The notes under the pieces were generated by a model. That model did not search any database. It was not told the DNA's origin and was given only the letters and a program-made list of their open reading frames with translations. DNA of 64,000 bases from Trichoplax adhaerens (lineage: Eukaryota; Animalia; Placozoa). The position numbers and the translations under genes are program-made. Below, in pieces: positions 1 to 64,000 of the stretch. The stretch's first letter is position 1. Every line of letters begins with the position of its first letter. The stretch is taken from the NCBI RefSeq assembly GCF_000150275.1, contig NW_002060948.1, positions 5,892,411 through 5,956,410 on the forward strand, given 5' to 3'.

Positions 1-370
1 CAATGGCCATTCTTGCATTTCGAAAGCACGAATTTGCTTTCGATAACTTGCGATGATAGAATAATCGATAGGAAGGACTGTATGCAGAGTCAAGAAACAG
101 CCATGATGGGCAGTCAATGTCTGAGAGGAACAGTTTACTGCCCAAGATGGACACATTGTAAATTAATTGGCAATCAGTGAAATGGACGGCGTAAAATCCT
201 CCTTCCAAATGCCTCATCAACACACTATCTAAACGGTCGAGGCCATTCGTAGCTAGACAGTAATAGCTGTCGAATGGACATGTAAAGATTGTACGACTCA
301 TTTGGTAATGATGTAATCACTTCGATCTACTGTAGGCAATGTTAATCACCATGACGTTGACAACATAATC

Positions 371-601
371 CTTTCAAAGGCCTTTTCCACTCTTTCTTGA
401 CGGTCTAGGCCGTTCTATATAACGTAACTTGACGGTGATACTTGACAAATTGACTGCTGCGTAAACATTGAAAAACTCATTTTATTATTGTACAAGAAGT
501 TCGATTGGCTATGAGGAAATATTCATCAGCCTTATATTACCAAAGTAGTTCTTTCAAAGGCCTTTTTACACTCTATCTTTACGGCTTAGGCCGTTCTATA
601 T
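371..601 (+). promoter_or_regulatory. Duplicated ~50-bp upstream module (CTTTCAAAGGCCTTTT...TAGGCCGTTCTATA)
   Basis: Two near-identical copies at ~371-420 and ~551-601, each ending in a TATA-like CTATAT, upstream of ATG 678. Confidence 0.45.
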
Positions 602-677
602 CATAGCTACAAACCAACAATGTCTAACATTCTTTTATGACCTTTCCAATGTCAGCTAGGCTACAAAATAAAACGAC

Positions 678-2361
678 ATGACGTTGAAATCAAAGAGTAT
701 CGAAGCTGCAACTTCCGCTAATGCGGCTATGACTCGCTCACTCAAAGTCGTTTTCGACTTATCCTGTGCCACCCTGGTATTTTCCGTTGTTATTTTTACT
801 TTGACTTTAGCAGGCTTGTTTTTTAAGCCCGTTACCGTCTTCACTGTTGGAACACTACTATTTTTCCATGGCTTTTGGGTTTCAGTACCGGTAAGTAGCT
901 TAATTGTAACTTATTATTAGTTTACGGAGTAGTTTGAAAACTTGGTACAGATTAAAAGAGTACTTTTAATATACAGGAACTCAACTTTTAAGCACTATTT
1001 ATGGGCAATGAATTTTCATTTTTCCAGTTTTAATTCGTAGTTAATTAAAATGGCAGATATTCGACCTTTTCTATCTTTAGATACGATAAGTTGTTAAAAA
1101 AATTGATAGTGTTCTATAAAAGATGAAGACACAATCTGGACGTAGTGTAGCTTACTTTCAAGTCCTCTCATTCGTAGTAGAAGATGGCACTACTTTATCC
1201 TTAGTTATGACAAGCCGTGCTTGACAACTTATACCTGTGAGGCATATCCGTAATCGCACTAGCTATGTATAGCGTAGTTTATTCCCTTCTAGTTAGGGCT
1301 ATATCTTGTGCGCAAAGTAGTTTCAAATTTTACATACCAGTATTCTGCTATTATTTGTCTACTAAAGAATTACGACAAATTTATTATAGTACATATACTA
1401 ACACAATTTTTGATTACTGATGGCACGAATATAATAAAGATGTTTATTACCAGCGTTTTGGGCATGTGTGGATATGAAAAAGGTGTTTACAAACATTGCC
1501 CGGTATGTAAATATTCTAAACTGATCGGTTTTAACTAATGCTTACCTCGTTAAGTTTACAATAATATCCAATAAAGTGGATATGTCAACAGTGTCAAAAA
1601 TACTTTAAGCTCGTCGTTACGCTTGAACAGATGCTTTGATAAAATGAGCTCGTATAAATTAATGCAGCTAGCTAAAACATTTATTTTGTGGAGCTACACA
1701 AGTATAATGTATGAATATAATCATTTAGTGGCAGTTGATAAATCAAAATCAATTACTAAAAGCATTTAATCACAAAATTTATATCAAAAGTCATGACCAT
1801 AATTCCATTTCGGAAGGAAGTAATTAATAACATGCCAAGACTCAAAAAAACTGATCGCTATCGATGGGATTATTTCTATACACTTATATAATTTACGAGC
1901 CGATTTCGTTTTCTATATTAATCGTAGGCAACAGCTCATTTAGTCTTTGCCATCATAACTGCTATTGCAGTTCTTGCTGGTTTGGCCATTTTAGTCATGA
2001 ATTTGGTGGGAATGACTTTTTACGTCGTTCAGATTCTGGAACACCAGGAAACTAATGCACATCGTCTCCCTTCAGTGCTAATCAATGTTGCCTATGCTGG
2101 CACCATTTCAGCTACGTTGGTTTACATCTTTTTCTTCTATGCTTGCATTCATGGCGCTGTGATGTATTGCAGAGCACCGCGAAACCTTGTCGTATACAAT
2201 GTTTTGACAATGCCGGTAAGTTTGTTGTTAAAGTATATTAGCTGTTATGACCAATTCAGCCCCTTCAAGGCACAATAATGTTTCTTGTTCTCTAGGCTCC
2301 CTTAATACAGGATAACGTAAAACCGGCCTATCATAAAAGCAAGTATGGGTATGAAGTTTAA
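678..2361 (+). CDS. MS4A/CD20-like four-transmembrane protein (4 exons, ~209 aa)
   Basis: GT-AG exons 678-890, 1440-1502, 1928-2215 and 2296-2361 join in frame. Four hydrophobic segments; TM2 FHGFWVSVPMFITSVLGMCG resembles MS4A TM2. Paralogue with the same exon layout at 40480-42704. Confidence 0.7.
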
Positions 2362-3816
2362 GACTTGTATACCGTAAGTCCGAAAGTTAAAACAGGAGGA
2401 AACCATCAGCAATTGTTACATCTAGTTAGCGCTGTTTCTTCGATAGAATAATCGAGTCAGCAGTATTTACGTTACACATATATTCGTTCAAATTTTAATA
2501 AGGTTGTCAGAAATTGATCCTCAACAATTACAGCTAGACATGCTATGGAATCGCTTCAATAATGAATTGTAACTTTGTGGAACAAGACACCAAAAATCAA
2601 TTACTTGGAGAATCTGCAGGCTATATTGCCTCCATAAGATTTTCTCATTACGTAGTTGAAGATACAGTTAGTGAAATAGAATACCAATTTACTATCTTAA
2701 TTCAGTAGTGTTATTCTGAATAACGTGTCCTCAAATAGATCTATTGTTAACTACTCGTAGGCTAATAAACTAAATCACTCTATTGCCTTATCAATTAAGG
2801 CAGATTTATATTAAATGTCATACTCATAAAAATCCTATCCTTTTGTGTTATCGAAATAAATTACTGTATCGTCCGACTCGTAATGGTGTGAAATGTTTAC
2901 TTGCGGATAGACCAGTCAAGATTGTCTATTACAATCTGCTGGAAGTCGAGCATATTCTGAACTGTTAATGATAACTTTGCCTTCATGTACGAATTAGCCA
3001 TAGCTTCCAAAGGCTAGCCAATTATTTTGTTAGTTTTCAAATGCTTTATCTTGCAGAGACAAAAGTTTCTTTTATTATTTAGGTATTACCAATGACAATG
3101 TAACCATTGCTAATATAAATAATATCGACGGTATAAATGCTACAGATATAGATCGTATCTAATCCCCTCTGTAACATGCAATCTTGATATCGATAGCAAT
3201 TCAATACAGTAATTAAGAATCAATACCGTACGACATATAGGATGCCATCAAACAACGGAACATTCCAAGCATAAACAGTTCAATACACTACAGTTAGAAT
3301 AACATAAGTGTCATGGAGTCAAAATGAACAACGAACGAAAGAGCTATAGTCTTTCGGATCTATGACTATTACTACATAGAACCATATAAGATACATTCTG
3401 AGATCACATTGCTAAACTGACTTTAGCCTACGATAGATTAAATATCACTAGTACACTTAGATTTTATCCAAATAATATAACAAATTCATTAGAATGAAAG
3501 AAATTAAAGAAAAATATTTCCATCCTTAACCTATAACAAGGTCAGGTAGTTTATATCTAGTATATTGTTCAAAAAGGCTGTAAACCTAGACAAACTTTGT
3601 TATGTAGTTGAAATTACCAAAAACAACAACTAGTAATAAGCTAAGAGTGAGTTTATGTATCATGCAGTTCATGTATTCTAAGTGAGCAAAAGGTACACTA
3701 CGACTAAGTCAATATTATGCGCCATGAATGAGCGCTAAAAGCTGCATAGTATCCGTCTTAGTGATTGCAATAGAAAGACTGCTTGCAGATACGATTCGAT
3801 ACTATGCATTAGCGAA

Positions 3817-6800
3817 TTAGAATCGCCTGATTGTAGCATCGCGAGATTTTCCCACTCCTACAAATTGTACTATTACAATAAACAAAAATTGCTTTAAAGT
3901 CATGGAAGCAAAAATGACATAATCCTTTCATGAACTGTACGAGCATACGATGTTATTTTAATACTTACCAGGTATTCCCGACAGTTCTTCAATCTTCAAT
4001 ATGTAAGCCTGAGCATTTTCTGGCAAATCGCTGAACTTGCGACATAGGGAAATGTTTTGTTTCCAGCCTGGCATTGTGATATACTCGACTTCGACTTCGC
4101 TCAAAATCGAATGATCGGCTATTTTCATTTCGAAATTAATATCAATTATTAAAAAATAGTGTAATAATCTCAGCTCGAACAGTGCTCTTTGATGTATCTT
4201 TACTATTATTATCTACACAATATCAGTCTGTCTAATTAGAGACATGTCCTACAATATACTGATACTATATCTGGTATACAGTATGCCAATCTTCAGCAGT
4301 TAGTACAGTATTTAGACTAATTGTATGTAACAGGATCCATCTCAAATGAAATACTGACCTGGGAAAGATTTTAATTTTTGACCATTGTGAATATAAGCAG
4401 TACCAATTTTCACTTCCTCGAAAGTGTCCATAACATCTAATTTAGTTACTGCAATACTAAAAATGATGTGTGATTTTAATTATCTAGAATACCAACTTCT
4501 TACCCATTAAAAAATTTCAAACCTTGTTAATCCACTAATTCTGTTAACGTAATCAAGTACCACAATATCTAGCCAACCACATCGTCGGCGTCTTCCCGTT
4601 GTAGTACCAAATTCCTGTCCGATGTCTTGCAATTTCGTTCCTATATCCTACGAGCAGATACCAGTGATGATTAATTATAACATAAAACCACGCCTAGCTG
4701 TTTCATCTCTGACGTAAACCTAACGTGCAGCAAATTAATATACTTTTAATACTTACTGAATCGAGAAATGTCGGGAAATCGCCAGCGCCAACGCGGGTTA
4801 TGTAAGCCTTACAAATACCCACCACATTTCTGATCGTACTGGGTGGCAGGCCAAGGCCAGTGCAAACGCCTCCAATACCACAGCTGGAAGATGTTACGTA
4901 CGGGTAAGTACCTGTAACATAGACACAAGTATTTTCATTATTAGAGTATTTCCTACGTACAACAATTACATTTTACTTGTTTTTAGTTATTTCCGTACCA
5001 AAGTCAAGATCAAGCATAACAGCATTTGCTCCTTCTACGATAATATTTTTATTCCCTTTTTTCAGTTCCTCTGATAGAAAGAAGACGGTATCTTCTATAC
5101 TTGGCCGAATAATATCGGCATAACGCTGTTGACAAGCAATAGAAAGAAAGAATCATAATTACCATAAGTTCGTAAAGCATTTCGTAAAGTGGTTCAATAA
5201 AGGTGATAATCAGTACATACTTTGTATCTTTCTAGTTCTTTTTCTACATCCACTTCAAGCTCAGAAAAACTAGATATAAATAAACAATGATAGTTTACAA
5301 TAAAGTTATTATAAAAGATTTGCAAGTACAGCAGTAAGATCATGTGCATGCAAATTTACCGTTTTCGATAACCCTTAACTAGATTTTTGAATCTATAAAG
5401 TTAAACAATAAAGCTTTATGTTATAATCTGCATTTACCGAGAATTATTACAAATTATACATATCAGAAATGTTAGCCGAACTTTTTTGTAAAGTCCTCAA
5501 AATCGCCCATCAAATCGCAAACTCGCAAGCCAACTCGACTAGCCTGTAATCACCGAGCATATTGGTATTTTGCAATTTGTTACGGTTGAAATGCTTAGTC
5601 GATTACAAGCAATATTTTAATTTTGTACCTTTGTTGAATAAGCCGGTCCAATTCCTTTCTTAGTAGTGCCAATTCTAGGCAAAAATAATATCATACATGA
5701 AGTCCGATAAATTTACCCTTAGGAAGTAAAAATTTTAATTTACTTTGAGTCGCCTTTCTCAAGTTCAAGAAGTCCATCAGCTTCTTGATGGAAATCAAAT
5801 ACTGTAAAATTCATAAAACTGAATTAAATTCGATATGTAATTGTTCAATGGAGTTCTACAGTGTGTCTATTACCAAGATGGGCTCTATCGGATATTTTTA
5901 ATTTCGACCAACAATCTTGAACACCTATATATTTGGCGAACGAAATTATCAACAATGATATTTGCGATCAAATTATATGTAATTTCGTATATGTTGAGCA
6001 CAGAGGGGAACTTTTGCTACTATGGTAGTACTATCGCATAAATAAGAGCATCTACCTACCATTTTTCTCAATAGCTTCAATTTCGGCAAACAGGCCAGGA
6101 AGATGAATTACAACCCCGTTTCCTAAAAATTTGTTTCGATGTAAAACATTTAGCGAGGATTGTAAGCAATATATAATGGATAACATTGCCTATTAAACTG
6201 TATACAGTTTTAAAATTGAATCAATACCTACCAATTACTGAAGTGCAATTGGATTGAATGATACCGCTATAATAGATGATATAATGTTCCTTTAGTAAAG
6301 CATCATCGCAATCAAACCCAGACTTATAAGTAAAATGAAAATTCTCTAGATGACTGGTATTACAAATACGAATCTGGTTTGCATAGAGATATACTGTATG
6401 AGCAAAAATAGTTTAAAATAGTCATTGCTTAACCTTAAAAAAGTATACGCTACAATGACTATCTTTTGGCAATGAAATAGAAAATGTATACTTATTAGTT
6501 CAGTGTAAAGCAGTCATTTTGATGCGGTCAATAAATACGGTTACAATTTAAAAATAGGAATTTTTACAAGACTGAATAAGATCTTGATGTTATTCCAAAG
6601 CCACATGTATCATAGATGGTGGCAAGCTAATATACTGTACAGTACGTTTAACGGCTATGAAAGCAGCTGTTGCTAGAGGGATTTGTAAGTTATGTTAGCC
6701 GCAGAAGTACTGTATGTTATCGTGCAGTGTTGAGTATTGTCGAGTGGTTGAGGTATTGGAAGAAAATTGAGCACAGTACATCCATGAATATTTCATAATC

Positions 6801-8706
6801 ATAAATGATTACAAACAACACAAAAGAAATCAGGATACTATGTTACCTAGGTAAAAGATGGAAATGGTAAGTCTTTCCATTGGCGACTACTGTATGTCCA
6901 GCGTTGTTGCCCCCCTATATAGAAGTAATAATTGATTTAGAAAAGAATAGATACAACTAGTCATAGCATTTGAGATTACAGAATTCATTGATGGATATTT
7001 AATAAACAACAACTTTCAATATGGTTTTAGCATTATAACGCAATATAGCACCCTATTAGATAAAATTCGTCAGTGTTGTAAATACAATACTGTATAGCCG
7101 CCATCTGCCAATTGTACATACGGGTACAATAAAGGTGTACAGATATGCCAATCTAATCATGTCTACGAGAACTACCTCGAAGCATTTTGCATGACTGTGT
7201 ACGCAAGCATTATGAGTATTCCTACCGACAATGTAGCCATGAAATCGCAACATGGGAGGAATTATGCTTTAAAAGCACTCCATACAGATACATTACTACA
7301 AAAAGTCATGTCTATAGTAGTATGGAATCGATCGTTTCATAAATCTATTCATAAGCTTGACATCGTACTATACTTTCATGGTACAGTCCATTCTTCCTTC
7401 TACTGTATTTCAATCTAATTCATTAGCGCTCATAGCGTGTTCTAAGAGCGAGCACAGTACGATCATGCACCATCGGTGTCTGGTTTAATTAATTCATTAA
7501 TCGTGATTTCGATTTGGCACCTATTCAATGCCGTTACTGATTGACTGACACATGTTATTTATGCCAGAGCTGAATTTACAGTATACCAGACATATTGGAT
7601 AGATTAGTGACAAAGATCAGTGACTATGGCTTAGGAACGATAAAAAAAATACTACGACAGCAGCTGTTTCTCTTAGCAATACGATCAATTTTGTAGGGCA
7701 ACTTTAACGGTTCTTAATCCAATATGTCAATAATCATTTATGATGCATTTACAGTCAAGTTATGTCATACTGGTTCGATTGAATGATTGTGTCAAATCGA
7801 TTCAAGAAATTGATAGATTTCTTTATTGGTGCTTGACTGGAGTAGAAGAACACCAGTATTTGGGATTATATTTCCTATGCTAGGCATACTGTATCCGGTG
7901 TGAAGATATTTAGGATACAGATGAAATAGTCTAATTTTGCTTCATCATTGAAAGTACAGTAGTTGTTTGCAGGCTAGAGGATCGATGGTATTGTATTTCT
8001 ATTGCTATAGACTATCAGATTGACCATCTACCATAGCTCATGGTAGCAGTGTCTACTATAAACGATCGATCATTAATTAGTATTGAAACCATCGCAATCA
8101 ATCACTACATCCATAATACTATAATTGAATTGATGACTAGGAATAAGCTACAAGCTGAATTGGATAGCCAGATGTTATCAAGCGAAATCAATCCAATTTC
8201 TGAATAGATTCAATTTAATCATTTTCCACGTCGCACTACTGACGACCGTCAGTCATTGGTTTTTCGTTGGACTCTTGTGGCTTAATTTGTTTTATACATG
8301 GTAGGCACAATATACGATAGTAAAACACACAACTTATATATTAAAGTATGCAAAAGGGTAACCTATGTTAATGTATAATTATTCATTTTATTGCAGTTTG
8401 TTGAGTCAACAAGTGAATAGACCATGTGTCGATTACGGCCATGTCTATCATACTCTTCTTAATTCGTCGAGCGTAGTCAATGTGATGTCCAAGAAGGACG
8501 AAAGAGTGGCTGAAAATAACGTGACTTACCTGACAACGGCATACTATATCAGCTTGAGAAGCTAAAAGATCGACAATTTTCCCTTTGCCTTCATCACCCC
8601 ATTGGGCACCCAATATCACGACTAGTGAATTATTCTTTTCATCGCGAAATGGAGCAAAATTCGGTTGGTTGTTGGACGACGACATGTTACTTGCAGCGCT
8701 TAGCAT
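3817..8706 (-). CDS. ADSS: Adenylosuccinate synthetase (~16 exons)
   Basis: Exons encode [85 protein letters not shown] and VGVGKSR; stop at 3817-3819. The start could be the second Met (MSSSNNQP). Confidence 0.97.
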
Positions 8707-9047
8707 ACCTAATCCAATCAGTCTTTCCTTCTCTACCAGTGGTTGTACTGATGATACACTTTCAACTAGGCTTTATCGATTGTCAAGGATACCTTGTAGT
8801 CTAGGCAATGCGTTCTATGTCAATAATGATTGAATAACAACTGGTCAAATCGTCTTTTGCAATGGCTTTTCCTTCCTATCTCACCGCTGGCTTGCTCAAT
8901 TCCGGCGCCACTTTCCTTTGCCAATGAAAGCAATTCTGTATCGTACAGACCTTCGACCGACTAGGTATTGTATTAACTCGATTTGTTTTGTTTGCTAAGG
9001 GAGGCGTGGATGGCGGAAAAGCGGAAAATTCCTTTCTGTCGTCAGCC

Positions 9048-10061
9048 GTAGTACGTGCTGCAGTCCATTCAACTCAGTGCAGTACGTACTGCAGTCCAGT
9101 CAGCTCAGTGCAGTACGTACTGCAGTCCAGTCAGCTCAGTGTAGTACGTACTGCAGTCCAGTCAGCTCAGTGTAGTACGTACTGCAGTCCATTCAACTCA
9201 GTGCAGTACGTACTGCAGTCCAGTCAGCTCAGTGTAGTACGTACTGCAGTCCAGTTAACTCAGTGCAGTACGTACTGCAGTCCAGTCAGCTCAGTGTAGT
9301 ACGTACTGCAGTCCAGTCAGCTCAGTGTAGTACGTATTCCAGTCCAGTCAACTCAGTGCAGTACGTACTGCAGTCCAGTCAGCTCAGTGTAGTACGTACT
9401 GCAGTCCAGTCAACTCAGTGCAGTACATACTGCAGTCCAGTCAACTCAGTGCAGTACATACTGCAGTCCAGTCAACTCAGTGCAGTACGTACTGCAGTCC
9501 AGTCAGCTCAGTGTAGTACTGCAGTCCAGTCAGCTCAGTGTAGTACGTACTGCAGTCCAGTCAGCTCAGTGTAGTACGTACTGCAGTCCATTCAACTCAG
9601 TGCAGTACGTACTGCAGTCCAGTCAGCTCAGTGTAGTACGTACTGCAGTCCAGTCAGCTCAGTGTAGTACGTACTGCAGTCCATTCAACTCAGTGCAGTA
9701 CGTACTGCAGTCCAGTCAGCTCAGTGTAGTACGTACTGCAGTCCAGTTAACTCAGTGCAGTACATACTGCAGTCCAGTCAACTCAGTGCAGTACTGTACA
9801 TACTGCAGTCCAGTCAACTCAGTGCAGTACGTACTGCAGTCCAGTCAGCTCTGTGTAGTACGTACTGTGCAGTACATACTGCAGTCCAGTCAACTCAGTG
9901 TACAGTAGTACGTACTGCAGGACAATCAACTCAGTGCAGTGTACAGTCCAGTCAGCTCAGTGTAGTACGTATTCCAGTCCAGTCAACTCAGTGCACTGTA
10001 CTGTACAGTCAGCTCAGTGTAGTACGTACCCCAGGACAATCAACTCAGTGCAGTACGTACT
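9048..10061. repeat. 31-bp minisatellite, ~32 units (YAGTACGTACTGCAGTCCAGTCARCTCAGTG)
   Basis: Tandem units directly visible; the overlapping ORFs cycle through three frames every 93 nt. Units degenerate at the right end. Confidence 0.95.
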
Positions 10062-10327
10062 AAACTAGTATGAATGGAATGGGCTGCCGTCCACACTGTA
10101 GACTACGACTAGAAACTACATGGAAACGACTAGAAGAAATTCATGACTCGTTTTAATACTGTACTGTACTAGGAATTTCTAGAAGTCCATGGCACTGTAG
10201 GGAACACCGGCCGGCATGAATCAACGGATGCAGAGTACACTACTGCGTCATTCATCGCATAGTGTAAAGGGATCTCTATGCCAGGATTAGTTCAACACCA
10301 ATTTCACTGGCCTAGTATAGTCATGCA

Positions 10328-10609
10328 TTTTTAAGACTGTCATGGCGGGAAAAAAATGATGGCCAAAGACATCCTATTGCAACATCGCTGAATTGCAAGA
10401 ATTGGATATGGATTCGTTATTTCTGTGCTTGCTTGACTCTTAAACGAATAAATTTTCAATCTTGAACGGCTAGCGACATAGTTATCGATTTTTAAGACTA
10501 TACTGCAATGGCGGGAAAGAAAACCTTGTCTAAATTATCATTTTTGGGGCATAGACGGTGAAGAATTGGATATCCATTTGTCATTACTGTCTTTGCCTGA
10601 CTCTAAAAG
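10328..10609. repeat. Diverged ~160-bp tandem duplication, each copy carrying TGGCGGGAAA (E2F-type site)
   Basis: TTTTTAAGACT..ATGGCGGGAAA..AAGAATTGGATAT..TGACTCT occurs twice; motifs at 10343-10352 and 10509-10518. Confidence 0.6.
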
Positions 10610-10621
10610 TAACAATATTGA

Positions 10622-10891
10622 ATGATTGACGGTGTTTATGGACGTACAAATGTCCCTGAAAGGATCAATTTTAATGTGCCCAGATCAAGGGATCATTGCA
10701 GAAAAATTGATCGACCAAAATATGCCATCATCAACGAGTTGAATAGTACTGCACTGTACTCCTATTTTGGAAGGGCACTGCTACAGTACCATAGCATCGG
10801 AATGAAGGACGTAGTTTCCAAAATTAATGGACTGTATGATGAGATTTGTAGCAGTAGAATCGAATTGAAATTACAAAGTGCTTATGATTGA
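10622..10891 (+). mobile_element. Possible 3' fragment of a non-LTR retrotransposon ORF2 (CR1/L2-like C-terminus)
   Basis: ERINFNVPRSR...YSYFGRALLQYHSI resembles the RINFNVP / SFFxRAxxxWNxL pattern at the end of LINE ORF2; no RT core visible. Confidence 0.35.
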
Positions 10892-11708
10892 TTCATTTAT
10901 AATGGAAAGAATCGCGAGATGACTGGAAACTGGGTAGAGTAGACAAACGCTACTTTTACGGTACAATGATCATTGCTGTGTGTTTACTGCAGGCTTGAAG
11001 GCGTTGTGGGCACGCGGCTCCGCGCTGAGAAAGAGCACAGAGGCGGAGGCATGCCCCTGAACATGGGGGCATGCCATGTTGAGATTGTGCAATATTGTTA
11101 TAAGCTTATATCAACTATAAATAAGTTGGCAGCAGTCGAGCAAAATAACAAAATCTCAGCTCGAACGTGCGGGTTCGGCTACTTGAGTAAATAAATAAAT
11201 TCAATAGTCGAATAAGCGTGTCTTGAAGACTTCTTATTGTCATAGTTTATTATGATGATTCCCTATACTGTACAGCGACAAAAGTAACGACTATCGATAG
11301 CCCATTAAAAAATGACATATTTATAACCCTCTTTGAAACTGGCTGAAACATTGCAGAAGTGTAAGATGATGTACTCGTGCTCTCAATGTAATGCTCTCAG
11401 AACCGTACCTCAAGAAATATACGCATATGGGCGTACATGTTTGTTTCTTGTTTTAGAATAAACAATTTTAATTATATATAATTTATACTATTGACATTGA
11501 CCGTATGACGACGAGTCGTAACTACCTCTTCTTAAATATATATACTGTACTGTGTAGTATAGTCGATGATAGCTACTTTTCTACTGCGTTAAATACTGTA
11601 AGAAGTGCAGGATTATAATTACAATTATGGGTTAGTTGAATACTGCAGGAGTGCAGGTAGGATACTGTTTTATAATGAGAAAGTAAGATCAGTGAGACTG
11701 CAGCACAG

Positions 11709-12587
11709 CTGCAAATTCGCAGCGATATCCAATTGAACATAGCAATTTTTATTTATTGCACAAAATACGTACTCTGTCCAAGTGTCGATGGCATGACTCT
11801 GTCCATCGACTGAGCTTGATTTTAATTCAAGGTAAATCAAAAATATCGCAAAGTCCCTGGCTCTACTATTTGTGATGTAATCTACGCGTCCATATACCAC
11901 AGCTTATGCACTACTAATACGATATTCTAGGTATGCAGTAAATACTACAGTACTGTATACGCCTGGAAAAGTTAAAGTTAGTTCTCTGTATCCTAAAGTA
12001 AAATATCTCAAGTCTTCATCTGGAAACTGCCATCTCGCAGCGATATTACATTGAACATAGCGATTTTTTGCACAAAATACCAACTCTGTCCAAGTGTCGA
12101 TGGCATGACTCTGTGTCCATCGACTGAGCTTGATTTTTAATTCAAGGTAAATCAAAAATATCGCAAAGTCCCCGGCTCTACTATTTGTGATGTACAGTAA
12201 TCTACGCGTCCATATACCACAGCTTATGTATTACTAATACGATATTCTAGGTATACAGTAAATACTACAGTACTATTCTGTACTGTATACCCCTGGACAA
12301 GTTATAGTTAGTTCTCTGTATCCTAAAGTAAAATATCTCAAGTCTTCATCTGGAAACTGCAAACTCGCAGCGATATTACATTGAACATAGCGATTTTTTG
12401 CACAAAATACCAACTCTGTCCAAGTGTCGATGGCATGACTCTGTGTCTATCGACTGAGCTCGATAATTTTAATTTCAAGGTAAATCAAAAAAATATCGCA
12501 AAGTCCTTGCCTACTATTGGTGATGTAATGTACCCAGAGTCTACAGCATGTCTATAGGATAAGTAAAATATCTCAAGTCTTCATCTG
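11709..12587. repeat. ~320-330-bp tandem repeat, ~2.7 copies, with internal inverted repeats
   Basis: CGCAGCGATAT anchor at 11718, 12036 and 12366; copies highly similar; third copy internally deleted. Confidence 0.92.
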
Positions 12588-13242
12588 CAAGCAATTCTAT
12601 AAGTCAATATTGATTAAATCTATTAATCAACGAGTCCAATATTATAAGCTACACTCGTGTGTCCTAGAGACCCTTCTCTAATCAGGGTTTCAAGGGTGTC
12701 CTATCATTAATTTCTATTAATTATTAATGAAGTAAACGATGGGAACGGATACGACGTAGATTGGAGAGTGCCAGTATTGTACCCTATTACACTACATCAT
12801 ATTATACTGTACTGTATGCATTACTGAATTGTAAGGTGGACACTGTACCGGATGGGAGCTCTTGAAAGCAGCTAGTTGTACTCTGCAGATTAAGCTTGCA
12901 GCAACGTAAGAATCAGAGTAAGTAATTTATCGCGTAACTTTATAAGTACAGTGCTATAAGTAATGACTAAACTAAGGTAGAATAGCGGTGCACAATCGTC
13001 TCCATTTCATAGTTTAATTTCCTCCAGAGTTGGAGTTTTTGCATTCATGTTGCTTTCGAAAGAAGTGACTGCATGCACAAACAACTAAATGAATCGCTGT
13101 AGCTAAGGTAACCAATCAGTCTAGAATAAAAAAGCATAAGACCGAAATGCATAGCTCATTATATTTTTAATTATTTCCATTTAGGCTTAGCTCTACGATA
13201 TTGACGTAATGCGCTAGCACAAAAATAATAACAACCAAAATC

Positions 13243-15283
13243 ATGATTCGAAAGATAAAATTGCGAGCAAAGCAGAAACTGGTCGACAAAGCCAATTCGG
13301 TATGGGATAGAAATGCAAATATCAATGACTGCTTGCATTAGTTATCATTTGATGCGATGATAGGCGGAAGTACAAACTAGATTAAGTGCCTAGGCGACGG
13401 AATCGAAACTGTTGATCTTTGTAATCTGTCTCTGCTTTCGGTAGTTAATTGATAAAAGACACTCAAGTTGCCAGCTTTTCACAAAATATTTTTGTGGTGT
13501 CAGTCATCTTTTCAAAATTATAACTTGAATCAAGGGTGAAAAGATAACAATTTTGTTCTTATCCATATTGAAATGGAGATTGTAGATCAGTTGAATGCAT
13601 TCCCCGAAGTAAAGTCTTTCTTGAATAATGGGTAATAAGATATTAATATTACAGTTATTATACATACTACTACAAGTTTAGGAAATAAATGCTCAATCCA
13701 AAAATAATCCGCCTAAATTAGAGATCGATAAGCGTATACATCCTGCTAACTTATACGTAATTGTGAGAATGGTTGGACTCATGGTATATCTGAATAAATT
13801 GCATCTTTCAAACTTTAGATTTCAAGCGTCTATTGAATGCAAGAAAGTACCTGTTATAGACAGTCATGATCTTGAATGGGCCTTTAACTTAACAAAGCAA
13901 AATATGCAATCCATGTAGGTATACAAATTTGTAGTTTTCACTCTCAAAGAGTGACATAAATTTGTGATATAATTTGATTATCATGAATTGTTTATGCATA
14001 CACTTATATTTATACTTAATTGTTAAAATATTGTAAAGGATACTGTTAACTGCAATGATAAAAGGAGTCGTAGATAGCTTAATTCTTCTATGGTATAATT
14101 CTCGCAATCATGCAGACTTTTATTCATCTTTCGTCTATTTATTGCGGATATATGATATGTTTAACATCAAAAATTAGGTATATTACCAGTGAATGGGGCT
14201 GGGATGATAAAGAAAAAAAGGAAGAAATGTTTGACAAGAAAGGATGGTGGGTAATAAACAATAATAAATATGTACTCGTTTAGTAATGGTCTCATTGTAG
14301 CGATTAGTACGTTTTATGCTTGTAAAAGTAGCCATCCATATAAGATACCTTGCAAGAGAAATATTGTAGACAGTCGCTACTTTCACCTTGCAGGTATCTC
14401 ATCGCCCGTAATGATCAAAATATTCCAATAGGAATGGTTAGCTTTAGATTTGATATAGAAGAAGGAGATGCTGTCGTTTATTGGTATGTAGTAGTCAATA
14501 TTTTGAAAACTATAATGTATATATATATGTAGATTGCTGTTGGGCACTACTTACTTGTACCTGTATTAAGACTACATTTTTAAAAATTTGCATTGTCAAT
14601 TAGCTATGAAATTCAGCTTTCGCAAAGTATTAGAGGCAAAGGGTTAGGAAAATATTTAATGAATATTCTGAAATTATTGGGAACTAGGTATGAGGAACGC
14701 TATAATTGCAATGTGAATTCATTTAAAAGTAATTACCAGGGACGTTAGTAATAACATAGTTGCTTTTACAAGAATGCTTGAATAGCTAAAACATTTATTA
14801 TTAATGTAAATTTTTCTATTTCTACAATGTATAGATCAAAAATGGATAAAGTAATGCTAACCGTATTCAAACGTAAGTACAGTATAATGCTGAACTTAGC
14901 GTTATAAGTTTGAAGATGTCCATCATGAAGTTACTGCAAAACGGTATTATTAATTTAGTACAACATCAATTCTACTGTTGAAATATAGATAATGAGAGAG
15001 CATATCATTTTTTTACCAACGTTGTGGGGTAAGATATGATATTACGTTTAGCAGCTTGAAATTGAGTAAATGCTTTATTCGGAATCATCATGAAAGGCTA
15101 CATTTTGCTTAATGTTTCTATACTCATTGCTGAGAGTAGGATGATCAAAGCGTAATACTAGTGCTAATTTTACATTTCCACAGTTTTCAGATTGATGAAA
15201 TATCTCCAAGTAGATGCGATCCAGATAACGACGATAACTACTGCTATGAGATATTAAGCATTAACCTTACGGACGCAAAGTGA
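13243..15283 (+). CDS. NAA40: N-alpha-acetyltransferase 40 (NatD, histone H4/H2A N-terminal acetyltransferase), 9 exons
   Basis: Spliced product has SIECK, WAFNLTKQNMQSMY, SEWGWDDKEKKEEM, WYLIA, FRFDIEEGDAVVYCYEIQL, RGKGLGKYLM, KVMLTVFK, FQIDEISP and YEILS; TGA at 15281-15283. An extra upstream exon is not excluded. Confidence 0.93.
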
Positions 15284-15959
15284 CTAAAAGTAAAGTTATG
15301 AAGAATTTTAACATTTTTAAAATTATCCTACAGTATTTGAATGTATGTATTCATTTTTTAAAGTTGATTGCGTGTAATTAATGCTGTTAAGGAAATTAAA
15401 ATTTCGGCATCAGGCGAACACCACGTCGAGGTCTAGTAATTCTTAAGCATGTGTGTTTTGTGTAATTTGTTCAACAGCCGATTAACTCGCCAAAGTATTT
15501 AGCCACGTGAGTATTATGCAACAGTTAGGGAAAGCTAGCAATTTAGTAAGGTGATCAATCACTGGGATTAAGTATCTTGGTAATTTCCGTTTATTAAAAT
15601 TAGCATGACATGGAGTAGCTGGTGATCAACCTTTACCAGCAAATCTATTCAGGAAAGAACCGCTAAATTCTTGAATATACAACATTTTATTCATCTAGTA
15701 ATACAGTAGAGATATCAAATGGCTTGGGTATAGGTAACATTCACATGAGCAAACATGCATCAATTTTGCCATTAATTCGTAATAATTTAATAAGAAAGGA
15801 GAACTATAAAAGCATTTTTCTACAGCTTTTTAAATCGGTGTATAAAGATTGTACAGGTAATTCCATATTTATAACTTAGGCGTGATACAGAATGATTTCC
15901 AATGACTAAAATTGAACTTTACTAAACTTAGCCTTAATATAAAAGGATGTCTGGGTTAT

Positions 15960-17143
15960 TTAAGCTTCTCCATCTTCTTCGTCGATTTCACGCACATATA
16001 AAACATTATTACATCTAGAAAATAGATGCAAATACAATATTAAGACAAAAAATCCAAGGTTATCCAGTTGAACCGTATGATAACTCTATATATCGGCGTA
16101 ATAACACAAACCTGATCAAAACCTCGCCCAAGTTGCCTGTAAGTGCTCCTTCCACATACTCTTCTGTATTTGCCAACTAAGCATATCGCGTAAATATAGA
16201 TTAATTTACTAATCATCCAATTCAATTTACATTTCTACGTATAACCTTAACTTATGTTCTAAGAAAATTTAAGTTCACCAAATACCTGTAAATTCATGTA
16301 ATTATCTACAGAAACCAGGAAGCCTTTATAATCCATACCCCATTTCAATTTGACTAGTACTGGCTTGCCAGTAAGACCATTTAAGAAGGGTTTAGGATTA
16401 ATAGGAACGGTCTACAATCATTCAGAAAATAACCTTGCATCAAGTTCGTCAATCAATACTTTTCTTACTCTTTATCAAAGCATAACCTGTCATCTAGCAA
16501 GCTGACTGATGACTCAAATTCTAAGCATCCAATGATGACACTAATAAAATGTATGACCGCTTTTAGTGTACTGCATGTTATTAGATTCGAAAGCCTCTTC
16601 ACTACAAGAGTATAATATTGTAGAGATTGAATTAACTGACATTGCAAATTATGGCCATTGCATAGCAGAACTATACCTTCAACACTGATCTACAGTTTAT
16701 ACAGCAACAATAAAATAATCTATTTAAATCATAGTGCAGCATCTATCAAGACTCTAGAATCATTTTAGGTAAATTTAAAGAGGTTTTTATCTCCGTTGCA
16801 ATGTCATAGAGCCTCATTATTGGAGAAAGCCGACGAAATGTTCTCAATTCAAAGCATCGAAATCATGCTTACTGTGTACGATCGGTGTAGTGCTTATACA
16901 CTACTTAGGCTATGGTACAAAATAGCATAACAAATTGCACAAGAAACGCTGGACAAGGACGCGCGTGCTGAATCGAAATTTGCAAACCTTGAACGCGTAT
17001 GAGCATTCCATTTTTGAACTATTTTACCATTTCGATTACAATTATTTTACATTTAGACAATTTAAGAACGATTTATATATATCATACGGTAAATACATCA
17101 ATTAAAAGCAAAAGGAAACGGCTTGCAAATGACTTACCGCCAT
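15960..17143 (-). CDS. SNRPF: Small nuclear ribonucleoprotein F (SmF), 4 exons
   Basis: ATGGCG micro-exon 17143-17138, then 16411-16286, 16176-16112 and a last exon to TAA at 15960: [83 protein letters not shown]. Confidence 0.97.
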
Positions 17144-17221
17144 GAGGAATCTCCAGACTGTATAGTAGTAGAGTGCTTAAAAAAAAACGCTGCTTTACCA
17201 CAGTACAATCTAGGGACTAAC

Positions 17222-17370
17222 CGTACAGTACAGTACTGTACACTGTACGGTATCCTACTGTACAGTACAGCATACTGTACTGTACTGTACGGTATCCTAC
17301 TGTACAGTACAGTACAGTACTGTACACGGAAGTGTACAATATACTGTAGTACTGTACACTAAGTACTGTA
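17222..17370. repeat. (TACAG)/(TACTG) mixed-orientation pentamer tract
   Basis: Degenerate ACAGT/ACTGT repeats just upstream of SNRPF; a weaker tract at ~17721-17885. Confidence 0.85.
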
Positions 17371-18828
17371 TGCACAGAACTAGAAGGAGACCCGGACTGG
17401 ATTGATCACCCCCTCAGACAGACGGACTTTCTGACCAAATGATGCTGTCAATATCGAAAAGTGGTTGCTTAGTATGGAGCTTTCGTGTCTATTTTCGAAA
17501 TCACTGGTACTAATTTAAATAACATCTGCGATCTTATATAACTGTTTCCAAGCTGAGATTAGTAATAGATAATAAAATTCAATGCAATATTACTTCATTT
17601 AGAAAAAAATCAGTCAATTGAAAATCGATTGTCCTCATACTAAAGTAATGTCATGATGAGGTGTTTGGCACAATATTTTAACGAGATGCAAACGTGTCTG
17701 TCCGTCCAAGAGTGATTCGAGTAGTACAGTATTATGTACACTGTACACTGTACAGTACTGTAACTGTAACGTTCAACACGCGTCAGTCTGGTACAAACGT
17801 ACGCCACAGTATAGTACAATGGTTTAGTAGTACAGTATACTGTATTACAAAAGCATTTACTGTTCCATACTGTACTGTAGTGTAGTGGGCTGTATTCCGA
17901 GACGGTAGTGACTCATACACTGCATCTGAGAAGAGCTCTTCTTCAGACTGGATGCTTCTGTGCAAAAATAATGTCCCCTCTGTTTGTCCTAGCATGAGGA
18001 AATTTTATCCTGTACTGAGTCAATCTGCTTTCTTGACTTTATCGACATCACTTGAATGCAGTGGGTATAGTAACAATTCAATTGCTACAGGTGACATCAG
18101 TTTCTATCACAGTCGATGCCAACAGATAGAATGAATCAAGAAAGCAATGGGTTAACCATTTTCCTCCTGCAGGCCAGTAGACACGGCCATCTTCACTGAA
18201 TACAGTAATATGCATTTTAGATGCCTGCTATGCGTTGCACAGTGCGGATGTTGACTGAAGTCTAATCAGCGCATTCGTGCTTTGAAAGATTCGATAACGC
18301 TAGTACACCATCATTGCTCACTGCACAGCTGAAGCGGATCAAAGCAGTATCTTTAGGTTTCTTAGGAAATGACTGCAGCTCACAATGCTTTTAGACTTCT
18401 ATTACAGTATGATAGACTAAGGTGTTGTTGTACTATTCTACCAAAGTGTTTACCAATATTGATTTGCCTTTGATGCTCCTGCAGTCGTCGTGCATCATTA
18501 CGATTAATCGGTTTGCTAACCAACCGAGGTGTTGGGGATTTGCAATGATAGAATGACAAATTCTGCACGTACAATATAGTACTTATACAGTATATTGACA
18601 TCCTGTCTTTCGTACTGTACTCTGCACCACAGTACACTACTCAATTCAATTTCAGGGTGTTATAAAGCGATCAAAAGCAAAAATAGCCTTGTTGAAAGTA
18701 CAGAATATATCAACACTTTCACCATAGTCTTGAGTAACAAGGTACAGTAGACTATCCCATGCCATACTTAAAGAGCCCATAGCGATCTATAGAGCTGCCG
18801 ACGGATAAATCGTTCAACGAGCAAAATA

Positions 18829-18881
18829 GTCACATGTCCTCTTCGGAAGAAAACAATTGGTCGACTGGATCCTTTAAATAG
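18829..18881 (+). promoter_or_regulatory. Putative Pol II promoter of the telomerase RNA candidate
   Basis: E-box-like CACATG 18831-18836, ETS-like CGGAAG 18844-18849, inverted CCAAT (ATTGG) 18856-18860, TATA-like TTTAAATAG 18873-18881. Confidence 0.45.
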
Positions 18882-18889
18882 GGTGACGA

Positions 18890-19310
18890 CGACGACGACC
18901 AAGTTGGTCTTCCACTGCTGCCGGTGGAACTTGCAAACTTATCATCAGGATGCAGAGTTGCTCTGGCAGCTCCTAACCCTAACATTAGCAGGGTTAGCCA
19001 ATTCTGGTTTGTGTTTTTTTAAGCTAGTTTTTGTCACATTAAATACATAAAACTAGTGAGGAAAGACCGTCGTCGATGTGCTGGCTTGAAGCGGTTTTGC
19101 AAGCGCTTGGTCGATCGATTTCAAGTTATACGAGGCTAATCAGCGTACAACAAGTTCCGTAAGCAATCTTCTGATCGACTTACACGTTCTTGTTAAGGAG
19201 TTCGCTCCGACTATGATTGCTGATTAGCTGGAAGGTTGCGAGCCGTTCAGCACGTTGCGAGATAATAACTGGAGGCATTGCGTTTGGCTTAGCTTTTGGA
19301 GTCTACAAAG
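18890..19310 (+). ncRNA. TERC: Telomerase RNA (TR/TERC) candidate, ~410-430 nt, H/ACA type
   Basis: Template CCTAACCCTAAC 18972-18983. Boundary hairpin 18917-18924/18963-18970. Pseudoknot: TGTG 19010-13/CACA 19035-38, U7 loop, CTAGTTTTTGT 19024-34/ACA-T-AAAACTAG 19045-56. P1 18906-13/19060-68. P4 19074-84/19247-57. P5 19134-44/19219-29. P6 19149-54/19189-94. P6.1 GGAG-TTCG-CTCC 19197-19208. Box H AGATAA 19260-65; ACA 19305-07 plus 3 nt. 5' end uncertain (18881-18905). Confidence 0.9.
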
Positions 19311-20508
19311 TTGAGCAGCAATGATGTCTTCCAACAAACCAAATTATTAGCTGTAACTTTGCTGAATTGTAGTTGCTACTCTTTCATGCAGTAGCAATGT
19401 CAATCCAGGGATTGACTACAAGGACGAATGGGCCAAGATCTTTTTCATTTAGTAAGTTTGTATGCTTCTGTGGTTGTGTTGTTAATTCTTTGCACCCAAG
19501 TATTTAGCATGGATTAATGATTGACTATTAATCGTGAACTGTTTCTGTTCTAGAGGAGTGCCTAGTTTGCAATCAACATGCTGCATAATGGTTAATACTG
19601 GATAGAACAAGTCAAAAATTTCTTCCGGACAAGTAATGGAATAAAATTACTACTGCCATGTGTAAATTTAAAAAATATGCGTCTTTCGATAAACGCTCGA
19701 TTTATGCCACTGAGTTGAATTTGTTTGTATGTCTATAACGTTTTCTCTTTAGTAGTACCTGTCTATAATGTCAGGACTAAAGACTTTCCCATTGGAATAG
19801 ATCGATACTCGGCGATCCCCTTCGATCCGATTGGAATAGTAACTGATGAGGTTTTATAATATTTTTGCAGTATCAGCTTTGTTTTACGTTTGAAAAATTG
19901 ATAATGTGTAACGGTTGGAAGGTGATCAATTGACAGGGATTTTGCATGCATTCAGTGTAGCAATACTGAAATTTACAGTTCATTCACGGTGTAAAATTCC
20001 ATAATGCGATGTAGCAAAGTGCTAAATAGTGCTATGCAATGATTAAATTTGTAAAGTATCCTTAGTTTAACCTTTGCTAGGCGACAGACTACTGTACATT
20101 GTACAAGCGCAAAAACGATCGCCTTAGGTTTTATTATTTTGCCATCGAAACAAGGTGGTTTAGTATTTCTTATGTCGAAATTTATAACAAGCAGTATTTA
20201 GTGCATAACCATCAAAGAGCTGGACATTATGGTTTCTGCGTGGTAATGAGCAGTCAGAGACTGCACGAAAAAAATGAGGTATGCAGCAGAGTATGACTGC
20301 CACGGGCTCCCATTTCATATTCTGGTATGCAGTGGCAGTAATGGAAAGAACTGCAACAGCTTTTATTATATTTCAAAAGTGCCTGTTTACGGTTCCGTTA
20401 ACAAACGTACACTATGTACAATAATGCACCATGGATGGACCTGTTAAAATCTTTTTTATTTGCAAATAAAAATTTAGCCTTCAGAAATAACTTAATTGAA
20501 AATATCTA

Positions 20509-26773
<6,265 letters not shown>

Positions 26774-27730
26774 ACTGCATTGCAGGTGGTTCTTGATGAG
26801 CTTGCTATCCGTTGAAAGATAGTATACTATCATAGACTAGAGTGTAATTGCATAGTAAATGCCCTTTGTCCATTACGGATTTCTATACAAGTAGCCATGA
26901 GCAAGTGGGAACGGATCGCTTCCTCGATACCGTACTGGCTATCAAACTGCAACCTTTACAATTCATGACGGTATGCTATACTGTATGCTGTACAATATGA
27001 CCTATATTATACACAATATAGCACACTCTTATAGGCGTAGTGTTTGTTGGTTACCGTTACTACCGAGGATCCACATAGCTCGGCTATGGCCATTCGTTGC
27101 TCGAAGCAGCCTCCGCTCGGAAAGAGGTCTAAATTAACCTATGTAGATATCCTGTAAACGATTTATTGACCTAGCAAAGAAGATATTAGGTAGTTGAATA
27201 AGATTATCACGTTCTGCAGCACTTTCTGTACAAGTGGTTACTTCCTCGCGATCATTTTAGACTCTAAAGTTGGCAAAATCAACGGAAATACAAGAAAAAT
27301 AAATACAATAAGGTAGCTAGCTGTTGCAGCCATGCAATGTTTTGTAGTACTATATTTGCAACGCAAACTATTCGCACATTACATATTACATTGCACATCT
27401 TATTAGAAAAGAAAGAATTGCGACGTTGCATCCTTAGACTGAGCTAATAACGACTAAATTATAGCATAAAGTGATGTATGAATTACTGTAAAATCAATAG
27501 CAATACCTTATGTAATCGAAATCTACAGACTACAACTCAATCTAAAAACGGATTGCTGAATTTATTTAAGATGCAAACAAAAATCAAGCTGCATTCGTCG
27601 CCATAATTGGTTTTAATCTTTGGCGTTAGCTATCGAAACTTATTTCTATGGGGTATTGTTACGTCCTGAAAAATTAATATTGGCAAAGCTTTCATTTATA
27701 TCAAAAAGGATAAAGTAGTTGACCGTAATC

Positions 27731-30652
27731 ATGGCTCAAATTAAACATGCCATCGAATCATTGTGTACCGTACTCAATTTTAATCGTCAATGCGCTATCC
27801 AAGCTGAATCATTCAGACAAGCAAAATTCGACCGACATGAGCAGGTTAGTGCTCTTAAGATTTTTTTACTTTATTGATAAATAGGATTCCAGTAAATTGA
27901 TTAATATAAGCTATGACCGGTGTTTGCCGCCTCTCAGACAAGGACATTCTGGCTTCTACTATTTGATTCGATATGTTACAGCAAGTACCTGCAAGTTATG
28001 CCAGAAGCTCATTTATCAGATGGTATATAATACAATCGTACAACTCATAGAACGTCCGATAATTATAATTTATCCACTTGCTTACTAATTGTAGATGTAA
28101 TCAATTATAACCTACTTTTCATCAACTTCTGTATTCGCCTACACTCTAAATTTTTTAATTATCGTTTTCTAAAATCGACATTTTAATACGATATTACGAG
28201 TATTAATAAACATGACTAGTATTAACTATGTAGCTAATTAGTCTACTGTAGTTCCATATTCTATTGCTCAATGTTAGATACTATTTACAAATTTAGTTTT
28301 GAGTTGTTACAAACTCGATTTAACAGTATCATCAAATCTACTCGAATACCCTAATACAAAGAATATAACTTTCTAGACGTAACATTAAAATATTTCTATG
28401 ATTTGTAATTTTTATAGTAACTTTGAACCTTTTTGAATGTAAACACTTTTTACCCATTTCAGAACAGATTGTTGTATATGTAAAGCACTACTTATATAGC
28501 TTTGGATATGGAGTTGCAAGCTTCTATCAATTGCCAAATAATATGAGCTATGGGAGTCGGTACGTAAATAATAAATTTACATTGATACTAGTGTGACTAT
28601 GTTCAGTAGGGAAATATTGTCGATCTTGTCTTAAAATATAAGCATTATCTTATTTTTGTTATCTCTGTTACATTCTCATATGCCTACATATACTCTATTA
28701 GAGAATTGCTACTAGCCTTCTCTTGGTTACTGGCAAAACGAAATATCATTGAGAGCTACATCCATAATATTGAGGATATTTTGTCTATTAGAGTTATCGA
28801 TGAGGTATACCTAACGCGTGTAAATGACAAATAAGTGTAAATGGAGCTTCAAAAATAATTTGTAAAATTTGGACAGCAACGTATTTATCCAAGGTTACAG
28901 ATATGATATTATAGATTAAAGCTATGTTTCAAAATGAGATCTATTAATCTTAATAGAAGGGCTGCTTACAGGAGAAATCATCCGATAAAAATTCTTCAAG
29001 AGTCGAATATCCAACGCTATCAGTCGACAATGACAGCGATAATGTAAAATAAATGTTTATTTAAAGATTCAACTCCTATTGCATTTTCTATCATGGCTCC
29101 ATACTGTACGCTTAAAACTTTAAATAATCCATTTCAAGATTATCGATCGTGCAAAGAATCTGCTTTGGCAGTATGGGAGGCTAAATCATAAATTAAAGAC
29201 CTTACTAAGTAGTGAGAAAGAACAAATTCGTATCATGCATAAGGTAATTTATTAAGAGTATCTCCTATTTTCGTTGGCAATATTCACTAATCTAATATTT
29301 GGATTTATAAGGAAGGTTTGCTTTAAAACATAGCTAATACAGCATAATTCTACAATAGCTTCACATTGGTACGTGGGATACTCAATCTGCTGTGCTGCCT
29401 GATTGTAGCCATTTATCCAGTCTAGAGTGCTATTTATTAGCAAATCCAAAGGATTTTCAAAAGGTTTGATAGTGACAAGTTACCGATCAGTTGTATTGTT
29501 AGGACCTTACAAGTTGTAACCCTCTAGGAAGTTATAAGTTTTAATTTTGGAGGATACATTTCAAAAAAATCTATTCGTTTACCTGATTTATAATTCCTCT
29601 AGTTTTAGCGTAATGCCTTTGGTCTTAAAGTCAGTTTTTAATGATATTGCGATAGTAGTATGTCTGTCTAATTCGAGATCTATCTCTATAGTTACAGGGA
29701 TTACTCGATCAGAGGATAACTTATCTATCTGCATTGGCAAGTTGGATAGGGGAAAAAGATTTATTTTGGAAATGGATGGTAAGATTACCGCTCTAAAATC
29801 CTTAAACAGGATTGCTACGATTAATTTGCTTGTTTTTAATTGGTTATAGGAAAGTGTACTTGAAGAGAAATTCAAAGATTCATCAACTAATGATCTCAGT
29901 GAGGTCAAAAAGCCACAGAAAGAATCCACGTATCCTTAAATACTGTTGATGTTTTACATAAATTAATTTATTGAATCTACTTGCATTATCTAAGTGCTCA
30001 TTACGTAATGGTATAGGAAAGAATCACAATTAACAGATTCGATCGCTGTTGCATAAACCTGGCTGCTGTTATCTTTAACCAAATTTTCTATCAAAATCAG
30101 TATTACGAAAGATTTAGTAGCTATTAACAAATTATTATTGGAAAAGATTGAAAACAATACCCAATATTTGAGTAGAATTTCCGTTTCAGACGATCCGGAA
30201 AAATCTTCTAGATACGCTCAATTACGATCAGCGATGGCATCTCGCTACTGTCAATCAACTAATCAAATGAAAGGTAACCGAAAGCCATACTTGAATATTG
30301 TGCGATGTTAATTTCAGTAGTTGTGCGTTTATTCTCATTTGCGTGGATTTTAATGAACTACCCTCAATATTTTATTCTACCATGAGTAGTGCATTCCGAT
30401 GTAAATAAGCAAGCAAATCAATATATATTAATCAAGAAATCTCAAAAGAACGTGAACCATTTGAGTAATCCTGAGGAAACTATGAAGTATCCTATTGCTG
30501 ATGTAATAGAACAATTGAATGAAGCTACTAACCAATTAAAAACGAATTTAATGATAGCTAGAGAAAAATATAAAATTTTAATGGATGACCTGTTAAGTAA
30601 TTCTACTGGTATCTTACGATTAGATCAAGCTAGAAGTAAGAGAAAACTATAA
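27731..30652 (+). CDS. TEDC1: Tubulin epsilon and delta complex protein 1 (C14orf80-like), multi-exon
   Basis: Exons encode ESFRQAKFDR, FWLLLF, LYSFGY..FYQLPNNMSYGSRELLLAFSWLLA, LLWQYGRL, SHLSSLECYLL and LASW..DLFWKWMESVLE, colinear with vertebrate TEDC1 as I recall it; stop at 30650-30652. Confidence 0.85.
29930..30100 (+). other. U12-type (minor spliceosome) GT-AG intron in TEDC1
   Basis: 5' splice site GTATCCTT 29930-29937; branch-like TCTTTAAC 30072-30079 about 20 nt before AG 30099-30100; splicing keeps the frame. Confidence 0.7.
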
Positions 30653-30770
30653 TGTCATCATATAGCTACAAATTTTTATAATATCAAGATACTTGATGAC
30701 GATAAATTTATTGAAGGAGGAATGATTATCAAGGATAAATCCACCTACTGTNNATATGTAACTAATTTNA

Positions 30771-30820
30771 NNNNNNNNNNNNNNNNNNNNNNNNNNNNNN
30801 NNNNNNNNNNNNNNNNNNNN
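30771..30820. other. Assembly gap (50 N)
   Basis: N run, with scattered Ns just before it. Confidence 1.
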
Positions 30821-31481
30821 CATCTCTTTATTCGCGCTTTTTCACGCTACTTTCAATGTCTAATTTCTTCCTACTCATTCTGATTCTTTACCATTTAAAG
30901 GCTAACTACTATACGATGAGATACTTTTTGGCTGATTTAGTTAGTCAGCCAGTCAATGTTGTTAGAGTTATAATATTAAAATCATTCGAAAACAGAGTCT
31001 TAAGAATAGTCTCAAAGAAGGAATCCAGTAGCGAATACAAGTCGTATATTTTGCAAAGAATGGCCAATGAATTGAATTCTACAACATGGTGTAATTCAAT
31101 GCGGGCGTATCCATCACTCCCTCAGTTTATTCTATCGAAAAAATACGCGCAATCCTTCAGTGTGTGCCACCCAAATTCGATTGGATTGGACAAGGTATAA
31201 TTTCTAGCCTGGAGCATCTTATCCAATGTAGTCCATTGGATAAGATACAGAAATGGAAAAAATTCGGATTATCCTAAAGCTTGATGAACTCCAGTGAAAA
31301 TTTCTTTGACACGAAGAGAGTAAAACTGCATGTAGTGTACTGTAGACTCGTACAGTACGTTGGTACGGACAGTGAAATAAATGATAAGGTAGTCCAGTAT
31401 AGAGATTTATATTGACCGTGTCCGTTAAATAGGAACTTTCTTCTTCAGTCTTGGGTGAACGAGGAGGGTACGGTACAGTAC

Positions 31482-32579
31482 CCATTGGAATCGATACGCA
31501 AGATAAGGGGCTGACGCCTGACCACAAACACTTCACAACAGTCTATTATTATCATGCAGGTCAGAGAGAAATGTCATTGACGTCCGATAGGTGACACACA
31601 ACGATACGCTGACTTGGATGAGTGACCAATCCACTTCAACTCGAAAATGTGACTCTCTATTGGACAGTACTTACAGTCTATACAGGGCGAGTATCAAGAC
31701 CTTCCCATAGGCCTGACCACGAACACTTCACTACAGTCTATTATTATCATGCAGGTCAGAGAGAAATGTCATTGACGTCCGATAGGTGTCATTGGAATCG
31801 ATACGCAAGATAAGGGGCTGACACCTGACCACAAACACTTCACTACAGTCTATTATTATCATGCAGGTCAGAGAGAAATGTCATTGAGGTCCGATAGGTG
31901 ACACACAACGATACGCTGACTTGGATGAGTGACCAGTCCACTTCAACTCGAAAATGTGACTCTCTATTGGACAGTACGTACAGTCTATACAGGGCGAGTA
32001 TCAAGACCTTCCCATAGGCCTGACCACGAACACTTCACTACAGTCTATTATTATCATGCAGGTCAGAGAGAAATGTCATTGATGTCCGATAGGTGACACA
32101 CAACGATACGCTGACTTGGATGTGTGACCAGTCCACTTCAATTCGAAAATGTGACTCCCTATTGGACACTGGACAGTACGTACAGTCCATACAGGGCGAG
32201 TATCAAGACCTTCCCACAGGCCTGACCACGAACACTTCACTGCAGTCTACTATTATCATGCATAGGTAACACACAACGATACGCTGACTTGGATGAGTGA
32301 CCAGTCCACTTCAACTCGAAAATGTGACTCGCTATTGGACAGTACGTACAGTCTATACAGGGCGAGTATCAAGACCTTCCCACAGGCCTGACCACGAACA
32401 CTTCACTACAGTCTATTATTATCATGCAGGTCAGAGAGAAATGTCATTGATGTCCGATAGGTGACACATAACGATACGCTGACTTGGATGTGTGACCAGT
32501 CCACTTCAACTCGAAAATGTGACTCCCTATTGGACACTGGACAGCACGTACAGTCCATACAGGGCGAGTATCAAGACCT
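31482..32579. repeat. ~195-bp tandem repeat, about 5-6 full or partial copies
   Basis: CCTGACCACRAACACTTCAC anchor at ~31517, 31712, 31824, 32019, 32221 and 32387; highly similar copies with internal deletions. Confidence 0.93.
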
Positions 32580-32595
32580 CACTTGGACTGGACGA

Positions 32596-32785
32596 TACTG
32601 TAATGTACTGTACAGTACAGTACTGTAATGCCGAGTCTCCTTACTGCCTTAAATGTGTACAGTACAGTATACTATATACTGTACAGTACAGTACTGTATA
32701 CATGTACTGTATATGGCATACTGTACAGTACAGTATATACGTACATTGTACTGTACACTACTGTACTGTACTCCAGTACAGTGTA
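32596..32785. repeat. (TACAG)/(TACTG) pentamer tract
   Basis: Same motif family as 17222-17370, lying upstream of the PACS first exon. Confidence 0.85.
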
Positions 32786-32980
32786 TTAAGGCCGTGGATC
32801 GGTGTCAATCAGCTCAATGCTCATCGATCTTTGTTAGCCAATTGCCTGCAATTCACTGTACATTTCAAAGGCCTTTTTACCTATTTTGCTGGCTTTTACT
32901 TCATAGTGTATGTGGCAAAAGAAGTGAATTATATTAATCAGCAGATTCTAGTGATTATACGTACCATTAACGACACATTA

Positions 32981-33087
32981 ATGGCTTCCCCAAAGAAATT
33001 TACCGGTGTTTCTTCTTTGGCTCCTCCACCTATGAAATTTTTTGCAACATGGGAAGTCGATCGTGCTCAACCCAATTGTGTTCCAAG
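32981..33087 (+). CDS. PACS: Phosphofurin acidic cluster sorting protein, first coding exon only
   Basis: MASPKKFTGVSSLAPPPMKFFATWEVDRAQPNCVPR|gtaat matches the PACS1/2 motif MxxxATWEVDRxxxxCVPR; no further exons found around the gap at 33582. Confidence 0.85.
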
Positions 33088-33581
33088 GTAATTACTTGCA
33101 ATAACCCAGTTTCAATGGCAAATTTGTTCATTTCACTAATATGATTTACCTATTTATTGGCCTTGACACTCTATAAACTGTAATAGGAGTGATATAGTCG
33201 TACTATCCTTCGTATTAAATTAGGACAGAAATGATTTACTACCTTCTTCAAAATGACTACAAGTAATGTGCAATCGATTGTATCAGCCATGATTTAAATG
33301 CTATAGTACAAATATTGAATTGTTGCAAAATAGCAATTTCCGAACAGATTGCAAAAGATTTAATTAATATAGTATTGTTATTATTCAAGTTGTCTTTCAC
33401 CTTGGCCTCCAATATCTTCATTATGAATCGTTAAAATGCTAATCTAGATCACAAAATTCGTAACATAATATTATTCGATAATAATCCATCAAAGCGATTA
33501 TCGTGTCTAGTGCTTACTGGATCGACATACAGTACTCGGATACTGTAATAATAGAAAGAGAGTATTTACTCTTGCCTATGA

Positions 33582-33631
33582 NNNNNNNNNNNNNNNNNNN
33601 NNNNNNNNNNNNNNNNNNNNNNNNNNNNNNN
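33582..33631. other. Assembly gap (50 N)
   Basis: N run. Confidence 1.
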
Positions 33632-34163
33632 GAACTATCATCGAGTTGAGGAAAGCCTACCCTTGGCAGGCTCAAGTCTGAACTTGTAGGCAACGCTTGG
33701 TTGTAGTCAATTCATCGAACCAAATGGATTGAACAACTGTAGACTGTAGAGATGATCCTTGACTAGATTCTTGTTCGAGCTCATTATTGCTCTACGATTC
33801 TGAATTCTGTAACAATAAAAAGCATTCTATTTGCTTTAGTCAATGATTTGGTAAGTATTCGATAAGATGGAATGGAACAGTTGTGAAATACATTTATTAC
33901 AACAAGATTAGTCAATATCGTCATTTTTCAACTTCAGTACCAAATGAAATCTATCCATCAAGGAATGACGCTATGATCGGCATAGGCTACAAATAACCAT
34001 TGCTTCAATCCATAAATTAAACTCATAATAAGTAAGATGAATTATGAACGAGTAAACTGCTCGGTCAATGACCGGGTGTTGGGCGTTATGAAGTGGGTGA
34101 AAATGCTTCGCGAAGTACGAGACTGCAAGCGAGCTGTTGGCGGTTTTCCGCTAAGTGATGGCC

Positions 34164-34316
34164 AGCTTGGCGTTCGCGATGTTGTTTTAATCTCCTATAT
34201 CTTGAAGTTTGCGATGAACGACGGACAGTGAGCTTGGCGTTCGCGATGTTGTTTTAATCTCCTATATCTTGGAGTTTGCGATGAACGACGGACAGTGAGC
34301 TTTGCGTTGGCGATGG
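34164..34316. repeat. 67-bp direct tandem repeat (2 copies plus a partial third)
   Basis: AGCTTGGCGTTCGCGATGTTG...GACGGACAGTG starts at 34164 and 34231 (one mismatch); partial copy at 34298. Confidence 0.9.
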
Positions 34317-34579
34317 AATTGTTTTCTTTTCTGACCATGCCTTTTCCGTATTCTCCATCTTAATCGATAAATACAATAATAATTATGATCGATTTATTTC
34401 GACTCGACTATAACATTCAACATTATATTATCAACAACGCTGTTATGGACTAGAATACTGTATAGTTTTGACATTACAAGTCAGTTGTATTTTCTACATT
34501 GCACGCGGGCATTGTACTGTATACGTTGGCCGTTTGGCATATACTGTCCAGCAGAAAGTCTTTTATAGTTAGTTATTTT

Positions 34580-36390
34580 TCCTATTACAGTAGCCTACAA
34601 CGACCAGATGCCATTAAAATGCAAATAGACTATTTTTCTTATTCAGCTTCTTTTGAGCGTTAGATGTCAATGAAATTTTTCTCCATTTCCTTTTCTAATT
34701 TATGACCAGTATGGGGTAAGAGCTGAGACCTAAGCTACCCTTGGTTGTCTACCCTCATCTTGGGCCAAGCAAAAGTAAGAGACTGCAGCCTGCTTAAAAC
34801 TATTGCTAACAGCTCCAACCCATTCACTAATAAAACCGCGATTTTTTCGCCAAGATGTAACATCCTTGACACCATTATTTCCATTAGGACAAGTGTTTTA
34901 ATCTTTCAATTTACCCTTGGAATCTCTATCTCCCTATAGAATTTATTTTTTTTTACACCAAGTTTTGAGTGTAAAATATTATATTTCATGCAACTTGGAT
35001 TTTTGATAATAAAATGTTGAGGATTGCGGATACTTTTACTCCTTATTATATACTTAATTATACCTATTAAAATCAAAATTTTTAACAATTATTTTATGGA
35101 ATATATCTTGGGAAATATGAAATGATCATGAGTCTGGGGCATAGAAGTGAAGTAAGCTTTATGTACAATCCAGTTGTATCAAATTCATATCCATTGCATT
35201 ATTTTATCTTCCAGAACAAGTGGCATTGAAAGTAAAACAAATGTCCTTTTTAAGGTTAAGGACCTGTAGTGATTTCAGCTGATTACAGCAGTTTTTAGGC
35301 TAACAACCCGTACACTACAGGACCGTGCCTTACGTCCAATTATATAATAGCTGGCGAGCAGCCAGCTACTAAGGATTGGTAATGAAATTACTCTACCATG
35401 TTTAAAAATGAGTTTTCGTTTGAATTTATTATGTGATGACGATTCACGACTCAATACTCTAAACCAAGACTGCGGCAAATAATTTCATCTATACAATTGT
35501 TAGTGACGCGTGCAAGGCACTTAATTTTCACATAGAAAGGGTAGTCGCACGATAAACTATAATTAGTTTCTTTTATACGTAATTCAATAGCTAAACAAGT
35601 TAAACATCTTAGGTTCGGTTAAAACAGTACGAGTAATCTTGCATCATCTTCATGGCTATTATACAAGGCTCAAATAAACTTGAAGAAAAATAGGAGAATA
35701 AACATAGGTCAACTGCTTACGTCCTCCAGGCACTATCAAGTGCCACAATTAAACCGAAAAGTTGTATTAAAATTACTTTTGGCCGATCATTAGTTATAGT
35801 TCATTCCACTTATGTCTTTTAGTAATCGCTGAATAATAATCAATATAAATATATGTTTAATTAAAATACCTCAGTACAATACTCTACTTTGTACTAGTAA
35901 AATTTACACTTGCATAAAAGAAATTCTCGCTTTGCTTAAGGGCAGGTACACTTACCGGTCGAGTTGAAACATTGGTGTCGCAGGCTAATATCCTTATTGG
36001 TATCCTGCAATACATTATACAACTGTGCATGCAGTAATACAAGAAAAACAGGTAAAGGGCATCAACTATGCCAGTGCCACTACAAGCAAATACCATGAAA
36101 CTTTTTGTTAATTGAAAGGTGGGATGCAGTGTCAAAACTCAAACGAGTCATCCGAAGACTAAATATTTCATTCTTGCTAATGCTACGCCGTAAAGAACTA
36201 ATCCAACAATAAACGTTATAGTGGTTAGAAGCGAAATCACCAGACGTGACTTTGCCTATCACAAGCAGTATAATCAATAGTTTTAAGAATTCAAAAGCAG
36301 AAAAATAAATAGTTTTAAGAAATTCAAAAGCAAACAAATAAATACTTTCGATTTTGAGCTAGCTAAACTTAATGAGATTTAATGCTATCA
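34580..36390. repeat. Diverged segmental duplicate of ~39030-41040
   Basis: Colinear shared blocks, e.g. CCTATTAC, CATCCTTGAC, AATTTACCCTT, AGAAAGGGTAGTC, TAGTTATAGTTCATTCCACT and exon 3 with its flanks. Confidence 0.8.
35750..36255 (-). pseudogene. MS4A-like pseudogene (exons 3-4 only)
   Basis: 300-nt exon 36255-35956 colinear with exon 40942-40643, but with in-frame TGA at 36150-36148 and 36141-36139; exon 4 has an early TAA. Confidence 0.8.
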
Positions 36391-37559
36391 TTGTTCAACG
36401 ACCAAACGACGACCGGCTAAAAATATAAAAATTGCATATATTCAGTGATATGTCGCCAGCGTCTAACGATCAAATGCCACTGGTCGTTCTCTTACAGGTT
36501 TTGTACAGAAAGGGCATTACTTGTAGCAGTGAAACGCCAATCACGTAAAAGTAGCTTAAATTGTAAGGTCAGTTCTAAATTTTCGTGTCAACTATTCATA
36601 ATTCGCAATTCTACTGAAAGTGTCATAACAAAAATCTCACAGTACTCATATGCTTAACATAATCTATCTATGTCGCGAAGCCTTATTTAATAAAATGCCT
36701 TCTCAAAAATTGAACTAGAACTACAGTTTCTCGTCAACTTCACTTTATTACATTAGATTAGGTTCGTCTTACACTTCTAATTAAAGCGTCACAATACAAA
36801 TCTCACAGTACTAACATACTTAGGGTAATTCATTATTATCTCAGAATCTTAATTTAATAAGCATCTCAATACGATTATTGCTACAATACGTACTGTAAAC
36901 ATCTTCCGCAATTAGACACTTAGGCAATCTTACAATCTAGCATATAATTTCTCTATTTACGTACAATGCTATAATCTTAATCTTATTTAGGACTGCACTA
37001 CACCTTAATATAAAAATCTCAATACCATTGCCACAGTACGCAATGTAATCATTTCTACAAGTAGACATTTATATACAATTTCACAATCTGACACATTCAA
37101 TTATTTTTATTTTCGTGGAATCCTATAATTGTAATCTTAAGCTACATTGAAGCTGCGTCACAATCCGCTATTAATGAGATGTAATTCAGTAAAGATTTTA
37201 TAAAAATCCCAACGTAATTACAAAGAGCTATAAAAAGTTAATCATGGTAAATTACTGCGTTGCTACAGAAGAAGTTGCAATTCTAAAAGGTTCGTAAATC
37301 GTAACCTTTAATCAAGATAGAAACAGCGACTGGGGGCTATAGACAGATACGTCTGGTTGCCTCTTGAGAACATCGCTCCCTCGGTCAAGTTGAAATTTTC
37401 TTTACGGTACAAGGAGAACAAAACAGATAAACGAATTTTGAATAAGCTGGTATAGATTTGCCTAATAAACAATTGGGATATCCAAACGTTAGTATCTATA
37501 GTTCATTATGTGCGAATAGAACTAGACAGATCTGGCTGGAGAACCTTTACTGTATTAGT

Positions 37560-38430
37560 TGTGAAACTTCAATAGTAGTATACCCTCATAACGGAGCGTT
37601 CTTGGTAATATCCTCTTAAGTGGAAGACATTTAAAATAAAACGAAGCAATTATGTCAGTACCAAAGTAGGCCACAATCAGTAATCTCTTCAATCGTTTGA
37701 AGAGAGAGATATGTTGCGGAATTTCTAGTCCAAATCTAAAGACTTTGAATATCGTGTCTGTAAATGTAGTACCATAAAGCATAAATCCAAAAATAACTGT
37801 AATAACACTTATTAGAACTGAAGGCCAGATGGGCTATTGCCTACCGCAAGCAGTATAATTATTATTTTAAGGATTCAAAATATAGAAGTAGATGCTTTTG
37901 ATCTTAAATCAGCTTTGCTAAATGCTTTTGCTCTATTTAAAGTCTAAACGTATTTAGATCTTACAATTATACTACATAATAACTCCTATCAAATCGTTTA
38001 TTGTCGTGTATGCAAGTATAAATGCCATGACAATAAGGCATTAAGCGCCCTTTGAAGGATATTTCTTCGATTTTGGGCAGTACCTTAGCTCTAATTTCGT
38101 AAAGATATGACATGTATAGGATCCGGTTAATGACAAACAAATTAAAATCATATTAAAATTATAATCTTTGACTACTTTTCTTACCGGGCGTGCCTATATT
38201 TACCTCTTTTACATACAATTCCTAAAATGCTGGTAATAATTATATATATAATAGTCTGTAGTTTGTAGCATCTATTAAGAGCAATAAGAAAAAATGATTT
38301 ATTTTTAAGTATGTAATGTAAATTTTTAACTTTACAAGTGTAATGGAGACATATGAATCTTGAAATTGAACAAATCAAAAGTAACCCTATCAAAAATAAC
38401 GAAATGGTTGCCGCTAAACTTAGACGATAT
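37560..38430 (-). pseudogene. MS4A-like pseudogene (degenerate exons 1-3)
   Basis: Exon-2 remnant IITSILGIVCKRGKYRH (38240-38185) has indels and has lost its acceptor AG; exon-3 remnant AIAHLAF... from 37840 is frameshifted; TM1-like remnant at ~38430-38340. Confidence 0.65.
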
Positions 38431-40479
38431 CATATAATTATGTGTAATATGTATTACAGATCAACTGTTCTTCCAGTCCGTTTATTTGTCGTTCAGCCAA
38501 GTTATAAATAATCAGCTGGCAATAACTGATTCTGCCTCTAATAAACTGTAAATTCGATATTAATTAAATGCAAATTAAACTTATTTGCATATGATTATAA
38601 TTAACTGTCAATACGGAGTGCTTCGTAAATTACATCTCAAATCATTCCCACAATCAAATTCTCCTTTCATCCCATAAAAATAGCCTATTTCATCAAAAGT
38701 TTCACTTGCATTACTGCTTTAAAGTTTTCAAGTTTACTAAACATCGATTACAAATTACATGCTAGTAGCTAATTAGTAAAATCAAAATTAATGAGGGCTA
38801 TTTTTAAAGTAGAAGCTAAGATTATCTACGGTACTATCTTATTGCGGGAATAATGATGATCTCGCAATAAGTCGATCTAACAATAGTGAATAAAACAGTG
38901 TACTACGTAAAATTAGTTGTTGAAACACTGCAGCAAAGATTGTAATTAGACAACATAAGAAGTACGCAGCTAGGCCTCATGCTCTCGGACCGACTTCCCT
39001 CCTGCAGGAATCAATCTTATGTAATTTCCTTCCTATTACGATAGCCCAAAATGGCTAGATAGATACCTGTTAGATACCAATAAAATGTATCGACTAATTT
39101 TCTTATTTAGTTTCTACGTTCAGAATGACTTTTATGAGTGTGAGATATCAATGCAATCCTTATCAGATTTTCTTTTCCGGCTTCTCTGTTAAGTATGGCC
39201 ACGGATCGTTAGACCCAAACTAGGCTGGATTGTCATTCCTCATCCTTGATCAATCAAACTTTGATACTTTAGCTTATTACCAGCGACTCTATCTCATCTG
39301 CTAATAAAACTTTGCCACCATTTAACCAGAAGCAACATCCTTGACACTACTAATTCCATCCTGACTGGAGCCATCATCTTACTAATTACCCTTAGGACAC
39401 TTATATCGCTACAAAATCTACTTTCCCACTCTAAGTTTTCAGTATAAAATATTAGATCCTATTCAACTCGAATTTTTGACAATTATTTGTTGAGGATAAC
39501 CGATGCTTTACATGGATAAGATTTTTCATATTTCTTTTTAATATATCTTGCAACGTTAAAAGACTATGAATTTAGATACAGATGTAAAGTAAATTTACAG
39601 ATTGTTCTGCTGTATCTACTTCATCTTTAGTGCATTTACTTTATCCTTTAAAACTGGTAACATTAAACTAAAGCAAATATCCTATTTAATAAACGGTAGA
39701 GCTTTAAATCGAATCATTTACTAGCTAGTTGTTCACTAGCTACTGCTAACAGGTAATGAAATCATTCTACCGCATTTAAAATAAGAGCTAGCTTGTGAGT
39801 GACGATGTTGAAATATGCAGCCATCGATTATATAATAGCGACTCACAGCCCATATGCTAAACAAAGACGGCAATAACAGATTTTCAAGTATGCATATAAC
39901 GGTAAATACCTCATGCATGCTAGACCCCTAACGTACAAATTTCGTAAGAAAGGGTAGTCACTCATTAAACTTTAATTAATTATTTTAATTGATAATACGA
40001 CGGCTGAACAAGGTAAACATCCTAGGCTCGATTGAAAGAGTAAAAGTAGCCCTTATATAATCTCCCTGGTCATGGTACAAAACACAAGCTAATTCAGAGA
40101 GCATAGGAGAATCAAGATAGACTTAAGCTCGTACAGCTCATTACACCCTACATGTAAAAAATTAAATCAGACTAGCTTGCACAACGCTACATAAAATGGA
40201 GCCATTATGAGATTTTTCAAATAGCTAGTAAAAATTTATCCAAAAATTAAGGAATCATTTTTTAGATTACTTAGTGTTTCTCATGAACTGCAGTAGTAAA
40301 GAGAAAAAACTTGCAAAACGTTACCTTTACTTTATCTGAAGTCGAAAACACAACAAACTACTGGAGTAAATACGCATAAAAAAGATATCGCCACGTTTAC
40401 AAAATAACATCTAGGACTATCAAAGTGCTGATTAATCGCTGATTAATTCCTTTATGTACTCTACTATCAAGTGGCATAT

Positions 40480-42704
40480 TTAAACTGAATAGTTATTTTG
40501 TAAATTATTATTGGCCGGTAGATAGTTATAGTTCATTCCACTAGAGTCTTGCAGCATTTGCTATGAAATAATAAAACTGGATCAATATATGTATGTACAT
40601 ATAAAGTAAATTCTCGCTTTACTTAGAAATAGGTACACTTACCGGTCGAATTGAAACATTAACATCGTGGGTTAACGTTTGTTTTGGCATCCTACAATAC
40701 ATTATAGAACTATGCATGCTGTAGTACAAGAAAAAGAGGTAAATGGCAGCAACTACGCCAGTACCACAATAACCAAAAATCAATTGAGTATTAGATGGTT
40801 TAAAGAATGGGAAAATTTGCACAATTGCAAAGAGCCATCCAAGGACTAATTTTTTCATATTCACTAATGCTACTCCACAAAGAGCCAATCCAGCAATAAC
40901 CGTAAGGATGGTAAAAATCGAAAACACCAGATGAGTTGTTGCCTGCCAGAATCAGTATAATAAAGTAGCTTTAAGGACTCAATAGCAGAAAAATAAATAC
41001 TTTAAGCTTTAAGTTAGCTTAACTACATTATCATTAATGCTAGTTACTACGGAATTTACCACATTTCCCGTTACTAATGTCTGCTAAGTGGTTTATCAGT
41101 GCGCAATGAGGTCGTAAATGCAGTAGTAATAAGGCTTTTAAATAACCTTTTGTAAACTTAACTTTATTGCTAACTTAGACGTTGTATTAGCTTTCTTTTG
41201 TTATTAATATGTAATTATTTATTAGATTTAGTAAATAATAAGACAACATTAATCAATACAAAATTATAATCTGTTCTTACCGCGCAGTGTCTATATTCAC
41301 CATTTCTGTATGCACAGATTCCTATGATGCTAGTGATAAAAAGCTGTAACATTCGTTAATAAGAGCAATGAGAATAATCGACTCGTTTATACGAAATGTA
41401 CGATCGAATTTTAAACTTTACTAGAATAATTAATTAGCGTAAATTTTTGCCTTAAAGTATACCGCATTCAGCTATGATAAGAGCAATAAAATGCATGTAC
41501 ACTAGTCTAATTTGATGCCACCTTATTAATTGTAAAAGTATGATAGCCACTAGCTTTAGTTAGCCAAGAAACTATGGGCGCGCAAGCTGTATGATAACCA
41601 TTTTCTTATCGGAATACTGTATAAGTATCAATTTTTCAACTTCATATTAGAAGCTAGGTCAGAAAATGAACGCTTTTACTTCTATTTACGAGTATACGCG
41701 CAAACGCCTACTGTGATACATACTAATGTATAGTAAGGCAAAAACAATGATACATAATTCTTTGCAGCAGGAAATAGGTTTAACTGGTTAAGTACGACTT
41801 CAATAATAAATTGTAAGATGATGATACCAGCCCTTAGGAGACTAGTAGCATCAAAGATCTTGCATTCAAGCGTTTAAATAGTCGACTTTTATTAGTGAGT
41901 AAAATAGAGACGATATATGTAGCCAATGATCTACGCCTCGGTATATTTAGGTGGTTTAAAATAGTCGAGGGCTAGGGAGAATAAATTGATAAACATCTTT
42001 ATCAAATGTTGTAACGACGGATATAAAAGGCTAACTCTTTATTAGGAGTGTAGTCTGAGATCTAGCTGTTTATAGATTACGTTGTTTAGGTTAGCTCCTG
42101 TAATATTCTACGATAATTTTAAGTAATCGACTATTTTTTATTTGCTAATATTATGAGGCGATTCATTGAGTGACCTTTCTATAGTAGGGATAAAAATAGT
42201 ACTTTATGAAAGTAGGCATAGTTCAAGTGATATTCAGACCTACTTATGCGGATAAATTAATATAAATGCAAAATTGTTCAAATATATATATATATTCACT
42301 GTCTTGAATTAGCCTAGTTCAGTTAACTTTCATCCCTTCAGGCTACTTTTTCTGTGTTCTAAACTTTCACTTTCAAACGTTTGTTTGGGATTTTAGTTTA
42401 ACAAGGGATGTTTCTGATTCAGGTAAGTGCCATGCTAACGTAAAATAATACTTGTAGAGTATTTAGACTGTTACAACCGACTCACCATACCAGGAACCCA
42501 AAACCAATGATAACCTTCAACCATCCCGATGGTAAAAGGACCAACTTTATCAGGTAAGATTAATCCGGCTACTCCGACACCAGCGATAATAATAGAGAAT
42601 ACCAGAGAAGCAATGGATAAACTACAAATAACTTTTAACGAATTGCTCCATTCTGCATTAGCAGAGTTTTGAAATTTCATAACGGGTGCTGGTATTTGAT
42701 TCAT
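40480..42704 (-). CDS. MS4A/CD20-like four-transmembrane protein (4 exons), paralogue of 678-2361
   Basis: Exons 42704-42486, 41343-41281, 40942-40643 and 40560-40480 join in frame at phase 0. YHWFWVPGMLFITSIIGICAY, THLVF and HSSIMYCR align with the first gene. Confidence 0.75.
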
Positions 42705-45700
42705 AATTGCAATTTTTCGGTACTAACTTGACGATTGAAAGGAGAACGTGACGACCGATCTAGTTTATCTTAACTTTAAGAATAGTCTGATTCTTCTGAA
42801 ATTTATGCGTACACTAACAATAGCACGCTCATAAAAATAAAATCAACTCACGTGGCTGTTAAAAGTGTTATTCATAACGCTTGTAAGCCAATCTTTTAAA
42901 AGTTCATCTTACTTTCTAGTTACAGTTGTAAACAAAAGATTTTCATTACAATATAAAAAATAATGATATGCAATGCGGGATAGGCCTTGGAAAAATATAA
43001 TTTACAAGAAGTATTTTCCATCCTTTTTATCTTTTGCTATTTGTATGACACTTATTGACATTACTTTATAAACATTGCATTCTTCTAGAAATTATGAGTT
43101 TCTGTAAGTCACATAAGTACGGTAATAATTAAAAACATGACCCAAATTATGGTTTGCAAGTACGTATTAACCGAGATTGCGGTACTTTTTCGCTATCAAG
43201 CCGACAGCCATAATAGAATTGATATATAATTAGGGTATTTTGGGTTTAAACACCTTACAGTGGTAACGTTGGTGAAATTTCTATCTGCTAATAAATATCG
43301 TAACTACCGCTTTCAACGGCAAACTCTTCGAGCTAGCAAAACTAAAGTACTGTAACGCCTAACTACTGAAATTAGCTGAAATTATTACAAGTACTTATTC
43401 CTTTCATAGCTTAATCAGTGGAGCGAGTGAACCTAAGTGAGTGACTATAATTATAATTTTAATTAAATAAAAGTACTATTACATTTCGTACCACAAACTC
43501 ATGCAGCAGGTAGTATGTATCTTACCAGAAATATAATCGCACACTGTCTCGTTAGGTTTACGAACAAGGCCGTGAGCATTTGGTGCATGTTATTGTACTG
43601 ACTATAAGAACTTCACAAAGTGGATTTAATATGCTTCTCTGATGTATAAGATACAATGAGTAATTTCAAGAAAGTCTTTTTAATAGCAAAACAATTGTTT
43701 AATTGAATAGGGACTGTAATAGAGTTTAAAATATCACATGATTTATTTTACACCATTTCCGCGCCGAAAAATAATACTACGAGTAGCTTTCTTGAAGTCA
43801 ATTTTGGCTATTATCTCATAATCTTAAAATTTTTAAAAAGGAGGAATTTAAAGAATATAGCTGATCTACTGTATCTTTGCAGTCTCAATAGGCTTACTTC
43901 TAGACAATGTCGGCAAGCAACGATTTCTATTATTAGTTGTCTTTTGATATAATTTTCTTTGTCAACGTGTACGAATGGCGAATGTCTGAATAGATTCATT
44001 GACTACCAAAAGGAATTACTGGCACTCAACTATTAGTTTTATTTTTCACGAATAGTGGTAGTAGGCTTTGATTTAATTGATTAAAACATATATACATCTA
44101 AACTAAAAGTCACAATAGTACAAAGGCTAAATCGGCATTCATTTGCTTAATTCTTTATACAAGGATTAGTCTTACCCAAAATTTTTATAAAAAGCTTGAT
44201 TGGCTAACTCTTGCGGTATTTAAAGAATAAATTATACTGTACTAATTTGATTACACATCTGCTAGTTATTGACGATATAATGGTCATTTTTCGATCTCGA
44301 GCTGCAATTAAATTACTTATATTGATTTGCAGATTGCACATAGTATACTATTCTAAAAGATAAATCCTGTAATAGTACCTATAACTATCAACAGCAGTGT
44401 TGCATTAGTTCTATAGTATTAATAGGATAAATGCAGTTCAATTACATGCTTAGAAATTTTCAAGAAAATGCAGAAGAATGTACTTATAGTATACTGTACT
44501 GTAAGCATAGAAATTGAAAGGCACCACTTGTTATTTTTGGATCGAGTTTTCAAAACTAGCGACAAGCGGAATCGTGTATAAGATCGTATGATGATAATTA
44601 TGCAAGTTTTCCACCGTATTTTATGATATTTCCTTTCGAAATTGTTCGATCAATTAAACTGATTTCTAACTGTAGTTTAGAAAAATGATTTTACTTTCGT
44701 ATGTGCTTCTAAATGAAATCTCTGATAAAATAGGGCAAACAGATACTGTAGATTTCGTAATACCACTAGGGCTATACAAATATTTGGAAAATTACACGTA
44801 AACTATCTCATTCGCTATTAGACACCAATTTAAAATTTAAAAGTATTTTGAAGTCCCGAGCTATAAAATATGACTATTTACTAAATTCATGCTCCTATGT
44901 ACTTTATTATTGTTAAATATGCAAAAAACTGTCCGATGTCCACTACCTATCGTAGCCCGAGAACTTATTTCAGCTTGAACCTTCATTGAATATAATTACA
45001 CAGTAAGCCCAAACTATTATATGCAGTGCGAGTACAGTTGACAGGCCTTCCTATTTGCAAGCAATGTGCCGGCATGTACATTATACAATAACTGCAGTAT
45101 CTTAAAAAATATAGAATGATCTGGAACTAAGAACCAAAATTACTGGGCATAAATACATATGGATCACTGTATCATGAAGAATTAAAATATACCAACAATC
45201 GGAGAAATCAGTGGCAGATTAGAAGTTGATTTATAGAATTTCCTTTATTTTTTAGACCGGATAGTAGAAATACTTAATTAATACTGTAATAAAGGACTAA
45301 AAGTAGAGTCCTTTATAGCTTTTAGTATGTAACTAGTATTATTTTACTATAGAAAATACCTATAAAGTGATAGTGTCTTTATGTTTTACCCTGCCAAATC
45401 ATCATGTCGCCATATTTTCTTCTTCATTATTTTACATAGTATTATATAGATTGCTATAGAAGTAGCCGTAGAGCAATTGCCTAACCTGAAGTAAGGGTGT
45501 TAGATAGTCTATTCAAAATGTAAATGAATTTGACTTAGTAACAAAACCCTATCCGTAGAGAAAGGGGATTTATAACATGACAGTCAAGTGTTGTGATGTA
45601 GTCTATAATCGTACAGTTACCGTACAACCTGACGCTAAAACATTAACTGTCAATACTAAGCGATAATAATGTCAGAAAAGTAATCGTAGTAGTCATATAA

Positions 45701-46369
45701 AATTTCTTGATAAGCGATTGCTGTGATCTTTATATAAAATCTGGATTTTTGGGATTCGGATTCCGGAACCGGTCGGATTTATGTCCGATATAATTTTTCT
45801 GTATTAATTTATCTATTATAATTTTTCTGTATTATTTATCTATTTTAATTTTTCTGTTTTAATTTTTGGATTTTAGTTTATGAAAAATATCGTAAGAGTT
45901 GATTTTTGAAATTTGAACTTTTTGTTATGAATTTGAAACTTTGCAATTTTATGACGTGACATGAAAGTCACGTCAGGAAAGTTTAGTTAGGAAAGTAGAA
46001 AATAAGATGGAAATTGGCAGAGGTGGTGTTGATTGTTAAGTAGTTAGACTGTTATTTTTATGACTAAATCTTGATGTTTAAAGGTAAATTTTTAGACTTT
46101 TATAGTGTATTAATGATAGAAATTATGTTAGAAGTGAAGTTTGATATATTTTCATTGTTAACTTTTTGGTTTTATAGTGTTTTTTAAGGGAATCATAGGG
46201 TAAATTGTGTCTGAACTTTGAATGATTTTTGTTTTCTTAAATGGTGCAAAGTAGTTTTCTAAAATGGATCTTAAGAGCTATTGGTTATCAGTGTTTAGTT
46301 TTCAATACCTCTGACGGCTCTGCGAAGCCTATAAATGATAGTGAAATTAGAAAATTTAAGGGGAGAGTA

Positions 46370-46695
46370 GAAGATTCTTTTGAAGAACTTGTTGAATTTA
46401 AAAGGCCTTCGGGGTCGAATTGTCGTAAGTTAAAACGTTCTTCTTTTTGAAAGGTTGTTTGGTTGTTGAGTTTTTAAGCCTGTCACTTATTTTATTAATA
46501 CTTAAAGTTAAGTATTTGTAAGGTTGTTCGGTTTATTCTTCTCTCTATTTTTTTGTAATAAATTGTTGATCGATTATTTCCCCAAATTTTATTTGGTGTC
46601 AAAGTTTCGTTAAGTCGACCGGAGTGCAACGAAAGTAGAATCAAAGTTTATTAAAGTTTTGTAGATTGATCTCTACATTTTTCATTTCATTACAT
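46370..46695 (-). repeat. ~325-bp dispersed repeat, copy 1 (inverted relative to 52206-52540)
   Basis: Reverse complement matches 52206-52540 with few differences, e.g. TTAAGTCGACCGGAGTGCAACGAAAGTAGAATCAAAG and AAAAGGCCTTCGGGGTCGAATTGTCG. Confidence 0.92.
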
Positions 46696-47825
46696 ACCTA
46701 CATGAAGTATGTGTAGCAGTGATAGAGTAGCTGATCCGGTATAATAGTATGAATGTTATAATGACTACTATAAGGTAAAACCTGTCTAAAAATGTGTACC
46801 GATTGCCACAGCTTAATTTAGAGTACTATGAAGTACTATTAAATAGTGATATTGAAGATATGGTACCGTCATCGATCTGCAAAGTACTATATATGAAAGT
46901 TAGTGTAGTTTGGTAGTCCAGTTAGGCAGTTTGTATAGAAGTCTGGAGGTGGACTAAAGAAAGGAAGGCATTTCAGCGTATTTTATATAATTTTTATAGT
47001 CTTTTCTGCTTTGTTGATGATAGACGGATTAAGACAGTAGTAACTGTTCCCCATGTATAATTTATCTTTATAGCCTATTACTTAATTATAATGTTATAAT
47101 TTTCTCGCGGTATTTTTATAAATTTGAAGAATTTATTAAGATTAACATAAAGATTGATGTTTTCGTAGCAAAAAACCTAAAATGGTTAAAGGTAGTTCTA
47201 TTGCAGTAGTGTCTCAGAATTGCTTCTCGTGGTTACTGTACTGTACTCTATTAACCAAGTTCTATCTCTAAATCATATCTAAATTCGATCAGATCTATAT
47301 GTTATTTAGGGATGAATATTTTATCTTAACCTCGCTTCAAGACGGGTTTTAGGATCAAAGATGCTTTTCAGCTTTCGGTAGAATTATTTTCCATTTGAAA
47401 TGCTATTATTATGTTTTGACGTCATTTTATTGTAGATAATGATAGACAAGAGCTGCATATATTGCTACTGAAACACTGAGTAGTTTTTAATAAAAGGAAT
47501 CAAAGAAATTATAAAATGACAGTTCCTATATGGGCTAGTTAGGTTATAACAATTACAAGGAACAATATTAGAAAAATTAAGTAATCAGTTTACTCATAAT
47601 TATTCGCCACCAAACTTCCGGGTATGTCGTCATACTCTATTATAATCGTTCTAACTTTCTACAGAGCAGTCGAGTTAGACATCGATGCTGATATTCTAGT
47701 CTATGGTCTTTTGTTAATATTTGAACGATTAGCTATTTTGATAATGAGACGAAAACAGCATATTTTTACGCCTGTTTATCTGTAACATTTTTAAAGGAAA
47801 TATTAAAATATAATAAGCAACATCA

Positions 47826-50800
47826 ATGCATTGCTTATTGATTTACTTCATTTTGGTAAGTCGATTAAGATACATTTTTAACAAAATTTGAGAAATTATA
47901 GCTACAATTCTTATTGTATTTAAGAGACCAATTAATAGCAGTAACTTCTATTACTACAATTGTAATTCTGATGCTTATTTAATATATTTTTATACCTGTC
48001 TGATAGTTGCAACTTTGACCCGTATCCTAATGTACGGGACTAAATACTGTAATAAAAATTTTATATAAAAGCTTATCGACATTATTGTACAATAATATGT
48101 TTGATTAAAGCTTATTCTATTGATATTGATTCACGATACATCATAAATTTAATAATTATTAACAGCATAAAATACTAGTCAAAATTTTATATTACCTTCA
48201 TTGCCTGTAATATACTACTAAATGTAAAATGATTCAGCATAGAAAATAAAACGGCAGGATATAAAAATGTTAAAATGAAATGCAGTAAGAATGTAGAGCA
48301 AGCTTTTAAGTAATGTGTAATATTCATAGCATTAAATAGAGTGCCTTATCACTACGCATCAGTGAATTCATAATAGCGAAAAATTTAAAAATTATGTTAC
48401 CAAATTCCACACGGTAATAATTATGAGAGGAGACGAAGTATACCTAAAATCTTTACCAGAGTATTTCAATTATAATTGTATTATGTATAGTGTAATTGTC
48501 GAAACGCCTAAAAAATAACTTAATAGATAGTAGACAACCATTAAATAAAAGAATAAAATTGATACTGTACGAGTGAGATTCTAGATTGCCTGGAATCTTG
48601 AGATTGTGCTAAGCACACATCCGTGCTAAATGGTTACAGTAAATATTGTAGTGTTTGTTAAAAATGTCTTATGAAGGTGATTGGCAGCAGAGATTAAGCA
48701 AGTAATTTGATATTAGATAAATGAGGAATTATAGATCAAATATACTTAAATCGTAAAGCACGTTAGCAGATTTCTTCTCCTAGAGGTAGAGTTGTTCTTG
48801 GATGAAGAAGTAGTTTATGTAAAAAGATGAACTTTATAAATTATCTAATCTTGATCATTTCTGATTTTGAGACAATTTACAGGAACTACTTAATCAAAAT
48901 TTTACCCCAGTGTACAATTTTGATTGAGTAGTCCCAATAATTTATCGCATGGCACATTTTTGTCGGACTAATTTTCCTATAAGTCTAATACCTAACAAAA
49001 CTTATCGTGAAATAAATTTCGAAACAACCCAGAAACATAAAAACAGAAATTTAGAGTTATTGAATTAAAGCAATAGTCTATAAATGTAATAACTTAGTAG
49101 AATTATAAAATTTATTGTTAGCCTCAATGAAATTCTACTCTTCTCTAGATTGCCATATTTCAATCAACGATATTGGTCGTTGGCACATCAGGTAAATTAG
49201 TGTATTAATTTTTTACATTGCATCCTAATCCTTATGGTTCAGCAGTAATTTCTTTGCTCATTTAAGAGTAAGAATATTATCTTCATTCCCGTACTAATTT
49301 AGATACAAACCTTGTATCAGTAGTTTTAATGACCAGCTCCGTCTGCCTTGGTACTTTTCATCTGACCAGTATAAGCGATCTAGAGATTAGAACTATTTAA
49401 TACAAGACTTTTTATCACAGTTTTTGAAATTATACAATCCTATAGACTGTATAAATATAGTAGTAGGCATGCTTTATAATATTAGCTTACGTATAACAAG
49501 AAAAATTAGCGATATGCCCATCTTCAAGATCTGTACAGAAAGGACTTTTGATAAGATCCATATGTTTATGTATCAGCGTACAGTATCCCTGAGATAAATT
49601 ACAATTTATCTCTCAATAGATTAATACGTAATATATAGATTTTATTAAACTAACTACTATTATTACCTGACTAGATGATTATTGTGCATTACGCCCGTGT
49701 CAAAATAATGGTACCTGTACGTTAATTAATGGAAGAGTGCATTGCAGTTGCCGATCGAGCTATTATGGAACTCGTTGCCGAGACTGTTAGTACATTATTG
49801 CGTTATACCGTAAATAATATTACAATAGCGTGATTAGCTGCATTTTCCTCTAGAATTTTCGCTAAAATAAATTGGCAGATTAGGAACGGTTAAACTTTCT
49901 TGCTTATTTAAGCTCATTCAAGAATTCTAAAATATTTACTGTATCATTGACGTTCTATTACTTATAATTTCTCTTACCCTTAATCTAGATACGGCGAATC
50001 CAGGTAAGATTATATTTTTAAAGCTTAATTTCTAATACTTTAGAGGACTGCTATTGCCATTCACGTTTAGTAATGATTAATTTTGAAATTACCTTATTTT
50101 TCCGATCGAATTCCAGTATTTTGATATAGCTGTATTTTGGTGATTATCTGCAATTGAATATACTTTACGGCTATTTTTGAAAGATTCTTATCTAGCCAAA
50201 TCATATTTAAATGATTTCAACTGAACTCATCTATATGAGTATTGCGATATAGTTTAGCTAAATTAAATGCGATCTTTACTTATAACTAAATAATTTTCAA
50301 AAGGCTGCATTTTACGATTAACAGAACAGCTATGAATTTTAAAGATTACGATTTATGAGATTATCAAAATTCGATAAAGTATATGATTCAGTTTAGATCT
50401 AGTCATTCTATTCATTTAACTTTATCAAAGGAATCAGTATGTATGCTATGTTATTTGTATGCTGCATATATATGTATCTACTACATAATTATTTAAATTA
50501 CTAAAAATAACTTGGAAGTAATTAAATTTCATTTTATGTGAACGGAAACAGCAAAAGAAGGCCAGCTTCACTTAGCAAGTAGCACTACCGGTCGTAAGGA
50601 ACGACTAGAGATTTATCACAACAATAATTGGGGTTCAATTTGTAATTCCGGTTTCAGCATTTTGAATGCAGAAGTAGCTTGTAAACAACTAGGATATTCG
50701 ACAGTAAAGCATTATGGCGGCATAAAACATGATGAAATCGGATATATTTGGCTTAGCAACGTTAATTGCAAGGGCTACGAATCTTCTCTCTCAGATTGTG

Positions 50801-51734
50801 CTCATTTAGGATGGGGTGTTCATTTCGACTGCTTCGATGTTACACTAACATGTTACAATGGTATGTAAATTTCATTTTCTCATACATTGTTAGCTCCTGT
50901 ACAATAAAGAGTGCCAGTATATAATTAACCTAATATTAAGAAAGACTTAGCTTATATATAAAATGCTTGTTGTTTGATCATCATATTTTCGGGATATACT
51001 CGCAATATATTCATAATTTGCAGTATTTTTCCTCATCAAAATGATAGCATACGAAATGAATGACTTTAAAATATTTTTCACAGATACATTAATGCTGGCT
51101 ATATAGAATTTAAGTCTGAATAGTTGATTCTCTCAGTCTTTCCTTTAAATCGATTGTACAACTCTACTCCTCTAGAACTTGTAGTAAATCTTCTTGATTT
51201 TAAAATAAGAGTGTATGAAGAATTTACCGAATATCTCATTTTACCTACTGTTAGTGATAGTAAAATATTATCCACTACTAGTAATGGCTATTAATTTTCT
51301 TCATAAACTCTACCCACGTTTTACTTTATTATCAGGTTTACAATTGAATTTAATCTAATTTGGTATTATGTTGCACTGACATTATTTTAATAGAAACTGA
51401 ACTTGAAAGCGCTATACAAATCCGTCTTGAAAACACACATGGGTTAAATTCAACAGGACTAGTCCAAATTCTGTACAATGGAAAGTGGGGCTCGGTATGC
51501 AGCCAGAATTTTGATTACACTGATGCAAGTGTTATCTGCCGACATCTTGGATTTTCGAAACCTATCGCATATGGTCCAGGATATGGAAAAGGGAATGGAA
51601 CCATCTGGCTTAACAATATCAGATGCAATGGTTATGAATCATCAATAACAGCATGTAATCACGATGACTGGGGAGTTCACGATTGCAAGCATGACGAAGA
51701 TATCGGAATAACGTGTTTTGACAGTAAGTCATAA
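47826..51734 (+). CDS. Secreted EGF + 2x SRCR (scavenger receptor cysteine-rich) protein, probably 3'-truncated
   Basis: Signal peptide split over 47826-47855 and 49149-49191 (MHCLLIYFILIAIFQSTILVVGTS); EGF exon 49675-49785; 15-nt micro-exon 49989-50003; SRCR exons 50552-50860 and 51394-51723 (WGSxC, VxCxxLG, IWLxNxxCxGYESS, WGVH). The donor at 51724 has no evident partner exon; read-through stop at 51734. Confidence 0.85.
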
Positions 51735-52205
51735 AAAACGTTATATTTTTTTCTTCAATCCCAAGTTTGTCATTATTTGTTTATATTTGGTAGTATAGTT
51801 ATATTATATCAATTTACTTTAGACATTTTGAGTATTTGTGATGTTTAATGGCACCATTGTGATTTAATATCAACTTGACTTCTTATATTTTTATTAATGA
51901 AAGTGGATAGAAGGTTCTAAACTCAATTCGTATTAATATGTGAACATAGTCATATTATGAACATTTATTATAAGACGAATAGGTTTAGTATCCTGTAATA
52001 AAACCTGTTCTACTGACTGTAATTAAAATGTAGTTGAAACAAGTAATTTTAAGAATAGCAGATTTTATTACTGGTTCTCTATCGATTGAGATACTACGTA
52101 CAAAATAGTACAACAAGCTCTGACAGACAAAGAAACTTCCTACAACAGCAGATCTTAGAAAAGAATGACTAAGAGCAACAATGACAGAAAAGCGTAGCTA
52201 CTTAA

Positions 52206-52540
52206 ATGTAATGAAATGAAATGTGTAGAGATCAAGCTACGAAACTTTAACAAACTTTGATTCTACTTTCGTTGCACTCCGGTCGACTTAACGCTAATAC
52301 TTTGACACCAAATAAAATTTGGGGAAATAACCGAACAACAATTTATTTCAAAACAAAAATGGAGAGAAGTATAAACCGAACAACCTTACAAATACTTAAC
52401 TTTAAGTATTAATAAAATAAATGACAGACTTAAAAACTGTCAACGACCAAATAACCTTTCAAAAAGAAGAACGTTTTAACTTACGACAATTCGACCCCGA
52501 AGGCCTTTTAAATTCAACAAGTTCTTCAAATAAAATCTTC
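52206..52540 (+). repeat. ~325-bp dispersed repeat, copy 2
   Basis: Inverted copy of 46370-46695; sits between the SRCR gene and the mitofusin-like gene. Confidence 0.92.
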
Positions 52541-55500
52541 TTCTACAAGTAGCGATCAAGACGATGAAAATATAATGGACGAGGGTTACTTTCAAGCCAA
52601 TAACAACGTGAAAAGAATACCACTAAAGGTACGTATTTGACAGTTAAGGAAGGTTTCGATTTTAGACCAAATTAAAGACATTAAAGAATGAATGAATTTT
52701 AAAAAAGTTAGTTATTTTAGAGGCTTTTTAATATTATGCATACAGGAATTATCCAAGAAAATGAAAGCTTTACGCCAATCAGGCAACGAAGAAGTGAAAG
52801 TTATAAACGTTTTCTTGCCCAAGAACAAGTTTGTGTCATTTTCATCTATTGCCAATCCGTTGTGAAATTTCTAATATTTGATTCTAATGGATAGAAATGA
52901 AATAAAAATTTATTTAAGCACATTAAACTAACGCTACTATTCATACTTGTGTTCTTGAAACTCGTTCTTGTCATATCCGAATCCATCAGAGTGTAATACT
53001 TACTCAAGGAATCATAGCTTACAGTAACTGCAGCTTCAAGAAATTTAGTTAAATTGATTAAAGCGTAGACCATTTCTTGCGTTACTTTATTGGAATTTTT
53101 ATTCATCGCCAAAAAATTATCTCTAAGCCGGTGGTATTTCCCTCTCTTAGGCATGAAATACTAAAAGAGGAAATCGAAATTATGGATACGTAAGTTATGA
53201 ACAGTTTAGTAGTAGCTAGCGATTCGTCATAGTAGTAGTGCAGAGATTGATTTAACCGAAAGGATTATCCTATTCACTTTTAGTCCTGGTGGTAGCACTG
53301 ACGATAATATCGACAGCAGTATTAAAGATCTTTATGCAGACACAGATGTCTGTGTCTATCTCCTTAATGTCAACGATACGATTGAAAAAGATGATCAGGA
53401 ATTTATTAAGAAGATGCTTATGCAACATCATCAAGCCGAAATGTTTATTTTAGTCAATTACTGTGATGAGTTAGATGATTGCTCTGAAGACGAAGCCAAC
53501 GAGGTAATCAATTTAATAATAAACTATCGTAACTATCGATAGACAAGATATGAACGTCTTGATTTTAATATGAGCTACAGAGATCTGCAATTACTAAAAA
53601 CAATAGCAGTACTGAACCTTAAATTAAGCAGACCTAATGATAATGTGATTGACTAAGTTTGCACTAACAACGAAGACTGTAAAGTAGAGGTATAGAAATA
53701 TTAACTAAGAATACCTTGAAATGCTAATTTTGTGCATGAAATGTTTAATAGGTTAAAAACCAAAATTTAATCAACTCGCAAATTGCCCTCAACGGATTAA
53801 ACGATAGAGTCTTCTTTGTATCTTCCAAGGAGGTAAGCAGCTTCAAAATAAATCGATGTCGTTATGGAATGGAACAAATTATAGAATTTTGGATTCCTTC
53901 CTAATAATTATTCCAATGCCTGAGTAATTGAGCAAAATCGAACCACGGTTCATAAATTGTGTCTATTTTAGGCTTTGGCCGCTAAAGTCAATGGACTAAC
54001 ATCTGAAGGTAAATAACATGGTTTCAACTTTTCTCTCAGAGTTTAAAATATGTAGTCTTGCTTCAAAATATTCAGCTATATATAACTATTAAAGCAGCGC
54101 TTTTGCAAGGACTACGGTACTTTGAGTTAAAAGATAGAGCTATTAATTACAAACATTAATTATTCAATCGATTTTTTCTTCTAGAATTAAGAGATGAAAA
54201 TGAAAAGGAACGATTAAGAGCATTCGAAACTTTTGAAAGAGAAATTCGAGTAAGATATTTCAGAATGAAGAAGTTTGCTATTTTTTACTATATGGCTTAT
54301 GCTGTGAGTGGTAACCTTTCCTTCTCTCATATAAATAGGAACGTGTCTGTATATCAACAAGAAAAGCCAAATTAGCCCAAAGTATGGATAAAGTTATAGA
54401 AGTCAACGGAGATATTCGTGAAATGATTCTACAAAATTTGTAAGTGAAAGCAAATTTTGGCCTATTCTCTCTTTCGTTATGATATGGTAATGATATTGGT
54501 GCTTGTTACAGAGAATCAGTTGAATGGCTGCTTACTAACTTTATACTCTTCGAACTATTTTTATTTCATATGATTGCAGAATTTACGATTTTAATCTAAT
54601 TTTTTCAACCTTAAATTAAGGGTACACTGTAATCGAACTTACTCATGCCACTAATATTATACTATAAAGAATGATAGTAATAGTTTACGCAGCTAGTCCT
54701 CGTATAAGCTTTTAAAAGTTATCCCGGATAATATCATTACTGCGGTATTAATTCGAGATATTTTAGTGTACTAAATCTATTCCTAATCTATTAGATTGCG
54801 ATGGTCAAATGATTTGGGTACAAATTCGAAAATTAATTTGCAAGATGGCAATAATTTTTATCTTCAAATCTCTCAACAACGGTAAGAAATTGTCCTATCA
54901 TTAATGTGACAATTTTCATGTTTAGCATATATCTTATAGACTCACCCAATTACTGTCTCATGTATTTTCTAATTTTCTAGAGAAAAATACTATGAGAAAT
55001 TAAGTTCTGTATCGCAGTGCTTAAATTCTAGCACACATAGATGGATGGAAAGCCAGCTAAAATCTCTTGAAGCTAAAATCTATAAAGATGTAAATATTAA
55101 TTATTAATTGATTAAGTCCAGCAGTTTGGATTGTATTTAGTCTGCATAAAATAACGTTTGCAGGTGTATTATTGATAAGTGAAATCCTGTTAGAACACTA
55201 CTTTTTTGATCTAATTTCTCTTCAATTAACCCCTCATTAAAAGTTATTAATTGTGTGTTATAATGAGTATCTCAGCAAATAGGAAATTGTGTACGATCGT
55301 TAGTCTTGTTAGTACAAATACTATCCTACATTGATTAGGATTAATTTTACGACATAAAAGTGCAGTAGAGTATTATAATAGATCTCTTTAACGTCTAAAA
55401 CTAAAAGAAAAAATTCTTTTAGTGTAGTTATTTCTAGGCCTTGCAATATTCATGATTTTATTTTATTGTAGAATATGTCATAAGGTCAATAAAATTTGAT

Positions 55501-58393
55501 TTAATCTTTATGCGCTAGACAATCCTACGACTGTTAGTGTCTCTGACATTAAAGTAAATTGTAAATATTCCGAGAGCATTATACAGTCATAGTCATTGTG
55601 ATACTAATTTCCTTCGATTTGTACTTATAGTATACATACAATTAAAAATTTATTTATAATTAATAAAATCTCTAATATTGTTACATTTTATAATATTCAT
55701 ACTATCACGATTTTTCTCGGACTTACAGCATAATATTCTCTGCTAATATTTTATGCATTTTTAATTAGGTGAATACAGCTATTCAGTCTCTCTGTTACGA
55801 AGTTGAAGGCATGATTCAAACATTTTTGCAATCACATCCATTAGATTTTGCGCAAGAAATGACGCAATATAAAAGGGTTAGAAATTATCTTAGCTATAAT
55901 CGTATGTTATTACATTATCTAATCTTAACTGTCGACATATATGATGTGGTAGTTATTAAATATTGTAACTTACCTGTCTAAGGTGATTTTGGAAATGTTA
56001 GCCATTTATTAAACCACAAATTATCATTATAAAACGTTCCACTGCTATGATGCCGAAACTATTAAAGTTAATCAGAGTTAACAGTAGAGTAAAATAGTGA
56101 CTTTTAGAAAACTACTACCGTAATTAATCTACTATTACACTAATATTTAACATTATGTAAATTCAGCGAATGAAGCTGTAAATCGATTTATTCTTGAACT
56201 TTTAGAGACTAGGTGAATATCTTAACATAAAATTTCGTGTTGAAATGGAAGAATTATATCAGAATAACTTTGATGAAATCCGCTATCAATTAATATCAAA
56301 TTTATACGGTATTATATTGTAGTGTAGTATTTTGAAATCCTTTATTGAAATAAATAGCCTTACATATTTTCGCGTACTGAAATTAACAAATACTTTCATA
56401 TTTTTAGCAAGATTAACAGAACAACTAAAGCAGAATGATGATATCTTGCAAGTGATACAGGCATTGTAAGATCTCAATACCTAGACTATAAACGAAAAAT
56501 TATGTAGTACCACTAGTAATATTTTATTAGGTCTCGCGACAACCCCCATTAAAATAACCTTATCAATATTTATGCATTATCCCTTGTAAATTAGAATAAT
56601 TTTCTGCAGTTGTAAAGTTGGCATGACTTGATAAGCGTAGTAAAATTAAAGTGAAAATTTTTAAGCATTTACTGTAGCAAACAAACCATTTAATTTTAGT
56701 TTTAACTTGGTCTTAAAGAAGCTTTATCGATTCTTTATAGCTATTTTCCATTTTCTAGTATTCCGATTATTAAATAAATATATATACATATGTAGACATT
56801 GCTTCGCCTACTCTATTCTATTTCTAATTAATAATGTCATAATGTTAATAATATCTATCACTCTACCTGTTTGGATAATATTTTTCTCCTTTTGGCTAAA
56901 TCAAATTCTACTCTAAAAACTTACAGAGACTTCCGAGAAGGTCTGGATTATGGTATTATAAACTGCCATGATTATCTAGCTCGTTTTGAGGAGGACTTGA
57001 GCTTGTATTCCACAATAAAGAAAAATTTATTACCAGCTGAAATTTCAGGCCTGGTTAGGATTTAATTGTACCTCAATTTTATTCGTAATGTTGCACTAAA
57101 AATTTAATAACTGCAAGAATATTCGAGCGTAGTTACTAGTTAACAAATTACTGTTGACACCACAGAAAATAAATAACACACCGCGAGCATATCGTAATTC
57201 TAAAGTTAACGACTTTCTTAGCCAACTACGATATAATTAATAGCTACCGGTAAACCTTAAGGTTGGTTAATCAAGCACTAGTTCTTGCTGTGCTTATAAT
57301 TACTTATGAAGATATCTGTTGTTTCTCAAGATAATTTATCAAAGGTGTATTAAAGTTAAATAGATAATTATTACACTAATCAAGGAAATTCTCTCGAATT
57401 GACAATTAAAGTTAATTTTGACAAAATAATTGGTGTTAGGTTAGAACTCAGATTTCGATTAGATAATAATTTAGAGGTTAAGGATGGGCTATGTGCACTA
57501 TGAGTTTATTATCAACTAAAATTGACATTTGTTCCTCTTACATACTAGAAAGTACTCTAATTGTAATCAATTTTTTAGGCGGCATCTGCAGCTGGATTTA
57601 TGGCAAAAAGAATAGCCACTGGTTTGATTTCAGCGGTAAGCATATTAGTTCCTATTTACTGACATTACTATTGCAGCCAAACATAAATTATCAATTAATT
57701 TAATTTAAATCTATATCAATTAGAGTTTATCCACTATCGGAGCTGTTGGTACTGGTGTCTATCTTGGTGCCAAACATATTGATCCCAAAGAACGAGGAAA
57801 AAATTTTAAGCAACAAGTATTATTCATTCCATACAATATACGTTGTACACATTTCTACTAAACTCATGCTGAGTGCCTAACTACATCCTGTTTATTTATT
57901 AGCTGGATAAATTTATCTCCAATCACCTAAAGGACAATATTACACGCTATGTGGCAGCAATATTCAATCAAATAAGGATGTATGAATATTGTGATAAAGA
58001 AATGTGTCAAGTAAAAATCTTGCACCAATAATGATGATAAATCTTGCTGTGATTACTTTATACTACTAGATTATATTTTTCTTTCAATGGCACGGTGGAA
58101 TCGAAGCTAATCCATTTTAGAGATCAATTTGAAAGGAGATGGTCTTTTCTTAACGTGGTAGAAAATAAAATTTTACCTTTTAATGCTGAAATTGATGAAC
58201 TCAGGTACCAGATACTATCGTAACTTTTAAATAAACATCGCAATCTATGTTTCATAATACTAATTGCTATTATTTAAATTTTGTGAAATCATTACAATTA
58301 GGAAGAAATTTTAGAACTAGAGATACGAACTCTCATTCAGCAGTCTATACATTGTATCAAAAATATCTGGATTCTGAAATAAGTACCTGCTGA
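52521..58393 (+). pseudogene. Divergent mitofusin/Fzo-like dynamin-family GTPase, 5'-truncated
   Basis: About 17 exons encode INVFLPKNK, EIMDTPG (G3), DTDVCVYLLN, MFILVNYCD (G4), DRVFFVSSKEAL, FETFEREIRE, INCHDYLARFEEDL, a small-residue hydrophobic segment, ERGKNFKQQ and an HR2-like tail to TGA 58391-58393. G1/G2 exons are absent, and the acceptor before 56896 reads GG instead of AG. Confidence 0.7.
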
Positions 58394-58975
58394 AAACTGA
58401 AATTTTTATATTATTTACCATTCTGTTCTTACACTTATCACATAAAAGCTGGCTGGGATAACTTGGTGTAGATTATATGTGATTCAGCTTTTAGTATTTA
58501 AAGTAGCCTTTCTTAGTAGAGTATGGTATTTAAGGTACATGCAATAATCATCTTTTTTCATTATGGAATATTATCTCAAAGCACTTTATCTAGATGTCTA
58601 TAAAATTACTTTGGAGACATATTTATATTTTAGTCAGGGCTTAAGTTAGCATATACCTAAACGTACAACGTATTTGGCAGTTGTAATTGCTAAAATTGAT
58701 ATTTGAATGGTAATGGTGTAGACTACTATATTACTGATCAAGATAGGACCTATGATTACTGCATATACTAAAATTTTCTTGTTAATTGGATATTTGTAGA
58801 CTGTTTTATCTAAATTGACATGTATGTAAGTGTTTACGGAGCCATGCTCCGAAATATTAATTGCTATGTTAATTACAATATCTCATTTAAATTGTTGTTT
58901 GCTCCAGTAGCTTATTAGATATTAATGTTTATTAATAAGTACTTGTAATTGCCAAGGTATCAGAAAGTTCAATTC

Positions 58976-59379
58976 TGTTGACGTGTCGGAGCTAACACGC
59001 TTAGTCAGTAAACATTAATTAATAACACCTTAAGTGTAAGGTGCAATTACTTTGCAGAGCCTTTGGGGCTCTAGTTGGCGCATTAATTCATTTAATGTTA
59101 ATTAGCCTTGACTTATACTGATCTATGTTAACTTCTTCTAAGTGAACTCCTATACTAGGATACACCTTCGGCGTAGGCCGAGACTATAAAAAGCCGAGCA
59201 CTAGCTCAGCTGCTCAGTTCTATTTAGTCACTTGCAGGATCACTTGACTATTATTGCTAAGAAGATTCTTACGTTTTTCTTTAGTATATTTTACGACTAA
59301 GATTAACGTAAATAAAGTGAAGTATTTAAACCTATTACTCATTAGTAGCTTATTTGTGTAGCTGAGAGTTAGTTCAACT
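58976..59379 (+). mobile_element. Possible solo LTR
   Basis: TGTTGA...TCAACT near-inverted ends, TATAAAAA 59185-59192 and AATAAA 59311-59316; no clean target-site duplication. Confidence 0.3.
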
Positions 59380-62039
59380 ATGTATGATAGGTCCCTAAGT
59401 TAGTTGGGAACACGAGTACTAGTAAAGATAGTGTTTAAGACCCGTTTTCTAGTTACAAAGGAGATTTGCAACAGTGAGCGATACTCTATCGTTATTTTAT
59501 ATTTTAGTTATTGCTTTTTAACATATAAAATTATTGTATAAGCAAGATCTAAGTATCTTGTTTAGCTTATTAGTAGTGCTCGATAAAAGTTACCGTAGTG
59601 GTATTAACAAAACGATATGAAAAACAGCACATCTTTTAAGGATCTGTAATAATAAGTCCTATGAAAGTACCGTATAAGATTACTTTGGACTCAATTTCAC
59701 TGTACAATCTTTTAGTTATGATAATCTTTAATTAACATGCAATGTAGAAAAAGATCCAACTTCAGTATGCCTGGTTGTATCTAATTACAAAATCATTTTC
59801 GATGAAGGCATTCAGTAAATGACAAGCAGAATTCTACTTTGAGCTCACGTAATTTATAGAGGAAAATACCTTTAATTTTAATGACAAATAAACGGGTAAA
59901 AGGACTACGATAAAAGCAAGATATGAGTATAAACATTGAAATTAAAAGTATTAATACAAGAGAGCACCAATACTGCCGTGGCAAATCAAACTATCAAAAA
60001 TTACAAACTCGAATCACTCACAATCACCGAAGGAAAGGAGTATTCCGTATCATTTGAAATTCTTAATAACTTCTTGACTTCTCTCCTTCTAAACCACTAA
60101 ATTGCATTCCTTTTTCATACTAATCTGCGTCATTGTATTTGTCTAACTTCGAAGTCATAATTTTATTCTACTGTTTAAGCATTTCTAGTTCTATTATTGC
60201 AACTAATCACACAAGCTTAGATAGAATTTATCTTATCATTCTCTTCTACATGAAGCTGGAAAACTTATCATGTATTAATTTCTGTTGATACTTTTAACGT
60301 ATGCGATACTATATTAACCGAATGGACACATTTCCAAACGGCTAAATTAAAAGAAACAGCTTTGAATACCAACTTAAGTTAACTTTAGCGGAAAACCCAA
60401 TTTATTGTAACTGTTAATAATAATCTTACAAAATTACTTAAAAGAATTAGAGAAGGACAGAGCTACTGCCTTCATCAATCAAACTATCAAGAAAATGCGA
60501 GATTACTTATGATTTTAGGTATATCCTGACCTTTACCTTCTTCACTACACGTCATCGCTTTTACACTACTAAACAACGCTACCTTCCATAAGCTATACAG
60601 AATAGTTTGTGGTAACAAGCTATTAACTTATCACTCTAAAGTATTCTAAATAAAACTAGCAATTAATTACTGTAGTGATAGCCGATAAAACACTACTCTG
60701 GATTCCTGAAATTACTACATTAACTACGCCATACGGAATATATCTATAAAAATATACCAAGACAGGCCCGATAATCTTAAATATGAACGCAGATCAGAAC
60801 GTTCGGGTTCTTATTGTGTTCTATCGTGAAGTAAAATAAGTTCTGCTGTATTTATAATCAAATTAGCTATATGCGTATGTTGTTGTGTATCATAACTAAA
60901 GCACTCATGAAATGCCAACTAAATAAAACTTAAATTACAATCTAACATCGTATAATTCTTAACAAAATAATGTTACCGAATATTCTTAAATTCTTGCCAG
61001 AATGAAGTAGTCGGGTTCACAATATACTAAAAATACTAAGTAATATCTAGTGTAACCAAACAAATAAGTTAATATTTAAGCTACAGTGCTTATTACAATA
61101 CAAAAACTAGAAAGAGAATCCTAAACCCAACTTTCATTACATACTATAAGATAACATTTATTGCATTAGTAAACTAAATTAGCCACAGTTATAAACGCTA
61201 CCGTATGTTATAATACCTATCACTAACCGTCGATTTCGTAAAGACAAAAATTACTTGTACAATACAATTTTATGAAGAAGAATTCTAGTTATTAACTTTC
61301 ATTATAATTAGACAGTGAATTAACGAGTAGCTCGATTTTCAATTAAAGATGAAATAGAACAAGTTGCTAGCATTATCTGTATCTATAACATATAGTTAGA
61401 AAAATCTGTCCATGATTGTCAAGGAAATATCGGCCTAGAGACTTAGTGGTAAAAAGATACATAGGCACTAGCTAATTGCTAGTAGATGTGAAATCTACCA
61501 TTAAAAGCGTGCATAAGACCTTGCAATTGGAAATTTAAATGCAATCCTAAAATTGGTATGGCCAATACTGTAGCTGCTATAGTCTATCAGCTATCGTTTT
61601 TTTCTTCTACATACAATTTCTACCTATAGGCGAAATGTTGTCAACTAATAAAGTTCCGGTATCTTGCCGTCAATGAAAATAATTGCTTTCTTGTTCCATC
61701 TTCACGTAGATTATCGTAATCATTTACGAAACGCTCTTGCGTTGAAACTCTTAATGGTTTCGTACCATGAAATAAAATACTATACGCTTATGGTTGGAAT
61801 ATACCATTAAGAATTGAATGCGCACGAATTAGTGAGTCTTTCAGAAGAATTTTAAAATTTGAACATCAATAAAATTGGATAGTCCATATCTTAATGTCGC
61901 TAACTTTGCATACGAGTTCTTTAACAAATTACAGTAAGTTTTCATCAAAGAGTTATTTCGATTGATTATATTTGCAGTTATCGCTAGTGGAATATTAGAC
62001 TTTCAATTATTATAAAAATGATTTGCTTCTTTTTCTTTA

Positions 62040-64000
62040 TTAAGTCGAGAAATCATTCACAATTCTATCATGACCGTTAGTTTCGTCACCTGAACCATTA
62101 CTTTCCTGTCCTTCATCTATCAATTTCTTTCTTTTATTAACGATGTAATGAAGTACATCTGTATGCACCTCTTGGGATTCCCCGGAATTTAATTTTTCCT
62201 CAACTTGATTTAGACAGTCATTTAAAGCCTGGTTTTGCTTTTTAATCTTATCAAGTTTCTTTTGTAACTCTCTCAACTGAGTTTTCTGTCGGTCCACTTT
62301 CTTCATTAATTGAGTATCACTTCTCTCTGCATCCTCTCTACTCGCTCTTGTGGTACATTGACGTTGCAATTCAATATCCGGTATTTGAAGAGACTTAAAA
62401 ATTGGTATCAAATCTTCTGGTATCAAAATTCGGCTACACCTTCTTAGGAAGGCAATCATCTCTGAATTGAGTTTAGGTAGAGATGGATAAATTGCAGTAT
62501 AAAAAGTCACTAAATCATGTCCTCTCATTTTTAATATTACTTTAGGATAAGACAAGGTACTAGTAATACCATTCCCGAAAGACACATTTTCTGTTGATTT
62601 TATCAGCTCATAAACGTCGTGTGAATCCTCTCTCTTCTTGAAAAGATCATTTCTGTTACTCCTTAATTTATCGATAGACTTGACAATTTTTCGGGCATAA
62701 ACGATTAGCTCTTTTAGGACATCATTGCATTTTGTACTCTCACGGATTTTCTTCGCATATTCTACTAGCTTCCCTTTATTACAAACAACTTTACAGGTTT
62801 CCTCGAAATCTTTCATTATCAATTCTTTATTTGATACTCCTGTCTCATTTTCAAGATCTTCATGCAGTAATACCAAGTTTTCAAGACACTCTTTAAATTT
62901 CTTTTGGATTTTGATGAATTCTTCTATCGCATCAACTAGCTTTTTGGTTATAACGTTGATAATTTCTTGCAATACTTTGGCCAAATCAGCAGTGTCTCCT
63001 TTGCCGAAAAATCCAGATAAACAATCAGGATGTTTTGTTGCAGAAAGATTATGATTTATTTCCTTTTGGATTTCTTCTCCTTTCTTGCGGTCTCTCAAAT
63101 AATAATATATATAAATTGGATCATAAAGATAGTTTTCTATACTATATCTCCTTAAGCATTGAATATTATATAATTGGGGATCTTCTTGATTGTCGTTATC
63201 AACTAGCCCAAATACAAATTCCCTTAAACTCTGATCTTCATCTTCCTCATTGACACAACATTTCACAATATTTTCCACTAAAGCTCGACATGAATTCTCA
63301 ATCATCTTACTGCCACTTTTATCTGAAGGGTCTTGCCTTTTTTTCTGCCTGCTAGCAGACATGAACAGCAACGGATAATCATTCGCGATTAAGCGTTCAC
63401 TAGTTAATTTGTCTTGAATCATTTGGTAAAATATTCTATCATCAGTAGCTTCAACGAAGACGATTCGAAAAGGTAAATTGACATGGACAAATTCTGCAGT
63501 TAATAATTGTATTGCTTACCGCTTACTAGCAGCCTTTTCAATTTTGGCCTCTTTGGTTATATTATCTTCTGACAGGATATAGACACTGCCTTCGGGTGCA
63601 AGACTGACTGTTGTAGGGGAATGAGTAGTCATAATAACCTGAATACCAAGCTTGGATATCAATTTAGATTTAATCGTTTCAATGATGTCTTTAACTAAAC
63701 TTGGGTGAAGATGGGCATCCGGTTCATCGAGTAAAATGATTCCGCTAACATTGGTTTTTGCCAAATTCTTACTTCCGAATAGCCACAACAACGATAACAG
63801 TTCTAACCGTTCGGCGGGAGATAGTTGAACTTGAAAAACAGGTATGCTGAAAGGTACTCTTTTTTGGCATATTAATTCCTCATTCTCAATTATATTTATA
63901 TCATACTTAAATCTATTTTTATGTAAATGTCTATTGACATCGTAAAGCGTGTTATCCATTTGCAAAAAATAGCGTATGTAGTCTTTCCATGAACCGTAGG
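62040..64000 (-). CDS. Intronless ABC-type ATPase (AAA_15/AAA_21-like) fused to a TOPRIM (DUF4435/OLD-like) domain plus coiled coil; one in-frame TAA; 5' end outside window
   Basis: One reading frame from the window edge to 62040: signature LSPAER, Walker B IILLDEPD, AHLHP, H-loop MTTHSP, then TAA at 63518-63516, then in-frame IVFVEATDD, FGLVDND and RRYSIENYL. Confidence 0.8.

Follow-up and report, generated by a model that had tools for sequence, protein, structure and literature searches.

The window analysed here is a stretch of 64,000 nucleotides of the Trichoplax adhaerens genome (G000:C1409:5892411-5956410, in an assembly of 105.6 Mb and 1414 contigs). Exon matches place SNRPF and IARS2, the latter a bacterial/mitochondrial-type isoleucyl-tRNA synthetase, on the minus strand at either side of a plus-strand locus (Table 1), which a sequence-only reading of the same DNA had put forward as a telomerase RNA (TR) gene in the SNRPF-IARS2 intergenic region. 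Both neighbours confirm this position, the candidate being in a head-to-head arrangement with SNRPF and in a tail-to-tail one with IARS2, and a check of the reading frames upheld the earlier statement that no protein ORF explains the region. The individual sequence elements listed in that reading are all present where it had placed them. Between SNRPF and the TR, at window 17188-17769, lies a repeat of very high copy number (dispersed or tandem) in which GTAC/TACAGTA is abundant, with many rearranged joints and a summed word depth of ~51,000 in DNA run X13 against ~115 for single-copy sequence; similar repeats lie at window 8988-10063. Assembly gaps (runs of N) are located at 30752-30820 and 33582-33631. 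A scan for bacterial-type promoters and terminators yielded nothing useful.

Table 1. Features of the telomerase RNA locus and its flanks (window coordinates; MFE, minimum free energy)
Feature	Position	Strand	Details
SNRPF exons	about 15963-16411	-	exon 16262-16411 matches TRIADDRAFT_26794 of T. adhaerens and SNRPF of Trichoplax sp. H2
CCAAT motif	18856-60	-	-50 to -46 from the putative start
TATA-like box TTTAAATA	18873-80	+	-33 to -26 from G18906
Telomerase RNA, best model	18906-19339	+	434 nt; RNA contigs, published interval, fold
P1, GGTCTTCC / GGAAAGACC	18906-13/19060-68	+	8 bp, one bulged A; closes template/pseudoknot domain; MFE fold
P1.1 hairpin, closed by GCTGCCGG / CTGGCAGC	18917-70 (closing strands 18917-24/18963-70)	+	-26.5 kcal/mol; MFE fold
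Template CCUAACCCUAAC	18972-83	+	12 nt; two repeats complementary to TTAGGG
Segment 3' of template	18984-19003	+	apparently copied with telomeric repeats into other genomic loci; includes AGGGUUAG
Anti-template AGGGUUAG	18990-97	+	8 nt, 6 nt past template; can pair with CUAACCCU of template
Candidate pseudoknot core	19010-56	+	P2b TGTG/CACA 19010-13/19035-38; U7 loop 19014-20; P3
P3	19024-34/19045-56 (MFE fold: 19023-34/19045-57)	+	one bulged U; U4/A4 run
P4	19075-84/19247-56, extended by 19091-104/19234-46	+	MFE fold; encloses side hairpin and CR4/5 junction
Side hairpin within P4	19105-26	+	MFE fold
P5	19134-45/19218-29	+	MFE fold
P6	19149-94	+	MFE fold
P6.1	19197-19208 (19197-200/19205-08)	+	GGAG-UUCG-CUCC; MFE fold
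Box H AGAUAA	19260-65	+	fits ANANNA; 3 nt after P4, 4 nt before 3' hairpin
3' hairpin (P7/P8)	19270-19333	+	25 bp, -21.3 kcal/mol, z = -2.0
Box ACA	19334-36	+	3 nt from the putative 3' end 19339
IARS2 spliced exons	20483 upward	-	sequence match, spliced RNA contigs

The locus is very probably the single-copy TR gene of T. adhaerens, an animal TR of the vertebrate-type H/ACA form, which was reported by Logeswaran, Li, Podlevsky and Chen in 2021 (Mol Biol Evol 38:215; PMC8480181). The Trichoplax TR gene itself is, in other words, already known and has been in the literature since that year. The paper presents one placozoan TR, that of T. adhaerens, for which its Fig. 6C draws T-PK, CR4/5 (with P6.1) and H/ACA domains, and its Table S1 gives the interval ABGP01000509.1:21534-21930 (plus strand, 397 nt). 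If ABGP01000509.1 begins at the end of the scaffold N-gap, at genome position 5889819, contig and window coordinates are offset by 2591, and the published interval falls at window 18943-19339 by gap arithmetic rather than by letter-by-letter comparison with the contig. The published rule is to place TR 3' ends 3 nt past box ACA, and the mapped end at 19339 lies exactly 3 nt past the ACA at 19334-36, so that a chance coincidence in a 105-Mb genome is not credible. TR 5' ends were predicted and not measured in the same paper, which holds no activity test of the Trichoplax TR and reports failed attempts at reconstitution for sponges; with a single placozoan in the set, it is consequently devoid of group covariation, expression data or an activity test for this RNA. 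A survey of Trichoplax non-coding RNAs in 2009 (PMC2655684) missed telomerase RNA.

Other features of the genome are in keeping with this identity. The sequence-only reading presupposed telomeres of the TTAGGG type, and TTAGGG arrays are found at contig ends of the same genome, which also carries an exon for the RNA-binding domain of TERT. The attribution to an early-branching animal is supported both by the organism, T. adhaerens, and by the presence of template/pseudoknot, CR4/5 and H/ACA domains. A covariance-model check against Rfam, which had been proposed alongside that reading, was negative: no telomerase RNA match was obtained in the window at the gathering threshold with RF00024 included, and searches of 801-, 276- and 176-nt sub-regions at E up to 10 gave no telomerase family and only chance-level matches to snoRNAs, miRNAs and lncRNAs. 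The outcome agrees with PMC8480181, where such RNAs are said to escape the standard tools of homology search; since the Trichoplax TR is not in Rfam, a blind scan cannot recognize it. One of the weak matches, a C/D-box snoRNA at 19312-81, was rejected on account of its score (16.6 bits against a threshold of 47) and a poorly placed D box.

Predicted architecture of the RNA

An unconstrained MFE fold of 18906-19339 (-146 kcal/mol) gives P1, P1.1, P3, P4, the P5/P6/P6.1 junction and the 3' hairpin, and the whole candidate folds better than its shuffled versions (z = -4.15, 0/100). P1, which had been said to enclose the core, is obtained both in this fold and, at its base, as the junction of a chimeric RNA contig (see below). 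Its suggested extension by GACGAC 18894-99 pairing with GTCGTC 19069-74 was not confirmed: the RNA contigs begin at 18906 and 18913, downstream of 18894-99, which is probably not part of the RNA. The long hairpin that the sequence-only reading had described as ending 1-2 nt before the template corresponds to P1.1, which ends 1 nt 5' of the template region. No other helix of the RNA reaches the significance of this hairpin (z = -3.8, 0/200 shuffles as good). This arrangement makes P1.1 the likely template boundary element. The 12-nt template likewise stands, being complementary to the TTAGGG found at contig ends; it occurs once in the window, and 14/100 shuffles of the window match it at up to one mismatch, for which reason the motif alone is weak. 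Every fold pairs template positions 18973-80 with the anti-template, and one tagged genomic locus that is copied through the anti-template (see below) indicates that the segment was accessible at least once.

Of the H-type pseudoknot that had been proposed, the strands and topology were recovered: the P2b and P3 strands are in H-type order, the U7 loop and the U4/A4 run are in the expected places, and P3 is part of the fold. The AU-rich P3 is, for its part, no better than shuffles (z = -0.7) and hence not significant alone. The CR4/5 three-way junction, with P5, P6 and P6.1 in canonical order, is borne out as a predicted structure on which the full-RNA fold and the fold of the isolated domain agree; P6.1 taken alone is not significant against shuffles (z = -1.0). 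The P6.1 region also resembles the CR5 sequence of vertebrates, as represented by human.

In the H/ACA domain, P4 and the AGATAA box H were correctly recognized by the sequence-only reading, and its weaker 3' hairpin and ACA at 19305-07 are displaced by a better candidate. The earlier hairpin has 8 bp, of which four are G-U pairs, and is of modest stability (-9.5 kcal/mol, z = -0.76), and its ACA is buried in the distal stem of the 25-bp hairpin at 19270-19333, which forms once the region is lengthened by 29 nt. The terminal base pair of the latter, U19270-A19333, abuts the ACA at 19334-36 to give the canonical box H-hairpin-ACA geometry, so that an H/ACA arrangement is found with the published ACA 19334-36 and not with ACA 19305-07. 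The stronger hairpin abutting ACA 19334-36 therefore points to a 3' end at 19339 rather than 19310, and the published end is most likely the correct one on this structural model. A further ACA at 19418-20 was rejected as the marker of the 3' end, since box H would then have to be followed by two hairpins and the RNA contig extends no further than 19363. Two perfect hairpins lie 3' of the TR at 19372-19398 (8-9 bp) and 19400-19418 (7 bp), within the invariant block 18889-19461 described below; a part in 3'-end formation is possible, as is no function at all.

Established knowledge of animal TRs allows roles to be proposed for these parts. The RNA would probably be transcribed by Pol II from a TATA-type promoter, with a start about G18906, and the structure suggests maturation into an H/ACA RNP whose RNA ends 3 nt past ACA 19334-36. 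P1 would close the template/pseudoknot domain, TERT would copy CCUAACCCUAAC into TTAGGG repeats, the P1.1 hairpin would stop reverse transcription after C18972, and CR4/5 with P6.1 would supply the second TERT-binding domain.

Transcription, constraint and the ends of the gene

Four sequencing runs (X7, X13, X19 and X20) were compared over 16800-22600. X7 and X13 cover introns and intergenic DNA evenly; they were rejected as RNA and kept as extra haplotypes. X19 and X20 were recognized as RNA by their spliced IARS2 contigs and by the lack of cover upstream of the candidate, where X19 shows none over 17770-18739 and X20 none over 17964-18739. X19 contributes one 451-nt contig at 18913-19363, and X20, a random-primed library, one 360-nt contig of depth about 5 in which the reverse complement of 18906-19072 is joined to 19069-19261. 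The junction of this chimera, 18906|19069, is the base of P1, as might be produced if a first-strand cDNA ending at 18906 folded back through P1 and self-primed the second strand. From this junction in one low-depth chimeric contig we infer G18906 as the first base of the RNA and the ability of P1 to form. The RNA-seq comparison, one of the checks put forward with the sequence-only reading, yields discrete contigs at 18906-19261 (X20) and 18913-19363 (X19) with empty flanks, in the form of assembled contigs, which do not give strand, exact ends or abundance. The 24 nt by which the X19 contig overruns 19339 could reflect 3'-extended precursors. X19 also shows cover at 19516-19709 (mean depth 5.5), between the TR and the 3' end of IARS2.

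The distance of the TATA-like box fits the contig starts at 18906 and 18913. An inverted CCAAT motif further upstream is a possible Pol II promoter element by analogy with the promoters of vertebrate TRs. Directly upstream of the putative start there is a (GAC)5 microsatellite at 18885-18899, whose complement GTCGTCG is found at 19069-19075, right after P1; Trichoplax sp. H2 and X13 carry G>T at 18888.

Comparison with close relatives shows constraint on the RNA. The orthologous locus of Trichoplax sp. H2, fetched via the SNRPF protein, is 99.07% identical over 17800-20600, with 23 differences, none of which lies between 18889 and 19461, and the X13 and X7 haplotypes add five more variable sites, all outside 18889-19461. 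Thus, among the reference, H2 and two further haplotypes over 17800-20600, 28 variable sites occur in 2228 flanking nt and 0 in the 573-nt block, in which ~7 would be expected (Poisson P of none ~7e-4), which shows purifying selection. As to the covariation analysis put forward with the earlier reading, H2 and the two haplotypes are identical across the RNA, with no compensatory changes to be seen. Searches for more distant placozoans with an IARS2 exon as protein query gave no candidates, and with an SNRPF exon as query the close matches were confined to T. adhaerens and Trichoplax sp. H2. An SNRPF-like fragment on a long contig (P0036) was rejected as an orthologous locus, belonging to an unrelated animal and having no IARS2 nearby.

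Taken together, the RNA contigs, the TATA position and the fold indicate that the published model, with its start at 18943, probably lacks 37 nt at the 5' end, and, with ends corrected to 18906 and 19339, the interval 18890-19310 is not the complete gene that the sequence-only reading had taken it to be. Two other delimitations of the same TR gene have to be weighed against this. The published one, beginning at 18943 without P1 and with only a short P1.1, has the start in Table S1 of PMC8480181 on its side, and we consider it unlikely, given that this start was a prediction whereas RNA contigs reach 18906 and 18913, that the TATA-like box fits a start at ~18906 and not 18943, that the hairpin 18917-70 is the most significant helix of the RNA and that the variant-free block begins already at 18889. 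A shade less likely still are the ends of the sequence-only reading, with P1 extended by 18894-99 and a 3' end at 19310 after ACA 19305-07: this ACA is preceded by a possible 8-bp stem and GACGAC is complementary to GTCGTC, but the stem is weak beside the alternative that abuts ACA 19334-36, the X19 contig reaches 19363 and no RNA contig begins before 18906. By far the least credible reading is that the locus is not a TR, but a chance interstitial telomere-like 12-mer within some other non-coding transcript or promoter region. Such a view could draw on the weakness of the 12-mer alone and the lack of an Rfam match, yet it would have to account for three TR domains folding in canonical order, for the independent identification and publication of the gene, and for a discrete expressed unit under sequence constraint whose template-flanking bases are found in telomeric insertions. 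A TR gene at 18906-19339 accordingly remains the best model.

Telomeric repeats tagged with template-adjacent sequence

The segment immediately 3' of the template also occurs elsewhere in the genome, beside telomeric repeats. Two other loci match 26 nt of the template and anti-template segment with 1-2 mismatches, and a 17-mer that joins the last repeat to the 11 nt after it was found 22 times with no more than 2 mismatches, as opposed to 2 times for the reversed control. In eight loci, two to three C-strand telomeric repeats, in many cases degenerate, are followed directly by up to ATTAGCAGGG; when aligned, these loci share only the repeats and up to ATTAGCAGGG, the flanks on both sides being unrelated, and one of them is 29/32 identical to window 18972-19003. 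Examples of tagged sites across the genome are G000:C1366:72506-72531 (L010), C1412:7624823-7624848 (L011), C1411:3711597-3711621 (L014), C1408:2783013-2783035 (L013), C1393:383084 and C1402:1652990.

The bias of such a search was removed by a census of every genomic site with two perfect repeats and C followed by a non-C base, which gave 48 sites, 46 of them unique, for all of which the in-register continuation with the RNA was measured. The tag ATT was observed at 11/46 sites against 2.0 expected (P = 3e-6) and is the commonest continuation of all among the census sites; ATTA was present at 8/46 (0.66 expected; P = 3e-7), ATTAG at 3/46 (0.11 expected; P = 2e-4) and a tag of 11 nt at 1/46. 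The tags are graded in length from 3 to >20 nt, are always in register with the RNA and always lie on the side where G-strand synthesis would start, and the repeat numbers at tagged sites exceed the two in the TR. The other border of the template appears to be respected: template read-through was absent from the eight aligned loci, in which the base opposite U18971 is that of the canonical repeat and not the one the RNA would template, and P1.1 sequence is lacking, and a genome search for the P1.1/template junction found only three 2-mismatch matches, which is chance level.

These tagged interstitial sites suggest indirectly, by their sequence, that the Trichoplax RNA serves as the telomerase template in vivo and that C18972, beside P1.1, is the 5' limit of the template. 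When acting on DNA ends that are not telomeric, the enzyme seems to begin at a distance of a few to about 20 nt from the template on its 3' side, and a start in this region would leave internal telomeric repeats beginning with a copy of 18984 onward. The sites look like telomerase footprints at old chromosome breaks. Among the papers searched, none mentions both Trichoplax and interstitial telomeric sequences.

The loci with repeats and ATTAGCAGGG might instead be the termini of a satellite or of a mobile element of low copy number with a chance resemblance to the TR, in which case they would carry no information on TR function. L011 has an inverted copy of a 12-mer (the last repeat and CATTAG; L011 about 920-1050) about 100 nt away, one tagged site lies in a transposase-like reading frame, and those 2-mismatch matches that are devoid of telomeric repeats may be due to chance. 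Against this, similarity stops at the tag, with both flanks unrelated in 8/8 aligned loci; nor does a mobile element sit well with graded, in-register tags on the side of synthesis start, with repeat numbers above those of the TR or with the same pattern being documented for rodent TR (PMC2246262), and we therefore hold this explanation to be improbable. As to the individual sites, the inverted copy in L011 may represent two opposite insertions or a small inverted-repeat element. The tagged insertion in L010 (about 1040-1200, minus strand; C1366 near 72.5 kb), 1.1 kb from the contig end, seems by eye to interrupt a piggyBac-transposase-like frame. Returning to telomerase footprints as the preferred reading, it is moderately probable, in our estimate, that the past activity of the placozoan's own telomerase is preserved in its genome as a kind of fossil record and that the mature RNA is 434 nt long, with a P1 and a long P1.1 that are missing from the published model.

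Implications and comparison with known systems

The analysis contributes a corrected 434-nt gene model, the first evidence of expression and constraint for the Trichoplax TR, and the tagged interstitial repeats. The correction matters in that the published start, predicted and probably 37 nt short, leaves P1 and most of P1.1 out of the published model for a TR that ranks among the most basal in animals. If the interpretation of the tagged sites is right, they would validate this TR and mark its 5' template boundary at C18972, and they would offer a general, biochemistry-free means of finding or confirming TRs through a common tag beside interstitial telomeric repeats, an approach that could become a TR search method in other lineages.

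The published Trichoplax TR (PMC8480181) and the model presented here agree in locus and strand, in the template, in CR4/5 with its P6.1, in the box H/ACA domain and in the 3' end at 19339; compared with the published interval, ours is longer by 37 nt at the 5' end, includes a P1 helix and has a far longer hairpin P1.1. The predicted order of parts is that of the vertebrate TR (RF00024): P1, template, pseudoknot whose loop is U-rich and whose P3 is A/U-rich, P4-P5-P6/P6.1 junction, box H, 3' hairpin and ACA. The Trichoplax RNA differs from it in giving no match to the RF00024 covariance model at E up to 10, in a P6.1 loop of 4 nt (UUCG) instead of 5, in the 8-nt anti-template 6 nt after the template and, on the predicted structure, in a template boundary that would be formed by the template-adjacent P1.1 hairpin and not by P1.

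The tagged sites, in turn, have their counterpart in rodents, in which Nergadze et al. 2007 (Genome Biol 8:R260; PMC2246262) described interstitial TTAGGG repeats that follow a few bases complementary to the part of the RNA immediately 3' of its template, a pattern they attributed to the action of telomerase at double-strand breaks. In contrast to the rodent sites, the Trichoplax tagged sites showed no fragments of the TR 3' domain in inverted orientation. As at the rodent TERC-ITS loci, bases adjacent to the template of the species' own RNA stand beside internal TTAGGG runs at the Trichoplax sites, in which the tags reach 10 to >20 nt, and the Trichoplax repeats thereby extend the break-repair footprint known from rodents to a placozoan.
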